Positions 1 through 64,000 of a DNA stretch of 64,000 bases are shown here, piece by piece. How positions within the stretch are numbered: position 1 is the first letter of the stretch; each line of letters starts with the position of its first letter. The DNA is taken from positions 1-64,000 of the forward strand of contig PXUB01000030.1 in assembly GCA_003009755.1 (NCBI GenBank), given 5' to 3'. The notes beneath the pieces are model-generated. The model worked only from the letters and a program-made list of their open reading frames with translations, was not told the DNA's origin and did no database searches. Origin of the DNA: Thermoplasmatales archaeon SW_10_69_26. GTDB lineage: Archaea > Thermoplasmatota > SW-10-69-26. Position numbers and translations under genes: made by a program.

Positions 1-316
1 GGTGAACATTTCCTGGCCAACCGCTCGTAGGGGGAGACCGTGGGACCGGAAATGTTCTGGTGCGCCGGTCTGAGGCGGGCAATCTTGCTGTACGAATCGA
101 AGATCCGTACGCAGCCGAGACCGGTCTGCGTGGCAGACCGGTGCTCGGCCGTTGTCGCCCCCTGAGATCTCGCCCGTCCGGGCGATCTTAGCCGCGCCCG
201 GATCCCTGATCCGGGCCGTGTCCGTCGACAACCCACAGGGGGTTTCCTTCCTCGGGCTCCGCGACCTTGCCTCGCTCAGACCGGCGCGAGAGCTTAAGCA
301 AAACACCTCCGGCAGT

Positions 317-2032
317 CTAGTTCAGCCGGCCCACCATCTCCTCGACGACGTCCATGCCGCGATGCCAGAACTCGGCGCTGGTGATGTCCAGGTCCTTCTC
401 GGCCAACAGCTCCTCGGGGTCCCGGGAGCCGCCGGCGCGCAGGATGTCGATCACGTCCTCGGCGAAGCTGAGGTCCTGCTGGTAGCGCTGGTAGAGGCTC
501 AAGGACAACAGCGCGCCGAAGCTGTAGCTGGAGACGTAGAACGGCGAGCTGTTGAAGTGCGGGATCATCAGCCACTCCTTGGCGAAGAAGTCCGGCACCT
601 CGAGGTCGCCGAACTGCTCGTCCAGCAGCTCGCGGTAGGCCTCGTCCAGCTGTCGGGTGGGGGCACCCTCGGCCACGAGCTCGTGCGCGCGGCGCTCGAA
701 CCGGGCGAAGTACGCCTGACGCTGGATCGTGGCGTACAAGTCGACGACGCGGTAGGCCCTCAAGGCGTCGGCGACCTCCGGGTTCTCGTCGACCAGGTGG
801 TGGTGCAGCAGCAGCTCGCTGAAGACGCTGGCCGTCTCGGCGAGGGGCAAGGGCGCCGAGGACACCAGCGGGTGTCGGTCGCTGGCCAGCGCGCTGTGCA
901 CCGCGTGACCCAGCTCGTGTGCCATCGTGGACACCGACCGGGCGTCGTCGGTGTGGTTCAGCAAGACGTAAGGCGTCATCTCGGTCTGCGGCGTCGCGCA
1001 GAACGCGCCACCGCGCTTGGTCTCGGCTGGGAACGCGTCCACGTGCTCGGCCGCGAACACCTGGCGCGTGGCCTGGGCGAACTCCCCGTGGAAGCCCTCG
1101 TGCACGTCGAGCACGAGCTCGCGCGCCTGATCGAACGGGATGTCGAGCATGTCCTCCTCGACGGGCGCGTAGATGTCCCGCCGGTCGAAGGGGTCGCCGA
1201 CCTCGTCGGCCTTCCAGGCGAAGAAATCCTGCCAGAGGTCGCGCCGCTCCACGCAGACGTCGATCATCTCGTCCACGACCTCGTCCCGGACGGCGTTGGC
1301 CAGGTTGCGCGGCGTCTCCGGGCGCGGGTAGCCCCGGTGCTTGTTGTTCTCCGTCGTCCAGTCGCGCACGATGTTGCGGTACAGGTGGCTCAACAGCGAC
1401 TCGTGCTCGCCGTACTGCTCGTACAGCTCGTCGTAGGCGGCCCGCCGGATCTCCGGGTCGGCGTCGTAGATGCGGCGCTTGACCTGGCTGCGGGACACCT
1501 CCTCACCGGTCTGGGGGTCCTCGAACGTCAACGAGGACTCGAGGATCTCGCGCGCCTGCTTCAGCGCGCCGACCCCGGCGTCGTCCTTGTCGGCGATGAT
1601 CTCCTCGATCTCCTCCGGCAGGCGGTACTCGCGCCCGCGTCGGAGATCGCGGACATAGTAGGCCAGCTCGGGATCCTCGGGCGTGACCTGCTTGACCTCC
1701 TCGTCGTCGAGGCCCTTCAGCCAGTGCGTGAAGAACCGCGTGCGGTTGCGGGCCTCGGTCCCCGCCTGTCGGGCCCGCTCCATGAACGTGCGCGCCTCGT
1801 CGTCGGTCGTGTCCTGGGCGAACGCGAGCGAGCCGCGGTAGTACAGGCGCTTGGCGGTCTCGTGGAGCGCAGCCAACTCGTCGAGCACCTCGGCCACGTC
1901 CTCCCGGGAGAGCTCGTCGAGCTCGTCACGCCGCTGTTCGATCGAGGCCACGTGGTCCTCCAGCTTTTCGAAGAGAGGCGCGGTGTGCTCCTCGTCGAGG
2001 CTCTCGAGCACGTCGGAGAGGTCCCAGTCCAC
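317..2032 (-). CDS. pepF: Oligoendopeptidase F (M3B zinc metallopeptidase)
   Basis: N-terminal WDLSD, KRGGAFC, HELGH zinc motif, AETASVFSE, HF...FYV-SYSFG; likely GTG start at 2032. Confidence 0.93.
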   Translation of the reverse strand: MDWDLSDVLESLDEEHTAPLFEKLEDHVASIEQRRDELDELSREDVAEVLDELAALHETAKRLYYRGSLAFAQDTTDDEARTFMERARQAGTEARNRTRFFTHWLKGLDDEEVKQVTPEDPELAYYVRDLRRGREYRLPEEIEEIIADKDDAGVGALKQAREILESSLTFEDPQTGEEVSRSQVKRRIYDADPEIRRAAYDELYEQYGEHESLLSHLYRNIVRDWTTENNKHRGYPRPETPRNLANAVRDEVVDEMIDVCVERRDLWQDFFAWKADEVGDPFDRRDIYAPVEEDMLDIPFDQARELVLDVHEGFHGEFAQATRQVFAAEHVDAFPAETKRGGAFCATPQTEMTPYVLLNHTDDARSVSTMAHELGHAVHSALASDRHPLVSSAPLPLAETASVFSELLLHHHLVDENPEVADALRAYRVVDLYATIQRQAYFARFERRAHELVAEGAPTRQLDEAYRELLDEQFGDLEVPDFFAKEWLMIPHFNSSPFYVSSYSFGALLSLSLYQRYQQDLSFAEDVIDILRAGGSRDPEELLAEKDLDITSAEFWHRGMDVVEEMVGRLN

Positions 2033-2522
2033 GACAGACCAACCGAGCGGGGCCCAGAGTAGGTTTCGGCTTCGGACCTCAACAGGCCGGCCGGTAGACG
2101 GTCGAAACGTCCGAGTTGGCTCCGATGCGTCTTCGGGTGGGGGAAGCTGGGGGTGTTCGCGGTTGGGGTCTTCTGGAGGCGACAGCTGGGGTTGCTCAGC
2201 CGCCTTCGCCGTCGGCGTGCCGGCCGGCAACCGCTCGCGGGCCGCCAACCGCTTCCTCGCGTTCTTCCTGCTGCTGATCGCCGGGAACCAGCTCGCCGAG
2301 ACGTGCAGGGCGCTGGCCACGACCTCCGCGGCCCGCCTCACGTGGTTCCGGATCGCCTCGGTGCAGCGACGATGGCGCTCGGCCCAGACCTTCCAGAACG
2401 CCCTCTCACGCGTGCCCCGACGGACAGGGGGCGCCGACCGGGCGCGCAGGAAGCCCTGACGGATCCGCCCTCGCCAGGTTTATCCAGGGCTCGGCGGATC
2501 AGCTGATCGGAGGCTGGTTGAC

Positions 2523-3752
2523 GTGGGAACGAACCGCTGGATGGCTGGTCTGGTCGCCGTTGTCCTCGTTACGGCGACGCTGCTCGCTGCGGCGACCGTC
2601 CAGGCCACGGGCCAAGACGGGGACGGCTTCGGAACGTTTGTCACCGACGGCGATGCATCGCCCGCCGTGACCACGACCGATCCCGACGGCATCTGCCGGA
2701 TCGATTTCGGCAGCCCCGGTGCCGTGACCGACGACGCCTACTACCTCACGCCCGCACGATCCAACCCCGAGGACGGCGACGACGTGGAGGCGTCCGATCT
2801 CCGGCTCACCGGCTTCCAGGCCAACGGACCCGGATCGGTGGTCACGGACGCGGACACGACGGAGACGTCGGCCTCCTGCGTCGAGGACCCCGCCGGGTCC
2901 GGCGGCTCCGGGCCCATCGTGTACGCCTACATCGACGTCGAGGCCGACGGAAACCTCACCGACGAGGACTGGGTGTACGCTGGCGTCGCCGACGACCCCT
3001 CCATCGAGGCCTCCTCCGACGACGGCGAGCTGTGGATCCGCCTGACCCCCACCTCGGATCACGAGGCGGGCACGTTGGTCCTCGCGGGGGACGCCGACAT
3101 CGTGAGATACGGCGACGGTCAGCCCCTCGATGCCGCCGAGCTCGGGTTCGCCGACCTGGACAGCGATGGAGCGTTCTCGGGTGAGGACACGGCTTACGTC
3201 TCCCCGGTGGCTCTCTCGGACGGCGACGACGTCCCGCGCTTCAGCGTTCGCCTCCACGGGACCGTGAACGGGACGCACGACCCGGATGGGGATGGCGTCC
3301 CGACCGAGGAGGACAACTGCCCGCAGACCGCGAACCCCGACCAGGTGGACACCGACGGCGACGGGCGCGGTGACGCCTGCGACCCCGACGACGACGGCGA
3401 CGGCCTGCCCGACGAGGACGAGCGTTCCATCGGGACCGACCCCCTGGACCCCGACACCGACGACGACCGGTTGCCGGACGGTCCCGAGGTCGACGAGCAC
3501 GAGACCGATCCGCTGCAACCGGACACCGACCTCGACGATCTGCAGGACGGCCGAGAGGTCCTCGACACCCGCACCGACCCCCTCGATCCGGACACCGACG
3601 GGGACCTCTACGAGGACTCCACCGAGATCGTCGAGGACAGCGACCCGCTCAACCCGCTGAGCGTCCCGCTGCCGATCGTCGAGTCCCCCTCCCCCGAGCC
3701 CACGCAGGGCGAGGAGATGCCCCTAGCGGACGAGAACCCGCCGCTGTTCTGA
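2523..3752 (+). CDS. Secreted acidic protein with thrombospondin type 3 Ca-binding repeats
   Basis: Signal peptide; DNCP..ANPDQ.DTDGDG.GDACD; repeated [11 protein letters not shown]. Confidence 0.85.
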
Positions 3753-3824
3753 GGCGGGTCCCGCCAGGGACGAGCCGAGGGTTCACGGCAGGGACTATGC
3801 CATCGCCCACCACTGACCGCCTCG

Positions 3825-4391
3825 ATGGCCTTCATCGACGTGATCGAACCCGACGAGGCCGAGCCCAGCTCCGAGCTGGCCGCCTTCTACGAGCGCGTCG
3901 GCGCCGAGCGCGGCAACGTCGCCAACGTGCACAGGGTCGCCAGCCTGCACCCGCCGCTGGCCGCGTCCCACCTCGATCTCTACATGTCACTCATGTACGA
4001 CCGCGAGGCCGGCCTCGACCGCCGCCGGCGCGAGATGATCGCCGTCGCCGTCTCCCGCGCCAACGACTGCGGGTACTGCGTGACCCACCACAGCGAGGCC
4101 CTATCCAAGTACGAGGACGACGAGGCCCTCGTCGAGACCCTCGGCCGCGAGCCCACCGCAGCCGATCTCGACCCCGCCGACCGCGCGCTCGTCGACTTCG
4201 CGCTCCGCCTCACCGACGAGCCCGGCGCGATGGCGAGCACCCACGCCGAGGAGCTGCGCGAGCACGGATTCGACGACGAGGACATCCTCGCGGCGGCCGC
4301 CGTGACCAGCTACTTCAACTTCGTCAACCGGCTCAACCTCGGGCTCGGCGCCGAGCTCGAGGACGACGAGGATCGCGAGTACGATCACTGA
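3825..4391 (+). CDS. Peroxidase-related AhpD/carboxymuconolactone decarboxylase family protein
   Basis: REMIAVAVSRANDCGYCVTHH; YFNFVNR. Confidence 0.9.
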   Translation: MAFIDVIEPDEAEPSSELAAFYERVGAERGNVANVHRVASLHPPLAASHLDLYMSLMYDREAGLDRRRREMIAVAVSRANDCGYCVTHHSEALSKYEDDEALVETLGREPTAADLDPADRALVDFALRLTDEPGAMASTHAEELREHGFDDEDILAAAAVTSYFNFVNRLNLGLGAELEDDEDREYDH

Positions 4392-4497
4392 GCCATCTGA
4401 GCCCAGCCCCAGACGTTTGTAGCCGGGGCCACACCTAGGGCCTCCGGATGCCCACTAGCCACCGGCTCGCGGCCGTCGCCTTCACCGAGGTGCCACC

Positions 4498-5541
4498 GTG
4501 CGGCGGATGATGCACGTCCTGGCGGCGCTCGTGTTCGCGCTCGGCCTCGCCCTCCTGCCGGCCGTCCTCACCGGCCGCCTGCCCGGGTCGCTCGCCGGAC
4601 CGATCTACGTGACGTTGTTCTCGGCGACCGTGCTCGTCGGCTGGCTGGGCCAGGGGGAGGGCCACCCGGCGGTCCCCGCCACCGCGGCCGGCGTCCTCGC
4701 CGGTGGCCTCGGCTGGGGCTTCCTGCAGGGGACCACGATGGGTGACCCCGGGCAAGCCGTCGCCGGTGCCTGGTCGTCCACCGTCTCCGCGTTCGCGATC
4801 GAGACCACCTGGCCACTGCTGGTGGCCATCCCCGCTGGGCTCGTCGTCCTCGTCGGCGTGGCTCGCGGCGAGGGCCCGCTCCCGACCGAGGAGGGTACCC
4901 GGGGCCGGCTCGAGGATCTGCCGGGACGAGCCGACCTGTTCGGCGTGGCCGCGCTCGGGCTGGGCGTGGCCGGCACGCTGTTCGCCGGCTCGACGTTGCT
5001 GGAGAAGGTCGCCGTCGTCGCGCCGATCTTCGAGGAGTACGCCAAGCTCGGCGTCGCGTTGCTCGTCCTCGCCGCGCTCGGCCTGTCCAGCGGAGCCAGC
5101 GCCTACGCGCTCGGCATGCTGTCCGGGCTGGCGTTCGGGCTGCTCGAGCACGCCGTCACCTACCCGGGCGAGAGCCAGCTCATGCACGTCGTCCGCGGGC
5201 TGTTCCACGGGTTGGCGGCCGGTCTCAGCGGCCTGGTCTACGTCCGCCTGCGGGACCGCGAGCTGGCCCCCGGCACCGGCTGGTTCGCGATCGTGCCCGC
5301 CGCGATCGTCCACGCCGCCAACAACGTCTCGGCCGTGTTCCTCGCGTTCGCTCGCGCCACGCGAACCCTCCCCTCCGGTCCCGTGTCGGAGACCTTCAGC
5401 CTCGTCTTCGTGCTCGCGTTGCTCGCGCTGGCGGTTCGCGTCTGGGTCCGTCCGGGCCCCACGGTGGACGTGATCGAGGAGTGGTGGCACCGGCTCAACG
5501 GCGAGATCGACCGACCACGCGTCCTGAAAGCCGGCCCCTGA
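4498..5541 (+). CDS. PrsW-family glutamic intramembrane protease
   Basis: Multi-TM; APIFEEYAK, GLAFGLLE, FHG, HAANN motifs. Confidence 0.75.
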   Translation: MRRMMHVLAALVFALGLALLPAVLTGRLPGSLAGPIYVTLFSATVLVGWLGQGEGHPAVPATAAGVLAGGLGWGFLQGTTMGDPGQAVAGAWSSTVSAFAIETTWPLLVAIPAGLVVLVGVARGEGPLPTEEGTRGRLEDLPGRADLFGVAALGLGVAGTLFAGSTLLEKVAVVAPIFEEYAKLGVALLVLAALGLSSGASAYALGMLSGLAFGLLEHAVTYPGESQLMHVVRGLFHGLAAGLSGLVYVRLRDRELAPGTGWFAIVPAAIVHAANNVSAVFLAFARATRTLPSGPVSETFSLVFVLALLALAVRVWVRPGPTVDVIEEWWHRLNGEIDRPRVLKAGP

Positions 5542-5554
5542 GGTCCCGCAGAGC

Positions 5555-6499
5555 TCACCTCGTGCGGAGGACGCGAGCCGCGAGCGGGCCGCGGCCGCCC
5601 TCGGAGCCGACCGTGTCCGCCGTGGCGTCCACGAAGCCCGCCTTCTCGGCCTGCGAGACGAGGACGTCGAGGTCCACGCCGCTGCTGATGTCCGTGATGC
5701 CGGGCGCCTCGTACACGTCGACCGTCTCGCCTTCACGCACGGCCCGGATCGAGCCCTCGGGACTCGGCGGCCGCTCGATCGGTCGGTCGAGCACGTACAC
5801 GAGCCCGGGATCGACGACGCCTTGCAACTGAGCCAGCCAGCGCCGCAGATGCAGGTTCACCTCGTAGCGGTGACCGACGGGGACCTCGGGGAGGTGATCG
5901 TCCACGAACCGCGTCAGCTGCGGCGGGGCGTCCTCGAGCCGCTCTTTCGGGGTCCACGTGTCGCCGGGCGCGTCGACGTGGATCTCGCGCCAGCCCTCGC
6001 CCGTCCGTTCCAGCCAGTGGACAGGGAACGAGCCCAGCAGCTCGCGGGCGACGACGAACGCCGGCCCGGGCTCGGCGTCGCGTGGTGCAGACACGACCCG
6101 TCCGTCGACCCCGAACTCCTGCAGCAGGACGAGCAGCCGCGTGCGGCGCGCCAGCCGCGGCTCGACGAAGGTCACGTCGACGTCGGCTCGGATCCGCTCC
6201 GGCAGCGACCCCAGCAGGTAGCGGACGAGCAGACCGGCTCCCGGGCCGTGGTCGACCAGCCGGGGAGGATGGTGCTCGGCGAAGGAGACGAACGCCTGGG
6301 CCACGGGCTCGACGAGGTCGGCGACGAACCCGGGTCGGCTCGTCGGTCGATCGCCACGTCGGCGCAGATCCCGGCGGGTGTAGTAGCCGAGCTCGTCGGC
6401 GTACAGCGCCTCGGCCATGTAGTCGCGGAAGGGCATCGGGCCTCGGCCGGCGAGCCGGGAGGCCAGATCGGTGGTGAACTCGCCCTCGTCCGCGGACAT
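5555..6499 (-). CDS. MidA/NDUFAF7-like SAM-dependent methyltransferase (divergent)
   Basis: GPMPFRDYMAEALY...GYY; DHGPGAG; ELLGSFPVH; PGITDISSGVDL. Confidence 0.8.
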   Translation of the reverse strand: MSADEGEFTTDLASRLAGRGPMPFRDYMAEALYADELGYYTRRDLRRRGDRPTSRPGFVADLVEPVAQAFVSFAEHHPPRLVDHGPGAGLLVRYLLGSLPERIRADVDVTFVEPRLARRTRLLVLLQEFGVDGRVVSAPRDAEPGPAFVVARELLGSFPVHWLERTGEGWREIHVDAPGDTWTPKERLEDAPPQLTRFVDDHLPEVPVGHRYEVNLHLRRWLAQLQGVVDPGLVYVLDRPIERPPSPEGSIRAVREGETVDVYEAPGITDISSGVDLDVLVSQAEKAGFVDATADTVGSEGGRGPLAARVLRTR

Positions 6500-6506
6500 C
6501 AGGGCC

Positions 6507-7214
6507 TCAGGCGGACGCGGCCAGCTCCTCGATCTCGTCGGGTTCGAGGCGGCGGAAGCCGTCCTCGGTGACGCGGGCGCCCTCGATCTCCTGGCGAGGC
6601 TCCTCGATCTGCTGATCCTCGGTCATGGCCTGGTAGCCGAGCGCGAGCGCTTCGTCGAGCGGGAGCTGGGTCTCGAAGTTGTCCTCCAGCTGCTCCATGA
6701 CCTCCTCGCGTCGGCTGCCGAGCGCTCCGGCCTCGTACCCGATGAAGGCGCCGGAGGGATCGGTCTCGTAGAGCTTGGCCTCGTCGTTGATGCCGCCGAT
6801 CAGCATGGAGACGCCGAAGGGGCGGGCACCGCCGGTCTGGGTGTAGCCGTGGATGCGCGTCGAGAGGTCTCGAGCGAGCGTCTCGACGTGCATCGGCTCC
6901 TCGTAGCGGATCTTGTTGCCGGCCGAGAGGTTGCGCGCCATGTCGACGAGCGTGCGAGCGTCGGCCACGAGGCCGCACGAGGCGGCCCCGATGTGGTCGT
7001 CGACGCGGAAGATCTTCTCGACGCTGTCCTGGATCGCAAGGCGGCTGGACTCCCGGCGGCCCGACAGGAAGCCGACCCCGTCCTCCGCCGTCACGCCCAC
7101 GACGGTGCTGCCGCGCTTGACGACCTCGCGGGCGTACTCGACCTGGTAGATGCGACCGTTGGGGGAGAAGACGGTGGTCGCCCGGTCGTAGAGGTGCTGG
7201 GGTTGTTGCTGCAC
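6507..7214 (-). CDS. psmA: Proteasome alpha subunit
   Basis: YDRATTVFSPNGRIYQVEYA signature; GLVADARTL; RPFGVSMLIGG; LYETDPSG. Confidence 0.96.
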   Translation of the reverse strand: MQQQPQHLYDRATTVFSPNGRIYQVEYAREVVKRGSTVVGVTAEDGVGFLSGRRESSRLAIQDSVEKIFRVDDHIGAASCGLVADARTLVDMARNLSAGNKIRYEEPMHVETLARDLSTRIHGYTQTGGARPFGVSMLIGGINDEAKLYETDPSGAFIGYEAGALGSRREEVMEQLEDNFETQLPLDEALALGYQAMTEDQQIEEPRQEIEGARVTEDGFRRLEPDEIEELAASA

Positions 7215-7301
7215 GACGGGCCTGTAGGCACGGGCCCATAATAAGCATCGGGGACGACCAACGGTCGCGGGTCGGTCCTCGCGGCCGCCGAGCGAGAAGG
7301 A

Positions 7302-8783
7302 TCAGCGGTCGCCGGCGTCCTCGATCGTCCCGGCCAACGCCCACGGTCGGCTTCGGTCGGTCTCCTCCGGGCACGCGTCGTAGCAGACGTCGACGAACCC
7401 CGCCCACGGTTGGCCTTCCTCGTCGATGACGACGTCGATGAAGTCGCCGACGCCGTGGCAGCGGTCGTCCGCCGAGCACGGGCCCACGGCCAACGGGCTC
7501 CCTGCCTCGTTGACGCGGGTGGAGACCATCAGGGGGTCCTCGCCAGCGGCGTCCGTCGAGCGGACGAGGTAGCCGTTCCACCGAGCTGACGCGTTGGCGG
7601 CTTCCCCCTCGGGCGCCTGCGCGTCGGTCCCGTAGAAGGCCAACGCGATCTCCCCCTCGGGGCCGGCCGCGATGGTAGGGAAGCTGGCGGTCTCGACGTT
7701 CGGAGGTGAGACGACGCGTGCTGGGCCCCAGCTCGAGCCGCCGTCCGGGCTCGTCGCCATGTAGACGCGTCGGTCCTCGCCGACCCAGGATGCGTAGGCC
7801 ACGCCGCCAGCGCCCACCGCCACGGCGACCTCGTGATCTGGGACCCCCGATCCGGGATGCTCCCAGGTCCCGACCTCCTCGGAGACGACGACCCGTTCCC
7901 AAGTGATCCCGTCGTCGTCGCTGAGGGCGACCGTCGGCTGACCGCAATCGCTGCGGGGGAGCAGCAGTCGGCCGTCCGGTGTGGCGGTCCCGTGTCCCGT
8001 CGCCGAGCTGCAGAAGGGCTGGGTCGGGTCCGTCTGATAGACGAGCGGGCTCAGGGGCCCGAACGTTGCCCCTCCGTCGACGCTGGTCGCGCAGGCCGTG
8101 TCGACCACGCGGTTGACGCAATAGTGGACGAGGTTGGGGTACCCGACGGGCTCCAGGGTGACCGGCTCCGAGGTCCAGACGGTCGGATGGTCCTGCGAAC
8201 CCGGCGGTTGCCCGCAACCGACGGGGTTGTGGAGCCACGTGGAGCCCCCGTCGTCGCTCGTGCTCATCGTCGAACACGCGGCTCCCTGGAGATGGGCCAG
8301 GAAGATCCGCCCGGTCTCCGCGTCGACGTGGACGAACGGGTCGTTCGTCTGCGGGGGGAACGACGCTTCCCCGGCGATCCGGGGGGTGCCATCGTGCCAG
8401 GAGTCACCCCCGTCGGTGCTCACGCGGAGGTAGCCCCAATCGGGGACCTTCGGCAGGGTCCGGCTGTAGGCCAGCAGACCCTCGGGGCCGGCACCCAACG
8501 TCGGCTCCAAGGCCTCCGTCTCCGTCTCCAGGCTCGACGTCTCCCCCGGCTGCGGTTCGACCGGGATCGCGACGCCTCGGAGGAAGCTATCGCTGTCCCG
8601 TGGGTCCTGCACGGGGGTCGGGTCGCCGTCCGCGGGGCCGGGGCGATAGATCTCCGTCCCGTTCGGAGGGGCCGCGGGCGTCGCCTCGGCAGCGCCTCCT
8701 GGTTCGACGGGACCGGGGGAGCCTCCCAGGCAACCTGCGAGGAGGACCACGCCCACGATCACGCAAAGCGAACGGATCGGCAT
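7302..8783 (-). CDS. BNR/Asp-box repeat (sialidase-like beta-propeller) lipoprotein
   Basis: LAGC lipobox; multiple SxDGGxxW boxes. Confidence 0.8.
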   Translation of the reverse strand: MPIRSLCVIVGVVLLAGCLGGSPGPVEPGGAAEATPAAPPNGTEIYRPGPADGDPTPVQDPRDSDSFLRGVAIPVEPQPGETSSLETETEALEPTLGAGPEGLLAYSRTLPKVPDWGYLRVSTDGGDSWHDGTPRIAGEASFPPQTNDPFVHVDAETGRIFLAHLQGAACSTMSTSDDGGSTWLHNPVGCGQPPGSQDHPTVWTSEPVTLEPVGYPNLVHYCVNRVVDTACATSVDGGATFGPLSPLVYQTDPTQPFCSSATGHGTATPDGRLLLPRSDCGQPTVALSDDDGITWERVVVSEEVGTWEHPGSGVPDHEVAVAVGAGGVAYASWVGEDRRVYMATSPDGGSSWGPARVVSPPNVETASFPTIAAGPEGEIALAFYGTDAQAPEGEAANASARWNGYLVRSTDAAGEDPLMVSTRVNEAGSPLAVGPCSADDRCHGVGDFIDVVIDEEGQPWAGFVDVCYDACPEETDRSRPWALAGTIEDAGDR

Positions 8784-8971
8784 CGACGGGGACGCGAGCG
8801 CGCACCGATCCATCGAGGTCCACGTCCCCGTTGGTCGCTCACCGGCCATATGTCTTCGGTCCCGCCTCGAACGGGTGAACGTGGGTCATGCGGAAAAAGC
8901 CCCAGCATCCAGTTCGAACGACGACTCTTACGTACGAGCCGCCGTCTACCCGCCTCGGAGCTCGAAACTCC

Positions 8972-9356
8972 ATGAAACGGACGATCGCTGCTTTGGGGAT
9001 CTGTGCGCTGTCTGTTGGCTAGCTTCGCTCCTGCGAGTTCCGCGGCCTCGATGGAGGCAGAGGAGGACTCGGTTACCGTCGAAACGACCACGGCCGTCGG
9101 TGCTCCGCTCGGCATCACTGTCGGTGGATCCGAGGACCGGGTGTCGTTCGAAGTGGTCTACGATGGCGAACGCGCAGCCGTGGGCTGTGACACCATCAGC
9201 GAGTGCGTCGACGAACTGATCGTGATCGGTGGCGACCTCGCCGACATCGTGCTGCAACTCGCGTCCGACATCATCCAGGCGGTCAAGGACGCGTGCGGTC
9301 ACTACTGCGATCGCATCGTCGATCCCCCGCCGGTCGAGCACATCATCGACGTCTAG
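8972..9356 (+). pseudogene. Small secreted Cys-containing protein, frameshifted in its signal peptide
   Basis: MKRTIAALGICA from ATG 8972 joins LLASFAPASSA if the CTGT duplication at 9008-9015 is removed. Confidence 0.55.
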
Positions 9357-9459
9357 GTCGTCAAGGCCTAGTTCCTGCTAGGGGCTGGGTAGCCGTCGCG
9401 AGCGGCGGGATCTCCCGCCGCGCTTCCTCTCCTTCTTTCCTACCCTGACCTGAAGATGA

Positions 9460-9803
9460 GATCCCCCGGTGCGGGGAGTAGTCCCCGTTCTGTTGCCCGA
9501 TCGCGAGGATCGGACGGCGGCATTCGTCTGTGCGTCCCACTTGCCCCTCGCCGCGGACACCTCGACGGGGCGGTTCGGACTTGCTCCGGGGAGCCCGGCA
9601 CGTTTCATCCGTTCCACCGTCGTCGTCGGGGGCTTTCCCCCGTCATCCCGTGACGGTGGCGGTGTCGTTTCTGCTCCGGCTCGCGAGGTCTCCCCCACCC
9701 GGCCTTGTCGCCGGTCCCGGTCCTCGGTGAGCGGGGACCTTCCTCGGTTCGGACCGCGGCGAAGCCGCGGGAACCGTTGGCCGCCCTCCCGCTCCGGGGG
9801 ATC
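9460..9803 (-). ncRNA. rnpB: RNase P RNA (archaeal type A)
   Basis: P1 pairing GAUCCCCCGG/CCGGGGGAUC; GAGGAAGGUCCCC (CR-I); GAAACG and GGAUGAAACG; GGAGCAAG; AACAGAACGGGGACUA (CR-V). Confidence 0.93.
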
Positions 9804-9897
9804 CCCTGGTAGTCGGACCTGTGGTATAGCCGTTTCGTCCCGAACGGGTCAAGGCAGTGCCCCCGAGGATCGAGACGGCGCCTGGCCGTGGGTGTCC

Positions 9898-10401
9898 TCA
9901 GGCGAGCTCTCGCCGGTACCGCAGCCAGGCCAGCTCGCTCTCGCGCGCCCAGTCGTACGGTGCCGGTCCCTCCGCCTCGAACCCCAGCGAGGACAGCATC
10001 CCGCGCGAGGCCTCGTTCTTCGCCCACGTGACGGCGACGACCTCGCGCGCCCCGTCCTCCGCTGCCCGGTCGATCAACCGACGCCCGATCGCCTTGCCGA
10101 GCCCCTGGCCGCGCTCGAGCAGGTAAACGGCCCACCAGGCCCGGCCCTCCTCGATCGGGCCCAGACCGGCGAGACCGATCGTCTCACCCGTCCGTTGCAC
10201 GTCGAAGATGGACCAACCCTCGTCCAGCCGACGGTGCCAGAGGCCGCCGATGGTCTCCATGGCCTCCTCGGGATCGTCCCGCTCGGTCCAGCCCATGCCT
10301 CGGCGCGTCTGCGGGTCACAGAACACGGTCGAGACGAGCGCCTCGAGCTCGGTCTCACCGGCGACGGGGGCCAGCGTCAGCTCGCCTTCGTCTTCCGGCA
10401 T
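9898..10401 (-). CDS. GNAT family N-acetyltransferase (RimJ/RimL-like)
   Basis: RGQGLGK acetyl-CoA motif; NEASRGMLSSLGF. Confidence 0.85.
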   Translation of the reverse strand: MPEDEGELTLAPVAGETELEALVSTVFCDPQTRRGMGWTERDDPEEAMETIGGLWHRRLDEGWSIFDVQRTGETIGLAGLGPIEEGRAWWAVYLLERGQGLGKAIGRRLIDRAAEDGAREVVAVTWAKNEASRGMLSSLGFEAEGPAPYDWARESELAWLRYRRELA

Positions 10402-11144
10402 TGACGGCGCACGGCCTCCGCCAGCGTCAGCGCCCCCGTCGCGACCTTGCCCGCCAGCGTGCTGGAGATCGTGACGGCGCCGTCGGACTGCTTGCGGGAG
10501 CGGCGCTGGATCTCGCGGATCTCGCCCGGCGGCACGTCGATCGGCTGCTGGGTCTCCACGAGCTCGCCGGCGGTCATCGCGATTACGCGCGCGGCGACCT
10601 TGTCGCGCTCGCCAGCGACCCGCTGCCGCGGCGGCGAGCTGCTCGTCTCGTCCACGAGCTCGACCAGGTGGCCGGCCTCGAGCACGCCGTTCACGATGCG
10701 GTCGCGCAGCGTCTGGGCTCCGTGCCCGACGCGCACGACGACCTCGGCATCCTCGTACCGATCGGCCAGGGCCTTCACCTCGTCCACGACCCTCTCGGGG
10801 TCGGCGGTGGAGCGCGTGGAGATCACGTGCCCGTCGGCGATCACGGCCAGCCCGGGCCGTTCCCCGGGATCGATCCCGATGACCAGCCGACCCACGTCCT
10901 CCAGGCCCCGCAAGAGACGGATCGTCTCCTCGACCGTCGCCTGCGGCGTCGAGTGAACCACGATCCGGTCGTGGCGGACGTCACCGCGTTCCTCTGCTGT
11001 CGTGATGACGACGTCCACCTCGTCGGGGATCGGAGACCCCGGCGAGATGCTCTCGAACGCCAGCTCCTCGGCTTGGAGGCGCTGGGAGAGGTCGTGGTAG
11101 GCGGCGAAGTCCTCCGTCATCAGCGCGATGGGGGGATGCGCCAC
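10377..11144 (-). CDS. Conserved archaeal protein with YqgF/RNase H-like domain
   Basis: LVIGIDPGERPGLAV; VRVGHGA; LVDETSSS. Confidence 0.75.
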   Translation of the reverse strand: MAHPPIALMTEDFAAYHDLSQRLQAEELAFESISPGSPIPDEVDVVITTAEERGDVRHDRIVVHSTPQATVEETIRLLRGLEDVGRLVIGIDPGERPGLAVIADGHVISTRSTADPERVVDEVKALADRYEDAEVVVRVGHGAQTLRDRIVNGVLEAGHLVELVDETSSSPPRQRVAGERDKVAARVIAMTAGELVETQQPIDVPPGEIREIQRRSRKQSDGAVTISSTLAGKVATGALTLAEAVRRQCRKTKAS

Positions 11145-11272
11145 GGTACCACGATGGGTGCCCCCCTACCAAAAACCCCCTGGTCCAGGTCCCGTTCTGA
11201 CGTGCATCCGTATATAAGCGGTCGGCGTGGCTGCCGGAGAGGCTTCTTCCGGCCACGCCGCCAGCTCCAGCC

Positions 11273-11896
11273 GTGGCCGTGATCGAAACCGGGATCGAGG
11301 CCCTCGACGAGCGCCTGGACGGGCTGCCGGCCGGCACCCTCGCGCAAGTCTACGGGCCCGCGGGTTCGGGCAAGTCCTCGCTCGCCCTAACGATCGCCCG
11401 CGAGGTGACGCCCTGCTGCCTCGTCCTCGCCGAGCGGCTGCACCGTCGGCGGGTCATCGAGGTGATCGAGCCGGTGGCCGAGGAGGTGCTCGTGGCGCGG
11501 CCCGGCGACCTGGCTGCCCAGGACGAGGCCCTGCAGAAGGCCAGCGACCTGCTCGCCGCAGGGCGCGTGCGAGCCGTCGTGCTCGACAGCCTCACCTTCC
11601 TCTACCGCTTCGCTCGCGGCTCGTCGACGGACGCGCTCGCGCGGTTGTTCGACGAGCTCGGCTGGCTGCACGAGGCGGCCCGCGAGGGCGGGGGTCTGGC
11701 CCTCGTCACCAACCAGGTCAAGGGCGGCCAGGACCCCCAGCCGATCGGCGGTCCGGGGGTGCGCCACGTCAGCGACGTCATCCTGCGCCTCGAGCAAAGC
11801 GAGGGGGCCTGGCGACGACTGGAGCTGGAGAAGCACCCGTTCGAGGCGGCCGGGTGCGCCTTCGACGTCAAGGTCACGCGGAACGGGCTACGGTGA
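11273..11896 (+). CDS. radB: DNA repair/recombination protein RadB
   Basis: ETGIEALD, GPAGSGKS Walker A, VVLDSL Walker B, VTNQV; no RadA N-terminal domain; TATA-like TATATAA at about 11211. Confidence 0.82.
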   Translation: MAVIETGIEALDERLDGLPAGTLAQVYGPAGSGKSSLALTIAREVTPCCLVLAERLHRRRVIEVIEPVAEEVLVARPGDLAAQDEALQKASDLLAAGRVRAVVLDSLTFLYRFARGSSTDALARLFDELGWLHEAAREGGGLALVTNQVKGGQDPQPIGGPGVRHVSDVILRLEQSEGAWRRLELEKHPFEAAGCAFDVKVTRNGLR

Positions 11897-12046
11897 GGCT
11901 ACCGTGCGGTATCCTCCTCTCGCTGCCGCTCTGTGGAGGCTTTGTGTCTCGGTGGTTGGCTGCGTGTCCTCTGCCCATCTCTGTGCACTGCCGATTTCAC
12001 GTCGTGACGGGAACACTGATACGGGGCCCTGCCAACGGTTCACACG

Positions 12047-12730
12047 ATGCACGGGTTGGCGGTGTGGTTCGGAACGCTTGTCGCGGATGGCCCACTCGAT
12101 CGCGTCACCGAGGTCCTCGGGAGCCTCGCCGGGGGCAGCCCCGGAGGCACTACGCCTGCTCCCCCGACCGGGACCGAGGTCGTGCCCGAGCTATCGGCTG
12201 GGATCGCGCTGGCTTCGTTCGCGATGACGGCGGCGAAGAACGTGCTCGAACACGACACACGCCAGAAGATGTTCGAGTACATCTGGGAAGCCGGGGCCGT
12301 CCACCTCCGCCAGCTGGCCCAGACCCTCGATCTGTCGACGACCAACGCCACCTGGCATCTCGACAAGCTCGTCGACGCGGACCTGATCGGCGAGGTCAAG
12401 GTCAACGGCTACCGCATGTACTACCCGCGCGGAGCCGGTCGCCTGCTCCGCGAGCAGTGCCTCGTCGCCGGGCAGATCCAAAGCGAGAACGCCCGGGCCA
12501 TCATCGACTACGTCGCCGACAATCCCGGCAGCCACCAGCGCGCCATCGCTCGCGCGCTCGACGTCAACCACGGCACCGCCCGCTGGCATCTGTCCCGTCT
12601 CGAGGAGGCCGACCTGCTCGAGTCCCGTCAAGAGGGCCGCGTGACCGCCTACCGCCTCACGTCCCACGCCGAGCGCGTCCTCGACGAGCTTCCCCCCCGC
12701 CAGCTGCAAGAGGGCGTCCCGCTGGCCTGA
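12047..12730 (+). CDS. Double winged-helix transcriptional regulator (COG3398-like)
   Basis: Two HTH units: HLRQLAQTLDLSTTNATWHL and HQRAIARALDVNHGTARWHL. Confidence 0.85.
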   Translation: MHGLAVWFGTLVADGPLDRVTEVLGSLAGGSPGGTTPAPPTGTEVVPELSAGIALASFAMTAAKNVLEHDTRQKMFEYIWEAGAVHLRQLAQTLDLSTTNATWHLDKLVDADLIGEVKVNGYRMYYPRGAGRLLREQCLVAGQIQSENARAIIDYVADNPGSHQRAIARALDVNHGTARWHLSRLEEADLLESRQEGRVTAYRLTSHAERVLDELPPRQLQEGVPLA

Positions 12731-13165
12731 TCACTCGGGGCTGCCGTCCGCCGAGAGGTCGTCGCCGATCACGTGCCGCAGCCGCGAGCCCAGGCTGTCC
12801 CCGTGCGGGTCCGCGCAAGCGTCCTTCACCCAGTCGAAGATCGGCAACCGCTGGCTGTGCGCCTCGCCCTCCAGCTCGACCGCCAGGTTCTCGTCGCCCT
12901 CGACCCACTCGCCGCCCACCGACCGGATCAGGGTCTCGCCGACGTAGCCGCCGATCGACAGGTACAGGCTCGGGGTCAGGTCGTGGTCCTGCCTGTGGAC
13001 CTCCGTGAGGAACACGTCCATGAGGGGGATCGAGCCCGGATCGAAGTCCAGGTGGAGGTCGAAATCGGCCTCGACCTTGGCCACGAACAGCGACACGACC
13101 TTCCCTAGCTGGTCCACCCGGTCCTCGACGCTCGGGAGTCCCCCGCCCTGGCCCCGTTGGCTCAT
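12731..13165 (-). CDS. Hypothetical protein (DUF3806-like)
   Basis: LDFDPGSI..MD and IGGYVGETL...GGEW pattern; GC3-biased codons. Confidence 0.55.
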   Translation of the reverse strand: MSQRGQGGGLPSVEDRVDQLGKVVSLFVAKVEADFDLHLDFDPGSIPLMDVFLTEVHRQDHDLTPSLYLSIGGYVGETLIRSVGGEWVEGDENLAVELEGEAHSQRLPIFDWVKDACADPHGDSLGSRLRHVIGDDLSADGSPE

Positions 13166-13384
13166 CGAGAGGGACTCTCCAGGTTCCGTACTAAGGTCCT
13201 TGGTCACCTCCCCTCGGGGGCCGGTGACGTCCGTACGCAAGGGGGAGGAGGGTACCGGCCATCGGCCAGCGAGCAGAGCCCGGTCCGGGCGGCGCCGTCG
13301 CTGCCGCTGGGCGGGGGATCGACGCCGGAGGGAGGAGAGGAAGACGCGGGGCCGGCCCCCGCGTGCAGGACGGATGGACCCCGA

Positions 13385-14149
13385 TCAGGCCGCCGCGGCC
13401 CCGGTCTCGGCGCCGTCGGGGACGGCCTCGGCATCCGGCTTCCCGATCACGTTGGCGCCCAGGTCCGTCAGGTAGTACTGGTTGGAGTTCTCGCGCTTGA
13501 TCTCCATCAGCAGATCCGTCTTCAGCATCTTGCGCAAGTGCCAGCGGACCGTCCCGTGGTTCACATCGAGGGCACGGGCGATCTGGCGCTGGTGGGCGCC
13601 CGGCTCGGTGGCCACGTACTCGAGGACCGCCTGGGCGTTGTCGTTGCGCAGCACCGCGCTGGCCATCGCCTCACGCTTGGAGTCCTGACCGCCCTCGACC
13701 GGGTAGAACACCTTGTAGCCCTCCAGCTTCTTGCCGCGGACGAGATCGGCGTCCTCCAGCTTACGCAGGTGCCATAGCACGTTCGTCGTCGACAGATCCA
13801 GCTCGTCGGCGATCGCCCGCAAGTGCAGCCCCGGTTTGTCGTTCAACAGCTCGAAGATCCCGTTGCGGGTCTCGTTCTCGAGGACGTTCTCCCGCGTGAC
13901 GAACTTCGCTCCCCCGCGGAACGCCAACCACGCCCCCAACCCGGCGACGGCGGCGCCCGCGAGGGCGCCCATGCCGAAGGCCGGATCGGACACCACATCC
14001 ACTGGATCGGCCGGCAGCGGACCGGGTCCGTCGCTGCCGACACCGCCGTCGACTCCGGTGTCCGTCCCCGGTTCCGCGACCGCGACCGTCGCGAGTCCCA
14101 CGACCGCCAAGATGACCATTACCGACGCGAGCCTGCGCATCATCCACAC
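13385..14149 (-). CDS. Membrane-anchored double winged-helix transcriptional regulator (COG3398-like)
   Basis: Signal peptide, linker and TM, then two HTH units paralogous to 12047..12730. Confidence 0.85.
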   Translation of the reverse strand: MWMMRRLASVMVILAVVGLATVAVAEPGTDTGVDGGVGSDGPGPLPADPVDVVSDPAFGMGALAGAAVAGLGAWLAFRGGAKFVTRENVLENETRNGIFELLNDKPGLHLRAIADELDLSTTNVLWHLRKLEDADLVRGKKLEGYKVFYPVEGGQDSKREAMASAVLRNDNAQAVLEYVATEPGAHQRQIARALDVNHGTVRWHLRKMLKTDLLMEIKRENSNQYYLTDLGANVIGKPDAEAVPDGAETGAAAA

Positions 14150-14310
14150 TCCCCCACCCCCCCTTTCTTAAGGCTTGCCGCACCGCACGGATGCCCAGTT
14201 CCGCGACCGAGGATCGGCCTGCGTCGGCTCGGCCCGCCCCCGGGGCCCTGGGGTCGGTTCGGGGCTTCTCGACGCAGCCTTTAGAACCCCCTCCCCCTTA
14301 ACGCGAGACG

Positions 14311-16497
14311 GTGCGGATCGCAGACCTTCCCCTGGACCCCGAGATCCAGGACGTCTTCCAGACGGCCGGCTTCGACGAGCTGTACCCCAGCCAGGTCGAG
14401 GCCGCCCCGCTCGCGTGCGAGGGGAACAGCGTCGTGTGCGCTGTCCCGACGGCCAGCGGCAAGACGCTGGTCGCCCAGATGGCGCTGTTGCAGCAAGCCA
14501 TGCAGGGCCGCAAAGGCATCTACATCGTGCCGCTGCGCGCCCTCGCCAGCGAGAAGCACCGCGAGCTGGAGGAGCTGGCCGAGCCGCTGGGCCTGAACGT
14601 CCGCCTGGCGATGGGCGACCTCGACGGTCCCACGCCCGACCTGGGCGACTTCGACGTCCTCGTGTGCACGAGCGAGAAGGCCGACTCGCTGCTGCGCTCG
14701 CGCTCGCACTGGCTCGACAAGCTCGGCTGCGTTGTAGCCGACGAGGTCCACCTGTTGCACGACCCCTCGCGCGGCCCGACGCTCGAGGTCCTGTTGACCC
14801 GGTTCCGCCACCTGATGCCCGACGCCCAGATCGTGGCCCTGTCCGCGACGGTCGAGAACAGCGTCGAGATCGCCGAGTGGCTCGACGCCGAGCACGTCAA
14901 ATCCGACTGGCGGCCCGTCGACCTCAAAGAGGGCGTGCTGCACGACGGCGAGATCTGGTTCACCGACGACAGCACGCGCGAGGTCCCCGCGAAGACCGAC
15001 CAGCTCGACGCCCTCGTCCAGGACACGCTCGACGAGGGCGGCCAGATCATCACGTTCGTCAACTCGCGCAAGCGCGCCGAGAGCGTCGCCGAACGCATCG
15101 GACCCCTCGTCCAAGAGCACCTCGACGCCGACAACGTGCAGGAGCTCACGGACGCGGCGGGCCGGCTGCGCGCCGGCCGCACCGATCCCGGCCAGGAACG
15201 CCTGGCCGAGATGATCGGCCAAGGCTCGGCCTTCCACCACGCCGGCCTCGACAACGACGACCGCACGCTCGTCGAGGATCGGTTCCTCGACCAGCACCTG
15301 CGCTTCGTCGCCGCCACGCCGACGCTGGCGGCCGGCCTCAACATGCCCGCCCGTCGCGTCGTCATCCTGGATCTGGACCGCTACGAGTCCAACCGCGGCC
15401 GCGTGCCGATCCCGGTGCTCGAGTACAAGCAGATGGCCGGCCGCGCCGGACGGCCCCAGTACGACCCCTACGGCGAGGCCGTCACGGTCGCCGACACGAT
15501 GGACCGCCGCGAGGAGATCCAGTTCCGCTACCTGTTGGCCGACCCCGAGGCGATCGAGTCCAAGCTCGCCCAGGACTGGGCGCTGCGCGTCCACATCCTG
15601 GCCACGATCGCCAGCGGGTACGCCAGCACCGAGCAGGGCGTCCACGAGTTCGTCAAACGCACCTTCTACGCGCAGCAATCCGAGTCCTGGACCATCGAGC
15701 ACCGCGTCGAGAAGACGCTGGACTTCCTGCGGGAGGAGAGCTTCGTCGAGGAGGACGACGGCCTCGAGGCCACCCGCTTCGGCTCGCTCACCTCCGAGCT
15801 GTACATCGACCCGGCCAGCGCCGTCATCCTGCGCCAGGGCGTCGAAGCCGCCCCCGTCGACCCGCATCCGATGCAGCTGTTGCACACCGTGTGCGCCACG
15901 CCCGACATGAACAACCTCTACATGCGGCGCTCGGACGTCGGTATCGAGGAGCGAGCCGTCGAGCTCGAGGACAAGGTGCTCGTGCCCTACCACGAGCGCG
16001 CCAGCTTCGAGGAGTATTGCTCGGAGGTCAAGACGGCGATGCTCCTCCACGACTGGATCGAGGAGAAGACCAACGAGCAGCTGTACGAGCGCTACGGCGC
16101 CTACAGCGGCGACGTCAACTACCGCGTCCAGGACACGCGCTGGCTGCTGCAGGCTGCTCAGGACCTGGCTCGGTTGTTCAACGACGACGCCGAGCGCCCG
16201 ATCCACAAGCTCTCCTTGCGGGTCCGCCACGGCGCCAAGCAACAGCTGCTCCCGCTGCTCGAGCTCGAGGGCCTGGGGCGCTACCGCGCCCGGCAACTGT
16301 ACAAACACGGCGTCAAGGACAAGGCCGACCTCACGGAGGCCGAGGCCCAACAGCTCGTCAACATCCGAGGCCTGGGGCCCAAGATCGTCGAACGCATCAA
16401 ACGCCAGCTCGGCGAGGACGTCGGCGAGATGCCCGAACCCGACCGCGAACAGCCCGAGATGGAGGGGCAGATGCACCTTGGCCACTACGACGAGTGA
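14311..16497 (+). CDS. hel308: Ski2-like DNA helicase Hel308/Hjm
   Basis: PTASGKT, DEVH, SAT, HHAGL, QMAGRAGRP, C-terminal HhH; adjacent to cgi121. Confidence 0.95.
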   Translation: MRIADLPLDPEIQDVFQTAGFDELYPSQVEAAPLACEGNSVVCAVPTASGKTLVAQMALLQQAMQGRKGIYIVPLRALASEKHRELEELAEPLGLNVRLAMGDLDGPTPDLGDFDVLVCTSEKADSLLRSRSHWLDKLGCVVADEVHLLHDPSRGPTLEVLLTRFRHLMPDAQIVALSATVENSVEIAEWLDAEHVKSDWRPVDLKEGVLHDGEIWFTDDSTREVPAKTDQLDALVQDTLDEGGQIITFVNSRKRAESVAERIGPLVQEHLDADNVQELTDAAGRLRAGRTDPGQERLAEMIGQGSAFHHAGLDNDDRTLVEDRFLDQHLRFVAATPTLAAGLNMPARRVVILDLDRYESNRGRVPIPVLEYKQMAGRAGRPQYDPYGEAVTVADTMDRREEIQFRYLLADPEAIESKLAQDWALRVHILATIASGYASTEQGVHEFVKRTFYAQQSESWTIEHRVEKTLDFLREESFVEEDDGLEATRFGSLTSELYIDPASAVILRQGVEAAPVDPHPMQLLHTVCATPDMNNLYMRRSDVGIEERAVELEDKVLVPYHERASFEEYCSEVKTAMLLHDWIEEKTNEQLYERYGAYSGDVNYRVQDTRWLLQAAQDLARLFNDDAERPIHKLSLRVRHGAKQQLLPLLELEGLGRYRARQLYKHGVKDKADLTEAEAQQLVNIRGLGPKIVERIKRQLGEDVGEMPEPDREQPEMEGQMHLGHYDE

Positions 16498-16752
16498 CCC
16501 TCGCGCTGGCCGCCCGAGGAAGGAAAGGGACGACGATCAGCGAGGGACGAACGCGTTCGAGGGGGAGGACGACAGCGCCGGCCAGCCCTTCGGGCGCCGA
16601 CCTGAGGCGGGCGATCTCGGTGTCGCCGTCCGTCGGCAACCTGGGGTTGCCTTCCTCCGCCTCCTTGAGCTCACCTCGCTCAGCCCGCCGCGCGGAGGTC
16701 ACTCGGCTGTGAGGGACGCGGCCGCCAACGGAACGCTCGACGCAGGAGGACG

Positions 16753-17310
16753 ATGGAGATGACGGTGGAACCGATGGGCCAACTCGATCCGCTCGCCGAC
16801 GAGATCGACACCCCGATCGTCGTCCAAGGTGCCCGCGGCACCGTCGAGCGCCCAGATCTCATCGATGCGCTGGCTCGCGCCAGCGGCGAGCACGCGGCCG
16901 ACCTGCAGGCGTTCGCGCCCGAGACCGTGTACGGCGCCGCCCACCTGGAAGCCGCCGCACGGCGCGCTCTGCGAGCCCACGAGCAGGACCGCGCGATCGC
17001 CCGCGATCTGGCCGTCGAGGTGGCCTGCTATGCTGCCGGCACCGACCAGATCGACGACGCCCTCGCCGCCGTCGGCGTGCCGGCCGAGGCTCGAGCGGTG
17101 GCGATCTGCAGCCTCGGCCAGGCGGCCGAGCCGGCGCTCGAGCAAGCCCTCGCCGAGCTCGGACTCGAACGCGACGACAGCGTCGTCCAGCGCGAGGAGC
17201 AGGCCCTGGCCACGATCGGCATCAGCGAGCCCATGCGCGAGCACGTGCCAGAGGACGAATGGGGAGATCTGGCAATCGAGCAGGTGGCGCTGCTCGACGC
17301 CGAGCGGTGA
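16753..17310 (+). CDS. cgi121: KEOPS complex subunit Cgi121
   Basis: AIARDLAVEVACYAAGTDQIDDAL; ends EQVALLD; conserved position after hel308. Confidence 0.88.
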   Translation: MEMTVEPMGQLDPLADEIDTPIVVQGARGTVERPDLIDALARASGEHAADLQAFAPETVYGAAHLEAAARRALRAHEQDRAIARDLAVEVACYAAGTDQIDDALAAVGVPAEARAVAICSLGQAAEPALEQALAELGLERDDSVVQREEQALATIGISEPMREHVPEDEWGDLAIEQVALLDAER

Positions 17311-17715
17311 CGCTGGCGCGGGCACGGTGGACGCTGGGCACACACAGCCACAGCGGCTCGCAGGCACAGAGGAGGAAGGAACCCAGGGAAGACTGGGCAG
17401 ATGGAGGCCAGATCGGGGCCCGTCGAGAGGGACGTCCAGCAGGTCGTGGTAGGGCTCAGGGGCCCCTCGCTTGCCCCCCCGGGGCTGGCCGACGCAGGCC
17501 TGTCCGTTCAGCCGCTGGCTCCCGCGCCGATCCGTCGAGCTGTCCTCTCCTCCTCTCGCCCGGCCTCCTTCCCCCGCGAAGCTTTCGGCTTCCCTCGGAT
17601 CGCCGGGCGGGGTCCTCTGTCGCCGTGCTCGCTTCCCCGTTGCCCTTCCCGCATCTGCGCCTCAGGGTCGCTCTGGGCCTCTGTGAGCTCTAACCGTCAG
17701 CGCCCGTGGCGGGGC

Positions 17716-18159
17716 CTATTCCTCGCGGATGTCGCCGAAGCCGTCCTCGATCTCGTCCCCGGCGACGTCACCGACCGTGGCCTCGCCGGTGTCTTCACCA
17801 CCGTCGGGCGGCCACGAGCTGGGCACGTCGCCTTCGGTGTCGGCCTCGTCGGGCTCCGTGAGCGTGTACCGCAGGCCGAACCAGAACAGCTTGGTGCTGC
17901 CGAGGGCGTCGGTGAACTCCAGCTCCTCACCCTCGGCGTCCCGCCAGGCGCGGGCGGCCTTCGTCAACAGCTTGTTGTCCTCGGCCGGAGCCACGTGCAC
18001 GGGTTCGACCCGATCCACGTTGCCCTCTCCGATCTGGGCGAGCACCCGCTCGGTCACGACCTGCCGGATCTCCGGGATGTCGAGGACGTGCGTGTGGTTG
18101 ACGATCTTGCCGATCTCGAGGTCCGGCTCGGTGGTCACGCCGGGGACGTGAGCCGGCAT
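17716..18159 (-). CDS. Hypothetical acidic protein
   Basis: Coding-like codon bias; acidic tail; directly downstream of the S8 lipoprotein gene. Confidence 0.6.
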   Translation of the reverse strand: MPAHVPGVTTEPDLEIGKIVNHTHVLDIPEIRQVVTERVLAQIGEGNVDRVEPVHVAPAEDNKLLTKAARAWRDAEGEELEFTDALGSTKLFWFGLRYTLTEPDEADTEGDVPSSWPPDGGEDTGEATVGDVAGDEIEDGFGDIREE

Positions 18160-18225
18160 CAAGCAAAAGGGTTCGGGTGCCCCGGGACGTGGGCCCGGGG
18201 CCCGAGGGCCGATCGGCCCCTCGGT

Positions 18226-19881
18226 CTACGTGCCGGGGTCCTGCACGGCGTCGCGAGCCGTCTTCTCCGTGGCGAAGTACTCGTCCACGTCGCTTCGGTC
18301 CGGCTCGGCCGCCTTGCCCTCCAGCACGGCGAGGGCATCCTGCAGCGCGGCCGGCGTCGCGCCGCCGTAACCGACGACCGGGTACGCGGGCGCGTCGTCG
18401 GGCAGCTCCTTCCACGTGACCGGCGAGGTCACGCAGCCGGGGCAGTACGGGTTGCCGGCCGGGCCCCAGCGCTCGGATTCCCGTTGGCCCTCCTCGGTCG
18501 AGGCCTCGCCCGTCCAGTGGGTGTCGCCGTCGTGGCGGCCCTCGCTCGGGCGCGGCTCGGCGGTGTGCTTCACCAGCTTGCGGAGCTCGTCCAGGGTCAG
18601 GTCCCCGTCCTCGATCGGGCCGTCGACCGCCGCGCCGACGGAGCCCTCCGCGATCACGCCGTCCTCGACGCCGAGGCTCGCGTCGTCGAGCACGGTGCGC
18701 GCCTCCTGGACGAGGCGAGCGCCGATCCCGGCGGCGTACGGGGACGAGGCCGACGTGCAGCAAGCAAACGGCGTCGGGCCCGCGCCCTCGAGCTCGGTCG
18801 GACCGGCGGCGAGGCCGCGGTAGCCGTCGGCGACGAGGTGCGGGGGCGTGCCCTGCCAGTGGGCGACGTGCCCGTTGTCGTGAGCGCCGACCCAGACCAC
18901 GTTCTCGCGCAGCGTCGGCTGGATCTGCGTCGGCCAGGGCGTGAACCCGAAGAAGCCGCCGGCGCCGTTGCCGGAGGCGAAGTAGACGAGGTGCTCGTCG
19001 GCCGCCTGCTCGATCTGCTCGGCCCCCTCCGAGCTGCGCGCGCTGTTCACCGGTTCGGGGACGAGCGAGCCCCAAGAGTTGGTCTGGACGTCGATCCAGT
19101 CCTGCTCGGCGGCCCACGCGACCTGCTCGCCGCCGGAGCTCTCGACCGAGACGATCCGGCAGTCCGGGCAAAGCGAGGTCCCCTCGCCAGCGAGGCGCGA
19201 GGCCGTCATCGTCCCGTGGCCGTGATCGTCGAGGATCGGCGTCTCCTCGCAGCGAGGTCCGTCGCCGCCCTGCGGATCGTTCACGTACGAAGCCGGCGCG
19301 GGCTCCACCGGCGGGCAGAACGTGCCGCCGTCGCCGGCCGAGATGGCGCCCACGATGCGCGTGCCCGGCACCCAGTACAACTGGTCCTCGGTCACGTTCT
19401 CCCAGACGTCGCTGTCGGCCTCGACGGCCTCCTCCCACGAGTCGGCGTCCAGCGTCAGGTTCAACGCCTGCGCGTCCTCGGGGTAGCCATCGATGTACTC
19501 GCTGGGGTGCGTGTACGCCAGCTCGGAGTCCTCGCGGAAGACCTCGTGGTAGGGGTTGATGCCCGTGTCGATGTGAGCCGCGACCGCCAGCGGTCGAGCC
19601 GCCGGGCCCTCGTCGGCGCCGGCCACCGAGCCGGTCCCGTTGCCACCATCGCCAGCCGTCTGCTCGTCGGTCTCGTTGCCGCTTGCCTGCGAGGGCGAGC
19701 CCTCGTCGGCGTCTCCGTCGTCGGAGCCGCTGTCGGCCTCGCCACCGTCGTCGGCGGCGTCCGATGCAGGATCGACGTCGTCCGAGGCTTGAGGGTCGAG
19801 CTGCTCGCCACCGTCGATGCAACCGGCCATCAGGCCGGCGCCGGCGACCAACGCGACCGCGAGGAGGAGTTCCGGGCGCAC
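18226..19881 (-). CDS. S8 subtilisin-like serine peptidase lipoprotein
   Basis: MAGC lipobox; IDTG (Asp), HGHGTMTAS (His), ASGNG oxyanion, CTSASSP (Ser). Confidence 0.85.
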   Translation of the reverse strand: MRPELLLAVALVAGAGLMAGCIDGGEQLDPQASDDVDPASDAADDGGEADSGSDDGDADEGSPSQASGNETDEQTAGDGGNGTGSVAGADEGPAARPLAVAAHIDTGINPYHEVFREDSELAYTHPSEYIDGYPEDAQALNLTLDADSWEEAVEADSDVWENVTEDQLYWVPGTRIVGAISAGDGGTFCPPVEPAPASYVNDPQGGDGPRCEETPILDDHGHGTMTASRLAGEGTSLCPDCRIVSVESSGGEQVAWAAEQDWIDVQTNSWGSLVPEPVNSARSSEGAEQIEQAADEHLVYFASGNGAGGFFGFTPWPTQIQPTLRENVVWVGAHDNGHVAHWQGTPPHLVADGYRGLAAGPTELEGAGPTPFACCTSASSPYAAGIGARLVQEARTVLDDASLGVEDGVIAEGSVGAAVDGPIEDGDLTLDELRKLVKHTAEPRPSEGRHDGDTHWTGEASTEEGQRESERWGPAGNPYCPGCVTSPVTWKELPDDAPAYPVVGYGGATPAALQDALAVLEGKAAEPDRSDVDEYFATEKTARDAVQDPGT

Positions 19882-20061
19882 GCCCCCGAAGCGGAACCAG
19901 GGCCTCGTAAACGTTTGCCTCCCCCGGTGGGTGAACGAACGGTCGACGGGGGAGGGGAGGAGGGCAGCGGGCGGGCGAGGTGAGCGCCGGGGCGCGGTCG
20001 TGGGAGGGGACGAGAGGTGGAGGAAACGAGGGAACAGAGGTGGCACCAACGTGAGGCTGAG

Positions 20062-20756
20062 GCGAGCATCCGACCGTGCGGTATCCCCCGGCCAAGGATG
20101 CTCGCAGTTCGGGCGGATCGGAGATCCGCCTTCCTTCGAGGGTCGGACCCGTGTGGTCGCCGCCGGGTCAGCGACCCTCGAAGTTCGCCAGAATCGTGTG
20201 CTCGGTGTCGGTTCGGGCTTCTGCGAGCATCGGACCGCACGGTGGGCACCGGTCAACGATGCTCGCAGTTCGCACGGCCTCGGCGGTGGGCGTGGTCGGC
20301 CGTGCTCTCCCGAGAGACCGCCTTCTGCGGACGCGAGGTGCCCGAGGGGCTGCGGTCTCTCGGGATTCGTACCCCCGGCTACATCCTATCCTCTGTGGAC
20401 GATGGCTGTGAGGATAGGATGTACGCGAGCATCCGACCGTGTGGTATCCCCCGGCCAAGGATGCTCGCAGTTCGCACGAACGCCCGGGCAAGTGGCACCC
20501 GGCGTTCGTGCTCTCCTCAGCTCCAGCTGTCGCTCTGTCGACCTGCTGGAGCTGAGGACGGTGGTTACCGGTGGTCGCTCGGGGTCTTCACATCAGGCCT
20601 CTGCGAGCATCGGACCGCACGGTGGGCACCGGTCAACGATGCTCGCAGTTCGTACGAACGTCGGCTCTCTCTCCACGAGGTCTGCAGAGCAGACGTTCGT
20701 ACTCCCGCTACATCCTATCCTCTGTGAGGCTGTGGCTGTGAGGATAGGATGTAGCG
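20062..20756. repeat. Mosaic array of hairpin modules 3' of tRNA-Arg(GCG)
   Basis: Four copies of gcgagcatc...gatgctcgcagttcg, two copies of tacatcctatcctc...gaggataggatgta, and other palindromes joined by 1-4 nt linkers. Confidence 0.9.
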
Positions 20757-20828
20757 GGCGCGCCGTGATTTGAACACGGGTCCTGGCCTCCGCAAGGCCG
20801 GAGGATATCCAAACTACCCTACGCGCCC
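20755..20828 (-). tRNA. tRNA-Arg(GCG)
   Basis: Cloverleaf GGGCGCG...UU-GCG-GA...GUUCAAAUC...CGCGCCC-G; CCA not encoded. Confidence 0.96.
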
Positions 20829-20899
20829 GGGCTGCATCCGCCGAAGAGAAGGGACCCCTTCTTAGCCCTTTGCACGGCTCGGGTGAGCCTCGCACGGCG

Positions 20900-21045
20900 C
20901 TACAGCTCGTCGCGGATCAGGCCGACGACGAGGAGCAGCGAGGCCAGGGCCAGCAACGCCACGAGCAGGCCGACGGCGGCCACCCAGCCGGTCTGGTCGA
21001 CCAGCGTCCCGGTCACGACGCTGCCGGAGGCTACCACGAGCCGGA
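20900..21045 (-). pseudogene. C-terminal remnant of a membrane (MFS-like) transporter
   Basis: ASGSVVTGTLVDQTGWVAAVGLLVALL resembles MFS TM11-12; no upstream body. Confidence 0.45.
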
Positions 21046-21107
21046 CGCGAGAGGGTCCCGTATGCTTTCCCCAGGGACCCAGCGCAGGGCCGACGAGCCT
21101 TCCGCCC

Positions 21108-21479
21108 TCAGCCGTCGGTGACCGGGTGGGCGACCGTGCTCGACAGCGCGTTCTCGGCCTGGCGGGAGTCCAGGCGGGTGTGCTGGACGACGACCGGGTG
21201 GTCGGCCTCGACGACGCTGGCGAAGGGCGTGGCCCTCGGGACCGGCTCGGGATCTCGCGCTCGTCGAACCGCAGGTGGCGGGTCCGATCGGCCCGCACCG
21301 TGGCCTCGTCGGGGCCCACCGGTTCGCGGTCGGGGAAGGGGATCGTCAGCTCGACCGAAGCATCCCGGTCGCCAGCGTCGAGGGGCAACGGTCTCGTGGC
21401 TGATCATCTCGGGTTCGGGCCCGTGGCTGCCCTCGGGGATGTAGCCTTCGGCGATCGCCCAGCGACGCTTGCCGATCAC
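21108..21479 (-). pseudogene. Sensory rhodopsin transducer (ASRT/DUF1362) homologue with two compensating frameshifts
   Basis: IGKRRWAIAEGYIP..SHGPEP..SHETV and PVVVQHTRLDSRQAENAL in one frame; the middle DREPVGP...RTRHLRF lies in another frame. Confidence 0.85.
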
Positions 21480-21597
21480 GGGATCCGACCCGAGGGCCCG
21501 CGGGGGCTTTGACAACCGACCGAGGCATACCTGTCGGCCCTCGCGAAGATGTCGGCCTGGCGTGATCTCAATACCCGATGCCTTGTGAGGGTTGGTC

Positions 21598-23451
21598 GTG
21601 GCCTATCGTCCGATCGCCGAGTACACCGCCATCGGGAATGACGACCGATGCGCGCTGGTCGATCGCCACGGCTCGATCGACTGGTGCTGTTTCCCCACCG
21701 TCGCCTCCCCGAGCGTGTTCGCTCGCATCCTCGACGACGAGGAGGGCGGCCACTTCTCGGTGCATCCCACGGCCACCTACGAGAGCGACCAGACCTACCT
21801 CGACTGGACCAACGTCCTCCAGACGGTGTTCCAGACCCGGACCGGCCGAGCCACCTTGACCGACTTCATGCCCGTCGGCGAACGCGGGAGCGTCCAGCGA
21901 TCGATCTACCGCCAACTTCGCTGCGACGAAGGCCGGCTGGGGTTCGAGGCCGAGTTCAAGCCCCGCCCCGACTACGGCCGCGCCGAGACCAAGGTCAAAC
22001 GACGACGCAACAGCATCGTCGCCGTCGGCGACGGGGACCGGCTGCACCTGCAGACGTGCGGCCCGATCCACCTCACCACCAGGGGCGACCGCGCCGTCGG
22101 GACCGGGACGATCGCCGAAGGCGAATCCGTCTGGTTCGTCGCCCAGCACGGACACTTCCAGAAGGTCACCGCCGAGGAATGCCACGAGCGCGAGGAGGCG
22201 ACCGTCGAGCACTGGCGCGAGTGGACCGAGGGCCTGAAGCCGCGTGTCGACCAGATCGTCGGCGACGAGCCCTGGCAGGAGGAGATCGTGCGCTCGGCGC
22301 TCGTGCTCAAGCTGTTGATCCACGAGTCCAGCGGTGCGATCTACGCCGCGCCCACGACCTCCCTCCCGGAGGCCTACGGCGGCACGCGCAACTGGGACTA
22401 CCGCTACAACTGGATCCGCGACGCGAAGTTCACCGTGCAGGTGCTCTACAACCTCGGCGAGACGAAGGAGGTCCAGGACTACTTCGACTGGTTCCGCGAG
22501 GTCAGCCACGAGGACCCCGAGCACATCCAGCCCGTCTACGGCGTGCACGGCGAACACGACCTGCCCGAGCACCAGCTCGACGACCTGGCCGGTCACCGGC
22601 ACTCGCAACCGGTCCGCGTCGGCAACGAAGCCGCCAACCAGCACCAGCTCGACGTCTACGGCGCGATCGTGCAGGGCCTGTACGAGACGCTGATCCACGA
22701 CGGCGGGCTCGACGGCGACGACTGGCGGTCGATCCGGTCGATCCTCAACCACGTCTGCAAGGTCTGGACGGAGCCCGACGAGGGGATCTGGGAGTTCCGC
22801 AAAGGGCCTCGCCACTACGTCCACTCCAAGCTGCTTTGCTGGGTGGCCCTCGACCGCGGCATCCGCATGGGCCGCCGCTACGACAAAGACGCCCCCTTGG
22901 GGCGATGGAGCAAGGAGAAGACCGAGATCCGCGAGGCGATCCTCGAGCACGGCTACAGCGAGGAAGCGAACACGTTCGTGCAGCACTTCGAGACCGACGA
23001 CCTGCTCGACGCCACGGGGCTTTTGATCCCGATCTACGGCTTCCTCCCGACGAAGGACGAGCGCGTACAGAACACCATCCAGCGCGTCATCAGCCGGTTG
23101 CTGACCCCCGAGGGCCTCGTCTACCGGACACGGCAAGAGGCCGAGGCCGACGGCCGCGGCGCCTTCCTGATGTGCTCGTTCTGGCTGGTCAACGCGCTCG
23201 TCCTCGACGGCCGCGAAGAGAAGGCGCGCGAGATCTTCCAGGGGATCCTCAGCCACGTCGACCGGCCGACCCTGTTGGCCGAACGCATCGACCCCGACAC
23301 GAGCGAGTTCCTCGGCAACTACCCGCAAGCGTTCAGCCACATCGGCCTGATCAACAGCGCGATCTACCTCTCCAGCGCCTCCAACGAGCGCAACCCCGAG
23401 CACGACCCCGTCGAGGACGGGCCCGACCTCACGCCCCTGTTCCGGATCTAA
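21598..23451 (+). CDS. Glycoside hydrolase family 15 (trehalase/glucoamylase-like)
   Basis: GSIDWCCFP, AAPTTSLPE, RNWDYRYNWIRD, GIWEFR, LGNYPQAFSH. Confidence 0.95.
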   Translation: MAYRPIAEYTAIGNDDRCALVDRHGSIDWCCFPTVASPSVFARILDDEEGGHFSVHPTATYESDQTYLDWTNVLQTVFQTRTGRATLTDFMPVGERGSVQRSIYRQLRCDEGRLGFEAEFKPRPDYGRAETKVKRRRNSIVAVGDGDRLHLQTCGPIHLTTRGDRAVGTGTIAEGESVWFVAQHGHFQKVTAEECHEREEATVEHWREWTEGLKPRVDQIVGDEPWQEEIVRSALVLKLLIHESSGAIYAAPTTSLPEAYGGTRNWDYRYNWIRDAKFTVQVLYNLGETKEVQDYFDWFREVSHEDPEHIQPVYGVHGEHDLPEHQLDDLAGHRHSQPVRVGNEAANQHQLDVYGAIVQGLYETLIHDGGLDGDDWRSIRSILNHVCKVWTEPDEGIWEFRKGPRHYVHSKLLCWVALDRGIRMGRRYDKDAPLGRWSKEKTEIREAILEHGYSEEANTFVQHFETDDLLDATGLLIPIYGFLPTKDERVQNTIQRVISRLLTPEGLVYRTRQEAEADGRGAFLMCSFWLVNALVLDGREEKAREIFQGILSHVDRPTLLAERIDPDTSEFLGNYPQAFSHIGLINSAIYLSSASNERNPEHDPVEDGPDLTPLFRI

Positions 23452-25016
23452 GGCTGCACGGCCTCGCCGGGCCGCTGCAGACAGGTCGTCATGACGTCGG
23501 CCTTCTCGTTCCGTGTGTCGACCCAGGCCGGCCAGGCGCACTCGACCGAGCTGTCGATCTCGATGTAGTCGCCGAGGAACGTGAACCCGCCCTGGTGCTT
23601 GCTGTAGGAGGGGTCGCTGGAGACGTCGGTCACCCGGGACTCCATCGACCAGGACTCGCCTCCGTCCACGCTGTAGCGGTGGTAGACGTCCAGCAGACGG
23701 TTGTCCTCGTCGTGGCGGCGGTCGTACCAGGACACGTCGACCACACCGTTGGGGTTGACGCTGATCGTCGGCAGGAACTGGTCGTTCTCGGTCGCGTCCT
23801 CGTTCAACGGGATCGGATCGCTCCACGTCTCGCCGCCGTCGCTGCTGCGCGTGAAGAACACGTCACGGTGCCCGTCAGGCGTGGCCGCGTACACCATGTA
23901 CACGTTCCCGTCGTGGGGGCCTCCGGTCTCGTCGGCCTCCACCATGCAGATCTGCCCGCTGCGGTACTCGGCCTCCATGCCCTCGTCGACGGCGTGCACG
24001 ACCTTCTCCCAGTCCCCGAAGCTCTCGCCGCCGTCGGTGCTCTTCGCCAGGTAGGGCCCCTCGCTCGTGCAACCGCTCACGTAGACGGTGCTCTGGGAGC
24101 CGGTGGCGACGAACAGCTGGCTCGGACTCGTGCTCTCGGCGGGCGTGTTGTTGAGCGCCTCGGGCGTGCTCAGGGACGTCGGGAGGTTGTCGAGCAGGAC
24201 CGGGCCCTCCCAGGTCTCGCCCTGGTCGTTGGACTTGTAGACGAGGTTGCCGGGCGTGAAGATGCCGTCCCAGGCGACGTAGACGGTGCCGGTCTCCTGG
24301 TCGGCGGCGATCCACTGCCGGTCGTGGAAGTTGACGGGGAACGTGCCCGAATCGATGAGGGTGACGTCGCTGATCGTCTCGCCGCCGTCGTGGCTGACCA
24401 TGACGCCGATGCTCACCCGGTTGAACGCGACGTCGTTCAGCCCGCTGCAGGGGACCGCGCCCGTTTCGTTGTTCACCGCGCACGTCGCCGTCTCGCCCAA
24501 CGCGCTGCCCGTGACCGGGTCGCCCTGGTAGGCCAGGAAGGTGTAGTACATCGTGCCCTCGGGCCCGAACTCGACCACCGGATCGGACATGCACCAGTAC
24601 TGGCTGGCCTCGTTGGCCTCGAAGGCCGAGCGGTTGTTCATCGCCAACCACGGCGAACCGGGCAGGTTGCGGCTGTCGAAGGTCTCCCCGCCGTCCTGCG
24701 TCACATAGATGCCGTCCCAGACGCAGTCGCCGGCCGACTCGGGGTAGTAGTCCTTGGCGCCGGCGACGACGTTGTCCGCGTCGGCCGGGTTGACGGCGAC
24801 CGTGACCTCGTTGCCCTCGCGATCGGGCTCGTTCAGCGTGTCGTAGTTGCAGGACTGGTTCCCGCCGCGCTCGACGCACCGAGGTTCGGCGGCCACCAGC
24901 TCCTCGTCCTCGAGGACCGAGGCCTCCTCGAGGCTCTCGTCCTCGGCTCCGATGCAGCCAGCCAGCATCGGGGACACCAGAGCCAGCGCGAGCGCGACAG
25001 CGACGGTCGAACGCAT
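23448..25016 (-). CDS. BNR/Asp-box repeat (sialidase-like) lipoprotein
   Basis: LAGC lipobox; SxDGGETW repeats; WYDRR; FLGDY. Confidence 0.85.
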   Translation of the reverse strand: MRSTVAVALALALVSPMLAGCIGAEDESLEEASVLEDEELVAAEPRCVERGGNQSCNYDTLNEPDREGNEVTVAVNPADADNVVAGAKDYYPESAGDCVWDGIYVTQDGGETFDSRNLPGSPWLAMNNRSAFEANEASQYWCMSDPVVEFGPEGTMYYTFLAYQGDPVTGSALGETATCAVNNETGAVPCSGLNDVAFNRVSIGVMVSHDGGETISDVTLIDSGTFPVNFHDRQWIAADQETGTVYVAWDGIFTPGNLVYKSNDQGETWEGPVLLDNLPTSLSTPEALNNTPAESTSPSQLFVATGSQSTVYVSGCTSEGPYLAKSTDGGESFGDWEKVVHAVDEGMEAEYRSGQICMVEADETGGPHDGNVYMVYAATPDGHRDVFFTRSSDGGETWSDPIPLNEDATENDQFLPTISVNPNGVVDVSWYDRRHDEDNRLLDVYHRYSVDGGESWSMESRVTDVSSDPSYSKHQGGFTFLGDYIEIDSSVECAWPAWVDTRNEKADVMTTCLQRPGEAVQP

Positions 25017-25146
25017 CGGCCCTCCATCGCCGGGCAGCCCTTTGAAAGCTGCTGTGCAACAGGTCTCCGGGTCGTCCCATCGAGCCTGTGGTTTGTCCCT
25101 CAAACGCTTCACCCCACGTCCGGTCTCCCCTCGGTGAGTGATCCCG

Positions 25147-25836
25147 ATGGCTTCGAAGACGCGCGCGATCCTCCTGGCTGTCGTGTTGTTGGGCGCCGGG
25201 CTGGCCGGGTGTGCAGAGACCGACGACACCGGCACCGACGACACGACCGATGACGAAGACACCGGGGACCGAGATACCGGCGACCGCGACACCGGGGAGC
25301 GGGACACGGGTGAGCGCGACATCGGTGACCAGAACCAGACCGATCGCAACGATACCGGTACCCAAGACGCCCAGATGCAGGACTACAACGAGACCTTCGA
25401 GGGCACGATCGACGGTGAGAACCACGAGGAGAACTTCACGTTCCCGGTCAACGACTCCCAGGCCAACCTCACGGTCGAAGCCAACCTGCAGGGTGACGCG
25501 GTCGACGACTTCGAGGCCACCGTCTGGGACGCCGAGATGGAAGAGGTCTGCACGGTCTCCGACAGCGGCACCGACGTGGGAACCGGCATGGGTGACGACG
25601 AAAGCCGCTGCGAAGAGGCGACCCAGAACATGGGGAACTACACCCTGCAGGTCTGGGGCAACTCCACCACCGAGGACGCCGACTACACGCTCAACGTGAC
25701 CGTGGAGTACGGCGACCAGCAGACCACGACCGACGACACCGGCAACGGCGGCGACGATCGCCAGACCGATCCGCGGCAGACCGACGAGCGGCGGACCGGC
25801 GACGCGGACGGGTCCGACGACGGTATCTACAACTGA
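25147..25836 (+). CDS. Acidic lipoprotein with GDRDT pentapeptide repeats and a PPC-like beta domain
   Basis: LAGC lipobox; (GD/ERDT)n; GNYTLQV...YTLNVTVEY. Confidence 0.75.
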   Translation: MASKTRAILLAVVLLGAGLAGCAETDDTGTDDTTDDEDTGDRDTGDRDTGERDTGERDIGDQNQTDRNDTGTQDAQMQDYNETFEGTIDGENHEENFTFPVNDSQANLTVEANLQGDAVDDFEATVWDAEMEEVCTVSDSGTDVGTGMGDDESRCEEATQNMGNYTLQVWGNSTTEDADYTLNVTVEYGDQQTTTDDTGNGGDDRQTDPRQTDERRTGDADGSDDGIYN

Positions 25837-26049
25837 GCTCTCGGTCGGGCCGCCGTCGACACCCGACCCGGGCCGGGGCCCCAGGGGCCAGGGTCTGTCT
25901 TGCCCTCTGTTCTCATCGGCGACGGAGCGAGGGACACCGTCGCGCCGAGGCCACGCTGAGGCCGGATCGTCCACGGTCAGATGTTCGGGACGTCCACGCA
26001 GCGATCCCCGCGTGCGCTCGAGCCCGCTCGGCGAAGGAGACGTTCTTCC

Positions 26050-26272
26050 ATCGAGGGTTGGACCCAAGCGATGGGAGCCGGGTCAACAACCCTCGAAGTT
26101 CGCCCGAACCGGGCGCTAGATGTCGGTTCGGGCTCCCGCGAGCGTCAGACCGTGTGGTATCCTCCGGCCAAGGATGCTCGCAGCTCGCACGAACGCCCGG
26201 GCAAGTGGCGCCGGGCGTTCGTGCTCTCCTCAGCTCCAGCTGTCGCTCTGTCGACCTGCTGGAGCTGAGGAC
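26050..26272. repeat. Mosaic hairpin array 3' of tRNA-Arg(CCG)
   Basis: Same modules as 20134-20220 and 20425-20561, near-identical over about 135 bp. Confidence 0.9.
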
Positions 26273-26345
26273 GGGCGCGACGAGATTCGAACTCGTGTCC
26301 AAGGCTCCGGAAGCCCTAAGGATATCCAGACTACCCTACGCGCCC
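26272..26345 (-). tRNA. tRNA-Arg(CCG)
   Basis: Cloverleaf GGGCGCG...UU-CCG-GA...GUUCGAAUC...CGCGCCC-G. Confidence 0.96.
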
Positions 26346-26522
26346 GAGCTGGCGAGCCATCGGGCCCTCGTATGAAAACGTGATGGCCGAGCTCAGAAGG
26401 CCCATCGCTCGGGAGGGCCGTCAGCACCCTCCGGCCGCGCCCGCTCTGGTCGGCCCGCCGTCCGGTTCCGGTGCCGCCCGGTTCACGCTGTGGCTGCCCG
26501 AGCGGGAGCCGCGCCCCGTCGA

Positions 26523-27674
26523 CTAGGCCCGACCGGCAGCGTCGATGGCCCGATCGAGATCCTCGAGAAGGTCGTCGATGCTCTCGATGCCGACGCTCAA
26601 CCGGATCAGCCCGTCCGTGATGCCAAGCTCGCGGCGGACGTCGGCCGGCACGCTGGCGTGCGTCATCTCGGCCGGGTGGTTGGCCAGCGACTCGACGGCG
26701 CCCAGCGACTCGGCGCAGTGGAACACCTCGACGAGCTCGAAGAACGCCTGCGCCCCGTCGAACCCGTTGGGCACCTCGAAGCTCACCATGCCACCGTAGC
26801 CGTCCATCTGGTCGGCGGCGACGTCGTGGTTGGGATGATCCTCGAAGCCCGGCCACAGCACCCGGTCGACATCGTCGCGCTCGCGCAGGTGCTCGGCGAC
26901 GGCGCGCGCGTTCTCGCAGTGGCGATCCATGCGGACGCCCAACGTCTTGAGCCCACGCAGCACCTGGTAGCAATCGAACGGGCTCGGCACCGGCCCCATC
27001 GAGTTCTGGTCGAAGTGGATCTGCTCGCTGAGGGACTCGTCGTCCCACACGAGCGCCCCCCCGACCACGTCGCTGTGCCCACCCAGGTACTTGGTGGCGC
27101 TGTGCCAGACGATGTCGGCCCCCAGCTCGAGCGGGCTCTGCAGGTGCGGGCTGGCGAACGTGTTGTCGATCACGCTCACCGCGCCCACCCGATCGGCCTG
27201 CTCGGTCACCCGCTCGATGTCCACGATCTTCAACAGCGGGTTCGTCGGCGTCTCCGCGACGACGAGATCCGTGTCGTCCGTGATCGCCTGCCGGGCCGCC
27301 TTCGGATCGGCGAGGTCGGCGAACTCGACCTCGACGCCGAACGGGGCCAGGTTCTTCGTCAGATAGCGCCGGGTTCCGCCGTAGCAGTCCTCCTCGCACA
27401 CGAGCCGGTCGCCGGCTTCCAGCAGGTGGCCCAACGCCGTGCACGCGGCCATGCCGCTGGCGTAGGCCGCCGCATCCACGCCGCCCTCCAGCTCCGCTAG
27501 CGCGTCCTCGAGCCGGGACCGCGTCGGGTTGTCGGTGCGTGAGTACTCGAACCCGCGATCCTCGCCCGGACCGTCTTGAGCGAACGTCGTCGACAGGTGG
27601 ATCGGTGGCACCACAGCCCCGGTCTCGGGGTCGGGCTCGCTCCCGGCGTGCACGTAGCGGGTGGGCTTCCGCAT
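26523..27674 (-). CDS. Cystathionine gamma-lyase/synthase (PLP transsulfuration enzyme)
   Basis: YSRTDNPT, SGMAA, ETPTNP, DNTFASP, SATKYLGGHSD, ESLG. Confidence 0.93.
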   Translation of the reverse strand: MRKPTRYVHAGSEPDPETGAVVPPIHLSTTFAQDGPGEDRGFEYSRTDNPTRSRLEDALAELEGGVDAAAYASGMAACTALGHLLEAGDRLVCEEDCYGGTRRYLTKNLAPFGVEVEFADLADPKAARQAITDDTDLVVAETPTNPLLKIVDIERVTEQADRVGAVSVIDNTFASPHLQSPLELGADIVWHSATKYLGGHSDVVGGALVWDDESLSEQIHFDQNSMGPVPSPFDCYQVLRGLKTLGVRMDRHCENARAVAEHLRERDDVDRVLWPGFEDHPNHDVAADQMDGYGGMVSFEVPNGFDGAQAFFELVEVFHCAESLGAVESLANHPAEMTHASVPADVRRELGITDGLIRLSVGIESIDDLLEDLDRAIDAAGRA

Positions 27675-27778
27675 GCAGCCCGAATGGGCCTCTGGGCATG
27701 AAAGGCGCGGTCCGACGGTGTGTGTCACAGGCCGAGGTGACCCAGGGTTTAGGGACCGCCAGGGACCCCATCTCGACG

Positions 27779-29455
27779 ATGGAGAGCTTGGTCTGCCGGC
27801 TCCTGGCTGGAGCTGCCGTCGTCGCGGTGCTGGTCGTCGCCTCGCCTGCGAGCGCCGAGGAGGGGCCGAGCTTCGAGGATACCGTCATCCTGGAGGGTTC
27901 GCAGCTCGCGGACTGGGCCAGCGAGCACGGCCTCGAGGGCGAGGGCTCGGCCTCGGACCCCTATCGGCTCTCGCGCTGCTCCTTCGCCGCAGGCTTCGGC
28001 CTGGTCGACACCGAGGCTCACCTCCTGGTCGAGGATTGCACCATCGAAGGCCAGGGGGAGCTCGGGAACCGGTCGGAGGTCTGCGAGAGCTCTCGCTGCG
28101 GCGAGAACAGCGCCCTCCTCCTGGCCGGGGTCTCGAACGTGACCGTGCGCTCCAGCACGATGACCCACGACGGGTGGGAGGCCGTCGCGCTCGTCGGGGC
28201 CAGCGGCGTCGTGCTCGAGGGCAACACACTGCAGTCCCCGCGACTAGGCCTCCTCGCCGTCGAGAGCGCGAACAACACCGTCGAAGGCAACGTCCTCGAC
28301 GGGAGCTTCCGCCTCGTGCGTTCCCAAGCGTCCCTCTTCACGGCCAACACCGTCCGATCCGACGGCCTCAAGGCGTCCGTGAAACACGGCGCGGGGAACA
28401 CCTTGCAAGCGAACACAATCGCGGGCGAAACCCCCCTCGAGGTCCAGGGATCCCGAGCAACCGTGCTTCAGGGGAACGAGTTCGACGGCGGTGAGGTCGA
28501 GGTCCGTGTCGAGACAGGTCTCGGCGCAGGGATCTTCGCCCTCCCGACCGACGTCGAGCGACCGTCCGCCCCGGCCATCCCTGACCGGAGCAACCGCCTG
28601 GCCGACAATACGTTCACAGAGACGAGCGACCTGGAGTGCTCGCACGCCGACACCTGGCGGATCGTCGGGAACCGTTTCCTGGGAGCCGACGGTCCCTCGG
28701 TCACCCTTGCATGGGACTGCTCGATCGTTCTGGCTGACAACACGTTCGAGGCGGGCGACATCGGGGTCGAGGCGAAGGACACCCCCGGTCGGGTCGTCCT
28801 CGAGAACAACACGTTCCGCGACCAGGCCGAGCGGGGCGTCGTCCTCCGCCAAGGAGCCGACGGCGCGAGGGTCGCCAACAACACGTTCCACGGGCACCCC
28901 TCGGCCGGCCTGAGGGTCGAGAACGGCGACGACGTCGTCGTCGACGGGAACGAGTTCGAGGCCACCGACACCGCGATCCTCCTCCGGGGATCCAGGGGCA
29001 CGGAGATCACCGGCAACGAGGTGAACGCGACCAGCGTCGGGCTCCACCTCGGCGATCGGACGTCCGGGATCGAGGTGACCGGCAACCACCTCTTCGCCGG
29101 GGCCAACGGCAGGTCGGGCTCCGCGATCGTCATCGACGAGGACGGCGCAGACGAGACGTTGGTCTACGACAACGTGATCGGTGACGGTGGCATCGGCGGG
29201 CAGCCGGGGCCGCGCGTGGAATGGAACGTCTCCGCGAGGGACGAGACCAACGTGATCGGCGGCCCCTCGGTCGGCGGCAACCACTGGTGCGCTCCAGGCA
29301 ACTTCGACGCCGACCTCGACGGGTTCGGCGAGATCCCGGTCGGCCCCGACCTCGCCGACACCCTCCCGCTCGTCCCCTACCCCACGGTGACGCCGAAGTC
29401 TTGGCTGGTGTTCAGCTCCTTGGTGCTCCGCCCGACCGAGATCTGCCAGCCCTGA
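27779..29455 (+). CDS. Secreted right-handed beta-helix (NosD/CASH) protein
   Basis: Signal peptide; GSASDPY; repeated xGN/xNNTF strands; GGNHW. Confidence 0.85.
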   Translation: MESLVCRLLAGAAVVAVLVVASPASAEEGPSFEDTVILEGSQLADWASEHGLEGEGSASDPYRLSRCSFAAGFGLVDTEAHLLVEDCTIEGQGELGNRSEVCESSRCGENSALLLAGVSNVTVRSSTMTHDGWEAVALVGASGVVLEGNTLQSPRLGLLAVESANNTVEGNVLDGSFRLVRSQASLFTANTVRSDGLKASVKHGAGNTLQANTIAGETPLEVQGSRATVLQGNEFDGGEVEVRVETGLGAGIFALPTDVERPSAPAIPDRSNRLADNTFTETSDLECSHADTWRIVGNRFLGADGPSVTLAWDCSIVLADNTFEAGDIGVEAKDTPGRVVLENNTFRDQAERGVVLRQGADGARVANNTFHGHPSAGLRVENGDDVVVDGNEFEATDTAILLRGSRGTEITGNEVNATSVGLHLGDRTSGIEVTGNHLFAGANGRSGSAIVIDEDGADETLVYDNVIGDGGIGGQPGPRVEWNVSARDETNVIGGPSVGGNHWCAPGNFDADLDGFGEIPVGPDLADTLPLVPYPTVTPKSWLVFSSLVLRPTEICQP

Positions 29456-29561
29456 TCGCGGGATCTACGAGCCTCTCGCATGCGGCTGCGGCCAGGCACA
29501 ACGCTTTAACGCCGACGCCCCATGCTCAAGTCCCCTTTCGGGTACTCAAGGAGGCTTGACC

Positions 29562-30068
29562 ATGAAGCGTGTCCTCACCGCGACCGTCCTGGCGGCGCTC
29601 GTGGCCCTGATGGGCCTGACCCCAACCGTCGCCTCCGCCGCCGAGACCAGTTCCACGACCGAGATCACCCTCCGCGCCGCCCCCGCCGGCCCCGTCGTGC
29701 CCAGCGTGTTCTTCGTGAACAACGAGGCCCAGTGGATCCACGACCCCGCCGAGGACGGCTCGCTCGACGACATCGACGGCGTGGCCGGTTGCCAGCTGTC
29801 CGTCACCGACGCGAACGGCAACGGCGCCGTCGACGGCGCCGACGTCCTCGACCGCGCCGAGGCGACCGGCTGCATCACCAGCTGGGACGGCCGCGACGAC
29901 GCCAGTTGCACCGACGGCACCCCCGTCTTCGTCGCCGAGGTCGACGGCCTCGAGGAGGTCTTCCCCGCCACGTTCTGGGCCCTGCACCTCAACGGGCAGG
30001 CCGCCAGCGTCGGCGTCTGCGACCTCGCCCTCCAGGACGGCGACTCGCTCGGCTTCGTCTACGAGTGA
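29562..30068 (+). CDS. Secreted DUF4430 (transcobalamin beta-domain-like) protein
   Basis: Signal peptide; FVAEVDGL...FWALHLNG..ASVGV..L.L.DGD.L.FVY. Confidence 0.8.
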   Translation: MKRVLTATVLAALVALMGLTPTVASAAETSSTTEITLRAAPAGPVVPSVFFVNNEAQWIHDPAEDGSLDDIDGVAGCQLSVTDANGNGAVDGADVLDRAEATGCITSWDGRDDASCTDGTPVFVAEVDGLEEVFPATFWALHLNGQAASVGVCDLALQDGDSLGFVYE

Positions 30069-30070
30069 CG

Positions 30071-32617
30071 ATGCGGCTCGCCTCGGTCGCGGTCCCCTTG
30101 GCTCTGCTCGCCCTCGCGGGGACAGCCGCAGCCTCGCACGCTCCTTTGTCGATCCCCCAGATAGCCGACGACGACCCCGTCGATCCCGCGTTACAGCGGC
30201 TGGCGGGCAACGTCTCCGCCGACGGCTGCGTCGACCAAGAGGGCTGCGTGACCGAGAAGACGAAGTGGGTCGCCACCACGGCGGCCCACCTGGGCGTCGA
30301 TCCCAACGACTGGCCCGCCGACGGGGCCGCGATCGGCGGCTGGCTGCGCGCCAACGCCGACGACCTGGCCGACGAGCGGATGACGAACTGCCACGAGGAC
30401 GAGAACCGCTCCCGCAGCGACTGCGCTCACCTGCGCGTGTTCAGCCGCGTCAAATCGATCCTCGCTTTCGAAGCCCTCGGCGAGGACGCCCGCAAGGTCC
30501 CCACGCCCGACGGTGGCCAACGCGACCTCGTGGCCGAGCTCCTGGAAGAGCACGACGGCAGCGAGTTCGGCCGCTCGGACTTGGCCAACGACGACGTCTG
30601 GGCGCTGATCGCCCTCAACGACGCCGGCTACGACGGGCCCGAGGTCGACGACGCCATCGACCGCATCGAGAGGGCCCAATCCGTCGACGGCGGCGTACCT
30701 CACGGCGAAGGCTCGCTGGCCACCGTCGACGTGACCGCCTCGGCCATCATGGCGTTGGCTGCCCACGACCGCACCGACACGATCGAGGCCGCGCTCGGCT
30801 ACCTCGCCGACGAACGGATCGACGAGGGTGTCCGACGCGCCTGCTGGCCGCTCTCCTCAGCGTTCGGGGGCGACCCCAACGTCGAGAGCACCGCCCGCGT
30901 CGTCCAGGCCCTGCGAGCCGCCGGCGAGGACCCGCTCGCCTGGGGCGTCGACGGCCAGACGCCGACCGAGTGCCTGCTCACGTTCCAGACCGGATCGGGC
31001 GATTTCAAGCACGCCGGGAACAGCCGGACCACGATCATGTCGACCCAACAGGCGCTGGGCGGGCTCTCATGGCGGCCCTGGGGCACCCTCGAGGGCCCGG
31101 CCGAGCCCCTGACCGTCACCGACGAGGCCACCGTCGGCGAGGAGCACACCGCCACCGTGCCCGACGCGCAGCTGCGACTCGGCACCGACGCCACCGCTCA
31201 GCACACCTGGACGCCCGAGGAACCCGGCCAGAGCGTCTTCCACGGCTTCACCAGCGACCACCGCCCGCTCGAGCTCGTCGTCGACGTGCAGGAGGCCTCC
31301 GACGACGGCGCGAGCAGCTCCTCGACATCCTCGTCGGGCTCGTCCAGCCCCGACGACGACGGCTCCACCGGATCCACCGAGGGATCGGCCCCCACGGCCC
31401 ACCTCGAAGCGCCCGCTCGGGCCGAGCGCAACGTCACCCTCACGGTGAACGTCAGTGCCGACCCCGCCCAAGCCGCCGTCACCGGGTTCCGCCTCGAGAT
31501 CCCTGGCTACACCTCCACCGACTGGCGGCCCAACGGAAGCTTCCAGGTCACGCTCACCGACCTCGGCGAACACGCCCTCCGAGCGTGGGCTCGCGATGCC
31601 GACGGCCACGTCTCCGACCCCGCCGAAGCCACGATTACCGCCCGGGACGCCCAGCCCCGCCTGTCCCTCGAGGGTCCCACCGTCGTGAACCGCTCGACCC
31701 GGGCGACCCTCACCGCCCACGCCCACGACCCCGACGGACCGACCCCGAACGTCACCTGGACCGGCCCCGGGGGCGACCACCAGCAGGGCGCCCAGGCCAC
31801 CATCTCGTTCGCAGATCCGGGCCGACACGCGGTCCACGCCCAGGCCCGCGACGAGGCCAACAACACTGCCAACGCGACCTGGACCGTGCACGCCCGCAAC
31901 CGAGCCCCGACGAACCTCACCGTCACCCCAGCCGGGCTCGAAGCCAACACGACCGCCGTCCTCGAGGCCGACGCCATCGACCCCGACGGTGACGCCATCG
32001 AGATCGCCTGGCGTCTGGCCGACGAAGACGAGCCCTCATCCTGGGGCGGCCAACGCCACCTCGAGACCGGTCCGCCCGGCGAACGCGAACTCGTCGTCAA
32101 CGTCTCGGACGCCCACGGCGGCTGGACGCGGGCCCGCCTAAAACTGCCCGTCCGCGAACAACCTGGCGACGAGCCCCGCTCGCCGATCACCAACCTGACC
32201 ACCGACGCCCCCACACCCGACCCCTCGCCGGCCCTGGCCACCGAGTCCGACCCGGCCACCGTCTCCCTCCCCGATCGGATCACCCTGCCCGCCAACACCA
32301 GCCGCGTGCTGCACCTCGAGGCCCACAGCCCGACCCAGGACGTCGTGAACGTCACCGTCCGACTCGAGGAGTCCCTGCCCGTCCGCGGCACAGACGAAGC
32401 GAGGGCCCTGATCCCCGAGCTTTCGCCGGGCACCTACGAGCTCACCGCCCGCGCCGCCGACCCCGCCGGCTGGGGTCCCTGGACGAACGCGACCCTCGTC
32501 GTCGAACCCACCCCCCGGGAACCGATCGAACCCACCCGCTCGACCCCGGCCGAGACCTCGCTCGGGCTCGTTGCCACGCTGGTCGCGCTGCTCCTCGCCG
32601 GGAGGCGACGACCGTGA
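30071..32617 (+). CDS. Surface protein: prenyltransferase-like alpha6/alpha6 barrel, Ig/PKD stalk and C-terminal anchor
   Basis: NDDVWALIAL, QSVDGG, VDVTASAIMAL, NVESTARVVQAL, LLTFQ..SGDF, MSTQQAL; DPDG-type Ig repeats; TM plus RRR. Confidence 0.8.
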   Translation: MRLASVAVPLALLALAGTAAASHAPLSIPQIADDDPVDPALQRLAGNVSADGCVDQEGCVTEKTKWVATTAAHLGVDPNDWPADGAAIGGWLRANADDLADERMTNCHEDENRSRSDCAHLRVFSRVKSILAFEALGEDARKVPTPDGGQRDLVAELLEEHDGSEFGRSDLANDDVWALIALNDAGYDGPEVDDAIDRIERAQSVDGGVPHGEGSLATVDVTASAIMALAAHDRTDTIEAALGYLADERIDEGVRRACWPLSSAFGGDPNVESTARVVQALRAAGEDPLAWGVDGQTPTECLLTFQTGSGDFKHAGNSRTTIMSTQQALGGLSWRPWGTLEGPAEPLTVTDEATVGEEHTATVPDAQLRLGTDATAQHTWTPEEPGQSVFHGFTSDHRPLELVVDVQEASDDGASSSSTSSSGSSSPDDDGSTGSTEGSAPTAHLEAPARAERNVTLTVNVSADPAQAAVTGFRLEIPGYTSTDWRPNGSFQVTLTDLGEHALRAWARDADGHVSDPAEATITARDAQPRLSLEGPTVVNRSTRATLTAHAHDPDGPTPNVTWTGPGGDHQQGAQATISFADPGRHAVHAQARDEANNTANATWTVHARNRAPTNLTVTPAGLEANTTAVLEADAIDPDGDAIEIAWRLADEDEPSSWGGQRHLETGPPGERELVVNVSDAHGGWTRARLKLPVREQPGDEPRSPITNLTTDAPTPDPSPALATESDPATVSLPDRITLPANTSRVLHLEAHSPTQDVVNVTVRLEESLPVRGTDEARALIPELSPGTYELTARAADPAGWGPWTNATLVVEPTPREPIEPTRSTPAETSLGLVATLVALLLAGRRRP

Positions 32618-33360
32618 GCACGGCCCGCCTGGCCCTGACGATCGCGCTCGCCACCCTCGTTCTGGCCCCCGGCTGCATCACGTTCGACGGTGAGGCCGAG
32701 ATCCAAGCCCGCGTCCTCGTCACCGAGGACGTGGGCACCCAGCCCCTCCACGACGAGAACCTCACCCTCCGTCAGGGCGCCTCGGCCATGGACGCGCTGC
32801 GCCAGGTCGCCCAGACCGAGACCAGCCACGGCGGCGGCTTCGTCGAAGCCATCGACGGCAAGGCCAGCCAGTACCCGGACGAGAAGGTCGACTGGTTCTA
32901 CCACGTGAACACGAAGCTGGCCGGCGTCGGCGCCGCCCAGTACACCCTCGAGGACGGTGACGCGGTCGTCTTCGACTACCGCCACTGGGAGCGCACCATG
33001 CACCTCCCGCACCTGCTCACCGGGCTCGACGACTGGCCCGCCGACCTCACCGAGCCCCGCTTCGACCGCGAGGCTTTCACCGAGCGCCAGAACGACGCGG
33101 ACCAGCGCGCGAACCTCTACGCCCACGTCAACGGCACCTCCGTCACCGTCCTCGATCCCACAGGCGAGCCCGCTCGCACGCTCGAGGCGCCCTGGCTGCT
33201 CGCCCACGCCGTCGCCGGTCCCACCGACCAACCCCGCGTCCTGCTCGTCGCCAGCGGGGATGCCGGCCGCGCCCTCGTCGACGAGCTCGCCCAGACCCGA
33301 CCCACCGGGGTCGGCGCCGTCGTCACCCCCAACGCCACCCAGGAGGTGCCCGCCGGATGA
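32614..33360 (+). CDS. DUF4430 lipoprotein
   Basis: LAPGC lipobox; SAMDAL, GGGFVEAIDG, DWFYHVN, VGAAQYTLEDGD...FDYRHW. Confidence 0.85.
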   Translation: MSTARLALTIALATLVLAPGCITFDGEAEIQARVLVTEDVGTQPLHDENLTLRQGASAMDALRQVAQTETSHGGGFVEAIDGKASQYPDEKVDWFYHVNTKLAGVGAAQYTLEDGDAVVFDYRHWERTMHLPHLLTGLDDWPADLTEPRFDREAFTERQNDADQRANLYAHVNGTSVTVLDPTGEPARTLEAPWLLAHAVAGPTDQPRVLLVASGDAGRALVDELAQTRPTGVGAVVTPNATQEVPAG

Positions 33361-34190
33361 AGCTCGGCTCGGCCAACGCCCTCCGATTGACCGCCGGCGT
33401 GGCCCTCGCCGCCACCGCGATGCTTCTCACGCATCCCGCCTCCGTCGTCGCCAGCCTCCTACTGGCGCTCGTGCTCGCCTGGCGCGTGGATCTCTTCGCC
33501 CGAGCCCGCGCGCTCGCCGTCGCCGCGGGCACGATCGGACTCGCCGTCCTCGCCTTAAACGCCGCCTTCGCCTGGCAAGGCGCGAGGGTCCTCTGGGAAG
33601 CCCCGTTCCGCATCACCTGGCTGGGCCGACCCCGGCTCACGCTCGAGGCGATGGCCTGGGGCGCCACGGCCGGCGTCCAGCTGACCACCACCGTGCTCGC
33701 CCTCGCCGCCGCCACCGTCGCCGTCCCCCCCGAGGCCCTCAACCGCGCCATGGAGCGGCTGGGCCTGCCACCCAGCCTGGCCCGCGCCGGCGGCCTGGCC
33801 CTGCGCCTGGTCCCCGACACGGCTCAGGATGCCCGCTCCATGCGCGAGGCCCTGCGGACCCGCGGCGTCGACACGTCCACGATCCGCGGCGCCACGCAGA
33901 CCCTCGTCCCGCTGACCGCCCGCTCGCTCGACCGCGCCGCCGTCGCCGAGGAGGCCCTGCTCGTGCGCGGCTACGACGCCGACGACCGCCGCACCGGCTG
34001 GCCGCCGGCCGCCTACCTCGCCCTCGCCGCCGCCACCGTCGCCGGCCTCGTCGCCTTCCTCGGCCCGGGGCGGCCGAGCTTCTACCCCACCGTGAGCCTC
34101 CCGCTCGATCCCGCCAGCCTCGCCCTCGTCGGCCTCGCGCTGGCGATCCCCGTGTTCCTCGTCGGGAGGGTGCCCCGATGCTCGAACTAG
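33357..34190 (+). CDS. ECF transporter transmembrane component T
   Basis: Multi-TM; LRLVP, ALRTRG and ALLVRGY xRG motifs. Confidence 0.88.
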   Translation: MKLGSANALRLTAGVALAATAMLLTHPASVVASLLLALVLAWRVDLFARARALAVAAGTIGLAVLALNAAFAWQGARVLWEAPFRITWLGRPRLTLEAMAWGATAGVQLTTTVLALAAATVAVPPEALNRAMERLGLPPSLARAGGLALRLVPDTAQDARSMREALRTRGVDTSTIRGATQTLVPLTARSLDRAAVAEEALLVRGYDADDRRTGWPPAAYLALAAATVAGLVAFLGPGRPSFYPTVSLPLDPASLALVGLALAIPVFLVGRVPRCSN

Positions 34191-35482
34191 GCGACCTTCG
34201 CTTCGCCCACCACGGCCGCGAGCCCGTCGTCGACGGGTTCGATCTCGCCGTGCCCGCCGGCGAAACCCACCTGCTCGAGGGCCCCTCCGGCTCCGGCAAA
34301 TCCACCCTGCTGCGCATCGCCGCCGGCCTCATCCCCCGCATCCAGGGCGGCCGCATCGCCGGCCAGGCCCGCCTCGGGGGGCGACCTGTCAGGCAGATCC
34401 CGCCCGCCGAGATGCCCGAGACGATCGGCTGGGTGCCCCAGGACCCCGAGGAGAGCTTCGCCGCCCGCACCGTCGACCGCGAGCTCGCCCAGCTGGCGCG
34501 CAACCTCGACCTCGCCGACCCCCGCGCCGCGATCGATCGCGCCCTCGCGGTCCTCGACGCCGCGCACCTCGTCGACCGCGAGATCGAGCAGCTCTCCGGC
34601 GGCGAAGCGGCCCGCGTGAGCCTCGCCGCCGCCGGCCTCGGTTCGCCCCAGGCCCTCGTCCTCGACGAGCCCACCGCCCAACTGGACTCCGAGGGCCGCA
34701 AGCGAGCCCGCGCCTGGATCGACGACCACCGCGCCCGCGGCGCCAGCGTGCTCGCCGCCGAGCACGCTCCCCACCCCCTCGACCCCGACCGGGTTCACCG
34801 CCTGGGGGCCGGAGCCGAGCCCGACCCGGCCACGTGGCTGCCCGAGGCGCCCCGAGGCCCCGCACAGGCCCGCCTCGACGGCGCCACTGCCTGCTTCGAC
34901 GACGCTCGCGTGGGCCCACTGGACCTGGCCGTCCATCCTGGGGAGGTCGTCTGCCTGACCGGTCCCAACGGCGCCGGCAAGACGACCGCGCTCCACCTGC
35001 TGTGCGGGCTCGAGGAACCCGACCGCGGCCAGGCGCGCCTGGGCGAACACCGACCGGCCGATCTCTCGGCCGAACAGCTGGCCCGCTCGGTCGGCATCGC
35101 CTTCCAACACCCCGCCTGGCACATCACCCAAGACACCGTCCGCCAGGAGGTCGCCCTCACCGCCGACACCCTCGAGATCGCCCTGGCCCCGCAGGAAAAG
35201 CTAACGCGCCTGGGCCTGGCCGGTTACGCCGAGGAACACCCCTGGGATCTCTCCGGCGGCGAACGCCAACGCCTGGCCGTCGCCACCGCCAGCGCCCACG
35301 ACCCCCCGGTCCTGCTGCTCGACGAACCGACCCGCGGGCTCGATCGAGCCAGTCTCGGCGACCTCGCCGACCTGCTGGCCGCCCGCGTCGAAGCCGGCGC
35401 CGCCACGATCGTCGCCAGCCACCACTCCTGGATGCACGAGCTCGCCCACCGCACCGTCCCGCTCGAGGGAGGGTCCGCGTGA
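34178..35482 (+). CDS. ECF transporter ATPase, fused A-A'
   Basis: Two ABC domains: GPSGSGKS/LSGGE/LDEP and GPNGAGKT/LSGGE/LDEPTRGLD. Confidence 0.92.
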   Translation: MLELGDLRFAHHGREPVVDGFDLAVPAGETHLLEGPSGSGKSTLLRIAAGLIPRIQGGRIAGQARLGGRPVRQIPPAEMPETIGWVPQDPEESFAARTVDRELAQLARNLDLADPRAAIDRALAVLDAAHLVDREIEQLSGGEAARVSLAAAGLGSPQALVLDEPTAQLDSEGRKRARAWIDDHRARGASVLAAEHAPHPLDPDRVHRLGAGAEPDPATWLPEAPRGPAQARLDGATACFDDARVGPLDLAVHPGEVVCLTGPNGAGKTTALHLLCGLEEPDRGQARLGEHRPADLSAEQLARSVGIAFQHPAWHITQDTVRQEVALTADTLEIALAPQEKLTRLGLAGYAEEHPWDLSGGERQRLAVATASAHDPPVLLLDEPTRGLDRASLGDLADLLAARVEAGAATIVASHHSWMHELAHRTVPLEGGSA

Positions 35483-36030
35483 GCCGGCTGCACCGCGTCG
35501 CGCTCGGCGCCACGATCGGGACGCTGGCCGCTCTCTCCCGCATCCCCTTCGCCGTCATCCCCAACGTCCAGCCCGCCTCGGCCCTCGTCATCCTCGCCGG
35601 CGCCGTGCTCGGCTGGCGCGTGGGCCTGTTGGCCGGCGTCGTCGTCCCGCTCGTCTCCAACGCCGTGCTCGGCCACGGGCCCTGGACCCTCTTCCAGGCG
35701 ATCGGCTGGGGCGGCATGGGCGCCCTCGCTGCCCTGCTCGGCGACCGACCGCGGCGCTGGCCGCTGGCCGCCTTCGGCATCGTGGCGGGCCTCGCCTACG
35801 GCGTCCTCATGGACGCCTGGGTCTGGCTGGCCGGCGTCCGCCCGCTGGCCTGGCGCACCCTGTTGCCCGTGCTGGCCCGCGGGGTCCCGATGAACCTCGC
35901 CCACGCCGGCGGCAACGCCCTCATCCTGTGGATCGTCGGCCCGCGGCTGGCGACCCTGTTCCGCCGCGCCCGCAACCGTCGACGCGTGGTCGCCTTCGAC
36001 GCCGACCCCGACGACGTGGAGGTCTCCTGA
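35479..36030 (+). CDS. ECF S component, CbrT-like (cobalamin candidate)
   Basis: RIPFAVIPNVQP; SNAVLGHGPWTLFQAIGWG; AHAGGN. Confidence 0.85.
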   Translation: MSRLHRVALGATIGTLAALSRIPFAVIPNVQPASALVILAGAVLGWRVGLLAGVVVPLVSNAVLGHGPWTLFQAIGWGGMGALAALLGDRPRRWPLAAFGIVAGLAYGVLMDAWVWLAGVRPLAWRTLLPVLARGVPMNLAHAGGNALILWIVGPRLATLFRRARNRRRVVAFDADPDDVEVS

Positions 36031-36713
36031 TGGCCCTCGTGCCGACCACCGACGAACCCGATCGCGACCGGCCGTCGCCGCGAGCGCCCGCCCGTCTCCC
36101 CGCCGAGGGACGCCGCGGCCTCCGGCAGGCCCTCGAGGACGCGCTCGGCCGATCGGCCGACCGGGTGCTGTTGGCGGGGACCGTGACCGACGCCATCGCC
36201 GCCCTCGGTGCCGGGCTGTGGACGCCCGCCCACGCCACCCCATCCCTACCGAGGGCGCCCAGGCCCGGCTGGGTCGGGGACGAGCTGGGCCTCACCTTGC
36301 ACGCCATCCCCTCCTGGCATCTCGCGGAGGGCCGAGCCGTCGCCGACGAGGAGCTGGTCGACCCTTCGCCGCGCCGACGGGAACGAGCCGCGCGCTTGGC
36401 CGCGGCCGCCGCTGGGGCCCGCCGCCACGGCGCCCGGACGGTGCTCGCCGGCGCCGGAGCCGCCCCGATCCACGCCGCTGGCCTCACCCTGGACCAGGCC
36501 CGCGCCTGCATCGAGCGCTACGATCTCGAGCTCGTCACCCCGCTTGCCGACCCAACCGTCCAGACCCGCCTTCACGAGGCGGCGGTCGCCTCGGCCCGCT
36601 GGCTGGGTCTCTCGTGGCCGGCATGGCCGCTGCGGGAAGCCATGGTCGACCACCTGGGCGCACGGCTGGCGTGGCCGAGGGCCGGCCTGGGCCAAGCTGG
36701 GCCTGGAAAGTGA
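36030..36713 (+). CDS. Degenerate asparagine-synthase-like (N-type ATP pyrophosphatase fold) protein
   Basis: VLLAGTVTD (~LSGGLDS), TVLAGAGA (~VLSGEGAD), LELVTPLAD (~LEVRVPFLD), WPLREAM (~KWLLREA); TGATG-coupled to the S component. Confidence 0.55.
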   Translation: MALVPTTDEPDRDRPSPRAPARLPAEGRRGLRQALEDALGRSADRVLLAGTVTDAIAALGAGLWTPAHATPSLPRAPRPGWVGDELGLTLHAIPSWHLAEGRAVADEELVDPSPRRRERAARLAAAAAGARRHGARTVLAGAGAAPIHAAGLTLDQARACIERYDLELVTPLADPTVQTRLHEAAVASARWLGLSWPAWPLREAMVDHLGARLAWPRAGLGQAGPGK

Positions 36714-36804
36714 GTCACCGTGACAAGGAGATCGGGGAAGCCGCAGGCGGCGGGGCCGATCCGCGGTGGGGGTCGGAGGGACCGAGGCGATCGGTGAGCC
36801 GGGC

Positions 36805-37212
36805 TCAGAAGCCGTGCTCGGGGGCAGGCGTGGCGCCGGCCGGGGCGGCGGTCTCGTGGGTCACGTTCTCCGGCTTGGAGACGTTCTCCGGTTCCCAAGC
36901 CCACAGGCGAAGGACCTCGTCGAGGCTGACCAAGCCCTCCTCGAGCGTGACCAGACGGCCACCCTCCTGCTCCGTGTAAACGCCCTTCTCGGTGAAGCGC
37001 TTGGAGATCTCGCCGGTGTTGATCGTGACCTCGGCCCAGCCGCGGTCGTTCATCGTCGTCTTCATCGTGACGGAAGAGAGCTTGAGCCAGCTGTCGTCGA
37101 AATCCTCGACGACGCCCTTCAGCGAACGCTCGTCGTTCATCACGACGATGACGCGCTCGCCTTCGAGCTCCTCGAGCTCCTCCATCATCAAGTCCGAGCT
37201 GTCTCGGGCCAT
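36805..37212 (-). CDS. Sm/LSm-fold protein with long internal insertion
   Basis: LEGERVIVVMNDERSLKGVVEDFD..WLKL resembles Sm1; GLVSLDEVLRL resembles Sm2. Confidence 0.6.
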   Translation of the reverse strand: MARDSSDLMMEELEELEGERVIVVMNDERSLKGVVEDFDDSWLKLSSVTMKTTMNDRGWAEVTINTGEISKRFTEKGVYTEQEGGRLVTLEEGLVSLDEVLRLWAWEPENVSKPENVTHETAAPAGATPAPEHGF

Positions 37213-37285
37213 CGAACGGTCCCATCGCCGGTCCTCTGATAACCGTTTCCCCGGTCCTCTCCGGGGTTCTCACCGGTTCTCGGGA

Positions 37286-37711
37286 TCAGTAGTGGCCGAC
37301 GTACTCGAACAGGAACACGATCTCGCCGGACAACAGCGACACCATCCACAGCCCGGCGAACGCGGCCGTCCACCGCTGGTGCTCGGCGAAGACGTTCCGG
37401 CCCTGGCGATGCCCTCGCCAGGCGAGGAAGCTGAACACCAGCAGGCCGACGAACATCGCAAGCGACAGCGCTCCGTGCCCCGCCAGCGTGGCCACCATCC
37501 AATCCGCGTGGTGGGTGCCGTGGTCGTGGGTGAACAGCCGCGAGGTCATGTAGGAGATGTTGAACAGGACCTCGTAGGCGATCGCCGCGCCCAGCACGCG
37601 GCCGGCGAACTCGCCGTATTCGATCGCCCGGTGGAAGACGTAGAACACGGCGGCCGTCACCGCCAGCTCGGTCAAGGCGGTGAACGTCGAGAACCACGGG
37701 ATGGCATCCAT
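37286..37711 (-). CDS. DUF420-like His-containing membrane protein
   Basis: Four TM segments; HGALS; EHQRW; LWMVSLLSG. Confidence 0.6.
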   Translation of the reverse strand: MDAIPWFSTFTALTELAVTAAVFYVFHRAIEYGEFAGRVLGAAIAYEVLFNISYMTSRLFTHDHGTHHADWMVATLAGHGALSLAMFVGLLVFSFLAWRGHRQGRNVFAEHQRWTAAFAGLWMVSLLSGEIVFLFEYVGHY

Positions 37712-37831
37712 CGCGGCCACCCACGCGGCCCCCCCACCTCAAGGTTGCACGACCCCCTCGACATGTCTACCTGACGGGGTGGATGGCGCTGACGCCGTTG
37801 CTTTAAGGGAAGCCTGTCTTGCGCCACCGCG

Positions 37832-39004
37832 ATGAAGGGCGAGTTCACGATCGGCCACGTCCGGTCGATCCCGATCAAGATCCACTGGACGCTCATCCTG
37901 TTCCTCCCGGTCCTGGCGTTCATCCTCTCCTCGCAGCTCGAGAACGTGCGCGAGTTGCCGCTCGTCGGTCTCGATCCTACCCCTCTGTTGACGCCCGAGG
38001 GCCGCATCTACGCCGGCATCGTCGTCGCCATCGGGCTCTTCGTCAGCGTCCTCTTGCACGAGCTCGGCCACGCCGTCGTCGCCATGGCCGAGGGCGTCGA
38101 GGTCCAGCAGATCACCCTGTGGATCCTCGGCGGCCTCGCGATGCTGAAAGGCATCACGAAGGACCCCAAGGCCGAGGCCAAGATCGCGCTCGCCGGCCCG
38201 GCCGTCTCGCTGGCTCTCGGCGCGATCCCCCTGACCGTGTTCGCGTTCGTCGACCCTGGCCCCTTCATCACGTTCCCCGCCCTCTACCTGGGCTACCTGA
38301 ACGTCACGCTGGCCGTATTCAACATGCTGCCCGCGTTCCCGCTCGACGGCGGGCGCGTGCTGCGAGCCCTGCTCGGCTTCCGCATGAGCTTCGCCAAGGC
38401 CACCAACGTCGCCTCGACCGTCGGCAAAGGCATGGCCGTGCTCATGGGCCTGGGCGGGCTCTTCGGCGGCAGCTTCCTGCTCATCTTCGTCGCCCTGTTC
38501 GTCTACATGGCGGCCAGCCAGGAGGCCAAGGGCGTCGAGCTCTTCGACGCGCTCGAGCGCGTCGCCGTCCGCCAGATCATGGACACCGAGGTCCCGGCCG
38601 TCCGCCCCGACGCCCACGTCGACGACCTCGTGGCCATGATGCTGCAGACCCAGGCCACCGGCTTCCCCGTCGTCGCCGACGACACCGTGCTCGGCGTCGT
38701 CACGCTCGAGGACATCCAGTCGGTCCCCGAGGCCGAGCGCTCGCTGACCCGGATCGAGGACGTCATGACCACCGACGTCGACACCGTCACGCCGGCCGAG
38801 CGCGCCTCCAACGCCATGCGCAAGATGATGGACGAGGATCTGGGCCGGTTGCTCGTCGTCGAGAACGGGCGCCTGGCCGGCGTGCTCACCCGCCGCAGCC
38901 TCATGCAGGCCTTCGAGATCCTGCAGATCCTCCCCCAGCGGGACCCCGACCTCGAGCGCCCGATGCCCCGCGGAACCGAGACCTCTGGCCCGTTCCGTTG
39001 GTAG
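37832..39004 (+). CDS. Site-2 protease (M50B) with tandem CBS domains
   Basis: HELGH; IALAGP; FNMLPAFPLDGGR; two CBS repeats. Confidence 0.95.
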   Translation: MKGEFTIGHVRSIPIKIHWTLILFLPVLAFILSSQLENVRELPLVGLDPTPLLTPEGRIYAGIVVAIGLFVSVLLHELGHAVVAMAEGVEVQQITLWILGGLAMLKGITKDPKAEAKIALAGPAVSLALGAIPLTVFAFVDPGPFITFPALYLGYLNVTLAVFNMLPAFPLDGGRVLRALLGFRMSFAKATNVASTVGKGMAVLMGLGGLFGGSFLLIFVALFVYMAASQEAKGVELFDALERVAVRQIMDTEVPAVRPDAHVDDLVAMMLQTQATGFPVVADDTVLGVVTLEDIQSVPEAERSLTRIEDVMTTDVDTVTPAERASNAMRKMMDEDLGRLLVVENGRLAGVLTRRSLMQAFEILQILPQRDPDLERPMPRGTETSGPFRW

Positions 39005-39233
39005 GGCGGCATCAACGGGTTGTGGCGCGAGGTCGAGGCCTTCGCCGTCGGAGGTCAGGCGTCGAGACCCCATAGAAAGACGGAGAGTCGAACCTTTCAA
39101 CGAAGGCGTCCGAACGTTGAAGGAGGCGTCGCGAGCCCGCGCCAGCCCGGGGTGGCCAACGGATGGCCAAGGCAGCGGGCAAGACGTGTTCGTGAACGCT
39201 TGATGACAACCCTGCAGGGAGGGGGTTGTTGCG

Positions 39234-39714
39234 ATGAAGCTGATCCCCTCGATCCCGCTGACGATCCTCGTGGTCGTCGGGGGGAGCGCTGACCGCGGGC
39301 CTGGCGGCCGAAGCCAGCTCGCTCGACCAGCGCATCGAGGGCTTCGTCCCCGTCGACGACACCACCCTCCCCGAGGCCACGCAGGCCACCGGCCAAGCCG
39401 CCAACGGGACGATCGAGACCGTGGACCTGGCGATCGAGCCCGCCGGCCCCGGCACCGTGGACCTCGCCCAGCTTTCCACCGCCGGCGACGCCCACGCGGA
39501 GACGCTGGAGCCCCTCCGCGACGAGGACGGCTCGCTGGCGGAGGACCGTCTCACCGAGAGCGACCTCGCCCGCCTCACCGTCCACCTCGGCTCACCGATG
39601 CCGGGCGGCGAGGAGCGCACGATCGTCCTCGACCTCGGGTCGTCGACGGCCGAGATCACGGTCGGGGCGCCGAGGGCGATCGAGGACGGCTACACGCAGA
39701 TGAGCATCGAGTGA
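39234..39714 (+). pseudogene. Archaellin-like protein, frameshifted at a G6 tract
   Basis: G6 at 39279-39284; with G5 one ORF results, containing NGTIETVDLAIEPAGPGTVDL, LRDEDGS, LTESDLARLTVHL. Confidence 0.6.
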
Positions 39715-39720
39715 GCGCGC

Positions 39721-41073
39721 TCAGGGCGACGGCGCGAACCCCTCGACCGAGCCGTCCCCCGCCAACGGCGCCCCGTCGATCTGGCGCGCGTACTGCGTCA
39801 CCGTGTCCTCCCCGTCGGCCGGGAGCGAGGGCCAGGCGGCGTGGACGGCGCCGTCCGGTCCGATCGCCAGCTCGTTGACCTCCCGCAGCGAGTAGTCGCC
39901 CTCGTCGATCGGTTCGTCGTTGAGCTGGTGCACGGTGACACTGGGGTCCGAGGAGAGGCCATTTGTGATCGTCGCCAGCTCGTAGTCCCACCGTTGGGGA
40001 TCCCCTTCGGTCGAGGCCTCCCGCCACGACACCGCGAGCTCACCGGCGTCGCCCGCGACGACCCACGGGATGATCTGCTCCTCGCCCGGATCGGGATCGA
40101 CGACTTCGGGGGTGGTCCACGTCCGGCCGCCGTCCCCGCTGGTCGAGAGCACGATGCGATCGTCGAGCGTCGTGACCAGGTACAGGTTCCCCGCGTTGTC
40201 GTCGGCGATCACGGGGAAGACCGTCGTCTGCTCGTCGATCCCCGGGATGGAGGTGTGCTCCCAGGTGTCGCCCTCGTCCGGGGTGACCGACACGGCCACG
40301 CCCTGGCCTCCCGACGAGGTGCTGTAGGGGATCGCGATCTCGTCGCGGGCCTCGTTGACCACGAGCGGTCCCGAGGGGGAGATGAGGTTGCGTTCCTCGG
40401 TCCCGATCGGTCGCTCGACGGAGAAGGTCTCGCCGCCGTCCTCGCTCTTCGCGAGCACGAGGTTGCTGTCGGTGTTGGCCACCTCGCGGACGGCGCCGGT
40501 CGACAGCGACTGGGCGCTCACGTAGATCGCGCCCGTGTCGGCGTGCGTGTCGATCCACTGACGGTCGATCCCGGGGAAGGTGAAGATCGCCGGCGTCGAG
40601 GTCGGCCACGTCTCGCCGTGGTCCCCGCTGGCGACGAAGCCCGCGTTGCCCGCCCACAGGTCCGTCATGTACACCTCGTCGGCCGAACCAAGGGCGAGGT
40701 CGACGTCCCCGCCGCCGAAGCTGGCCCCATAGAGACCGCTCGGCAACGGATCGATCAGCTCGAAGCTCTGGCCACCGTCGAGGGAACCGAAGATCTGCGA
40801 GGCTCCGGTCGTGTCCTCCTGGCCATCGCTGACCGAGCCGGTGACACCGGGGATGCCGGCCACGTACACGCGACCCTCGCTGTCCACCTCGACCGCGGGC
40901 TCGGTCAGATCCCGCTCGTCGTCCACGACGATCGGATCGCTGAACACGGGATCTTGCCGCTCCTCGGTCGTCTGCCCTTCCAGCTCCCGGGCCGGGTCTT
41001 CGGCCGCGAGGCCCGCCACGCAACCGGCGGAGACCATCGCCAAGGCTACGAACGCCACGCCTCCCAAGCGCAT
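39721..41073 (-). CDS. BNR/Asp-box repeat lipoprotein
   Basis: SAGC lipobox; SxDGGxxF/W boxes; DRQW. Confidence 0.82.
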   Translation of the reverse strand: MRLGGVAFVALAMVSAGCVAGLAAEDPARELEGQTTEERQDPVFSDPIVVDDERDLTEPAVEVDSEGRVYVAGIPGVTGSVSDGQEDTTGASQIFGSLDGGQSFELIDPLPSGLYGASFGGGDVDLALGSADEVYMTDLWAGNAGFVASGDHGETWPTSTPAIFTFPGIDRQWIDTHADTGAIYVSAQSLSTGAVREVANTDSNLVLAKSEDGGETFSVERPIGTEERNLISPSGPLVVNEARDEIAIPYSTSSGGQGVAVSVTPDEGDTWEHTSIPGIDEQTTVFPVIADDNAGNLYLVTTLDDRIVLSTSGDGGRTWTTPEVVDPDPGEEQIIPWVVAGDAGELAVSWREASTEGDPQRWDYELATITNGLSSDPSVTVHQLNDEPIDEGDYSLREVNELAIGPDGAVHAAWPSLPADGEDTVTQYARQIDGAPLAGDGSVEGFAPSP

Positions 41074-41187
41074 ACCGACCGACCACTCCTCGAACGCAAA
41101 AGAGTTGCCTCTGCGGGGGTGGGCGGGTGACGGATCCCGGGACCGGCCGCACTCGCTGGAGCGTCCACCTTGGACCCACAGCGCGCG

Positions 41188-41952
41188 TCAGGCCTCCATG
41201 CGGTTGAAGCTCCAGCCCCCGACGAGCGTGGCCAGCGCCGTGTAGCCGGCGAGCACGCCGAAGCTGGTGAGGTAGCTGAAGGCCTGCTGGCCGCCGACGA
41301 GCAGCGACCGCAGCGCGTCCACGCTGTAGGTCAGCGGGTTCACGTGCGTGAACCAGGTCAGCCACGTCGGCAGGTCGACGACCGGGAACAGGGCCCCCGA
41401 GAGGAAGAACATCGGGAACGCGATGAACGTGCTCGTGATGCGGAACCCCTCGAAGCTCTCGTAGAAGCTGCCCAGCGCCAGCCCGAAGCTCGTGTACAGC
41501 ACGGCGGTCAACAGGATGACGGCGACGGCGGGCACGACGTTCAGCCAGAGGATGTCGACGAAGAACGTCGAGATGATCAACAGCAACGTCCCCTCGACGA
41601 CGGCCTGCGTGGCGCCGCCGACGACCTTCCCCAAGAACACGATCGAGCGCGGCACCGGCGTGACGAGCACCGCCTTGAGGACGTCCATCTTGCGGTCCCA
41701 GACGATGTAGACGCCGTAGAAGATCGTCGTGAACATCAGGGCCTGGGCCACGATGCCCGGCACGATGAAGTCCAGATAGTTCAGCCCCGAGCCCAGGTCC
41801 GGCTTGAGGCCCCGCTCGATGCCGATGCCGACGATCGCGATCCACATGAACGGGGACACGATCGAGGCGACGAGGCGGGACCGTTCGCGGACGTACTGGG
41901 TCGCCTCGCGCCGCCACATGCCGACCAGGGGTCGCAGGTAGGGGATCTTCAC
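41188..41952 (-). CDS. ABC-2 type exporter permease (DrrB-like)
   Basis: YLDFIVPG; PMFFLSGALFP; NPLTYSVDALR. Confidence 0.92.
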   Translation of the reverse strand: MKIPYLRPLVGMWRREATQYVRERSRLVASIVSPFMWIAIVGIGIERGLKPDLGSGLNYLDFIVPGIVAQALMFTTIFYGVYIVWDRKMDVLKAVLVTPVPRSIVFLGKVVGGATQAVVEGTLLLIISTFFVDILWLNVVPAVAVILLTAVLYTSFGLALGSFYESFEGFRITSTFIAFPMFFLSGALFPVVDLPTWLTWFTHVNPLTYSVDALRSLLVGGQQAFSYLTSFGVLAGYTALATLVGGWSFNRMEA

Positions 41953-41956
41953 GCGA

Positions 41957-42940
41957 TCACTCCGCGCGCTTCATGCGCTGGTAGTCCTCGGTCCATCCGT
42001 CCCCCTCGGCCTCGCCCTGCCGCAGGTGCCGGCCCGTCAGCGACAGGAACACGTCCTGCAGCGTGGGCGTGGTCACCTCCAGGTGGTCGACCTCGTCCAG
42101 CGTGCGCAAGAACGCGGGCAGCTGGGCGACCTCGCCGGCCAGCTGCACGACGAAGGTCCCCTCGCCCTCGGCCTGCACGTCCTCGACGCCGGGCGCCTGA
42201 GCCAGCTCGTCCTCGCTCGTGCCGAGGGCCCTCAGGTGGACCACGGTGCCGCCCAGCTCTCGCTTGAGCGCCTCCGGGTCGTCCAGGGCCTGGATCTGGC
42301 CCTGGTCGATGACGGCGACCCGGTCGCACAGCGCATCGGCCTCGTCCATGTAGTGGGTCGTCATCAGCACGGTCGTCCCCTCCTCGCGCAGGGATCGGAT
42401 GTACGCCCACAGCCGCTCGCGCGTCTGCGGATCCAGGCCCAGCGTCGGCTCGTCGAGGAACAGGACCTCGGGATCGTGCAACAGCCCGCGGGCGATCTCC
42501 AACCGACGCTTCATGCCGCCGCTGTACTGCTTGACCGGATCGTCGCCGCGGCCGGCCAGGTCCATCAGGTCCAGCAGCTCGTCGATGCGCTCGCGCGTCT
42601 GGCGACGGGAGACGTCGTAGAGCGCGGCGGACAGCTCGAGGTTCTCCCGCCCCGTGAGCAGGTTGTCGAGCGAGGGCTCCTGGAACACGAGCCCGATGCG
42701 CTCCCGGACACCCCGGGGGTCCTCGCCCACGTCGACGCCGGCGACCTCGGCCCGGCCGCTGGTCGCCTCCGTCAGGGTCGACAGGATCCGGATCAACGAC
42801 GTCTTGCCGGCTCCGTTGGGGCCCAGCAGACCGAACACCTCGCCCTCGTCGACCGAGAACGAGACCCCGTCCACGGCGACCACGCCCTCCGGCGGGTCAC
42901 CGTACACCTTACGAGCGTCGTCGACGCGGACCGCAGGCAC
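41957..42940 (-). CDS. ABC exporter ATPase (DrrA-like)
   Basis: GPNGAGKT, YSGGMKRR, LDEPTLGLD, TTHYMDEA. Confidence 0.94.
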   Translation of the reverse strand: MPAVRVDDARKVYGDPPEGVVAVDGVSFSVDEGEVFGLLGPNGAGKTSLIRILSTLTEATSGRAEVAGVDVGEDPRGVRERIGLVFQEPSLDNLLTGRENLELSAALYDVSRRQTRERIDELLDLMDLAGRGDDPVKQYSGGMKRRLEIARGLLHDPEVLFLDEPTLGLDPQTRERLWAYIRSLREEGTTVLMTTHYMDEADALCDRVAVIDQGQIQALDDPEALKRELGGTVVHLRALGTSEDELAQAPGVEDVQAEGEGTFVVQLAGEVAQLPAFLRTLDEVDHLEVTTPTLQDVFLSLTGRHLRQGEAEGDGWTEDYQRMKRAE

Positions 42941-43046
42941 GCTTGCGACAAGCCGCGTCGGCCTCTTCAAGCCGCGGGCTGCCGAGGATGCCACCGCCCT
43001 CGCTGGAACCCGCAACGTTCAAGGCCCTGCCGGCGGCCTCGCCACC

Positions 43047-43517
43047 GTGGACGCCCGAGCCGCCCTGCAGCCCGTCGTGTGGCTGTCCTCGTGGGAGTGG
43101 CTGGGGCCGGCGACCGCGGGCGCGGCCCTCGCGGGCCTGCTCGGCTACCTCGGTCTCGCCGGCTCGGCCCCCGGCCTAGCCCTGCTCGTGGCGACCGTGT
43201 CGTGGTTGGCCGCCATGCTGGGCCTCGTGTTGCTTGTCTCGCCGGCCGAGCGCAAGATCACCTTCGAACGGCAGCTCGAGGTCGTCGGCGCCCGCGTCCT
43301 CGCTGCGGTCTTGATCTACTTCGGAGTCGGCTTCCTCGCGCTCTACGGTCTCAACGCGCTGGCGCCCGAGCAAGCCCGCGTGCCGATCGCCTGGGAAGGC
43401 CCCCTCCTGCAACCCTGGGAGAACCCGTTCTTCCGACGGGTCACGTTCTGGCCTTTCTACGCGCTGGTGCTCCTCGGCTGCCAGGATCTGGTGCCGACGC
43501 CGCCCGGGGCGTGCTGA
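43047..43517 (+). CDS. Hypothetical membrane protein
   Basis: 3-4 hydrophobic segments; divergent from the ABC operon. Confidence 0.65.
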   Translation: MDARAALQPVVWLSSWEWLGPATAGAALAGLLGYLGLAGSAPGLALLVATVSWLAAMLGLVLLVSPAERKITFERQLEVVGARVLAAVLIYFGVGFLALYGLNALAPEQARVPIAWEGPLLQPWENPFFRRVTFWPFYALVLLGCQDLVPTPPGAC

Positions 43518-43691
43518 GCACGCAGACCCCCTCAGACGGCACAGAGACCAACCACAGAGGATAGCCTCCACAGAGAACACACGAGGACGCCCGGCGTGGA
43601 GAGGAGGGGAGTTGGGGATCGAGACGCCGCACAGGACCGGACCAACTCGCGGGGGCGCGCCTCGCGTCGACCGCCCCGAGGCCGCCTGGGG

Positions 43692-44114
43692 CTACGTCGC
43701 GCGGGCGAGGAGGATCGATCCGGCAAGGGCGGCGGCGCCGAAGCCGACGGCGATCCAGGGGATCTCGCCCTTCGCGACGGTGACCTCACCGGTCGCGTTC
43801 ACCGTCGTCGTCTCGTTGCCCTCGCCGCTGGTGACGGACAGCTCGACGTCGTAGGTGCCTGGCTCGGCGAAGTCGTGCTCGACGGGGCTGCCGGTCGCCG
43901 TCGTCCCGTTGGGGCCAAGCGTCCAAGTGATCTCTGTCACGTTGCCGGTCAGCGCCTCCTCCCCCTCGGCCTCGAAGTAGCATCGAAGCTGCTGGCAGGT
44001 CGAGGAGAACGACAGCTCCTCGTCCTCTTGGGCGAGGACCGTCCCGGCCGACCCCAGCAGGGCCGAGCCGGCCAGCAGGGCGACGACGAGCCCGAGCTTC
44101 GCGGCGGAACGCAT
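43692..44114 (-). CDS. Small PKD-domain membrane-anchored protein
   Basis: Signal peptide; WTLG..G..ATG...HDFAEPGTYDVELSV; C-terminal TM. Confidence 0.85.
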   Translation of the reverse strand: MRSAAKLGLVVALLAGSALLGSAGTVLAQEDEELSFSSTCQQLRCYFEAEGEEALTGNVTEITWTLGPNGTTATGSPVEHDFAEPGTYDVELSVTSGEGNETTTVNATGEVTVAKGEIPWIAVGFGAAALAGSILLARAT

Positions 44115-44201
44115 CGCAGCCCGCACGACCCTCCCCTTCCTAAACCCCCCGGACCCGCGTCGGGCTCAACGCTATAGGAGCCGGCCGCCTCTCGGCTCCC
44201 T

Positions 44202-44564
44202 GTGATCCACTGGATCGCGGTCGGGGTCGCCGTGCTGGCGACGATCCTGGGCCTGAGCCTGTGGCTCAACCGCAAGAAATCCACCGCCCACCTGTCGATC
44301 CGGTTGGCCGAGGCCTATCGCCAGGCCGGCGACTTCGAGACGGCTCGCGAGCTCTACGAGATCGCGCCCGATCTGGATCAAAACGTTGACCAGGCGCGTG
44401 AGGGCCAGCGCCGAGCCCGGGAGGAGGTGCGCCGACCGGTGCTCTCCGAGGCGCTGGTCGCCGCCGCTCGGCGGCGGTTGACCCAGGAGCGGGAGGAGGT
44501 GCAGGCCCACCTCGAGCGGGAGGGCATCGAGGTCGACCTGCCGCCGCTCCAGCGGCGCGGCTAG
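44202..44564 (+). CDS. Small membrane-anchored TPR protein
   Basis: N-terminal TM; LAEAYRQAGDFETARELY. Confidence 0.7.
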   Translation: MIHWIAVGVAVLATILGLSLWLNRKKSTAHLSIRLAEAYRQAGDFETARELYEIAPDLDQNVDQAREGQRRAREEVRRPVLSEALVAAARRRLTQEREEVQAHLEREGIEVDLPPLQRRG

Positions 44565-46522
44565 GAGGCGTCGGCGACGGTCACGTCGTCGACGAACCAG
44601 CCCTCGTAGTCGTTGGCCTGGCTATCCCGGGAGTCGAACACGAACCGCAGCTCGAGCGACGCGTCGGCGGGGAGGTCGTAGCTGGCCGACGTCCAGTTCG
44701 GCTGGTTGTCGTCGAGGCTGGTCCACTCGGCGATCGTCGTCCAGTCGTCGCCGGTGCGCTGCTCGACGCGCATGTGGTCGTAGCCGGAGCAGCTGATCAG
44801 ACCGCAGCTCGTCGACTCCGTCTCCCACCGGTGCTCGAACGCGAGTTGGGGGCTTCGGGCGTCCGAGGTGTCGACCGAGAACGTGGCCGTGCCGTTCGTC
44901 TGGTCGCCGGTATCGTAGGTGCAGGTGTCGTCCTGGGTGTAGGCCAGGTGGTTGGGGCTGCTGTCGGCCGCGTGGCAGGCGTCCGTCACGTGCCACAGGC
45001 CGGAGAGGGCGAAGCTCTGCGCCGCGCCGTCGTCGAAGGTCTCCTCGAGGATCGCCCCCGACGTGGACCCGCTCACGGTGACGTCCGTCGTGGCGTCGTC
45101 CTGGGTGCCCTCGTCGTCGGTCACGGTCAGCGTCACCGTGTAGGTGCCCTCGGCCTCGTAGCTGTGGTCGACGACCTCGCCGGTCGCCGTGGTGCCGTCG
45201 CCCAGATCCCAGTCGTAGCTCGTGAGGTTCCCGTCTGCGTCGGTCGCGTTGCTGGCGTCGAAGGTGCAGTTCAGCTCGGTGCAGTCGGCGGTGAACGAGG
45301 CCTGCGGAGGCTCGTTCGTGTCCCCACCGACGGCGTCGAGCAGCGCGGCCGCGTCGACCTCGCCGTGGCCGAACTCGTTGTCGTGGCCGGCATCGCCGAG
45401 ATCGCGCGCGGTGGTGTTCATCGCATCGCGCAGCTCGGTGTTCGTCAAGGACGGGTCGACGCTGAGCGCGAGCCCGGCGGCCCCGCTGACGTGGGGCGTG
45501 CTCATGCTCGTGCCGTCGAGCTGCGTGTAGCCGCCGTCGTTGTACGTCGACAGGATGTCGTCACCGGGAGCGGCGAGCTCGGCCTCGGGGCCCTGGCTGG
45601 AGAAGCTGCACTGCTGGCGGTCCGAGTCCGTGCAGGTCACGGCTACGACGCGCTCGCGGGCGGCCGGGTAGCCCACGCAGTCGCTGCATTGGCCGTCGTT
45701 GCCGGCCGCGGCGACGAGCAGGACGCCGCGCTCCCAGGCGTAGTCGACGGCCTGGCCGATCGTCGAGCTCGCCGAGCTCGAGCCCAGGCTCATCGAGATC
45801 ACGTCGGCGCCGTTGTCGGTGCTCCAGGTGATCGCGTCCGCGATGTCCGAGGAGCTGCCGGTGCACTGCACGACCAGCGAGTCCGACAGCGCCTTCGCGA
45901 CGAACAGGTTCACGCCGTCGGCGGTGCCGGCCACGCCGATGCCGTTGTCGGTGTTCGCCGACACGGTGCCGGCCACGTGGGTGCCGTGCCCGCAGCGGTC
46001 GTCGGCCGTGCCGTCGTCGCCGACGAAATCGCGCTGCTCGGCGACCGTGTTCTGCAGGTCCTCGTGGTCCTGGTCGATCCCGGTGTCGATCACGCTCACG
46101 TTGACGTCCGCGGATCCCAGCGTCGTGTCCCAGGCGGTGGGCGTCTGGATCTGCGGGAAGCCGTACTGCTCGTCGTAGCGTGGATCGTCGGGGGTGAACA
46201 GGGTGACGTAGGCGGTCGGATCCTCGCGCTCCACGTACTCGACGTTGTCGCGATGGCGATCCTCGAGGTGGAAGCTGGCCGGGTCCTCGAGCTCGACGAC
46301 GGCGAACCCGATCGCGTCGTTGACGTCGAGCACGGTGTGGCCTCGCCATTCGTCGTCGTCGACGTCGGCCGCGGCCAGATCCGCGAAACCGACGATCCAC
46401 CGGTCGCCGGCGGCGACGGGAGGACCTGCCGGGTCGGGTCCGGTGGCGGCGAGGCTGGCCGTCGGTACGAGCAACACGAGGGCGACGAGGAGAGCGGCGC
46501 GTTGGCTGGACAAGGCGGCCAC
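44561..46522 (-). CDS. S8 subtilase (halolysin/thermitase-like) with PKD and C-terminal beta-sandwich domains
   Basis: IDTG, HGTHVAG, AAAGN, GTSMSTPHVSG; PKD WDLGDG; GWFVDDV. Confidence 0.93.
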   Translation of the reverse strand: MAALSSQRAALLVALVLLVPTASLAATGPDPAGPPVAAGDRWIVGFADLAAADVDDDEWRGHTVLDVNDAIGFAVVELEDPASFHLEDRHRDNVEYVEREDPTAYVTLFTPDDPRYDEQYGFPQIQTPTAWDTTLGSADVNVSVIDTGIDQDHEDLQNTVAEQRDFVGDDGTADDRCGHGTHVAGTVSANTDNGIGVAGTADGVNLFVAKALSDSLVVQCTGSSSDIADAITWSTDNGADVISMSLGSSSASSTIGQAVDYAWERGVLLVAAAGNDGQCSDCVGYPAARERVVAVTCTDSDRQQCSFSSQGPEAELAAPGDDILSTYNDGGYTQLDGTSMSTPHVSGAAGLALSVDPSLTNTELRDAMNTTARDLGDAGHDNEFGHGEVDAAALLDAVGGDTNEPPQASFTADCTELNCTFDASNATDADGNLTSYDWDLGDGTTATGEVVDHSYEAEGTYTVTLTVTDDEGTQDDATTDVTVSGSTSGAILEETFDDGAAQSFALSGLWHVTDACHAADSSPNHLAYTQDDTCTYDTGDQTNGTATFSVDTSDARSPQLAFEHRWETESTSCGLISCSGYDHMRVEQRTGDDWTTIAEWTSLDDNQPNWTSASYDLPADASLELRFVFDSRDSQANDYEGWFVDDVTVADAS

Positions 46523-46743
46523 GCGTGCAATGACGCCCCGTGATTTGAAGCCTCGTCCGTTCGACGGACGGTCGCAGCAGCGGTCAGAGTCGCAGGTTAT
46601 CGGCGTGAGGGGGTCGGCCCTAGTGGGGGCGAGCTGAACCGTGGGGCTCCTTGCCTCCCGAGAGTCAACCCTCCTGGCCATCCTGGGAACAACGTATTCA
46701 TGGGTGGAGCCTATGAATCAACGCCCTGCGAGGCCGATGAAGC

Positions 46744-47640
46744 ATGGCCAACTTCCGTATCCTTAGGGAGCGCCTACGGATTGACCATACTGGCCCCCGA
46801 GAACGGTCGTTGCAAATTCAGTATGAAATCCAGAACACTAGTGACGAACACGAAGAGGAAGTTTTCCTCATTCTTGATGAGTATCTGCCAGGGTTGCAGG
46901 TGACGACGGGTTCCGGGAAGGAGCTAGCATATCTCCCGGATGAAATGGTCGAGGATCGTGTCGGCGATCAAGAGGAATTTATTCGAGATGCCGTGGGCGA
47001 GGACATCTTCGAAGAGGGGGATTTCGAAGATGCGAGAATCCTGCTAGTCGAGCTTGAGGATCCTCTCCCTCCAAACGAAGTCTTTGTCTTGAAACTCAAC
47101 CACTTGGATGCCGTATCACCGCCTCAGGGCAGAGGATTGATTCGACAACCGCGATTTGAAGTGAGCGAAGCAAAGGGTCACGAAGGCCACGATACTTTCA
47201 TCGAAATCCGGGGGCCGGATAGGAGTTTGATTTCTCCAGATCAGGAACAAGGCGACCCTGATTTCACTGCCCTAGATGGCTACCTACAAGCAAAGGCAGA
47301 AGGAGGGGCGGGGTTGGTCAGCTTCCAATACGAGGTTCGACCAAGGGCTGCAGAGAAGGTTTTGGTCCGTTCTTTCTTCTTGGCTCTGACTCTGTTGCCT
47401 GTTATCGTTCTTACCGCTGCCGGGGTCTTCCAGGGCGGCCCCTGGAAATTCACTCTCCTGGGGGAGCAGATGGGGATTTTCTCCCCTCAGCAACGGTTGA
47501 GGGAGACATTGGGTGCAGTTGGCTTGACCGGAACCATTGCGCTGATGGGGTTGACTCGGCCCCGTTGGGTCCAGCGGCTATACTTCCTCCTGCCGCTTGT
47601 CCTTTATCTAGCGCTCATCCTCTGGCGGTTTTCCCCATGA
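46744..47640 (+). CDS. Hypothetical membrane protein with atypical (lower GC) composition
   Basis: 298-aa ORF with many A/T-ending codons; three C-terminal TM segments. Confidence 0.75.
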   Translation: MANFRILRERLRIDHTGPRERSLQIQYEIQNTSDEHEEEVFLILDEYLPGLQVTTGSGKELAYLPDEMVEDRVGDQEEFIRDAVGEDIFEEGDFEDARILLVELEDPLPPNEVFVLKLNHLDAVSPPQGRGLIRQPRFEVSEAKGHEGHDTFIEIRGPDRSLISPDQEQGDPDFTALDGYLQAKAEGGAGLVSFQYEVRPRAAEKVLVRSFFLALTLLPVIVLTAAGVFQGGPWKFTLLGEQMGIFSPQQRLRETLGAVGLTGTIALMGLTRPRWVQRLYFLLPLVLYLALILWRFSP

Positions 47641-47800
47641 GTAAGGTTTATGTTTCAAGCTCCCCCATCTAGTGCCTGTGTCTGGAAGTGACGACCGGGA
47701 AAAGGCGCTGGAATCCACGGTAGTTCTCCGGACGCCCAAGACGCAGGAGCAGGCAGATTAACCGTCAAGCCTGATTTCTTGGCGGTAACGATTCGACGTT

Positions 47801-48844
47801 AGTGCTTCTCGGGGTGTCTCAGTAACCCCCTCTACGCCGCTGCCCCCAACTGCCCCGATCGTTTGAGCCGCTCGTTCGGCCGCGGCAGCATCTCCACAAT
47901 GCCTCGCAACGCTTTGTTGAGGGCCCGCCCGAGGAACGGGCGGTGGTTGAAGCGGAATGTGAACGCGTCCAAGTACGGCTGCACGTTCCAGTCCTCCACG
48001 TAGGCGTGCACCCTATACAGCACGCGTTTGAGGTTGCTGAACACCGTGTGACTCCACGGCAGCACATCGTGCATCTGCTCGCCCTCCTCGCGATCGGGCT
48101 GGCGAACCTCGCGCTCGTAGGCCGCAAGCCCGTTGTAGCCGTCCCCGTTGTCCGTCCACTAACATCGAGCCTTCCTGCACGCGGACTCGCACGGTGGGGG
48201 CCAGGTTCTCGCCGCCGGCGCCGGGCACGCATTGCAGGTGCAGGTTGCCGGCTTCCTCGTCCTTGTTGTCGACGAGGGCGACCACGCACTGCTTGCTGGT
48301 GCCCCGGCCTGAGGAATCGTCCGGGCGCTTGCCGCCCACGTAGGTTTCATCGGCTTCCCCCACGCCGTCTAACGATCGCTGCTGGGCGCGTCTCAGGATG
48401 CGGTAGATCTTCTGGCGGATGTTGTGCGCGGTCTCCGCGTGCACGCCCAACGTGCGGGCGAGCTCGGGCTCCGTGATGCCCTTCTTGGTTTTGATGACGT
48501 GGTAGATGGCCAGGAACCAGGTCTGTAGGTCGAGTTTGGTGTCCTGGAGGATCGTGCCCGCGGTCACGCTGGTTTGCTTGCGGCACGCGTAGCACTCGAA
48601 CACGTGGCGGGTCTGGATGAGGCCCCAGGGCTCGTCCTCGCCGCAATCCGGGCACGTGAAGCCGTCCTTGCCCCAGCGGTGCTCGCGGAGGTATTGCCAG
48701 CAGTCCTCCTCGGTGGGGTGTGTGTTGACGAATTCGGTCAGGCTGGGCAACGCGTCATCGGTCATGCTCCCGAAGATGGGCGATGGAGGGGTGTGGGTTC
48801 AGTCCGGGGTGGCTCGGTACCACTGACACAGGCCGAGAAGCACT
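47801..48844 (-). mobile_element. IS1595-family insertion sequence
   Basis: TIRs agtgcttctcggggtgtctcagt / actgacacaggccgagaagcact; flanking direct repeat TTCGACGTT at 47792-47800 and 48845-48853. Confidence 0.93.
47832..48765 (-). pseudogene. IS1595 transposase, frameshifted near 48157
   Basis: Zn ribbon CPDC..CYAC, HTH, EADETYVGG, then in a shifted frame TDNGDGY and HTVFSNLKR, YLDAFTFRFN. Confidence 0.9.
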
Positions 48845-48964
48845 TTCGACGTTTTACCGTCGAAGGTTTGCTCGGGAGACCTTGAATGCGATTAGCCACG
48901 CCGCGCCGCCTCACATCAAACTCTTATACGCCTCCCCCATATATCTGGCCTGCGCGGAAGCGTT

Positions 48965-49037
48965 GCGGGTGTAGTATAGTCTGGTAGTACACGGCCTTGC
49001 CATGGCCGTTGCGCGTGTTCAAATCACGCCACCCGCA
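48965..49037 (+). tRNA. tRNA-Gly(GCC)
   Basis: GCGGGUG...CGGCC-UUGCCAU-GGCCG...GUUCAAAUC...CACCCGC-A; TATA-like elements upstream. Confidence 0.96.
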
Positions 49038-49365
49038 TCCTCTCTCGCGTTGATTCCTCAGGGACTCCCATCGCCAGGCTCGGCTGAGGGGCCGCTGGCG
49101 GTGTCGCGCTGCATCGGAATCCCTCCGAGGGAGCGTCACGTGCGGGTGGCGTGAGCGGACGGCCGGCCGCAGCCACCGCCGAGGGCGTGCGAATCGAGAG
49201 CATCCGTAGCCGACGCGACCGTGCGGCTCGATGCTCTCGAGTGGCCAGATCTGCGATCTGGTCGAATCTCAGGGCCGACGGCGGAAATCGCCCGTCGGTC
49301 CTGAAGCCACCCGCATCCTCTCTCGCGTCGAGTCCTCGGTTCGCACGGCCTTCGGCCGTGCTCTC
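49028..49365. repeat. tRNA-Gly trailer with direct and inverted copies of the tRNA 3' end and hairpin modules
   Basis: 23-bp direct repeat 49028-49050 / 49306-49328; 14-bp inverted copy 49141-49154; hairpins related to those at the tRNA-Arg genes. Confidence 0.85.
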
Positions 49366-49663
49366 GTGAGGGGGGTGTGCTCTGCGTGTGAAGAGGAGGC
49401 GGGGGGCCGGGGGAGACGCCACCGGCCCCCGTCGAGGCGCCGACGGGCACAGCTGGGAGGCAAGGTCCGTCGCGGTCGTAGGCGGGTCAGCGGTAGGGAG
49501 TCGCACTGCCCTCCGACGCCAAATCGTGACAACTAGTGTCACAGTATCAAGGTTGCGGTTCGGTCGCCTCGGGCGAGGTGCGTCGACCCGGCCCGCGGGG
49601 GCTGTGGGCCGACACGGAACGACTTAACTCCCGAGGCCCGTTCCCTGCCGCACGAGGGTCACG

Positions 49664-50989
49664 ATGGCTGAGCCGAAGATCACGGTCGAGCCCCCGGGAC
49701 CGGAAGCCAGGAAGGTGCTCGAGCGCGACGACGACGCGATCATCACGAACACGCGCACCACGCCCGTCGTCGCCGAGAGCGCCGACGGCTGGCTCGTCGA
49801 GGACGTCGACGGCAACCGCTTCCTCGACTTCTCCAGCGGGATCGCCGTCGTCAACACCGGCCACTGCCACCCCGGCGTGGTCGACGCCGTGCAGGACCAG
49901 GCCGAGGACCTGATGCACTTCGCCGGCACCGACTTCTACTACGACGCCCAGGTCAGCTACGCCGAGCGTCTGACCGAGCTCGCCCCCGTGCCCGACGGCA
50001 AGGTCTTCTACACCAACTCCGGGACCGAGGGCACCGAGGCCTCGATGAAGCTGGCCCGCCACAACACCGGCCGGCCCGGCTTCCTGGCCTTCCGGCAATG
50101 CTTCCACGGTCGCACGTTCGGCTCGCTGAGCCTGACGGCGAGCAAGGCCGAGCAGCGCCGCGGCTTCCAGCCGTTGCTGGCCGGCGTCTTCCACGTGCCC
50201 TTCCCGAACCCCTACCGCAACCCCTGGGACATCGACGGCTACGCAGAGCCCGACGAGCTCACCAACCGCGTCCTCGACCGCGTCGAGGAGCTGTTCGAGG
50301 GCCTGGCTCCGCCCGAGGACATCGCCGCCTTCTTCGCCGAACCGATCCAGGGCGAAGGCGGCTACGTCATGCCGCCGGAGGGCTTCTTCGGCCGGCTCGC
50401 GTCCCTGCTCGACGAGCACGGGATCTTGCTCGGCATCGACGAGGTGCAGACCGGCTTCGGCCGCACCGGCGAGCTGTTCGCCGCCGACCTCTTCGACGTC
50501 GAACCCGACCTCATCTGGCTGGCCAAGGGCATCGCCTCCGGCCTGCCGATGGGCGCCGTCGTCGCCCGCGAGGAGCTGGACTTCCCCTACAAGGGCGCCC
50601 ACTCCAACACCTACGGCGGCAACCTCGTCGCCCTCTCGGCCGCCGAGGCCACCCTCGACGCCATCGAGGACGAGGACATGCTCGCCAACACCCGCGAGGT
50701 CGGCGACCACATGCGCGAGCGCCTCGAGGAGATCCAGGCCAAACACGAACCCATCGGCGACGTCCGCGGCGTCGGCCTCATGCAGGCCATCGACCTCGTC
50801 CAGGACCACGAGACGAGGGAACCGGCCAACCAGCTGCAAGGCAAGGTCGTGCAGGGCATGTTCAAGCGCGGCGTGCTCGTGCTACCCTGCGGGTCCAGCT
50901 CGATCCGGTTCATCCCACCCCTGAACGTCGACCGGTCCTCGGTGGACGCGGCCGTCGAGGTGCTTGAGGAAACCTTGAAGGCGGTGTGA
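49664..50989 (+). CDS. Class III PLP aminotransferase (acetylornithine/4-aminobutyrate family)
   Basis: NSGTE, FHGRT, EPIQGEGG, DEVQTGFGRTG, AKGIASG. Confidence 0.93.
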   Translation: MAEPKITVEPPGPEARKVLERDDDAIITNTRTTPVVAESADGWLVEDVDGNRFLDFSSGIAVVNTGHCHPGVVDAVQDQAEDLMHFAGTDFYYDAQVSYAERLTELAPVPDGKVFYTNSGTEGTEASMKLARHNTGRPGFLAFRQCFHGRTFGSLSLTASKAEQRRGFQPLLAGVFHVPFPNPYRNPWDIDGYAEPDELTNRVLDRVEELFEGLAPPEDIAAFFAEPIQGEGGYVMPPEGFFGRLASLLDEHGILLGIDEVQTGFGRTGELFAADLFDVEPDLIWLAKGIASGLPMGAVVAREELDFPYKGAHSNTYGGNLVALSAAEATLDAIEDEDMLANTREVGDHMRERLEEIQAKHEPIGDVRGVGLMQAIDLVQDHETREPANQLQGKVVQGMFKRGVLVLPCGSSSIRFIPPLNVDRSSVDAAVEVLEETLKAV

Positions 50990-51001
50990 GGTCCCCCACC
51001 C

Positions 51002-53608
51002 ATGGTGTCCGTCCCCGCTCGCCGCCTGCTGCTGGTCGTCGCGGTCCTCCTCGTGGTCGTGCCGGCCGTCGACGCCGTGCGCGTGCTCGACAGCCCCGGC
51101 CAGCTGCCGGACCGCGTCCACGGCTACGGCACCGCGCAGATCGACGACGAAAGCTACCTCGTCGGCGGCGGGCGCGGGCAAGGCTACATCGACGAGATCA
51201 CGCTCCTCCGCGCGGACGGGACCGCCGATACGGTCGCCAGCCTGCCCACCGCGCTGAAATCCCCGGCCGCAGCCGCCCACGAGGGCCAGGTGTACGTCTT
51301 CGGCGGCGCCCAAGCCTCCGCCAGCGACGACCTGCCGGAGACGACGAGCGCGATCCACCGCTTCGATCCGCAGACCGGCGAGGCGACCCGGATCACGGGC
51401 GTCTCCCTGCCCGACCCCGTCGCCGCCGCCTCCGCGGTGACGATCGACGACCGGATCTACGTGCTCGGCGGGCTCTCGATCCAACCCAACGAGGACCCGC
51501 AGGTCGACTTCCACCCGTGGGTGGCAGCCTTCGACCCCGAGCAGGAGACGATCACCCAACTCGACGCCGAGCTGCCCACCGGACGGGCCCAGGCCAGCGC
51601 CCTCGCCGTCGACGGCGAGATCGTGTACCTGGGCGGCCACGCGGAGGCCGGCGAGGACACCTGCCCCGGGCAAGCTTCCACCTGCTTCGTGCCCGACGTC
51701 CTCACGCTCGACCCCGAGGCCGACACCCTCACGAAGATCGGCGAGCTGGACGAGCCGCTGCGCTGGACGGCCGCCATCGAGCACGAGGGCACCGCCTACG
51801 TCCTGGGCGGTTGCAGCGCCAACTGCGATCCCCACCGCGGCTCGGCCGCGATCCAGACCGTCGATCCCGCGACGGGCGAGACCGCGACCCTGCCGGTCAC
51901 GATGCCGCTCACCGGCGGCCGCAACGGCGCCTTCCTCCACGGTGACGAAGCCTGGGTCCCCGGCGGCGTGCGCGCCACCCAGAACGGCACCGAGGACCAC
52001 GCCACCGTCCTCCGCGTCGAGCTGGGGCCGACCCGGTCGTGGGCACCCACGAACCTCTCCGCCGAGGCCGTGCCCGGCGGCATCCGCCTCGACTGGGAGC
52101 CCCCCGAGTACGACGGCGGCAGCCCCGTCGAGGGCTACATCGTCGAGCGCTCGCGCGGGGCCCGCGAACCCGTGCGCCTCGACGCTGTCTCCGACACCCG
52201 GTTCCGCGACACCAACGCCAGCCAGGGCACCACCTACACCTACCAGATCCGCGCCGAGAACCCCCACGGGGTCAGCGCCCCCAGCGGCGGCGTGGACGTG
52301 CGAGCCACCCAGACGCCCCAGGCGCCGGCCGTGACCGCCCAAGGGGGCGACGGGAAGCTCGTCGTGCAGTGGAGCCCGCCCGACGACACCGGCGGCCTCG
52401 ACATCGAGTCCTACCGCGTGTTCGCCTACGCCCCCGACAGCGATGCCGACCTCGAACGCTGTGCCTCCGCCTGCTGGGGCACCGTCTCCGAGTCCGCCAC
52501 GCGCGCCTCGATCACCTCCGTCCAGGACGAACCGGTCGAGAACGGCGCCACCTACGAGATCCGGGTCCAAGCCCGCAACGGGAACGGGTGGGGTCAACCC
52601 TCCGATCCCCAGCAGGTCCAACCCCGTCCCGTGCCCGAGGCGCCCACCGAGCTGACGGCGCGGGCCGACGAGGGCTCGGGCCAGGTCGAGCTCGGCTGGC
52701 AACCGCCCGCGGAGGACGTCGACGGCTACGCCGTCTACCGCGGGCCGGCGCTCGACGAGCTCGAGCTGTTGACCCGCTCCAGCGACACCGAGCACACCGA
52801 CGGCGACGGCGTTCCCCGCGGCCAGACGGTCGTGTACGCCGTGGCGGCTCGCAACGGCGACGCCGAGAGCCCGCTCGGCCAGCCCGCGCGCGCCGTGTTC
52901 GCGACGCCGCCGGGCGAGGTGGCCGATCTCTCGGCGCGCTGGACCGGCTCCCACGTCCACGTCTCGTGGTCCCCGCCGAACGAGACCGGCGGCGAACCGC
53001 TGCAGGCCTACGAGGTCGCCCGCACCCGCGGCGCCATGGACCCCGAGGAGGCCGACGCCGAGATCCAGCGCACCGCCGTGGAGCGCTACCGGGACAGCAA
53101 CCCGCCGCGCGGCAAGCCCGTGTCCTACCACGTGCGCGCCGTGACCGACGCCGGCGAGGGGCCCTGGGAGTTCCGCCAGGTCCGCGTCCCGCTGACGCAG
53201 GACAGCCGCCCGCCGGTGCCGGCGCTGGCCGCCCACCCCGGCCAGGTCGACGTCGGCGGCCGGGTCGTGTTCGACGCCAGCGGGAGCCAGGACGACGAGG
53301 GCATCGTCGCCTACAACTTCACGTTCGGCGACGGCGACGGCACCGGCTGGCGCTCGAGCCCCCGCGTGACGTACAACTACGAGGAGCAGGGCGTCTACGA
53401 GGCCACCGTCACCGTGCGGGACGCCAGCGGGCTGCAGGCCGCCAGCCAGGCCACGATCGCCGTCGGCCCGCCGGAGGACGATGGATCCCAGGAGCCCGTC
53501 GGCGGCGACGTCAACCAGACGGTCGGCGAGACCGACGACGCGCCGATCCCGGCGCTGGCGGCGTTGCTCGGCTTGGCCGCGGCCGCGCGGCTGGCTCGCC
53601 GGTCGTGA
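51002..53608 (+). CDS. Surface protein with Kelch propeller, four FN3 domains, PKD and C-terminal anchor
   Basis: YVFGG/YVLGG Kelch repeats; WxPP..GG FN3 repeats; FDASGS/FGDG PKD; TM plus RR. Confidence 0.9.
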   Translation: MVSVPARRLLLVVAVLLVVVPAVDAVRVLDSPGQLPDRVHGYGTAQIDDESYLVGGGRGQGYIDEITLLRADGTADTVASLPTALKSPAAAAHEGQVYVFGGAQASASDDLPETTSAIHRFDPQTGEATRITGVSLPDPVAAASAVTIDDRIYVLGGLSIQPNEDPQVDFHPWVAAFDPEQETITQLDAELPTGRAQASALAVDGEIVYLGGHAEAGEDTCPGQASTCFVPDVLTLDPEADTLTKIGELDEPLRWTAAIEHEGTAYVLGGCSANCDPHRGSAAIQTVDPATGETATLPVTMPLTGGRNGAFLHGDEAWVPGGVRATQNGTEDHATVLRVELGPTRSWAPTNLSAEAVPGGIRLDWEPPEYDGGSPVEGYIVERSRGAREPVRLDAVSDTRFRDTNASQGTTYTYQIRAENPHGVSAPSGGVDVRATQTPQAPAVTAQGGDGKLVVQWSPPDDTGGLDIESYRVFAYAPDSDADLERCASACWGTVSESATRASITSVQDEPVENGATYEIRVQARNGNGWGQPSDPQQVQPRPVPEAPTELTARADEGSGQVELGWQPPAEDVDGYAVYRGPALDELELLTRSSDTEHTDGDGVPRGQTVVYAVAARNGDAESPLGQPARAVFATPPGEVADLSARWTGSHVHVSWSPPNETGGEPLQAYEVARTRGAMDPEEADAEIQRTAVERYRDSNPPRGKPVSYHVRAVTDAGEGPWEFRQVRVPLTQDSRPPVPALAAHPGQVDVGGRVVFDASGSQDDEGIVAYNFTFGDGDGTGWRSSPRVTYNYEEQGVYEATVTVRDASGLQAASQATIAVGPPEDDGSQEPVGGDVNQTVGETDDAPIPALAALLGLAAAARLARRS

Positions 53609-53617
53609 CCTCGGTCC

Positions 53618-55561
53618 TCAGGCGAGCTCGTCGAAGCCGATCTCGCCCTCGATGTAGGATGCCAGGTTCCCAGCCAGCGCGTCCACCGGCACCCGGACCT
53701 GCTCGGTCGAGTCCCGGTCGCGCACCGTGACCTCGCCCTCCTCGAGCGTCTCGTGGTCCACGGTCACGCACACCGGCGTGCCCGCCTCGTCCATGCGAGC
53801 ATACCGGCGCCCGATCGAGCCGCCCTCGTCGTAGTTGGTGACCAGGCCCGCCCGCTTGAGCTCGGTCTCAATCTCGCGGGCGCGCTCGGGCAGCCCGTCC
53901 TTGCTGACGAGCGGGAACACGCCCACGTCCAAGGGGGACAGCTCGCGCGGCAGGGACAGCGTGTCCACGTCGCCGGTCGTGTCCCAGTTGTGCTCGAGCA
54001 CCGCGTACAGGATCCGGTCGACGCCGTAGGAGGGCTCGATGACGTGCGGGAACACCCACTCGCCCTCCTGGCGATCGGTCTCCTCGACGAGCTCGTAGGC
54101 CTCGGCGGGCACCTCGATGTCCTCGCCGTCGACCTCGACCGTGACGGCCTGGCTGGGGTCCACGCCGTCGGCATCGCGCTTGCGCAGCGCCTCGGCCACG
54201 GTGCCGGCCTGGCCCTTGAACTCGGGGCCGAGCAGGCTCATGTCCGGTTCCAGCCGGGAGATCTCGCGCTCGATCGCCTCCTCGAAGCGGCGGAACACCT
54301 TCATCCGCTCGCCGCTCTCCCGCTCGTGGCTTTCGAGGTCGTAGCAGCCGCGGTCGGCGATGCCGACGCACTCGACCCAGCCGTACCGAGCGGACGCGAA
54401 CTCGGCGTCCCAGCAATCCGTCGCGTAGTGTGCCATCTCGTCGGACTCGTGCTGGCGGAACCGCAGCCGCTCGCGGTCGACGCCGGCGTCGGTGAGCACC
54501 TGCTGGGTGCGACCGACGAAGTAGGCCACCATCTCGTTCGCGATCGTGCCCGCCTCGACGGCCTCCGCCAGCGTCGTCGTCACCGGCTCGCCCTCGGCCG
54601 GCACGAGATCGACCTCCAGGCCCGCCACGTGGTCGAAGTCGTCGTGGGTCTTGTCGTCGGGATCCACGAACACCTCGGCCTCGGCCTGCCAGAACTCCCG
54701 CAGACGGACCAGACCCTGGCGGGGCGAGATCTCGTTCCGGTAGGCCCGACCGATCTGGACGGCGCCGAAGGGCACCTGCTCGCGAGCGTACCGGTACAAC
54801 CACTGCGAGTTGACGAACAGGCCCTGGGCGGTCTCGGGCCGCAGGAAGCCGCTGTCGCCGTCGCCGGGCCCGATCCGGGTGCTGAACATCAGGTTGAACG
54901 GGCCCACCTCGGCCGTGCCGGGGGACACGGTCTCCTCGCAGCCCAGGCAGGTCAACCGCTCGTCGAGAACGATCTCGCCGGCGGCGTCCTCCACGCGGAT
55001 CCCGCCGGGGCGGACGCCGATCTCGTGGTCGTCGGCCTGCCAGGTAAGCTGCTGGGTGCCCTCGTCGAACTGCGGGTGTTCGCCGCTGAGCAGGGCCTCG
55101 ATGTCCTCGGGGCCCGGTTCACGCTCGGCGGCCTCGATGATCGAGTGCACCTTCCGGTGCACCTCCTCGTAGAGCTTGGTCCACCCGTGCTCGTCGGCGA
55201 CGGGCTCGAGCTGCTCGACGACGCGCATCCACTCCTCCTCGAGGTAGTGGTCGCCGCGGAAGGCCGTCCCGCACGACAGGCACTCGACGAGGGTGTCGTC
55301 GAACTGGTCGAGGTGGCCGCTGGCTTCGAACACGGCCTCGGGGGCGACGGTCGGGGTGGAGACCTCGCCGAAGCCCTCCTCGACGACGTAGTACTGCCGC
55401 CAGAGATCCTCGAAGTTGCGCTTGAGGCCCTGGCCGAGGGGACCGTAGTCGTAGAGGCCGGCGACGCCTCCGTACAGGTCGTAGGCGGGCTTGAGGAAGC
55501 CGCGCCGCTTCAGCATCGCCATCAGCTCGACGGTCTCCTCGGGTGGGTCCTCGTCGGCCAT
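53618..55561 (-). CDS. glyS: Glycine--tRNA ligase (archaeal/eukaryotic alpha2 type)
   Basis: YDYGPLG, LRPETAQG, RNEISPRQGLVRLREF, HVIEPSYG, GSIGRRYARMDE. Confidence 0.97.
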   Translation of the reverse strand: MADEDPPEETVELMAMLKRRGFLKPAYDLYGGVAGLYDYGPLGQGLKRNFEDLWRQYYVVEEGFGEVSTPTVAPEAVFEASGHLDQFDDTLVECLSCGTAFRGDHYLEEEWMRVVEQLEPVADEHGWTKLYEEVHRKVHSIIEAAEREPGPEDIEALLSGEHPQFDEGTQQLTWQADDHEIGVRPGGIRVEDAAGEIVLDERLTCLGCEETVSPGTAEVGPFNLMFSTRIGPGDGDSGFLRPETAQGLFVNSQWLYRYAREQVPFGAVQIGRAYRNEISPRQGLVRLREFWQAEAEVFVDPDDKTHDDFDHVAGLEVDLVPAEGEPVTTTLAEAVEAGTIANEMVAYFVGRTQQVLTDAGVDRERLRFRQHESDEMAHYATDCWDAEFASARYGWVECVGIADRGCYDLESHERESGERMKVFRRFEEAIEREISRLEPDMSLLGPEFKGQAGTVAEALRKRDADGVDPSQAVTVEVDGEDIEVPAEAYELVEETDRQEGEWVFPHVIEPSYGVDRILYAVLEHNWDTTGDVDTLSLPRELSPLDVGVFPLVSKDGLPERAREIETELKRAGLVTNYDEGGSIGRRYARMDEAGTPVCVTVDHETLEEGEVTVRDRDSTEQVRVPVDALAGNLASYIEGEIGFDELA

Positions 55562-55725
55562 CGAAGGCGCGATGCGACCGCTTGGAAAAAGGGTTGCGTC
55601 CTCGGCGGGGGGACAAGTGATGGATGGGGGCCGGGCGGGCCACAGGGGTGGTCGGTCGTCGAACCAGGGGTGAGTGGGCTGGGGGCCCGGCGCCCGACCC
55701 CGGGGATGAGCGGGAAGCGGGCGCC

Positions 55726-55830
55726 TCAGTCGAACTTGTAGGCGCTGCCGACGTTCATCGGTTCCTTGGCGATCGTGGACATGATGCTGGCCACGCGGAC
55801 GAGACCTTCGAGGTTCATCTTCTCGGACAC
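55726..55830 (-). CDS. 34-aa small protein
   Basis: MSEKMNLEGLVRVASIMSTIAKEPMNVGSAYKFD; nearly all codons end in G/C; TCATAA about 35 nt upstream. Confidence 0.55.
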   Translation of the reverse strand: MSEKMNLEGLVRVASIMSTIAKEPMNVGSAYKFD

Positions 55831-55998
55831 GGGGATCGACCTACCCCATGCTCCCTCAGGGGGGTTATGAACGAGATGTGGTACAGCCGTTGAACAGGGG
55901 GAGGCCGGGGCGGAGACGGAGGGCTCTGTGACCTCTCGTTCCTCTCCCCTCCTCTGCTTGGGCGAGGTTTTTAGCCCCGAGCCGGTTAGCTGGCTTCG

Positions 55999-56655
55999 AT
56001 GGCCGGCCAGGAGGACGTCGAGCAGTTCCTCTGGGACCTCGAGCGGGAGCTGGCGCACCTCGACGGGGAGGAGCGACAGGAGCTGGTCAAGGAGGCCGAG
56101 GATCGGCTGCACGAGGTCGCCACGGCGATCGCCGAGGGCGAGGACGCCGACCGCGTCCGCTGGTTCCACTACGTGCAAGCCACGGCCGAGATCGGCCCGC
56201 CCGAGCGCCTGGCGGCCGAGCTCACCGGCGAACCGCTGCCGGACGACAGCCAGCGCCACGTCAAGCTCTGGGCGGCCGCCGGCGCGCTGGTCCTCGCCGT
56301 CGTCGGCATCGCCGCCTTCGCTTGGTTCACCACGGGAACGCTCGTCCCGCTCGACGACTGGAGCGGGCAGGGCGAGGACCTGACCGAGCGCCGGACGTTC
56401 ACGTTCGACGTGGCTCCCGAGGCGGACTCGGTGTTCCTCAGCCTCTCGTTCACGCCCACGCGCGACGGATCTACCGCCCAAATCACGGTGCTGGACGGTG
56501 ACGCCGACGTCGTCTACGAGGCCGAAGCCTCGACCCAGCGCCAGATCCAGGACTCCGAGTTCCTGCAGGGGAGCTCGGGGACGTGGCGCGTGATCGTCGA
56601 CTTCCAGTCCTACCACGGCCCCTGGAGCCTCGAAGCCCAACAGGAGATCGACTGA
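55999..56655 (+). CDS. HAAS-like signalling domain membrane protein with extracellular beta domain
   Basis: FLWDLERELAHL..EERQELVKE..DRL, IGPPERLAAEL; single TM. Confidence 0.72.
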   Translation: MAGQEDVEQFLWDLERELAHLDGEERQELVKEAEDRLHEVATAIAEGEDADRVRWFHYVQATAEIGPPERLAAELTGEPLPDDSQRHVKLWAAAGALVLAVVGIAAFAWFTTGTLVPLDDWSGQGEDLTERRTFTFDVAPEADSVFLSLSFTPTRDGSTAQITVLDGDADVVYEAEASTQRQIQDSEFLQGSSGTWRVIVDFQSYHGPWSLEAQQEID

Positions 56656-56793
56656 TCTGGGGGGACTGGGGGAGCCCGGGACCGGGGGGAGCGGGGGAGC
56701 CTCCCCGGGGCGACAACCTAGGCCGTGGGCAACGCTTAATAGGGGGGACTTGGAGAGCTACGTTCGTCGCCGAAGGGGCGGCGGTGAGCGGCC

Positions 56794-56991
56794 ATGTACA
56801 TCGAACCAGAGAAAGACGAGGACGAACAAGAGATCCGCGAGATGAAGGTCCGTATCCCCAGTGACTTCTACATGAAGCTTCACTCGCTGAAGCTTCTGAC
56901 TGGGAAACAGATCTCCGAGGCGGTGACCGAAGCTCTCGACATGTACTTCACCGAGGAGAGCTTCAACAAGCGGGTCGAGAAGAACTCCTAG
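56794..56991 (+). CDS. Small ribbon-helix-helix DNA-binding protein
   Basis: MKVRIP strand followed by two helices (KLHSLK, ISEAVTEALDMYF). Confidence 0.7.
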   Translation: MYIEPEKDEDEQEIREMKVRIPSDFYMKLHSLKLLTGKQISEAVTEALDMYFTEESFNKRVEKNS

Positions 56992-57174
56992 CTCCGGGTG
57001 CAGCATGGGCTCCGGCAGGGGTGGCGGAGCCGACCACGGCGATCCGGGGACGAGACCGAACGCGTGACGCCGGTCCCCAGGGGCCGCGTCCTGTTCCTTT
57101 CCTCTTCCGAGCCGCGGCAAGCCACGGCTCAATCGCTGGCAGCGTCGGCGTCCACTTCGACGGTGAGCGTCGCG

Positions 57175-58100
57175 TTGCCGGGTGCATCGTGCCCGAGGAC
57201 ATGCCAGCCTTGCGTGAGGAGCTGGGCTATGCCTCCGTCGACCAGCCCGATCTCGTCGTCAAGGCTCGGGCATCCACGCAGACGCCCACCGTCGACGAAG
57301 CGGTCGAGCTCACGGCCGAGACCGAGGGCCTGCCGATCGATGCCGCCGAGATCACATGGGACGTCAATGGGACCACGCACGAGGGCCCCGCCGTCGAGAC
57401 GAGCTTCGCCGACGCCGGCGCGCACCCGGTCACCGTGGAGGCCTCGGGCCCTAACGGGACGCAGGCGACCGACGCCATCGAGATCCAGGTCCAAGCCAAC
57501 CAGCCGCCCGAGGCCGCCGTGAGCATCGACGCCGAGCAGCTGCAAGCCGGGGAGACCGTCGCGATCCGCGCCGAGGCGTCCACCGATCCCGACGGCGACG
57601 AGCTCACCTACGAGTGGCGGGTCGACGACGAACCCGTCGACGCCGGCCCGGTCCTCGAGACCAAGCTCCGCGCCGGCCCCCACATCGTAGCGGTGACGGT
57701 CACCGACGGCTACGCCGAGGACACCGCCGAGCGAACGTTCGCCGTCGACGATCGGTTCCGCCACCAGGCCAACCTGTCGCTGACGGACAGCTCCACGCAG
57801 TTCCCCGTCTCCGTCGCCGACGGTCTCGCCGAGGCCGAGATCACCCTCACCCACTCGACGACGCAGGGGGCGGACACCGTCAACCTCACGCTGCAGGACG
57901 ACGACGGGGCGGCGATCGCCAACGTCGTCACCGATCCCGAACCCGGCAGCGACGAGGCCCGGGCCCAGCTCGTGCTCGATGGGGGCCAGCTCGCCGCCGA
58001 ACCGCACACCCTGATCGTCGAGCTCGACCAGGGCTCGGAAACGATGGCCACCATCGAAGGAGTTTTCACCTACTCGCCGTTACCCTCGACTCCCGGATAG
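57175..58100 (+). CDS. PKD-domain lipoprotein, N-terminus uncertain or frameshifted
   Basis: AGC lipobox at about 57177 lacks an in-frame signal peptide; ASTDPDGDELTYEW PKD domains. Confidence 0.65.
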
Positions 58101-58112
58101 GCAGGTGGCCTC

Positions 58113-60152
58113 TTGGCCTCCGACGAGGACGAGGACATCGACGACGTCGACGAGGAGCTCGCCCGCATCGAGGAGCAACTGCAGGAGCTCGATCGGAAGG
58201 CGAGCCCGGAGGCTCCGGACCCCGAGCCCGAGGACGTCGACGCTCCCGCCCCCGAGGAAGCCTTCGAGGGCGAACCCGACGTCGACGAGGACGACGGCCG
58301 CCTGTCCCAGCTTTTCGACCGCTTCCGCGCCGACGACGACGAGCCCACCGACGAGACGTCGGGGGACGCCGACGAGGGGGATGGCGGCGGGCTCGGTTTC
58401 TTCTCCGACGACGAGGACACCGACCCCGACGAGACCGACGACTCGCCCACCGACGAGGCCTCCCCGGCCGACACCGACACGGTGCCCGACGAGGACGGCT
58501 CCCGGCAGACCGAGGACCCGGTCGTCGACGACGATCCCCGCGGGGACGCCAGCGAGGAGCCTGTCGACGAACCCGACGAGGAGCCGGGCTCCGCGGACGA
58601 GATCGACGAGGCCGACGACACCGGGACCGACGAGGAGGACGCCGACGACGACGGCTTCCTCGGTGGCCTGACCTCCCGCTTCGCCTCGGACGAGGAACCC
58701 GAGGACGAGCAAGCCGAGGTCGAAGACGCCGAAGCCGACGGGACCGACGCCGACGACGAAGCGGACGATGGGTCCACCGGCCCCTTCGGCCTCCTCTCCG
58801 GCTCCGACGACGAGAACGAGGACGAGGAGACCGAACGCGACGAGCCGGCCGAGAACCCCGAGCCGTCCGACGACGCCAACGAAGACGACGAGGCGACCGT
58901 GGCCCCCGCGGCCGCCACGGCCGGCGACGCCGAGGACGACCCAACCGACGATGGTGCCGACCCCCCCGAGGAGCCGGCCACCGCCGCCTCCGAGGACGAG
59001 GAGGACGAGAAGCCACGGGCCTCCGCCCTCCTGGCTCGCTTCCAAGGCGGCTCGGGCGACCCCGACGATCCCGCGGCCGAGGACGAGGACGACGACGATG
59101 GTGGCGGGATCCTCGTCCCCGCCCTGATCGCCATCCTGCTGCTGGCCGGCTTGGCCGCCGGCGCCTACTTCCTGGTTCCCGGATCCTCGACCGGCGACGA
59201 CCTCGACGCCGCGCTGGTCGCCGACTCCTTCACCGACGACGGCGGCAGCTACGTCGCCACCACCGGCGAGCCGATCACGCTCGACGCCACCGCCAGCACA
59301 GGCTCGATCGACAGCTACGTCTGGAGCTTCGGCGACGGCAGCGAGGAGACGACGAACGAGCCCACCGTCGAACACACCTACCGGGAGCGCGGCACGTACA
59401 CGGTCGAGCTCGCCGTCGAGAACGGCGACGGTCAGGCCGAGACCACGATCGAGGTGACGGTCGTCGACCCGCCGAGCGCCACGGCCAGCGCCCGCCTCGG
59501 CGGCGAGGCCGTCGCCGAGCCCGGCACGGTCGGCAACAACGTGTTCGTCGGCGACGGCCTCACCCTCGATGCCAGCGCCTCCAGCGCCGATCCCGACCGG
59601 TCGCTGTCCGGCTACGAGTGGGACGTCGACGGCGACGGCGAGACCGACGCCAACGGCCCCAACGTCGAAGTCACCCTGGACGATGTGGGCCGCTGGACGC
59701 CGACCCTCACCGTCCGCGACGACCTCGGCAACGAGGACACGACGAGCCTGCCGGTGCACGTCTCCGACCGACGCACCCTCGAGGACACGCTGGGCCCCAG
59801 CTCCACCGAGGCCGACACCGACTCCTACCCCCTCCAGGTCGATCTCGGCCGGCAACAGGCCCGCCCGATCCAGCTCGGGCTCGAGCTCACCTACAACGCC
59901 TCCGGCAACGACACCGGCGACGTCCCCGTCCAACCGATGGTCGAGCCGGATCTGGACCTCAACGTCACCGACCCCGAGGGGACCGTCTTCCAGGCCGACG
60001 ACGACGAGGGCGAGGGCGCCGAGTCCCTGACCGTCGCCGGCGAGGATCTGGCCAACCTCGGCGAGTGGAACGTCACCGTCGCCCAAGACAGCCAGAACGC
60101 CGGCACGGCCAGCGAGGCCGAGTACGAGCTGACGATCCGCCGCCTGTACTGA
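58113..60152 (+). CDS. Membrane protein with long acidic disordered N-terminus, single TM and PKD domains
   Basis: About 330 aa D/E-rich region, one TM, WSFGDG and WDVDGDG PKD domains. Confidence 0.85.
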   Translation: MASDEDEDIDDVDEELARIEEQLQELDRKASPEAPDPEPEDVDAPAPEEAFEGEPDVDEDDGRLSQLFDRFRADDDEPTDETSGDADEGDGGGLGFFSDDEDTDPDETDDSPTDEASPADTDTVPDEDGSRQTEDPVVDDDPRGDASEEPVDEPDEEPGSADEIDEADDTGTDEEDADDDGFLGGLTSRFASDEEPEDEQAEVEDAEADGTDADDEADDGSTGPFGLLSGSDDENEDEETERDEPAENPEPSDDANEDDEATVAPAAATAGDAEDDPTDDGADPPEEPATAASEDEEDEKPRASALLARFQGGSGDPDDPAAEDEDDDDGGGILVPALIAILLLAGLAAGAYFLVPGSSTGDDLDAALVADSFTDDGGSYVATTGEPITLDATASTGSIDSYVWSFGDGSEETTNEPTVEHTYRERGTYTVELAVENGDGQAETTIEVTVVDPPSATASARLGGEAVAEPGTVGNNVFVGDGLTLDASASSADPDRSLSGYEWDVDGDGETDANGPNVEVTLDDVGRWTPTLTVRDDLGNEDTTSLPVHVSDRRTLEDTLGPSSTEADTDSYPLQVDLGRQQARPIQLGLELTYNASGNDTGDVPVQPMVEPDLDLNVTDPEGTVFQADDDEGEGAESLTVAGEDLANLGEWNVTVAQDSQNAGTASEAEYELTIRRLY

Positions 60153-60213
60153 GCGGGCCGACGGTCGGCCCTGGCAGTCACCTTCATAGGTGGGGAGTCC
60201 GTGGCCTACCTAG

Positions 60214-61545
60214 ATGAGCGAGGACCGCAGCTGGCTGGACTACTACACCAGCCCGTGGCTGGGGTTGGCCCTGCTGCTGACGGGCTTGTCGCTCGGAACC
60301 TGGGCTTCCGGGCTCGTCACTCCCGTGCAGGACACTGTGGACTACCTGATCACCGGACTGAACACAGCTGCTCCGTACATCATCCTCTTCACCGTTCTCC
60401 CCGCGCTCGTCGACCTCTTCGATACGGCGGGCGGACGGGCTCCGCTCATCGTGCTCCTCCTCTTCCTCGGCTCGTCGGTGACCGCTGGCCTCTTCGGGCT
60501 TGCCGTCTCCGGCTTGGCCTTCCAGCTCCCGCTGGCGGGTGGCAGCGGAGGGGGCTTCCTGAGCGTTCTCGTCGAGAACCTGACGCAGCTGTCGGCGGCT
60601 CCTGCGATCATCGCCGTCTTCTGGGCCTTCGCCAGCGCGATCGTCCTCCACCTCCTGATCGTGGTCGACCGGAAGACCGCTGACGATGGGCTGTTGGCCG
60701 GCGTCGTCGGGCCGCTGGGGTACTTCGCCCGTCAGACGCGACGGATCTTCTTGATCATCTTCGAAAAGGGAGTGGATCGCTTGGGGGGCCTGCTCGAGTA
60801 CACGATCCCGATCCTCCTCTTCTCGATCGGGACCTACGTCCCCGTCTCCGTCCAAGATGCATCACAACGGGCCGCCGAGGCCAGCGAGGGTTTCAACGCC
60901 GTCGCCTGGTACCTGGGAACGGCCGCGCTGGTCGCCGGGGCCACCCTCGTGTTCCTGGCGCTCGTCGGCGTCCTGGCCATCAAGCTCGCCGGTCGTGACC
61001 CCGGCAGGGCGTTCCGCGAGTACGTGGTCCCCGTCTACGCCTTCGCCTGGTCGTCGGTCTCCAGCACCGCCACGATCCCGATCAACCTCGAGAAGGCCGA
61101 CGAGGGGCTCGACGCCCGGGAGTCCACGCGCGGGTTCGTCATCCCGCTTGGCGCCACGATCAACCTCGACGGCACGCTCATCGCTTCGATGCTCATCACG
61201 CCCGTCGTCGCGGAAGCGATCGGACTGGGCCTCACCTTCCCCGAGCTGGCCGCCACGCTGCTCCCGCTGCTCGTCATGACCGTCGGCGCCCCCGGGCTCC
61301 CCGCCGGCATGTCGTTCCTCGCGCCACCCGTCATCGCGGCCGTGCTCGGCCTCTCCGGCGCCGTCGAAGAGGCCTTCATCGGGGTCTGGTTCGCGTTCAG
61401 CCTCGGCCTGGCCGACCAGTTCCGCACCGGCGTCAACAGCGTCAACAACGGCTTCATCACGCTGATCGCCGAGCGCATCCTCTACGGCCCGCCCAGCGAG
61501 GTCGACACGACGACCGCCGAGGACCCCGAGCCGACGCCGGCGTGA
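60214..61545 (+). CDS. Dicarboxylate/amino acid:cation symporter (DAACS, GltP family)
   Basis: SSVSSTATIP; PLGATINLDGT; DQFRTGVN. Confidence 0.9.
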   Translation: MSEDRSWLDYYTSPWLGLALLLTGLSLGTWASGLVTPVQDTVDYLITGLNTAAPYIILFTVLPALVDLFDTAGGRAPLIVLLLFLGSSVTAGLFGLAVSGLAFQLPLAGGSGGGFLSVLVENLTQLSAAPAIIAVFWAFASAIVLHLLIVVDRKTADDGLLAGVVGPLGYFARQTRRIFLIIFEKGVDRLGGLLEYTIPILLFSIGTYVPVSVQDASQRAAEASEGFNAVAWYLGTAALVAGATLVFLALVGVLAIKLAGRDPGRAFREYVVPVYAFAWSSVSSTATIPINLEKADEGLDARESTRGFVIPLGATINLDGTLIASMLITPVVAEAIGLGLTFPELAATLLPLLVMTVGAPGLPAGMSFLAPPVIAAVLGLSGAVEEAFIGVWFAFSLGLADQFRTGVNSVNNGFITLIAERILYGPPSEVDTTTAEDPEPTPA

Positions 61546-61657
61546 GGCGGGGTTCGCGGCGGACGACCCAGAGGCACCCTTGGGGTATCCCGATGCAGAC
61601 CAAGGCAGCTGACGTCCGCCGATCGGGCCAACCCGGTGGTGGGGGAACCCAGGCGAG

Positions 61658-62137
61658 CTACCCGTCGAGGAACTTCTCCATCGTCCACTCGGCGTGCTCG
61701 AGGCCGGCGTCCTCGTACATCTGTTCGACCTCGGGCAGCCACGAGAGGACGTCCACGCGGTAGTAGGGGAGGTCCTTGCCCTCGAACCAGGCTTCGGCAG
61801 CCTGCAACAGCATGCGGCCCACGCCCTTGCCGCGGTGACCCTCCTTGACGAAGTGGCCGTAGACGTGGCCGTGCTTGGAGACCTTGAACACCGGGTGACC
61901 GCCGGTGATGCGGGCTTCGATCACGCCGACGAGCTCCTCGTCGTCCTCGGCGACGAACAGGGTGGCGTGCTCGGCGTCGACCATCCGGTTCAGGAAGTAG
62001 TCCCGCCACTTCCCGTAGGCGCCCTCGCGGGCCTCGTAGCGGTCGTCTGTGGGCGCCAGGAAGCCGACGAAGCTCTTCCAGAGGTCCACGATATCGTCGG
62101 CGTCTGCTTCCTCGGCGGGACGGACGATGACCGACAC
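61658..62137 (-). CDS. GNAT family N-acetyltransferase
   Basis: VRPAEEAD; HRGKGVGRMLL. Confidence 0.88.
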   Translation of the reverse strand: MSVIVRPAEEADADDIVDLWKSFVGFLAPTDDRYEAREGAYGKWRDYFLNRMVDAEHATLFVAEDDEELVGVIEARITGGHPVFKVSKHGHVYGHFVKEGHRGKGVGRMLLQAAEAWFEGKDLPYYRVDVLSWLPEVEQMYEDAGLEHAEWTMEKFLDG

Positions 62138-62746
62138 GCCGTCGGCAACCGGACGCCCCGTCAAGAGGTTACCGGAGCTTCGACGTGCCCGTCGACGGCG
62201 ACCGCGCCGACACGGGCCCGGCGACGGTAGCTCTGCGCGAGGATTCAACCGCGCCTAAGATCGGTAACACTGGGGCCTAGGCCGCTGGCGAGGGGGGTTT
62301 CTTTCTTCGCGACCGTTTTTCTTTGTCCCCCTCGCCAGGCGAGAAGGCCCCGTAGAAAGAAAGAGGGTCGAAGAGAGGAAGAACGAGCGGACGAGGGGGC
62401 GAGGATCCGATGAAGAGGTGTTGCCGAGGTGTTGCCGAACCCACACACGCCCGGCCTCGTCCGCTTCACGCCCAACGTCCCCGCGGGCCCATATCAATCG
62501 TCTCGTGAAGCCGTATTCGCGTCGTCGAACAGGCGTTGGTCGGGCCTGTCAGGCGATGTGGCGGGTCGCCTGCGGGTCGGCGGCACGCGTACCCGACGGC
62601 TGCCCCGTCGAGGCGGACAGAGGGAGCTCGCGGGCGGGGCCGGCTCCCTCAGCGCGTGGGTCCGACGGACTGACGGGTCCCGTGAAAGATAAGCCTCTTA
62701 TCAACCGGCACCGGTAGTTGGCCTGATGACAGGCCCGGGGGTGCGG

Positions 62747-64000
62747 ATGCCCGACGCGGGGGACGAGCCGGCGTTGCGGAAGACGATCCGGCAGCGGCTC
62801 GCCGACACGCGATCGCGGACGCTGGCGTTCCTGGACGCGATGCAGGACGAGCACCTCCACGGGCAACCCGAGCCCACGATGGGGGTCCCTGCCTGGGACG
62901 TCGGCCACATCGGCTGCTTCGAGCACCGCTGGCTCGTCGACGAGCTCGGCGGCGAGGAGGTCGAGCCCGAGCTGCTGGCGCTGTTCGATCCCATCGAGCA
63001 TCCCCGCAGCGAGCGTGGCGGGATCGAGATCGGCTCCCGGGAGGAACTGTTGGGCTTCCTGGCGGACGTGCGCTCGGCCAGCCTCGCCAGGCTGGAGGAG
63101 ACACAGCTCGACGGGAGCCAGCGGCTGACCCGCGACGGGTTCGTGCACGACATGGTCGTCCGCCACGAGGACCAGCACCGCGAGACGGTGCTGGCGACCC
63201 TCCAGATGTTCGGCGGATCCGACACCGAGCCCTACGAGCTGCCCGACCCACGCGAGCTGCCCGAGGCCTCGCGGGACGTCGACGGCATGGTCGAGGTGCC
63301 CGAGACGACGTTCACGCTGGGCGCCCAGCCCCAGGTGGGCACCTACGATGCCGAGTGGCCCGTCCAGGAGGTCGACCTCGACGCCTTCGCGATCGATCGC
63401 GCCCCGGTGACGAACGCCGAGTTCCTCGCCTTCGTCGAGGACGGCGGTTACGACGATCCCGAGCACTGGAGCGAGGATGGCTGGATGATCCGGGAAGCCC
63501 TCGACCGGGAGCACCCCAAGTACTGGACGCACACCGGCGAGGGTTGGCGCGTGCGCCGCTACGACCGGACCCAACCCCTCCCACCCGAGGAACCCGTCGT
63601 GCACGTCAGCTACTACGAGGCCGAGGCCTACGCGAACTGGGCCGGCAAGCGTCTGCCCACGGAGGCCGAGTGGGAGGCAGCCGCCGGCGTCGACCCCGAC
63701 ACCGGCACCAAGCACCGGTTCCCGTGGGGCGAGGAGGCCTGGACGGCCGGCAAGGCCAACCTCGGGCAGCGCTCGGGCCGCCCGGCGCCGGTCGGCGCCT
63801 ATCCCGAGGGGGTCTCCCCGGCCGGCTGCCACCAGATGGTCGGCGACGTCTGGGAGTGGACCTCGACCGAGTTCACCGGCTACCCCGGGTTCGAGGCGTT
63901 CCCCTACCCCGAGTACGCCGCCGAGCACGTAGACCACGGGTTCCAAGTGTTGCGCGGCGGCTCGTGGGCTACGATGCCGTCCTGCGCGCACGTCACCTTC
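62747..64000 (+). CDS. egtB: EgtB/SenA-like sulfoxide synthase (DinB plus FGE-sulfatase domains), truncated by window end
   Basis: Open frame absent from the ORF track: WDVGHIG, HEDQHRET, PVTNAEF, PVVHVSYYEAEAYA, RLPTEAEWE, GDVWEW, VLRGGSW. Confidence 0.85.
   Translation, partial: MPDAGDEPALRKTIRQRLADTRSRTLAFLDAMQDEHLHGQPEPTMGVPAWDVGHIGCFEHRWLVDELGGEEVEPELLALFDPIEHPRSERGGIEIGSREELLGFLADVRSASLARLEETQLDGSQRLTRDGFVHDMVVRHEDQHRETVLATLQMFGGSDTEPYELPDPRELPEASRDVDGMVEVPETTFTLGAQPQVGTYDAEWPVQEVDLDAFAIDRAPVTNAEFLAFVEDGGYDDPEHWSEDGWMIREALDREHPKYWTHTGEGWRVRRYDRTQPLPPEEPVVHVSYYEAEAYANWAGKRLPTEAEWEAAAGVDPDTGTKHRFPWGEEAWTAGKANLGQRSGRPAPVGAYPEGVSPAGCHQMVGDVWEWTSTEFTGYPGFEAFPYPEYAAEHVDHGFQVLRGGSWATMPSCAHVTF

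Follow-up and report, generated by a model that had tools for sequence, protein, structure and literature searches.

About 700 nt directly 3' of the tRNA-Arg(GCG) gene are a genuine, densely packed stack of small, gene-free hairpin DNA repeats. The array is best explained, with a probability of roughly 0.55, as a local pile-up of gene-free palindromic DNA modules from a lineage-specific repeat population, and the same explanation holds that the hairpin family is probably young and specific to this genus or species. If this is true, an archaeal lineage keeps a large population of REP-like palindromes without the sole enzyme family known to move REPs, and these palindromes home to the 3' ends of genes, above all those of tRNAs. 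Such arrays also break assemblies and can mislead the annotation of tRNAs and small RNAs.

Organization of the array

The window is the whole stretch of 64,000 nt analyzed here, in which the sequence-only reading had described about 700 bp tiled by hairpins behind a tRNA gene. The tRNA gene and the array were both found in place (Table 1), and the tiling holds: about 15 stem-loops, 13 strong and two weak, as counted from minimum-energy folds computed for both strands, with DNA and with RNA parameters alike, follow one another nearly end to end over 20062-20758, interrupted by one 43-nt stretch without a good hairpin. Folded as DNA, the 695-nt stretch reaches -230.5 kcal/mol, compared with -145.9 ± 5.4 kcal/mol for 20 dinucleotide shuffles (z = -15.55, 0/20 as good), and folded as RNA it reaches -400.7 kcal/mol, compared with -287.4 ± 7.4 kcal/mol for shuffles (z = -15.35). 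A repeat finder detects 29 inverted-repeat pairs in 19900-20900. No gene within the window accounts for the hairpins; the neighbors of the array are an ORF with an ASRT domain and a subtilase gene, the latter having a GTG start at 19881 and, judging from its translation, a lipoprotein-type signal. The tRNA-Arg(GCG) itself is 80-92% identical to its same-family orthologues and gives no match to the Rfam tRNA model.

Read on the tRNA strand, the array follows a clear grammar. The hairpin nearest the gene touches or takes in the gene's 3' end. Beyond it, large hairpins (A, C, D, and H5) take turns with small connector hairpins that have NACG...CGTN at the base of the stem; a connector is preceded by a GA(GA) linker and followed by GAAC(T) or GAATC. 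All units have one orientation. The linkers had been given as 1-4 nt long and often TTC; they are 1-5 nt long and, on the plus strand, usually AGTTC or TCTC/TTCC, so the motif was roughly right. The overlap of the last hairpin with the tRNA is real, in that the perfect 19-nt arms of E1 (20704-20722 and 20740-20758) take in the last 5 nt of the tRNA. Within the array, E2 is a displaced copy of E1, which retains the flank that pairs with the tRNA end in E1 and adjoins a B hairpin shrunk to GTAC.

Module A is present four times, as had been proposed, within a 64-nt unit (A plus flanks) that the repeat finder places at 20052-20115, 20213-20276, 20415-20478, and 20593-20656. Its two alleles do differ in the closing pair, C-G at 20062/20425 and G-C at 20221/20601, but the difference is not confined to one pair; the loop and the inner stem differ too. 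Modules A and C are indeed alike in architecture; a model built from A copies alone scores C (20134-20183) at E = 7e-12.

Table 1. Coordinates of the tRNA genes, array modules, and neighboring gene in the window
Feature	Position	Strand	Basis and remarks
tRNA-Arg(GCG)	20754..20828	-	ARAGORN; array lies 3' of the tRNA
Hairpin E1	20704..20758	-	Inverted repeat and folds; 19-nt perfect arms, one including the last 5 nt of the tRNA
B-type connector hairpin, stem base GTACGAACG / CGTTCGTAC	20652..20702	-	Inverted repeat, B-type census
Module A allele 2, second copy	20601..20648	-	Repeats; covariance model R1, E = 3e-17
43-nt spacer without strong hairpin	20559..20600	.	Folds
Hairpin H5, 14-nt perfect arms	20514..20558	-	Inverted repeat; BLAST
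B-type connector hairpin (GCACGAACG...)	20474..20511	-	Inverted repeat, B-type census
Module A allele 1, second copy	20424..20470	-	Repeats; covariance model R1
Hairpin E2, second copy of E1	20375..20423	-	Direct and inverted repeats
D-type hairpin, 14-nt perfect arms	20308..20365	-	Inverted repeat; loop has the family motif of other copies
B-type connector hairpin (GCACGGCC...)	20272..20305	-	Folds; dispersed copies
Module A allele 2, first copy	20221..20268	-	Inverted repeat; R1, E = 2.7e-17
Weak connector hairpin	20189..20218	-	Folds; better-paired copy in second array
Module C, divergent A-family member	20134..20183	-	Inverted repeat; R1, E = 7.3e-12
Short connector hairpin	20112..20130	-	Folds
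Module A allele 1, first copy, distal array end	20062..20107	-	Inverted repeat; R1, E = 6.8e-15
Second, shorter array	26045..26274	-	Directly 3' of tRNA-Arg(CCG); order from the tRNA: H5, B, A, connector, C
tRNA-Arg(CCG)	26269..26346	-	ARAGORN; Rfam 51.7 bits
Subtilase (S8) gene, downstream of array	18226..19881	-	Pfam PF00082, translation

Assembly support and strain variation

The array might in principle be an assembly artefact, that is, a collapsed or chimeric repeat region, as the genome is a 49-contig MAG and the Logan contigs are short and end within the identical A2 copies. This is extremely improbable, because sequencing runs of two separate studies have contigs over the array, which is no assembly duplication. 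Pieces of run X1 tile 19500-21300 and show 0 differences; a single 351-nt contig of run X2, which belongs to another study, crosses five module borders between 20104 and 20454 and shows 19 differences; and contigs of X3 and X4 cover 20520-20652 and 20683-21300, the parts of the array without contig cover in X2-X4 carrying no information. Relatives, moreover, have similar arrays at the same tRNAs. Since the public-run contigs are short and break inside the repeated A modules, the order of the two A2-flanked blocks rests on the sole path in which each piece appears exactly once.

The host, an uncultured Thermoplasmatota archaeon, comes from halite and has a high-GC genome (69% G+C). X2 carries the second-array version of module C inside the first array, including a compensatory change (C>T at 20144, G>A at 20173) that the second array shares. 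No insertion or excision event was caught in four halite metagenome runs. Two joints considered as deletions, 20558->20755 and 20221->20424, were rejected as cross-mapping of the paralogous tRNA-Arg(CCG) array, one record continuing into its flank. A joint in X3 (20300->20507) has 10 shared letters and a low depth of 6.4, and a back-joint in X4 has a depth of 2.2, both being weak.

A dispersed family of hairpins with covarying stems

The modules recur elsewhere in the genome, as the sequence-only reading had expected. BLAST of the array gives matches at more than 15 other loci, and the covariance model R1, built for module A, finds 43 distinct places, module C included, 28 of which are the model's own training copies. 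D-type copies are found on contigs C29, C25, C13, C28, C48, and C6. Outside this genome, R1 has 0 matches in five genomes of the same family and one weak match in 35 more distant genomes. The exact module A pattern, a narrow one that requires the G-C-closed allele and exact stems, has no match in genome contigs or metagenome contigs. A sequence search for hairpins followed by AGTTC/AGCTC was abandoned, being swamped by matches in coding sequence.

Pairing is kept through compensatory changes: in module A, 95.7% of 420 cells are paired and 11 of the 16 stem pairs have changed on both sides, a result that 0 of 500 shuffles equal, with slid controls at 26-41%. All 29 copies examined lie outside gene calls, one of them falling in a call with an over-extended start, the calls being crude (GC3-based, 73.5% of the genome covered). 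In each of the 11 arrays that hold at least two A-family copies, all copies lie on one strand, unlike the alternating orientation of BIMEs. At tandem-gene loci, again by crude calls, the connector side is the one into which the upstream gene reads, in seven cases vs one. Reading 16 loci by eye revealed no common flank on the distal (A) side, and neither a target-site duplication nor a terminal inverted repeat is definable for the dispersed copies, nor is there an empty site. Many array copies are situated at contig ends.

Association with tRNA and gene 3' ends

Accumulation of hairpins at tRNA 3' ends, one of the earlier proposals, is borne out genome-wide. Fifty hairpins lie downstream of 45 vetted tRNAs vs eight upstream, and at least one is present in 24/45 3' flanks vs 7/45 5' flanks; hairpins of 12 bp or more number 52 in 57 ARAGORN 3' flanks vs nine in the 5' flanks, with 6.2 expected. 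Among crude CDS 3' ends, 99/1837 (5.4%) carry such a hairpin. Module A itself lies mostly away from tRNAs: 9/43 places, in four arrays, adjoin them, and the other 34 are elsewhere.

Many tRNAs are also followed by copies of their own ends. A direct, exact copy of 14 nt or more of the tRNA's own 3' end lies within 500 nt downstream of 15/45 tRNAs, and an inverted copy lies within 200 nt of 14/45. The direct copies run from the T-loop to the discriminator and bound cassettes, some of them repeated in tandem every 115-125 nt or so. The same layout, with a copy of the gene end left downstream, occurs at protein genes on C22, C40, and C19; genome-wide, such copies are not enriched at protein genes (8 vs 9 in the control). 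Neither tRNA-Arg(GCG) nor tRNA-Arg(CCG) has a copy of 14 nt or more in its own array, and therefore, in the focal array, an old end left downstream is represented only by the E1/E2 pair. Double hairpins were also considered as clean insertions in the T-loop of partial tRNA copies (GTTCG^AATCC), a tentative model at best, which fits several loci although removal of the hairpins restores no clean T-arm.

The feature varies among relatives. In the sister genus G001, three hairpins lie behind the 13 tRNAs examined, vs 20 behind 13 in G002, so the feature is dispensable and lineage-variable. Three relatives (G002, G003, and G005) have a hairpin at the position of E1 behind tRNA-Arg, with unrelated arm sequences. 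A TTTT run occurs within 40 nt of 1/13 tRNAs in G002 and 1/13 in G001; in more distant relatives, T-runs follow tRNA-Arg or tRNA-Ala, and none is found there in this family.

DNA-level palindromes or RNA elements

It is conceivable, albeit unlikely, that the hairpins act at the RNA level, co-transcribed with the tRNA or the upstream gene as 3' trailer structures, in which case they may terminate or insulate transcription ahead of the subtilase gene, block exonucleases, or signal processing, and some may be released as small RNAs. The direct abutment to the tRNA 3' end, the persistence of a hairpin behind tRNA-Arg in relatives despite unrelated arms, and the T-runs that distant relatives have and this family lacks are consistent with such a role. 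So are three strand-related features: an orientation fixed relative to the upstream gene, an excess of A.C (G-U on the sense strand) over G.T mismatches in module A (10 vs 2, or approximately 7 vs 2 independent), and an RYAGC loop motif on the sense strand of 17/43 tRNA-proximal hairpins vs three on the reverse, a motif picked after looking. These three features speak for strand-specific reading, something that a palindrome model set purely at the DNA level does not predict. A genome-wide test of G.T vs A.C mismatches by strand in intergenic hairpins, at a loose threshold under which chance hairpins dominate, gives no signal.

Several observations argue against RNA elements. Over all tRNA-flank hairpins, G.T and A.C mismatches on the sense strand are about equally common (13 vs 12). 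The tRNAs of G001 lack both hairpins and T-runs, so the hairpins are not required for tRNA expression in the family, and such hairpins are infrequent at crude CDS 3' ends (5.4%). One hairpin would suffice for termination or protection, which leaves fifteen in a row and the dispersed families unexplained. Against Rfam 15, the array has no match at the gathering score, giving only chance-level, miRNA-like matches with E up to 1. The lack of a sense-strand G-U excess, together with the near-absence of hairpins in the sister genus, favors selfish or neutral palindromes at the DNA level over an essential RNA element.

Under the preferred explanation, a pile-up of DNA modules, the array would grow by duplication at the gene-proximal end, such that older copies end up further downstream; the former end of the gene would be displaced in the same direction at many other genes. 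Modules may be exchanged between arrays by homologous recombination or gene conversion; a candidate example is a 138-nt block common to both Arg arrays, in which H5 and the next two modules are 95.6% identical (BLAST, 20424-20561 vs 26137-26274), and another is the second-array version of module C that X2 carries inside the first array. The arms would be kept complementary at the DNA level, either through arm-to-arm correction or through selection for a hairpin or cruciform substrate.

Candidate mobilizing enzymes

A trans-acting REP/RAYT or IS200-type HUH enzyme had been put forward, and searches speak against it. The Y1 HUH domain (PF01797) has 0 matches in this genome, which is 95% complete, and in 0/6 genomes of the family, the array-rich G002, G003, and G005 included, while control genomes do match. 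The TnpB domains PF07282 and PF01385 have no match in this genome either, and Cas1 (PF01867), absent from this genome and from G002, G003, and G005, is found only in an array-poor genus (g2). The genome does have IS110 (three matches, found here only among the family genomes), one DDE_Tnp_1, and one serine recombinase (C7:55821-56267); neither of the two full IS110 copies lies within a hairpin array, and BLAST of the array gives no match at the ends of the assembled IS110 or DDE elements. When six enzyme families are compared with the array status of the six family genomes, of which this genome, G002, G003, and G005 are array-rich and G001 and G004 array-poor, none tracks the arrays. From these domain searches, the mobilizing enzyme, if any, is not a Y1 HUH transposase, TnpB, or Cas1 of the assembled genome.

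A true REP/RAYT or IS200/IS605-derived (PATE-like) system, whose HUH gene would sit in the unassembled 5% or in an unbinned replicon, is accordingly very unlikely. Dispersed imperfect palindromes with conserved short flanking motifs and mosaic arrays would suit it, as would the location of many arrays at contig ends, by which the repeats and their neighbors are under-assembled; the empty domain searches, the missing link to IS ends, and the uniform rather than alternating orientation within arrays do not.

Site-specific recombination has more to offer, yet it is also rather improbable as the source. A recombinase, of the tyrosine or another type, would capture hairpin cassettes at the 3' ends of genes, as in integrons or integrative elements; alternatively, the cassettes would be what repeated rounds of integration and deletion left behind at tRNA att sites. 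A search for tyrosine recombinases, suggested by the earlier reading, matched three genes, all on other contigs (C2, C19, and C1) and each beside a tRNA. A classical integrated element of 13.8 kb, which has an integrase and an 18-nt direct repeat, sits at tRNA-Phe; tRNA-Gly(CCC) has a hairpin array behind it, with an integrase gene beyond. The direct tRNA-end copies that bound cassettes at a third of the tRNAs (15/45) would fit as well, as would the 2-nt bulge that A and C show on one arm, reminiscent of the extrahelical bases of attC sites. Against this, the focal array has neither a tRNA-end copy nor a nearby integrase, and no integrase or attI-like partner beside it sustains the integron reading. 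Each cassette bears an inverted copy of the end of its own target, which one that moves between targets could not bear; the hairpin cassettes at tRNA-Phe belong to the displaced old tRNA flank and not to the integrated element; most A-family places (34/43) are away from tRNAs; and the presence of recombinases and array richness are uncorrelated in the six family genomes.

One may further speculate, with considerable doubt, that the arrays record a polar "gene-end accretion" by a structure-specific enzyme at gene 3' ends within one Thermoplasmatota family. Such an enzyme would have its main target in tRNA genes, at their T-arm and acceptor end: the end would be copied, an inverted copy, a connector, and a large hairpin would be added, and the old end would be pushed downstream. 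Arrays would then grow as CRISPR or integron arrays do, and the dispersed A/B/D modules would be substrates or by-products.

Comparison with known systems

Hairpin arrays behind archaeal tRNA genes were not found described in the literature searched, which leaves most subscription journals outside. The REP/BIME analogy describes the array fairly, but membership fails. The modules here resemble REPs, BIMEs, and REPINs in being short, G+C-rich, imperfect palindromes in tens of copies, extragenic, mostly 3' of genes, arranged in mosaic arrays, and species-specific in sequence, as REPs are. REP-like palindromes have been reported from computational work on archaea too (PMC12306157). In contrast, no RAYT or other Y1 HUH gene is present here in 6/6 family genomes, two hairpin classes alternate, each array keeps one orientation, and tRNA 3' ends are strongly preferred. 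REPs also carry a GTAG-type 5' tetranucleotide, which these modules lack. Integron attC inverse core sites are RYYYAAC / GTTRRRY, and the linkers GTTCG / CGAAC misfit this consensus at the fourth base; A and C have the one-sided bulge mentioned above. PATEs, end-only derivatives of IS200/IS605-type elements in haloarchaea, are likewise small, non-autonomous archaeal elements made of terminal hairpins. The term itself (palindrome-associated transposable elements) occurs in PMC3119063. Unlike PATEs, the modules here have no TnpA or TnpB in the genome as a partner.

In E. coli, the tyrT-distal tandem repeats lie directly 3' of a tRNA gene and carry copies of the tRNA 3' end, a layout matched here at the 15 tRNAs with end copies. 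The rtT RNA (Rfam RF00391) is encoded in the tyrT operon. The two cases differ in that E. coli has one locus and the hairpin families here are dispersed genome-wide; the focal array, besides, has no tRNA-end copy and no Rfam match. In yeast, WHO homing elements at FBA1 replace the 3' end of the target gene in each event, so that old ends stack downstream (PMC7282813). The same end-stacking is seen here at tRNAs and at the genes on C22, C40, and C19, but not in the focal array, and the WHO elements encode an endonuclease, whereas the cassettes here encode nothing.

Fungal mitochondria offer a further parallel. Their G+C-rich palindromic clusters or double-hairpin elements are gene-free, occur singly or in tandem, have no known enzyme, and conserve structure while changing mostly in the loops, with modules that merge and shuffle, and those of Neurospora flank tRNA genes, as set out in PMC4478555, whose references include Yin et al. 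1981, Weiller et al. 1989, and Paquin et al. 2000. The archaeal arrays differ in being chromosomal, unrelated in sequence, without an AG target duplication seen, and G+C-rich within an already G+C-rich genome. Shared traits are gene-free modules, both single and tandem, structure that is kept, module shuffling, and tRNA flanking. How repeats without an enzyme of their own spread is a question shared with the mitochondrial GC clusters, for which this family, with dozens of loci, a clear grammar, and array-rich and array-poor sister genera, would provide a tractable case if the preferred reading is right.

Anatomy of the array behind tRNA-Arg(GCG)

The impression of stem-loops laid almost end to end behind tRNA-Arg(GCG) is borne out: 13 strong and two weak hairpins, joined by linkers of 1-5 nt, tile the array, and whether computed for DNA or for RNA, its fold beats dinucleotide shuffles by about 15 standard deviations. 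Read outward from the tRNA on the tRNA strand, the modules follow the order E1, B (the connector type), A2, a 43-nt spacer, H5, B, A1, E2, a B hairpin shrunk to a four-base remnant, D, B, A2, a weak connector, C, a short connector, and A1, where A1 and A2 are the two alleles of module A, and E1 has 5 nt in common with the tRNA (coordinates of the features are collected in the table). Assembly duplication, one of the conditions under which the sequence-only reading would have been abandoned, is rejected as the origin of the array, given that contigs from two public metagenome runs of separate studies cover it wholly or in part: those of run X1 tile the region with no differences, and a single contig of run X2 covers 20104-20454, although these short pieces are broken within the identical A2 copies.

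Features of the window and of other contigs (C) of the source genome
Feature	Location	Strand	Remarks
Subtilase gene	19881 (GTG start)		starts ~180 nt beyond focal array; lipoprotein-type signal
Purine-rich tract	19882-20061	plus	short direct repeats; between distal array end and subtilase start codon
Focal array	20062-20758	minus	3' of tRNA-Arg(GCG)
tRNA-Arg(GCG)	20754-20828	minus	ARAGORN call
Interval between tRNA-Arg genes	20829-26268		ASRT-domain ORF, trehalase-like gene, two unassigned ORFs
Second array	26045-26274		five modules, directly 3' of tRNA-Arg(CCG); array and tRNA span 26045-26346
tRNA-Gly(GCC)	48964-49040		array behind it
Array behind tRNA-Gly(GCC)	49040-49400		A-family copy at 49187-49241
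tRNA-Phe integrated element	C19:58919-72742		classical, 13.8 kb
Tyrosine recombinase gene	C19:59113-59667		within tRNA-Phe element
Direct repeat of tRNA-Phe end	C19:72725-72742		18 nt
Displaced old tRNA-Phe end	C19:72369		retains its own hairpin cassettes
Protein gene with unit layout	C22:43954-44964		52 nt duplicated, stops TAG vs TAA
Protein gene with unit layout	C40:34400-35347
Protein gene with unit layout	C19:44956-46011
Repeated gene end	C22:44900-45350
Repeated gene end	C40:34050-34450
Repeated gene end	C19:44700-45010		three tandem units
Full IS110 gene	C3:88341-88769		near contig end; 85% identical (DNA) to the next
Full IS110 gene	C2:62978-63406		near contig end
ARAGORN tRNAs with abutting hairpins	C27:4729, C29:7056, C38:41575		missed by Rfam

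A dispersed family of covarying modules

The source genome (2.82 Mb in 49 contigs, ~69% G+C) belongs to an uncultured high-GC Thermoplasmatota archaeon and not to a haloarchaeon, given the archaeal RNase P RNA present in the window, a Hel308 helicase nearest to those of uncultured Thermoplasmatales/Thermoplasmatota MAGs (65-73% identity), and the label of halite metagenomes carried by the public runs that contain the stretch. Within this genome, the focal array matches more than 15 other loci, so that the modules do recur as had been anticipated. The loci read follow a common grammar, in which A, C, D, and other larger hairpins alternate with small connectors. The connectors have the stem base NACG...CGTN and, in the sense direction of the upstream gene, carry GA(GA) ahead of them and GAAC(T) or GAATC behind. 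A GAA/TTC flank accompanies 31 of 188 connector hairpins, compared with 205 of 7068 hairpins overall.

The expected stem covariation is confirmed in an alignment of 28 copies of module A, with 95.7% of cells paired and two-sided changes in 11 of 16 pairs; none of 500 shuffles did as well, and slid partners gave 26-41%. A covariance model built on these copies identifies 43 distinct places in the source genome, of which 28 are the training copies, and the new matches include module C of both Arg arrays. With ~137 candidates scored per genome, the model finds no place in five same-family genomes of other genera and one weak match among 35 more distant genomes. Strand is uniform in all 11 arrays holding at least two A-family copies.

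Placement at tRNA 3' ends and copied gene ends

The predicted genome-wide enrichment of hairpins at tRNA 3' ends is real. In a census of hairpins with a stem of at least 12, including at most one mismatch, and a loop of 3-34, 52 hairpins fall within 300 nt downstream of the 57 ARAGORN calls; the upstream count is 9, and the genome mean predicts 6.2. For a vetted set of 45 tRNAs (41 by the Rfam model and four plausible ARAGORN-only calls), 50 hairpins lie downstream vs 8 upstream, and at least one hairpin is present at 24 vs 7 of these genes, respectively. Among 1837 crude protein-gene calls, only 99 have a hairpin within 120 nt of the 3' end, and 46 have one at the 5' end. Module A itself is tRNA-linked at only 9 of its 43 places, in four arrays. 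By similarly crude gene calls, the upstream gene reads toward the connector side at seven tandem-gene loci vs one, and the connector-side gene is the nearer in 10 of 11 convergent loci.

At many tRNAs, the next hairpin uses the tRNA's own 3' end as its 5' arm or begins at the discriminator base plus TTCTC. Exact direct copies of the 3' end (14-19 nt, from the T-loop interior to the discriminator) occur within 500 nt downstream of 15 of the 45 tRNAs, some of them in tandem with periods of ~115-125 nt, and inverted copies occur within 200 nt downstream of 14. The typical unit thus runs from gene end through a loop, an inverted gene-end or T-arm copy, a connector hairpin, and a large hairpin to an old gene end. 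Three protein genes have the same layout. Their last 20-52 nt, stop codon included, are repeated beyond the hairpin cassettes; genome-wide, duplicated protein-gene ends show no excess (8 vs 9 in the control). The focal array contains no copy of the tRNA-Arg(GCG) end of 14 nt or longer; its counterpart of the displaced gene ends is the E1/E2 pair, in which E2 retains the flank whose equivalent in E1 pairs with the tRNA end, giving the impression of an earlier gene-proximal hairpin shifted outward. At tRNA-Phe, the cassettes stay with the old gene end displaced by the integrated element and hence belong to the chromosome flank rather than to the element.

The two tRNA-Arg genes

A 138-nt block of 95.6% identity is common to the second array and the middle of the focal array, and module C differs between the two by a compensatory pair. 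In run X2, a 2022 halite run, the focal module C has the stem and loop version of the tRNA-Arg(CCG) array, including compensatory C>T and G>A at 20144 and 20173, which could reflect gene conversion between the two Arg arrays. The tRNA genes lie 5.4 kb apart here vs ~100-1500 nt in same-family genomes, and the intervening stretch is possibly an insertion behind the tRNA-Arg(CCG) array. The Rfam tRNA model misses tRNA-Arg(GCG) both with the gathering threshold and with hits allowed at E up to 1, and misses it again in a search of the whole genome; the gene is called by ARAGORN and has orthologues in relatives, and by eye a C.A mismatch is seen at the top of its anticodon stem. In the three other array-rich family genomes (G002, G003, and G005), a hairpin sits at the same position behind tRNA-Arg with unrelated arms, suggesting a persistent constraint or process.

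DNA-level or RNA-level elements

For an RNA element under selection, G-U pairs are expected on the transcribed strand. On the sense strand of all tRNA 3'-flank hairpins, G.T and A.C mismatches number 13 and 12; in module A alone, A.C prevails over G.T by 10 to 2 (~7 to 2 independent events), which would correspond to sense-strand G-U pairs. A motif picked after inspection of the data, RYAGC, lies on the tRNA strand in the first loop of tRNA-proximal hairpins in 17 of 43 cases vs 3 for its reverse complement (first 50 nt 3' of 43 tRNAs; ~15% expected), and is suggestive of strand-specific reading. The tRNA-flank hairpins are dispensable: at the 13 usable loci of 15 fetched per genome (from 41 and 37 tRNA matches), 20 hairpins lie downstream vs 6 upstream in array-rich G002, and 3 vs 1 in array-poor G001, whose tRNAs lack T-runs as well, with TTTT within 40 nt at one of the 13. 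On balance, selfish or neutral palindromes at the DNA level are favored, with possible secondary consequences for transcripts.

Candidate enzymes

The REP/RAYT-type HUH enzyme that had been suspected is not found: the Y1 HUH domain (PF01797) is absent from all six family genomes (72-95% complete), the source genome (95% complete) among them. The source genome likewise lacks TnpB domains and a retroviral-type integrase, and has one DDE transposase, one serine recombinase, and three tyrosine recombinases, all three beside tRNAs. Cas1 is absent from the array-rich genomes and occurs only in an array-poor genus (g2). IS110 transposases (three matches) are confined to the source genome among the six. 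Neither of its two full copies sits inside a hairpin array, and nothing in the focal array matches the assembled IS regions. No enzyme family present tracks array richness across the family.

Comparison with known systems

Descriptively, no prokaryotic kind comes nearer than REP/BIME, and computational work has reported REP-like palindromes from archaea too (PMC12306157). The REP/BIME-like reading holds insofar as the cassettes are modular, dispersed, covarying, and enriched at tRNA 3' ends; membership fails because there is no RAYT gene and orientation within arrays is uniform. The stacking of old gene ends is reminiscent of the tyrT-distal repeats of E. coli, an operon that includes the rtT gene, and of the WHO elements of yeasts (PMC7282813). 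The literature searched, with few subscription journals covered, holds no account of such arrays 3' of tRNA genes in archaea. In behavior, the closest likeness is to the G+C-rich palindromic clusters and double-hairpin elements of fungal mitochondria, which are described as having no known enzyme, occurring as single elements and tandem arrays, shuffling their modules, and, in Neurospora, flanking tRNA genes (PMC4478555).

Follow-up and report, generated by a model that had tools for sequence, protein, structure and literature searches.

This locus raises the question of how two nearby tRNA-Arg genes came to be followed by the same hairpin modules in different compositions, and of what those modules are. 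The preliminary description had proposed that modules are shuffled or copied between tRNA loci. The reading that we favour, with modest confidence, is that they form co-transcribed, REP/BIME-like hairpin cassettes of 3' flanks, which would evolve via local duplication and gene conversion. The window, meaning the whole 64-kb stretch of DNA analysed, is contig C30:1-64000 of a 2.82-Mb, 49-contig metagenome-assembled genome (MAG; about 69% G+C, 95% complete). An Rfam scan found an archaeal RNase P RNA encoded in it, and near-identical DNA was recovered from public sequencing runs of halite metagenomes only. Among 80 related loci considered for the PLP enzyme encoded in the flank, 2 are archaeal, from uncultured Thermoplasmatales MAGs at 71% protein identity, and 78 are bacterial. 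The labels T1, T2, T3 and J-type, and the grammar set out below, were coined in this analysis. The features of the tRNA-Arg(CCG) trailer, here called array 2, and of its spacer are as follows, in the order in which they follow the tRNA.

26272 to 26345, minus strand: tRNA-Arg(CCG) (Rfam RF00005, 51.7 bits; ARAGORN gives 26269-26346).
26227 to 26271, minus strand: hairpin I, a J-type trailer hairpin with a 14-bp stem and a 17-nt loop (from the fold; identical to 20514-20558).
26187 to 26224, minus strand: hairpin H, type T2, with GAGAG before it and a CGAAY-like linker after it.
26138 to 26181, minus strand: hairpin A, type T1 (nhmmer; covariance model (CM) R1, 57.9 bits; alignment A1).
26102 to 26133, minus strand: hairpin D, a short T2-type hairpin with stem GCCCGAACCG (its homologue at about 20187-20218 has two broken pairs).
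26051 to 26096, minus strand: hairpin C, a T1 variant with outer stem TCGAGGGTTG (pattern match; CM R1, 63.4 bits; compensatory pair relative to 20137-20182).
25843 to 25910, no strand assigned: a hairpin-containing 68-nt stretch in the same spacer as array 2 (joint 25842>25911 in contigs of two other halite runs).

The order C-D-A-H-I adjoining tRNA-Arg(CCG), as first described, was recovered in full, with all five hairpins placed within 26051-26271. They start right after the discriminator of the tRNA, are joined by linkers of 2-5 nt, and open with hairpin I, the first module of the I-H-A cassette; in hairpin A two outer-stem positions are unpaired. A 236-nt stretch at this trailer folds at -142.6 kcal/mol, compared with -95.6 +/- 5.3 kcal/mol in 200 dinucleotide shuffles (z = -8.9), none of which folded equally well (0/200). 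Array 2 is one J-T2-T1 cassette (I-H-A) followed by one T2-T1 double hairpin (D-C). The stretch 25843-25910 is a strain-level indel, skipped in contigs of two other halite runs. Contigs from four halite runs are short and end within the arrays, bridging neither, and beyond the 68-nt indel they show only a few loop changes.

The second array lies behind tRNA-Arg(GCG), on the same strand, and its modules were placed as follows.

20755 to 20828, minus strand: tRNA-Arg(GCG) (ARAGORN; RF00005, 45.6 bits in a narrow scan).
20040 to 20754, minus strand: array 1 as a whole, behind tRNA-Arg(GCG) (module calls and internal repeats).
20708 to 20754, minus strand: J.
20652 to 20702, minus strand: H''.
20603 to 20646, minus strand: A''.
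20559 to 20600, minus strand: X.
20514 to 20558, minus strand: I.
20474 to 20511, minus strand: H.
20425 to 20468, minus strand: A.
20380 to 20423, minus strand: J'.
20308 to 20365, minus strand: T3.
20272 to 20305, minus strand: H'.
20223 to 20266, minus strand: A'.
About 20187 to 20218, minus strand: D.
20137 to 20182, minus strand: C.
About 20112 to 20130, minus strand: T4.
20062 to 20105, minus strand: A'''.

The tRNA-Arg(GCG) gene was missed by window-wide Rfam scans and reached 45.6 bits in a 131-nt scan, a loss at the filter and not the mark of a defective gene; its anticodon stem, read off the alignment, has one C-A mismatch. In the sense of the tRNA, array 1 reads tRNA, J, H''.A'', X, I, H.A, J', T3, H'.A', D.C, T4.A'''. 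It contains three cassettes headed by a J-type hairpin, together with two additional double hairpins. Repeats within the array are 90-98% identical at spacings of 330, 363 and 380 nt, and it is a mosaic rather than a simple tandem array. Hairpin I, which adjoins tRNA-Arg(CCG) at 26227-26271, is internal here (20514-20558), just as had been stated.

Alignment of both arrays, which the preliminary description had suggested, showed them to be mosaics and not products of colinear decay. A-H-I (26137-26274) matches 20424-20561 at 96% over 138 nt without a gap (BLAST E 1.7e-57), I being identical and the differences being confined to A, H and one linker, so the near-match reported for 20425-20561 is confirmed. 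The resemblance of C-D to 20134-20220 also held, and its colinear part proved slightly longer than described, since it takes in an A-type hairpin (26045-26191 against 20130-20276, 79% over 147 nt, ungapped). The module order of array 1 shows the counterparts of C-D and A-H-I to be separated by other modules, as described. The two tRNA-Arg genes are 83% identical to each other. A compensatory change in module C was likewise found at one pair (alignment positions 103-132), which is T-A in array 2 and C-G in array 1; it is the sole both-sided change within the two sequences of the 79% match. Of the other pairs in this match, four stay paired through a G-U or a change on one side only, whereas four, including two in D, no longer pair in array 1. 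The claim that stems are kept and loops drift was borne out by the differing columns of this match, 10/94 among paired and 21/53 among unpaired positions (Fisher p 9e-5), with the structure predicted from one of the two compared sequences.

The preliminary description had named, as what would refute it, descent of both arrays from one old tRNA duplication followed by colinear decay, with no rearrangement of modules elsewhere. Such an origin is barely credible. While the tRNA-Arg genes are ancestral neighbours and C-D-A is colinear at 79%, the 96% block I-H-A is placed differently in the two module orders, three J-type hairpins and repeats at the three spacings given above occur in array 1, and the same module types were found at 23 loci, 21 of them besides these two. 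A recent copy of I-H-A between the two tRNA-Arg loci accounts for 96% identity against 83% for the tRNA genes and 79% for C-D-A. Copying between these loci was thus upheld; the unit moved, however, was a whole three-hairpin cassette (J-type, T2 and T1) and not a single module.

The hairpins of both arrays belong to a few recurrent types. T1 (A, C) has two stems, the outer one of 10-11 bp and the inner one of 5-6 bp, with a YT bulge on the 5' side, and ACC is conserved in its loop; CGAAT or CGAAC stands before the hairpin and usually GAGAG after it. T2 (H, D), a looser and heterogeneous class, closes with G-N-A-C-G...C-G-T-N-C, is preceded by GAGAG and always lies 5' of a T1. T3 has a stem around GAGACCGC and a loop with CATCGGG, and is often the first hairpin behind protein genes; among its sites with an orientation motif 8/10 have a same-strand upstream neighbour, one lies within a CDS and one is opposite. 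J-type hairpins, to which I and J belong, are long, have an ACAGC-rich loop and come first in the chain behind tRNAs. The grammar is J-type (after a tRNA) or T3 (after a CDS), then GAGAG, T2, CGAAY and T1, with further T2-T1 double hairpins appended in longer chains, and I-H-A is exactly one J-T2-T1 cassette.

Iterated nhmmer searches gave 39 copies of T1 at 23 loci of the 2.8-Mb MAG, and 37 of the 39 were used to build alignment A1 and the covariance model R1. R1 recovered 56 matches in its own genome at E<=0.01, including a few antisense doubles, and it scored nearly all full-length genomic T1 copies at 54-84 bits. T1 stems are paired in 95.1% of alignment cells, with both-sided changes in 15/17 pairs; no shuffle (0/500) reached any of the five measures used, and slid partners pair in 27-37%. 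In the survey of tRNA trailers, a perfect stem of at least 9 bp starting at -11 to +5 of the tRNA end was present in 18/47 tRNA genes compared with 28/470 shuffled trailers, and about 12 of those 18 hairpins are J-type, with loops read by eye.

The window contains one further T1-bearing trailer.

49041 to 49262, plus strand: third T1-bearing trailer, behind tRNA-Gly(GCC) at 48964-49040 (fold, nhmmer, CM).

It consists of a long hairpin pairing with the 3' end of the tRNA, followed by a T2, a T1 (49183-49240) and one more hairpin, which is short. Among tRNA-Gly and tRNA-Leu genes there are several trailers (48964-49262; G000 C2, C3, C27, C47) in which the last 12-14 nt of the tRNA form the 5' arm of the hairpin, and read-through RNA of such trailers could fold so as to hide the acceptor and T-stem strand. 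About ten tRNA genes (e.g. C14:16284-16410, C42:19075-19200, C46:10660-10784) carry behind them a cloverleaf-like cassette of about 115 nt, made of an inverted copy of the tRNA 3' end, two or three hairpins and a direct 3'-end copy. Behind a tRNA-Gly(CCC) and its J-T2-T1 modules lies an ORF for a tyrosine integrase (PF00589, 49 bits; G000:C2:31974-35429; L018, L049), and about 105 nt (the tRNA-Gly(CCC) 3' end, J and T2) recur some 4.4 kb further on, at about G000:C2 37560-37680; the region is a small integrated element, and hairpin modules form part of its attachment repeat. Tyrosine integrases (3 matches) were rejected as a source of the modules, as they lie beside other tRNAs and leave the modules unexplained.

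The T1 hairpins follow a strict placement rule. A same-strand upstream neighbour gene was found for 39/39 copies and at 23/23 loci, in spacers that are unidirectional at 8 loci, convergent at 14 and divergent at none, the remaining locus being at a contig end. All of the unidirectional loci are in sense (8/8, p 0.004). Convergent loci alone are uninformative on strand; at 12/14 of them the array is closer to the co-oriented gene (p 0.006; hand count). Divergent spacers hold 0/22 loci, although they make up 30% of spacers of at least 150 nt (p 4e-4). The gene calls come from our own crude caller, and we consider them sound because 18/19 upstream ORFs have Pfam matches. At several loci the cassette starts 0-10 nt past the stop codon or discriminator, and among 13 further weak CM matches 9 have a same-strand upstream gene, 3 are placed otherwise and 1 is at a contig end.

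By hand count, 5/23 T1-bearing loci lie behind a tRNA (Arg twice and Gly twice by nhmmer, with a weaker CM match behind tRNA-Asn) and 18 behind protein genes. The upstream genes are mostly core genes, namely those of ribosomal proteins S2 and S7, Spt5, TFB, MCM, Cdc6, FttA/aCPSF1 and CDC48, and also of FBPase, COX3 and a class II aminoacyl-tRNA synthetase, among others; in one case the upstream gene is an IS1595 transposase whose own insertion site lies within an array. The hairpin modules are thus a genome-wide 3'-flank repeat system and not a phenomenon of tRNA loci, and with 18/23 loci behind protein genes the proposed shuffling among tRNA loci is not supported as a tRNA-specific process.

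Strong covariation and very stable folds would also be expected if the hairpins were independent small structured RNA genes, an sRNA family standing behind genes by chance. This is very improbable, as promoter-like spacing was not noted, linkers of 2-5 nt are all that separates the modules from one another and from the gene upstream, and the family is conserved in one genus only. At the gathering score Rfam 15 reported only tRNAs and RNase P in the window; in 19900-26450 at E<=1 the sole extra was a 28-bit miRNA match, at chance level for a model whose gathering score is 74. C/D or H/ACA guide RNAs, K-turns, BHB splice sites, attC sites and CRISPR repeats were rejected because their defining boxes or bulges are absent, as judged from the sequence, the models run being those of Rfam.

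Whether the hairpins act as RNA or as DNA was approached through strand asymmetry. On the sense strand of T1, G-U pairs outnumber A-C by 18 to 6 (about p 0.02, binomial). This ratio is unsupported at array level, because whole-array folds favour neither strand: the sense fold is the more stable at 13/23 loci (Wilcoxon p 0.99), and the sense folds contain 106 G-U pairs, the antisense folds 159. The constraint on the hairpins could thus act on DNA. It is nevertheless distinctly improbable that they are DNA elements, protein-bound cruciform or single-strand sites serving topology, replication or recombination. The absence of strand preference in the array folds, the more numerous antisense G-U pairs, stems that are kept as loops drift, and conserved linkers and loop ACC would all suit such sites; a symmetric site, however, needs no fixed orientation, yet 8/8 unidirectional loci are in sense, and the sense strand of T1 shows the 18 to 6 excess.

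The array-bearing spacers are also poor in oligo-T. In 22/23 of them there is no run of four or more T, so that the T-run that marks an archaeal oligo-T or a bacterial intrinsic terminator is missing, and T5 occurs in 3.1% of 826 3' flanks. Genome-wide 3' flanks (400 sampled) are slightly more structured than shuffles (median -41.0 against -38.3 kcal/mol), and because they barely exceed the shuffles most genes must do without such arrays. In another family of the class, the tRNA-Arg(CCG) trailer at G018:C121 (L016) 1199-1230 is a plain T-rich tract (TTTTTT) with no hairpin. Hairpin trailers may have replaced ordinary oligo-T terminators within the family studied here.

We favour an RNA-level role for the cassettes because of their sense placement, their abutment to stop codons and discriminators, the G-U excess of T1 and the scarcity of oligo-T. 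Counted against their co-transcription with the gene upstream are the strand-neutral array folds, positions that are not conserved, and the confinement of T1 to its own genome and G002.

The mobility of the modules was assessed from their ends, their orientation and the enzymes encoded. Every T1 copy (39/39) has the orientation of the others in its array, as does every module of the two tRNA-Arg arrays, and units stand head to tail with no inverted doublets. Terminal inverted repeats and target duplications were not seen at module ends, and I-H-A, too, showed no end duplications. MAG assemblies frequently miss the genes of mobile elements. Y1 transposase (PF01797) gave no match in the own genome (0/1, 95% complete) or in five relatives of the family (0/5, 72-89% complete), although control genomes gave matches, and the TnpB zinc-ribbon domain (PF07282) and RVT_1 gave no match in the own genome; absence from MAGs is no proof of absence, and the own MAG is 95% complete.

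The only IS seen near the arrays belongs to the IS1595 family, with ends GGGTGCTGAnCG..TCAATA; it is inserted into arrays and does not bound modules. Its ends adjoin GAGAG-type linkers at 7/16 pattern matches (G000 C4:61613, C6:100, C14:16996, C14:17337, C39:54644, C47:43611 and C47:44640). IS1595 transposase domains are found in L148, and the C47 copy splits a cassette between T3 and T2-T1 with an 8-bp duplication. By analogy with some bacterial IS that target REPs, the IS1595-family element appears to target the arrays.

These results bear on the possibility, which we hold doubtful, that modules or cassettes are non-autonomous mobile DNA (REPIN-, MITE- or PATE-like) moved in trans by an enzyme that is unassembled or unrecognisable, the placement rule then reflecting target choice or purifying selection against insertions into promoters. 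The family is dispersed over 23 loci and lineage-restricted, the arrays are mosaic at cassette level, the spacer of array 2 carries the 68-nt strain-level indel, and the IS1595-family ends lie at linkers, as expected from IS that target bacterial REPs; PMC3733652 places REPs, too, mainly between unidirectional and convergent genes. Set against mobility are the want of near-identical copies at unlinked loci (median best identity 0.83, maximum 0.89 outside the tRNA-Arg pair), the featureless module ends, the failure to find Y1 transposase in 6/6 family genomes and TnpB or RT in the own genome, and the single head-to-tail orientation, which is unlike that of REPIN doublets.

The closest known kind is REP/BIME. 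REPs, according to the same paper (PMC3733652), lie between convergent or unidirectional genes and downstream of coding regions, are believed to be transcribed and to affect the 3' ends of mRNAs, and in many families pair in opposite orientation; IS elements such as ISPpu9 are reported to target REPs in bacteria. The T1 hairpins share with REPs that they are short, G+C-rich imperfect palindromes in tens of copies (39 here), clustered and species-specific, that they occupy convergent and unidirectional spacers and rarely divergent ones (14/8/0 and 1 contig end), and that an IS lands in them. They differ in being archaeal, all head to tail and sense-locked, in their larger two-tier hairpins with fixed linkers (GAGAG/CGAAY), and in that no RAYT was found. 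The 37-copy alignment A1 shows neither a GTAG nor a CGTC tag in T1, the conserved flanks being CGAAY and GAGAG; the J hairpins of G000 and G005 begin with CTAC and end with GTAG, but inside the stem, and those of G002 and G003 do not.

REPIN-RAYT systems are reported to be persistent and vertically inherited populations of non-coding hairpin repeats with sequence variants in one lineage, and to that extent the T1 family, likewise a lineage-bound population of hairpin repeats with variants, resembles them; the single-copy Y1 (HUH) transposase by which these systems are defined gave no match in the own genome or in 5 relatives, and inverted doublets are absent. PATEs (palindrome-associated transposable elements) of haloarchaea derive from IS200/IS605 or IS1341 elements. 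The likeness lies in gene-less, hairpin-bearing repeats of salt-loving archaea, and the difference in the own genome having no TnpA (PF01797) or TnpB (PF07282) match and modules having no recognisable element ends. Membership of REPIN-RAYT and PATE (a name used in PMC3119063) therefore fails on the defining enzyme and on orientation. Nor do the modules look like a MITE of a DDE transposon, as IS1595-family ends do not bound them and no duplications were seen at the ends of I-H-A. These comparisons leave the rtT region downstream of E. coli tyrT. There, a tRNA trailer is made up of tandem units, and the tRNA 3' end may be duplicated among them. On contig C3, tRNA-Gly(TCC) is followed by arrays of a comparable kind; the modules here differ in also lying behind 18 protein-gene loci and in being hairpin cassettes with covarying stems.

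Across 41 genomes (the own and 40 relatives) R1 matched only its own genome and, with three weak matches of about 31-34 bits, G002; this restriction fits dispensable or selfish DNA. The grammar of G002 is alike (GAGAG, TACGAACG...CGTTCGTA, CGGATC, hairpin, GAGAG), with a different second hairpin, and G003 and G005 have T2-like hairpins behind tRNA-Arg genes. The hairpin system is thus family-wide, with sequences turning over between genera. Array positions are not kept: by eye, no arrays were seen in the 3' flanks of 3 S7 or 4 FttA orthologues of relatives, with the exception of one T2-like hairpin behind S7 in G002.

Outside the family, the T1 stem pattern matched at least 120 metagenome stretches and 5 viral stretches. 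These 125 loci were rejected as T1, being unrelated by eye (coding DNA or another repeat), and none of the first 100 exceeded 33.3 bits with R1. Unrelated metagenome contigs (L174, L176, L177, L200, L216, L232, L234, L257, L260, L272) carry palindrome pairs TTGCGAGCATCG...CGATGCTCGCAAG, about 100-230 nt apart, which form another hairpin repeat family with only a 10-nt stem in common with T1 (R1 33 bits or less). A metagenome scan with a degenerate pattern that covers the 3' half of each tRNA-Arg gene gave 0 matches.

High identity among T1 copies is local. Between a copy and its closest counterpart at a different locus, median identity is 0.83, with a maximum of 0.89 outside the tRNA-Arg pair, and all pairs at 0.93 or above lie within one array or between the two tRNA-Arg arrays, which are 5.7 kb apart. 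In 4/4 relatives holding both genes (four genera), tRNA-Arg(CCG) is directly followed by tRNA-Arg(GCG) at spacings of 100, 335, 991 and 1427 nt; here about 5.4 kb with several ORFs lie between them. The interval 20880-26050, which holds an ASRT-like ORF, a BNR/Asp-box repeat protein and unnamed ORFs, is missing between the tRNA-Arg genes of the four relatives; in it, 22274-22507 and 23210-23443 show very high summed contig depth in halite runs, as for a widely shared repeat domain.

Within single genomes, the two tRNA-Arg trailers are 0.87 (G002), 0.91 (G005) and 0.77 (G003) identical over their first 100 nt, compared with at most 0.70 (background) between genomes; the trailers of G001 lack such hairpins. 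In G005 the paralogous J hairpins differ by changes on both arms. As trailers are homogenised within G002, G005 and G003, repeated exchange between neighbouring tRNA-Arg trailers is a family trait, and the 96% I-H-A copy is the own genome's case of it, whichever way it was copied. Because T1 copies of high identity are confined to single arrays and to the tRNA-Arg pair, the pattern is better accounted for by local duplication and gene conversion than by general shuffling among tRNA loci.

In the favoured reading of co-transcribed 3'-flank cassettes, each would be transcribed together with the gene upstream as a structured 3' trailer or 3' UTR and would block 3' exonucleases, signal 3'-end formation or both, in a genome almost without oligo-T terminators. 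The cassettes would multiply in DNA by local tandem duplication and by short-tract gene conversion between nearby arrays, and this would be how I-H-A came to occur, at 96% identity, both next to one tRNA-Arg gene and within the array of the second. A bolder version, which we consider unlikely, is that in this family of halophilic Thermoplasmatota the hairpin cassettes are a code, a 3'-end-forming and protecting signal for tRNAs and core mRNAs, read at the linkers by a dedicated protein or RNase and renewed without transposase by array conversion.

For annotation, the arrays account for assembly breaks, for spurious ORFs at 20000-20800 and 25900-26400, and for odd tRNA-fragment repeats. To our knowledge, small palindromic repeats have been much studied in bacteria and hardly in archaea. 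This cassette family offers a clean case for how G+C-rich archaea without oligo-T tracts end and protect their transcripts, the more so as its strict sense placement includes the gene of the termination factor FttA itself. Should the cassettes be selfish, they would represent a repeat system that is transposase-less or served by a novel enzyme. If they act on RNA 3' ends, they would be a lineage-specific signal for termination or stability, and if the 3'-end code is true, an orientation-locked archaeal counterpart of REP/BIME with a defined grammar.

Follow-up and report, generated by a model that had tools for sequence, protein, structure and literature searches.

The window, that is, the whole 64,000-nucleotide stretch analysed here, carries a set of tightly packed genes that probably encodes an ECF importer dedicated to corrinoids (cobamides), in which extracellular capture would rely on two transcobalamin-fold halves. 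Corrinoid uptake had been put forward in a preliminary description of the locus, and it is supported by the CbrT-like S component, by the beta fold of gene C, by barrel homologues that match PF01122 or carry DUF4430, and by cobalamin riboswitches upstream of two bacterial operons. The conserved unit is made of six genes, A to F, and a seventh gene, G, lies outside it. The features are as follows.

29562..30068, + strand: gene A, secreted 168-aa DUF4430 / transcobalamin-beta-like (SLBB) protein
30071..32617, + strand: gene B, 848-aa surface protein with signal peptide, alpha6/alpha6 barrel, Ser-rich linker, Ig/PKD stalk and C-terminal hydrophobic-plus-Arg anchor
30131..31105, + strand: barrel domain of B (residues 21-345), putative transcobalamin-alpha-like half, AlphaFold2 model
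31676..31879, + strand: best-scoring PKD domain of the B stalk (residues 536-603), PF00801, E 9.7e-12
32549..32614, + strand: C-terminal hydrophobic segment and Arg cluster of B (hydropathy, homologue C-termini), membrane anchor or archaeosortase-like signal
32614..33360, + strand: gene C, 248-aa predicted lipoprotein (Cys21) with N-terminal DUF4430/transcobalamin-beta domain
33357..34190, + strand: gene D, EcfT/CbiQ-family membrane subunit, PF02361, E 3.4e-16, five hydrophobic segments
34178..35482, + strand: gene E, fused EcfA-EcfA' ATPase, PF00005 matched in two stretches
35479..36030, + strand: gene F, CbrT-like ECF S component, PF12822, E 1.3e-7
36030..36713, + strand: gene G, 227-aa conserved hypothetical protein with weak asparagine-synthase/AANH-like signal, translationally coupled

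Organization of the locus

All seven ORFs were found on the + strand, free of internal stops and with GC3 values of 0.86-0.97. A gap of 2 bp separates A from B, overlaps of 4 bp each join B to C, C to D and E to F, and D-E and F-G overlap by 13 bp and 1 bp, respectively. The ORF scan and the junction distances thereby confirm the seven tightly coupled genes first described. Pfam and predicted folds also agree on the domains that had been proposed: DUF4430 in A and C, a barrel and a PKD stalk in B, EcfT, EcfAA' and an S component. An archaeal RNase P RNA is present in the same window.

Gene G had been regarded as a degenerate enzyme belonging to the system. It is a real conserved gene, with 10 homologues at 46-64% identity, and a lineage-specific addition. 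The enzyme-family signal is weak: PF00733 was matched by 2 of 11 family members (best E 2.8e-5), and fold matches of the asparagine-synthase/AANH type reached TM 0.40-0.49 on a model of pLDDT 0.50. A canonical PP-loop motif is expected in the asparagine synthase / adenine-nucleotide alpha-hydrolase family, and it was not seen in the G family alignment. Because G was detected in one of the 21 genomes of the class (it was not found in the other 20) and is absent after the S gene at the four loci inspected (L018, L019, L092 and L093, all of which keep the downstream Sm-like gene), we do not consider it part of the conserved unit. The sole near-complete class genome lacking a PduO match is the one that carries G; that G is a new type of cobalamin-activating enzyme, sitting where pduO stands in L. 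delbrueckii, seems far-fetched.

Transcobalamin-like domains on separate polypeptides

Both A and C carry transcobalamin-type beta-grasp domains. C matched Pfam PF14478 (DUF4430) with an E value of 1.8e-14, and comparison of its beta domain with 48,161 chains placed haptocorrin, transcobalamin beta, bovine transcobalamin, 3U7Z and intrinsic factor in the top five positions, at Z 11.4-13.2, the next fold falling to Z 7.6. The match to haptocorrin (Z 13.2) had an rmsd of 1.8 over 94 aligned residues. The structural likeness to transcobalamin that had been anticipated was therefore clear for C, whose top five folds are B12 binders plus 3U7Z; a fold assignment sought for its C-terminal domain was not obtained. 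A matched PF14478 at E 6.4e-6 and, when compared with C profile to profile, gave a probability of 95%. Its family profile weakly matched 3U7Z (E 6e-4), haptocorrin (E 0.028) and transcobalamin beta (E 0.16), and two Cys are invariant across the family alignment. By hydropathy, A has a signal peptide and neither a lipobox nor a C-terminal anchor.

Residues 21-345 of B were modelled by AlphaFold2 as an alpha/alpha barrel with a pLDDT of 96.5. The best fold match was a single-domain cyclase, 8PAJ (Z 23.9, rmsd 3.2, 273 residues aligned), and cyclases and epimerases outranked intrinsic factor (2PMV, Z 19.0, rmsd 3.0, 233 aligned), which came 23rd; transcobalamin and haptocorrin scored Z 17.8. Transcobalamin was not found when the PDB was searched with the barrel profile, and Pfam gave no PF01122 match in B itself. 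The expected resemblance of the barrel to transcobalamin structures is therefore seen at the level of the fold, where cyclases score higher, and not at that of the profile. Among 88 scanned barrel homologues, six matched PF01122 (three of them above the cut-off) and at least 23 carried DUF4430 in the same chain. The B barrel is 32% identical to one homologue, P0141, across the stretch of P0141 that matches PF01122. Gene boundaries and predicted folds together uphold the proposal that transcobalamin-like alpha and beta parts lie on separate chains.

The C-terminus of B is a short hydrophobic stretch followed by an Arg cluster, and it is kept in close homologues. In our judgement it resembles an archaeosortase-type signal; an exosortase-family gene is present in the host, and no PGF-CTERM model of NCBIfam matched this C-terminus. 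The hydrophobic segment of the membrane anchor first described was thus recovered, and it may instead be an archaeosortase-like signal.

The ECF module

A motif scan found intact Walker A, LSGGE, Walker B and H-loop motifs in both ATPase halves of E, and D and E, as judged from their sequences, form a complete energy-coupling module. The sole significant PDB match of F was 6FNP (E 5.8e-9), an entry entitled 'Membrane protein' that we take to be ECF-CbrT. Pfam, motifs and this match bear out the earlier call of a CbrT-like ECF module. The likeness to CbrT leaves the substrate unsettled, because the S component of L. curvatus, a presumed orthologue of that of the L. sakei system discussed below, matches CbrT better than F does (E 3.3e-14). 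In a tree of 19 S components, F was not joined to the Lactobacillales/Bacillus clade, the backbone being unresolved. The S component of a relative labelled Thermoplasmatales is 71% identical to F.

Gene neighbourhoods in relatives

A adjoins the barrel gene in 14 of 16 loci of the class, and stays beside it at L020, L022, L027, L029 and L030, where the ECF and second beta genes are on the other strand. By genomic context, A and B look like partners. In a Bacillus locus a DUF4430-barrel fusion, which equals A and B fused, accompanies a second DUF4430 protein, T, AA' and S. Six separate genes in the order of the window (DUF4430, barrel, DUF4430 protein, T, AA', S) were found in Dehalococcoidaceae (L094/L095); these loci differ in being bacterial, in the A equivalent, of 529 aa with a CARDB domain, and in their CARDB-type stalks. 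An operon of L. curvatus (L040) is collinear and homologous with B-C-D-E-F, its barrel being matched by the profile at E 1.2e-32 and its S component being 32% identical to F. We took it as the orthologue of L. sakei Lsa1836-1840 from gene order and a nearby Dyp peroxidase, not from sequence comparison. The L. plantarum plasmid homologue (L041) carries the annotation CbrVUT and has nrdJ, cobA, cobS and cblTS in its surroundings.

Cobalamin riboswitches were detected directly upstream of two bacterial barrel and ECF operons, L104 (61.1 bits) and L105 (101.6 bits). None was found at six of eight bacterial homologous loci, in the window or in 13 other archaeal-type loci, and cobalamin genes were absent among the scanned neighbours at the other loci of the phylum.

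Proposed mechanism of capture

Animal transcobalamin offers a model for the surface steps. Isolated TC-beta is reported to bind cobalamin alone (PMC5599065), and split animal alpha and beta parts are described as still clamping cobalamin, assembling in vitro (PMC5599065, PMC6257451). By analogy, a corrinoid would first be bound by a beta domain and the barrel would then close over it, so that the clamp would assemble solely in the presence of ligand, like human TC-alpha and TC-beta in vitro. The unanchored A would be more likely than C to cap the barrel. Lipoprotein C, whose gene is kept beside ecfT, may hold or pass the ligand near the membrane, where F would take it and ATP hydrolysis by E would drive import through D. 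We infer the A-B clamp and the relay from these features, and the order of hand-over is the least supported step. A bolder version, which we regard as rather unlikely, makes A a released B12 scavenger, the protein counterpart of a hemophore; A would diffuse, bind a corrinoid and dock on the stalked barrel solely in its loaded state, and the ligand would move to C and then to the S component, a three-step relay forming the main B12 supply of the class.

A corrinoid importer might also work without any relay. The barrel could pair with C, a pairing put forward for Lsa1839/1840, or A and C could be independent low-affinity beta binders with B mainly a scaffold; we hold this to be possible, though not the favoured arrangement. 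In L. curvatus and L. plantarum a single DUF4430 protein accompanies the one barrel, DUF4430 adjoins ECF genes or an S gene with no barrel detected at phylum loci L072, L074, L083 and L090, and the binding of cobalamin by TC-beta alone points the same way. However, the constant neighbour of the barrel is A, not C, even when the ECF genes are on the other strand, and an unanchored A would be lost without a partner.

Corrinoid, heme or another ligand

The host carries two methylmalonyl-CoA mutase genes and NrdJ. CobS had no match in its genome or in any of the 21 class genomes, all of which have methylmalonyl-CoA mutase, so that the class appears to need B12 yet to be unable to make it. The host may need heme too, and may be unable to make it, since it has COX1 and its genome gave no match for GlutR or ferrochelatase.

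Heme is the main rival to corrinoid uptake. The system could import heme, or heme and corrinoids, as is reported of L. sakei Lsa1836-1840, with another ABC importer of the host supplying B12. In L. sakei, deletion of these genes cut 57Fe-hemin uptake 5- to 8-fold at 5-40 uM (bioRxiv 10.1101/864751), and the collinearity and homology of B-C-D-E-F with the L. curvatus operon also speak for heme, as does the host's COX1 without GlutR or ferrochelatase matches. A second, BtuFCD/HmuTUV-like (tetrapyrrole-type) importer on contig C22 could provide the B12. In contrast, uptake by CbrT, a proven ATP-dependent cobalamin/cobinamide transporter, is described as not competed by hemin (PMC5997447), and the effect in L. 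sakei was seen at micromolar heme only (bioRxiv 10.1101/864751). The barrel gene is kept in six relatives that have a GlutR match, homologous operons are accompanied by cobalamin riboswitches and cob genes, and F did not join the Lactobacillales/Bacillus clade, in a tree whose backbone lacked resolution. On balance we consider heme import unlikely.

Corrinoid uptake thus remains the preferred reading, also over the scavenging of a different soluble cofactor. In 2007 such a role was proposed for archaea able to synthesize B12 themselves (PMC1796856), and the archaeal loci lack a riboswitch or cob-gene context. That argument was built on B12-producing archaea, whereas the present class combines universal mutase with no CobS, and this makes it improbable here.

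The least likely reading makes the barrel an extracellular enzyme, whether a single-domain class II terpene cyclase or a prenyltransferase-like or glycosidase-like protein, with nothing but co-transcription linking it to the importer. Single-domain squalene-hopene cyclases head the fold matches of the barrel (Z 23.9 and 23.8), its profile matches cyclases at E 1e-47, and DxDDT occurs in 22 of 95 aligned homologues at one aligned site, which may not be the cyclase active site. DxDD is the catalytic motif of class II terpene cyclases, but B lacks it, and none of the first 26 alignment rows shows it at that site. Export and anchoring also keep the barrel apart from prenyl-diphosphate pools, fusion with or proximity to DUF4430 and ECF genes recurs among its homologues, and in two bacteria the operon lies under a cobalamin riboswitch.

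Relation to known systems

One close precedent is L. sakei Lsa1836-1840, for which a split alpha, beta and ECF system with a ligand clamp followed by hand-over to S was proposed, B12 specificity being left open (bioRxiv 10.1101/864751). Both operons combine EcfT, fused AA' and S with exported proteins of alpha-like and beta-like type that are encoded by separate genes. The window differs in having a further beta protein, A, which is unanchored, in the barrel's Ig/PKD stalk with an archaeal-type anchor instead of MucBP/LPXTG, and in its archaeal host; the L. sakei data point to heme. The transcobalamin-like SLBB clade was described in 2007 as beta-grasp plus alpha/alpha toroid, with Ig fusions, a second paralogous beta protein, CbiO/CbiQ-like genes and archaeal members, and B12 scavenging was predicted for it (Burroughs et al. 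2007, PMC1796856). In that account toroid and beta are described as fused and the archaea are often B12 makers; in the window the genes are separate and the class has no CobS.

F is homologous to CbrT of Lactobacillus delbrueckii, and NrdJ occurs also in the window's host. As presented in PMC5997447, cbrT stands in an nrdJ-cbrS-cbrT-pduO cluster and shares its ECF module with FolT2, and purified ECF-CbrT transports without surface helpers; the operon of the window has its own T and AA' and three surface proteins. Animal transcobalamin, intrinsic factor and haptocorrin have the beta fold (Z 11.4-13.2) and the barrel fold (Z 17.8-19.0) in common with the window, but they are single-chain, soluble proteins with receptor-mediated uptake, whereas here the genes are separate and B lacks PF01122. 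The novelty that had been attributed to the split relay architecture and the archaeal host does not hold, given the L. sakei proposal, the archaeal members of 2007 and the six-gene order in Dehalococcoidaceae. Bacteria were already known to carry systems of this kind, of which the present one is a further example, and the advance is incremental.

The literature that we searched yielded no B12-binding test of prokaryotic transcobalamin-like proteins, and the sole split system tested, that of L. sakei, was linked to heme. The halves encoded here are small and can be expressed separately, and they come from a lineage that apparently needs B12 and does not make it. The locus is therefore a clean test case: for B12 versus heme, for whether ECF importers use extracellular binding proteins, and for whether animal transcobalamin arose from alpha and beta genes that were once separate. 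The caveat of 2007, that archaeal members were B12 producers, is removed for this lineage. If the relay through A is true, an extracellular three-step route would supply an apparently auxotrophic archaeal class.

A seven-gene cluster of surface proteins and an ECF transporter

Seven genes, A to G, follow one another on the forward strand:

29562-30068, + strand: A, DUF4430 protein (Pfam DUF4430)
30071-32617, + strand: B, barrel protein on an Ig/PKD stalk (Pfam PKD)
32614-33360, + strand: C, DUF4430 lipoprotein (Pfam DUF4430)
33357-34190, + strand: D, EcfT (Pfam CbiQ)
34178-35482, + strand: E, fused EcfAA' (two Pfam ABC domains)
35479-36030, + strand: F, S component (Pfam ECF S component)
36030-36713, + strand: G, conserved hypothetical (no Pfam match)

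All are open reading frames (GC3 0.86-0.97), and their junctions consist of one 2-bp gap and otherwise overlaps of 1-13 bp, in agreement with the tight coupling noted in the preliminary description. Its gene assignments held as well: Pfam supports DUF4430 in A and C, residues 21-345 of B are predicted to form an alpha/alpha barrel (pLDDT 96.5), and the EcfT, EcfAA' and CbrT-like identities of D, E and F agree with Pfam, with the Walker A, signature, Walker B and H-loop motifs kept by both halves of E, and with CbrT as the sole significant PDB match of F (E 5.8e-9). The window also contains an archaeal RNase P RNA. No cobalamin riboswitch was found in it, a promoter/terminator scan gave no signal above chance, and for this region no RNA holder came up.

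The surface proteins resemble the halves of transcobalamin

The first domain of C is clearly of the transcobalamin-beta type. Among 48,161 chains its best five matches, at Z 11.4-13.2, were haptocorrin, the beta half of transcobalamin (TC-beta), bovine TC, 3U7Z and intrinsic factor, the next fold reaching Z 7.6. Searches using C's C-terminal domain gave no assignable match; the protein carries a lipobox-like Cys. The family profile of A matched 3U7Z (E 6e-4), haptocorrin (0.028) and TC-beta (0.16) and aligned with that of C (probability 95%). A carries a signal peptide and lacks an anchor. At window positions 29799-29850 (roughly residues 80-96), an Asp/Gly-rich loop resembling the calcium-binding motif Dx[DN]xDG is common to A and the homologues closest to it; the alignment shows the loop to be absent from more distant class members.

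The modelled barrel fold of B is not diagnostic, because single-domain squalene-hopene cyclases, its best structural matches (Z 23.9, rmsd 3.2, 273 aligned), outrank intrinsic factor (rank 23, Z 19.0) and transcobalamin and haptocorrin (Z 17.8). The best 50 Foldseek ranks comprised mostly cyclases and prenyltransferases and no B12 binders. A motif scan found no DxDD, the class II cyclase motif, in B, and at the conserved alignment site it occurs in none of the first 26 rows and in 22/95 overall. No direct sequence match between the barrel and transcobalamin was found in the PDB; the family's tie to B12 binders is indirect, through homologues. When 88 shorter barrel homologues out of 150 listed were scanned for domains, at least 23 had DUF4430 on the barrel's own chain (21 of them with alpha before beta, as in transcobalamin) and 6 matched PF01122, 3 of them above the cut-off; one PF01122-matching homologue is 32% identical to B over its PF01122 stretch. 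The C-terminus of B has a hydrophobic stretch and an Arg cluster. Complex prediction of the barrel with A scored 0.02 against a mark of 0.32, which speaks neither for nor against an interface. Metagenome contig scans gave no confirmed relatives of the barrel or of G.

Two bacterial barrel proteins were also observed. One, from Chloroflexota (L104:3467-6181), lies under a cobalamin riboswitch and has two tandem barrel domains; no DUF4430 was detected anywhere in that 18-kb locus. On an L. plantarum plasmid, the barrel profile hits a protein (L041:7506-8558; E 2.8e-13) whose annotation, 'fucose-binding lectin II', is probably wrong.

Conservation and gene order

Among 40 relatives, searches detected the barrel in 13, every one among the 20 of the host's class, and a profile added one further relative (L101). 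Outside the class it was detected in only 1 of 20 loci examined; DUF4430 occurs in 118 of 201 phylum genomes. A separate A-type gene adjoins the barrel in 14 of 16 class loci. It was not found beside the barrel in L028 and L031, where Pfam and profiles did not confirm DUF4430 for the genes after the barrel. The complete order A-B-C-T-AA'-S recurs in loci L018, L019, L023 and L092, and in L020, L022, L027, L029 and L030 an A-B pair faces a convergent ECF operon with a second DUF4430 gene beyond (weak in L022). Thus, A stays with B, and a kit with two beta proteins is common in the class. An S component 71% identical to F is encoded by a relative labelled Thermoplasmatales, so that the host probably belongs to Thermoplasmatota; L092, labelled Balneolaceae, shares gene order and downstream genes with the window, has an S component 69% identical to F and is probably a misbinned archaeal contig.

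Several variants accompany these loci. In L025 and L026, a short gene encoding only the barrel stands alone with a convergent A-type gene; no ECF genes were detected there, and both genomes have the full system elsewhere. In other phylum members (L078, L082, L087, L088, L090), a PQQ-type beta-propeller replaces the alpha barrel, fused to or beside DUF4430 before T-AA'-S (in L088 called by profile and size only), and a propeller gene (L098:5404-7038) also belongs to a BtuFCD/HmuTUV-like operon of the host. A winged-HTH + DUF7839 gene (L020:15219-16061, L022, L027, L028, L029, L030, L031, L074, L103) heads the ECF genes or adjoins them in many relatives of the class, and at two other loci it lies close to DUF4430/ECF genes; its product is a candidate regulator in the riboswitch's stead. 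The host homologue, on contig C23, is unlinked to the window system. At L077:8427-8960, an ArsR-type HTH fused to DUF4430, divergent from a DUF4430 and S gene pair, matches the one-component regulators that PMC1796856 mentions.

G is not a core part of the system

The preliminary description called the seventh gene a degenerate enzyme. A weak asparagine-synthase-like signal fits that label; G is nonetheless not a core component: among 21 class genomes it turned up in 1, and it is absent after S in L018, L019, L092 and L093. It has 10 full-length homologues, and homeobox matches to its profile (E 0.007-0.03) were treated as chance. The single near-complete class genome that lacks a PduO match, that of the host, is also the only one in which G was found, directly following the CbrT-like gene; PduO is present in 19 of the 20 relatives. 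A role as PduO replacement was considered and rejected: the genes neighbouring pduO have host matches at paralogue level only, so an assembly gap would explain the absence of PduO equally well.

A corrinoid is the probable substrate

Several lines of evidence point to a corrinoid, which we regard as the probable substrate. CbrT transports cobalamin and cobinamide, and hemin does not compete (PMC5997447). Class genomes, of which only 6 of 21 reach 90% completeness with contamination of 5% or less, encode a mutase in 21/21 and PduO in 19/21, with CobS and CobA/BtuR found in none; NrdJ is present in the host. Cobalamin riboswitches head barrel-plus-ECF operons at two Chloroflexota loci (2 of 8 bacterial loci tested), and the genes for T, AA', S, barrel and DUF4430 on the L. 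plantarum plasmid adjoin cobS in a published cobalamin region (PMC6722938). Because its backbone is unresolved and carries long-branch warnings, the S-component tree cannot separate heme from B12 types.

Uptake of heme, or of heme plus a corrinoid, is the main alternative and seems unlikely. Deletion of lsa1836-1840 in L. sakei reduced hemin-iron uptake 5- to 8-fold at 5-40 uM (10.1101/864751), and the S component of L. curvatus, presumed orthologue of that of L. sakei, is likewise CbrT-like. The host has COX1, a genome 95% complete without matches to GlutR or ferrochelatase, and the BtuFCD/HmuTUV-like operon as a second importer. Six relatives with a GlutR match keep the barrel gene, which leans against a heme-only role. 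Given COX1 and the two enzymes not found, a double auxotrophy of the host for heme and B12 is possible.

Proposed mechanism and relation to known systems

The preliminary description pictured a two-part corrinoid clamp relaying substrate through the lipoprotein to the S component. The parts, their export signals and their linkage are established here and the corrinoid reading is probable; the relay order among the surface proteins is hypothetical, and the architecture is not new. By analogy with isolated human TC-alpha and TC-beta, which assemble only with cobalamin (PMC5599065), and with cleaved intrinsic factor, which keeps clamping it (PMC6257451), the beta domain would bind ligand first and the barrel would then close over it. 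A is the likelier cap, as it is the constant neighbour of the barrel and lacks its own anchor; in addition, a Bacillus operon has the A position fused with the barrel and retains a second DUF4430 protein before T, AA' and S. C, just before ecfT in tandem loci, would more likely be the link to the membrane step.

Split architecture, in which the preliminary description placed any novelty together with the archaeal host, is already in print. Separate transcobalamin-like Lsa1839 (beta) and Lsa1840 (alpha) of L. sakei were modelled to clamp the ligand and pass it to S (10.1101/864751), and the L. curvatus operon corresponds to B-C-D-E-F by order and sequence (barrel profile E 1.2e-32). Dehalococcoidaceae loci L094 and L095 have the exact six-gene order of A-F. 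A B12-scavenging role was predicted by Burroughs et al. 2007, whose account covers fusions of toroid and beta domain, Ig fusions, operons with CbiO/CbiQ, second paralogues of the beta protein, and members from archaea (PMC1796856). Passages from PMC2667541, PMC2211319, PMC3766115 and PMC4350170 contain nothing on this system, and a limited literature search turned up no publication on a form that is fully split with two beta proteins, or on this archaeal lineage. The locus is mainly of value as a tractable system in which to test the B12-versus-heme and helper-protein questions.

Follow-up and report, generated by a model that had tools for sequence, protein, structure and literature searches.

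Hairpin-rich units matched to their own tRNA genes in a halite archaeon: the tRNA-Gly(GCC) trailer and its relatives

The tRNA-Gly(GCC) gene and its trailer

The window (the whole stretch of 64,000 nt analyzed here) corresponds to C30:1-64000 of the genome of a halite archaeon, which is available as a MAG of 2.8 Mb in 49 contigs (69% G+C, 95% complete). The window contains a gene for tRNA-Gly(GCC) that does not encode CCA, and the last 14 nt of this gene are the sequence that is reused 3' of it. The gene and the features of its trailer are as follows.

48965..49037, + strand: tRNA-Gly(GCC) gene (Rfam RF00005, 64.8 bits; ARAGORN 48964-49040)
49028..49059, + strand: copy 1 of a direct repeat, in which the final 10 nt of the tRNA are followed by 22 nt of trailer (the module 1 head)
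49056..49131, + strand: truncated copy of module 1, without the 3' third (BLAST to C47, C42 with two copies, C43, C1, C19, and C25)
49141..49154, + strand: antisense copy (A') of the last 14 nt of the tRNA; together with G49140, the 5' strand of closing stem P1
49151..49189, + strand: hairpin Ha (fold and BLAST), with a loop common to the tRNA-Gly(CCC) unit of C2 and to 20268-20309
49194..49240, + strand: bulged hairpin Hb (fold), homologous to hairpins in both tRNA-Arg trailers of the window
49242..49264, + strand: small hairpin Hc of the GGATC type (fold), which recurs in units of C32, C19, C2, and C11
49269..49304, + strand: hairpin Hd (complementary arms and fold)
49306..49337, + strand: copy 2 of the direct repeat; in 49306-49315 the tRNA's final 10 nt recur and supply the 3' strand of P1, and the remainder is the trailer head
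49339..49365, + strand: short hairpin with an inverted Ha-type stem and a 4-nt loop

A sequence-only reading of this DNA had described a 23-bp direct repeat starting in the tRNA's 3' end. The repeat is real and longer than described: 49028-49059 and 49306-49337 are 94% identical over 32 nt, with the first 23 nt exact, and the 23-mer is found at exactly two places in the 64-kb window when up to three mismatches are allowed (two matches in 0/100 shuffles). Its extension by 22 nt past the tRNA is explained by module 1, the head of which follows both tail copies. Module 1 is a dispersed element of ~115 nt that, according to an alignment of 10 copies, is located after tRNAs and also after protein genes in the host genome, where its usual place is after the last tail copy of an array. 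The 14-nt antisense copy described in the same reading is likewise exact, with 49141-49154 being the reverse complement of 49024-49037; this 14-mer has two matches in the window (up to one mismatch) compared to 0.06 expected, and two matches were reached in 0/100 shuffles.

The DNA between the repeats is a composite of the truncated module 1 (49056-49131) followed by one hairpin unit (49137-49316). The unit has a predicted fold of -111.6 kcal/mol (z = -6.9), in which four hairpins are enclosed by stem P1 (49140-49150 paired with 49306-49316). The antisense copy is a standard part of the unit: it pairs with the distal direct copy and supplies the 5' strand of this closing stem. The adjacency of tRNA, module 1, and unit rests on the MAG assembly, with 49084-49131 unbridged among the Logan contigs listed for the best-matching run.

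The bulged hairpin that had been placed at about 49189-49240 was recovered in the fold at 49194-49240, with arms (49189-49204 and 49230-49245) that are 88% complementary. The short hairpin at 49339-49365 does share both of its ends (13 and 12 nt) with 20268-20309, which has a long loop in place of the short one. The proposal that the trailers of all three tRNAs in the window are related holds for tRNA-Arg(GCG), which has a two-hairpin stretch of 88 nt in common with the tRNA-Gly trailer (76% identity, E 2e-13), but much less so for tRNA-Arg(CCG), for which the common sequence is only 27 nt (E 0.056).

As the sequence-only reading had stated, there is no integrase at the locus: the three ORFs across the tRNA-Gly trailer region have no Pfam match and include neither an integrase nor an integrase remnant. 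As regards a possible origin as a MITE, derived from a DDE insertion sequence, a transposase of the IS1595 family is encoded 200 bp upstream; the only inverted termini of the unit are the target-derived inverted copy and the direct copy. A search of positions 48000-50500 of the window against Rfam 15 (including RtT, ribozymes, and C/D sRNA; E up to 1) returned tRNA only. Readings of the junction as a hammerhead, k-turn, C/D box, or BHB were dropped, as the motifs fitted poorly by eye.

A family of units across tRNA genes and lineages

To place the locus in its genome, 52 of 57 ARAGORN tRNA calls were used; three calls with undetermined anticodons and two of more than 90 nt (tRNA-Pro of C33 and tRNA-Arg C38:42879) were left out. 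A self-match was defined as a copy, 10 nt or longer, from the last 25 nt of a tRNA within 400 nt downstream of it. By this definition, 24 tRNAs have own tail copies downstream (direct copies at 21/52, antisense copies at 18/52, both at 15). The corresponding values upstream of the same tRNAs were 4/52 for direct and 0/52 for antisense copies, and trailers of other tRNAs used as a mismatched control gave 47/2488 and 172/2488, respectively (i.e., 2-7%). With a minimum length of 14 nt, own trailers retained 15 direct and 13 antisense copies, and the mismatched control 0 and 6. Neither of the window's tRNA-Arg genes is among the 24 self-matching tRNAs, and their trailers contain no copy of their own ends longer than 9 nt. 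Parts of the tRNA-Gly trailer recur at many loci when it is compared to the host genome by BLAST, and the four loci that were read all have the order tRNA, spacer, antisense tail copy, hairpins, and direct tail copy, each matching its own tRNA. The unit family thus occupies about half of the tRNA genes of this genome, with each copy matching its own tRNA, and the same scaffold is found in this matched form at tRNAs of at least 15 specificities. We regard the window locus as one ordinary representative of a family with many members in this genome, and not as a special device of tRNA-Gly; it is the pattern at the level of the family that deserves attention.

Tandem arrays of units are present at tRNA-Leu(TAG), tRNA-Arg(TCG), tRNA-Gly(TCC), and tRNA-Ala(GGC). 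Within an array, the tail copy, spacer, and inverted copy are identical from unit to unit, whereas the hairpins differ. Homologous spacers (CTTCTCC...CAG...) are found at different tRNAs (Gly-CCC, Gly-TCC, Leu-CAA, Leu-CAG, and Phe). Across the host genome, the repeat includes 10-19 nt of tRNA and 0-22 nt of trailer. There is also a mirror image of the arrangement upstream of certain tRNAs, with direct copies of their own 5' head at 6/52 (control: 32/2488).

In most of the 22 units that were extracted, the fold is closed by a stem of the two copies. Three hairpins make up the commoner form, with P1 arising from pairing of the inverted with the direct copy, and the order of its parts is a short P2 of the form GAAC(C)...(G)GTTC, a P3 of ~12 bp, a GAGAG linker, P4, and CGnAAATCC. 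When 15 units were aligned flush, 90.2% of cells were paired compared to 72.2% in shuffles, and double-sided changes were present in 19/31 pairs, which was reached by 0/500 shuffles. Certain loop and linker motifs are also kept across units, namely CGGTGGA in P3 and GAGAG between P3 and P4. When P3 and P4 are removed, a perfect palindrome remains, in which a short loop separates the T-arm's reverse complement from the segment that runs from the T-arm to the 3' end; the hairpin cassette therefore occupies, in a partial tRNA copy, the position of the T-loop. The closing stem measures 10-12 bp in the host genome and 5 bp in most lineages.

Relatives in other genomes were sought with a covariance model (R1) built on the high-GC three-hairpin units; because of this training set, R1 under-detects the four-hairpin type of the window as well as low-GC relatives, and its counts are lower bounds. 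R1 has 47 matches in the host genome (E up to 1), including opposite-strand matches at the upstream mirror-image arrays. Model scores drop along the Arg-TCG and Ala-GGC arrays, and do not do so along Leu-TAG or Gln-TTG; this mixed pattern was given no weight as to the polarity of decay along arrays. At E up to 1e-3, 8/41 related genomes were positive, host included; the other seven come from three further genera of the family, from two other families within the class, and, for two genomes, from another family in the phylum. In a wider sample of the phylum, R1 matched 6/151 genomes (E up to 1e-4). At all ten loci fetched from the seven other genomes, the unit is located ~15-35 nt behind a tRNA or behind the tRNA-end copy of an earlier unit, and the stems match tRNAs for Ile, Ser, Gln (three), Leu (two), Pro, Met, and Val. 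Rfam searches of nine fetched unit loci returned tRNA, plus weak matches far below gathering scores that are on tRNA genes or outside the units.

Low-GC relatives were identified with a motif scan (GGATTTGAACC-N2-5-GGTTCATC) of one genome per species, which gave 41 loci. Nineteen of these loci are bracketed by direct repeats of 14 nt or more and are located in Methanosarcinales, Aenigmatarchaeota, Woesearchaeota, Nanoarchaeota, and two Clostridia MAGs; 16 of the 19 repeats begin at (A)AATCC in the T-loop, and most run ~17 nt to the discriminator. Sixteen of the 41 loci were read by eye, 13 of them within the bracketed set (MAGs of Methanosarcinales, Woesearchaeota, and Nanoarchaeota, and the two Clostridia). 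Woesearchaeota locus L075 has the full layout, with one mismatch in the distal copy that puts it below the repeat cut-off; Aenigmatarchaeota locus L062 has the T-arm upstream but lacks both the P3-P4 cassette and a distal copy. Two bacterial motif loci look like chance matches within coding DNA. The stems carrying GCGGAAATYC are alike in Methanosarcinales, Nanoarchaeota, and Woesearchaeota. In the low-GC lineages the inverted part is only a generic complement of the T-arm; the long tRNA-specific antisense copy is a feature of the lineage of the window.

The distribution of the unit behind tRNA-Gly(GCC) is patchy. In 4/4 other genera of the same family, this tRNA has no tail copies of at least 9 nt within 480 nt; tail copies are present at tRNA-Gly(GCC) in both genomes of other families that were examined. 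Based on this comparison, the unit looks gained rather than ancestral. The sequence-only reading had envisaged a non-autonomous mini-element integrated at the tRNA, of which the following stands: the DNA is non-coding, repeats the tRNA end, and is absent from all four same-family genera. It is a composite, however, and not a single att-bracketed element of ~278 bp. That reading had also proposed a search for empty sites. The neighborhoods differ in the genera that lack the unit, so these are not strict empty sites, and a scan of metagenome contigs for the exact 27-nt T-arm/acceptor sequence gave 0 matches, hence no same-species empty site was seen at the strain level. Variant contigs were found in halite metagenomes, aligned at 85% likeness and a depth of ~4, and could derive from other organisms. 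One contains a joint from 49315 to 49137 with 27 other letters between, i.e., tandem units with a short spacer; a second joint skips 49190-49262 between two CGAATC words; and one contig matches from 49132 onward and differs before this position. These contigs are hints of strain variation, not proof.

Possible origins of the units

The architecture of the unit, its recurrence throughout the genome and across lineages, the match to its own tRNA, and its patchiness between genera are most likely the result of an insertion or duplication process at the level of DNA. More specifically, we propose that 49137-49316 represents a single member of a family of DNA cassettes that are small, rich in hairpins, and devoid of genes, and that become lodged where tRNA genes end; we give this proposal an even chance of being correct. 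Each unit consists of a spacer, an inverted copy of the T-arm/acceptor 3' segment of the local tRNA, two to four hairpins with short purine-rich linkers, and a direct copy of the final 10-19 nt of that tRNA. Because the two copies pair, each strand can form a closed, multi-hairpin, cloverleaf-like junction. The moving part would be the cassette (spacer plus hairpins), which an enzyme would insert at or just after the tRNA 3' end with duplication of the target from T-loop to discriminator (~17 nt in low-GC lineages); repeated insertion would give rise to the tandem arrays. In the host lineage, the inverted copy may later have grown until it was perfectly complementary, through template switching that corrects the palindrome against the tRNA arm, which is under selection. 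Several observations count against the cassette proposal: searches for Y1 transposase and Cas1 found no candidate enzyme in the host genome, whose three tyrosine recombinases are located at other tRNAs; no empty site was seen in a strain of the same species; the tRNA-sense strand folds better in most units of the host genome; the repeat lengths are looser than expected of a fixed staggered cut; and the conserved loop and linker motifs would not be needed by a plain selfish palindrome.

Should the trailer be transcribed, the closed stem would hold the antisense copy off the tRNA, as a side effect of the cassette and not as its function. A different reading, which we consider unlikely, makes RNA the purpose of the unit: it would be co-transcribed with the tRNA, and either its stem would mimic the top half formed by acceptor and T-arm, such that RNase P and tRNase Z release tRNA-like RNAs of unit length, in the manner of a t-element or mascRNA-like element, or the copies would time or check the folding of the pre-tRNA. 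The strong covarying structure, the motifs kept in loops and linkers, and the ending of the direct copy at the discriminator are all compatible with such a role, as is the lack of T-runs right after many of these tRNAs, which makes read-through plausible. The sequence-only reading had suggested that the antisense copy could compete with the cloverleaf. In the minimum free energy (MFE) fold of the full precursor (-200.3 kcal/mol), the antisense copy is predicted to pair with the real tRNA 3' end and the tRNA 5' strand with the distal copy, compared to -191.3 kcal/mol for the cloverleaf plus closed unit; with the two competing folds 9 kcal/mol apart, this competition is thermodynamically possible according to the folding model.

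The base pairs of the stems tell against the RNA reading, and against that competition as the purpose of the copy. G:U pairs make up 128/1334 (9.6%) of pairs in the MFE folds of the tRNAs of the host genome and only 1.5-5.7% in the units, a scarcity that suggests palindromes at the level of DNA rather than a device made of RNA. In 19 low-GC units, G:U pairs number 10/655 in the sense strand and 17/664 in the antisense strand, and the sense strand is more stable in 10/19, i.e., there is no strand bias. In 26 units of the host genome, the counts are 63/1100 (sense) and 39/1068 (antisense), and the tRNA-sense strand folds better in 20/26, which favors the RNA reading and leaves room for a strand-specific role, whether of RNA or of single-stranded DNA. 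Furthermore, the mirror-image units upstream would be transcribed antisense; the absence of the unit behind the same tRNA in all four related genera indicates that it is dispensable for that tRNA; the 5-bp closing stem of most lineages leaves the acceptor strand unpaired; and the only Rfam match at or near the gathering score, in the window and at the nine unit loci, is to tRNA.

Slightly less probable is an origin from integrases, in which the unit would be a CIME-like remnant or a non-autonomous derivative, with the 23-32-bp repeat as attL/attR and a tyrosine integrase acting in trans. Direct repeats of a tRNA 3' end are the classic att footprint, and the host genome encodes three tyrosine recombinases (PF00589), on other contigs than that of the window, beside tRNA-Gly(CCC), tRNA-Phe, and tRNA-Glu(CTC), where real elements have distal tail copies among units. 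At tRNA-Phe, a 13-kb insert lies between the tRNA and a distal tail copy, after which come a unit and module 1; thus real integrating elements use such tail copies. Distal copies are also decayed more often than proximal ones (Arg-TCG unit 3, Leu-TAG unit 2, and Ala-GGC unit 2), as accretion predicts. Nevertheless, three integrases cannot account for all 24 occupied tRNAs; the unit has no integrase remnant; one scaffold is present at many tRNA specificities, whereas an integrase normally serves one att; and the inverted copy, as well as the position of the cassette at the T-loop of the distal copy, would be left unexplained. Least probable is local copying, with no mobile element at all and with direct-inverted-direct triplication by template switching or fold-back at the T-arm quasi-palindrome leaving the hairpins as by-products: self-matching would follow automatically, the perfect T-arm palindrome without P3-P4 and the almost purely Watson-Crick stems are as expected, and universal features would suffice for a pattern seen in archaea and bacteria, but hairpins and spacers are homologous between tRNAs and similar between phyla, which indicates the spread of a sequence rather than independent birth, and the distribution is patchy (6/151 genomes of the phylum with R1) despite universal T-arms.

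The cassette proposal could be extended across domains, although we consider the extension doubtful. The units would then belong to a class of DNA elements, 75-180 nt long, without genes, and shaped like a cloverleaf, that home to tRNA ends and carry a hairpin resembling the T-arm. Insertion after the discriminator, with a duplication of ~17 nt from T-loop to tRNA end, would proceed by a staggered (Cas1-like) cut or by recombination of a folded single strand, and in some lineages the inverted copy would grow to perfect antisense. If the units do form a distinct class of cassettes, it would have colonized tRNA ends in many uncultured archaea and in some bacteria. Standard annotation misses such elements because they encode no protein and belong to no Rfam family and no IS. 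The units would also multiply the att-like copies of tRNA ends at which larger elements land (as at tRNA-Phe and tRNA-Gly(CCC)), and their long perfect antisense tails could affect the folding of pre-tRNAs that carry them in the trailer. Such units confuse tRNA and genomic-island callers and break assemblies.

Comparison with known systems

Full-text searches within one library of papers found no account of tRNA-matched trailer units with antisense plus direct copies. In layout, the units resemble the distal repeats of E. coli tyrT-tyrV, which are 178-bp units associated with rtT RNA (Rfam RF00391). Both are tandem, non-coding units behind a tRNA, each with a copy of the tRNA 3' end. Unlike the tyrT repeats, which are known from one locus in one lineage, the units described here are found at about half of the tRNAs, have matched inverted and direct copies, and use a scaffold that crosses phyla; there is no Rfam RtT match in positions 48000-50500 of the window (E up to 1) or at the nine unit loci.

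As in att/CIME remnants, a repeat of the tRNA 3' end flanks an insert, units accumulate at a single tRNA, and this tRNA is left intact. The units differ from such remnants in being only 100-180 nt, in having no integrase remnant, in the common scaffold at many tRNAs, and in the inverted copy of the target inside. With REP/BIME/REPIN and PATE sequences the units have in common that they are short, gene-less, G+C-rich hairpin modules that are intergenic, modular, and variable between strains. However, REPs are not known to copy the end of a flanking gene in both orientations, and the Y1 (HUH) transposase was not found: Y1_Tnp (PF01797) had 0 candidates in the host genome and in 20 genomes of the same class, with control genomes positive, and was likewise not found in six of the seven other model-positive genomes. 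The absence of Y1 argues against REPIN/PATE-type mobilization.

CTX phage integrates its DNA as a folded single strand, the attP hairpin of which resembles the chromosomal site. By analogy, a stem of two inverted copies would imitate a duplex target, and integration of a circle would yield the order target, spacer, inverted copy, hairpins, target. The parallel is purely an analogy, and the stem measures only 5-12 bp. A palindrome that Methanopyrus kandleri carries downstream of tRNA genes is a separate short motif (PMC5217627).

The nearest mechanistic precedent is the casposon of Aciduliprofundum boonei (Cas1-solo), which makes a 15-bp target duplication that overlaps the 3' end of tRNA-Pro and requires the T-loop region as a leader (PMC5137440). 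Casposon-type terminal inverted repeats were not seen by eye in the units, and Cas1 (PF01867) had 0 candidates in the host genome and was found in one of the eight model-positive genomes; the absence of Cas1 argues against a current casposon link. The duplication appears to differ as well, in that here it starts in the T-loop/T-stem and includes 10-19 nt of tRNA, not 5. What the units and casposons appear to have in common is insertion at the 3' end of a tRNA and an unusually long duplication beside the T-loop palindrome, and repeated insertion of this kind would yield repeat-insert arrays.

Units at other tRNA genes of the genome

Units (gene-less hairpin cassettes at a tRNA end, carrying an inverted and a direct copy of that tRNA's tail) also occur on other contigs of the same genome:

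C2:33058-37670, tRNA-Gly(CCC), four-hairpin unit, tyrosine-recombinase gene, then a second unit
C2:33474-33929, minus strand, the tyrosine-recombinase gene of this locus
C19:58919-72760, tRNA-Phe, tyrosine-recombinase gene, ~13 kb of DNA, distal tail copy, hairpin unit, module 1
C1:123218-123674, minus strand, three units in mirror orientation upstream of tRNA-Ser(TGA)
C1:123698-123782, tRNA-Ser(TGA)

The tRNA-Phe locus likely represents an integrated element that landed between tRNA-Phe and its unit. At tRNA-Gly(CCC), the second unit lies ~4 kb beyond the recombinase gene, and its copy of the tRNA tail carries one mismatch. Each of the three mirror units at tRNA-Ser(TGA), which lie on the opposite strand and 5' of the tRNA, is terminated by a 22-23-nt copy of the tRNA 5' head (acceptor strand and D-loop), such that the break point is the D-loop, not the T-loop.

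tRNA-Arg trailers of the window

20150-20753 and 25800-26268, both minus strand, trailers of the two tRNA-Arg genes

Long hairpin stretches are common to both trailers. The first 45 nt of the tRNA-Arg(GCG) trailer, a hairpin immediately 3' of the tRNA, recur ~360 nt downstream; this second occurrence lacks a tRNA-end copy.

Surroundings of tRNA-Gly(GCC) and module 1

48013-48765, minus strand, IS1595-family transposase ORF (zinc ribbon and ISXO2-like DDE domain)
49056-49131, module 1 copy

The transposase ORF ends ~120-200 bp upstream of tRNA-Gly(GCC), and DNA of its end region (48700-48845) recurs at C25:22972-23114 and C32:101764-101858. Module 1, an element of ~115 nt, is non-coding and conserved (consensus ...CCTCAGGG.CTCCC.TCGCC...GCTGACGGTGTCGC.CTGC.TCGGAA.CCCGC..GGGGATT.CTGC.TCGAGCTCCTTG.CAGC), with further copies in the genome:

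C47:53640-53790
C42:19628-19770 and 19968-20110 (two copies)
C43:7520-7670
C1:63160-63310, minus strand
C19:72735-72880
C25:90410-90560
C48:19868-20010

Copies are located 3' of tRNA arrays and also 3' of protein genes, in constant orientation relative to the upstream gene; module 1 is a possible 3'-end or terminator element.
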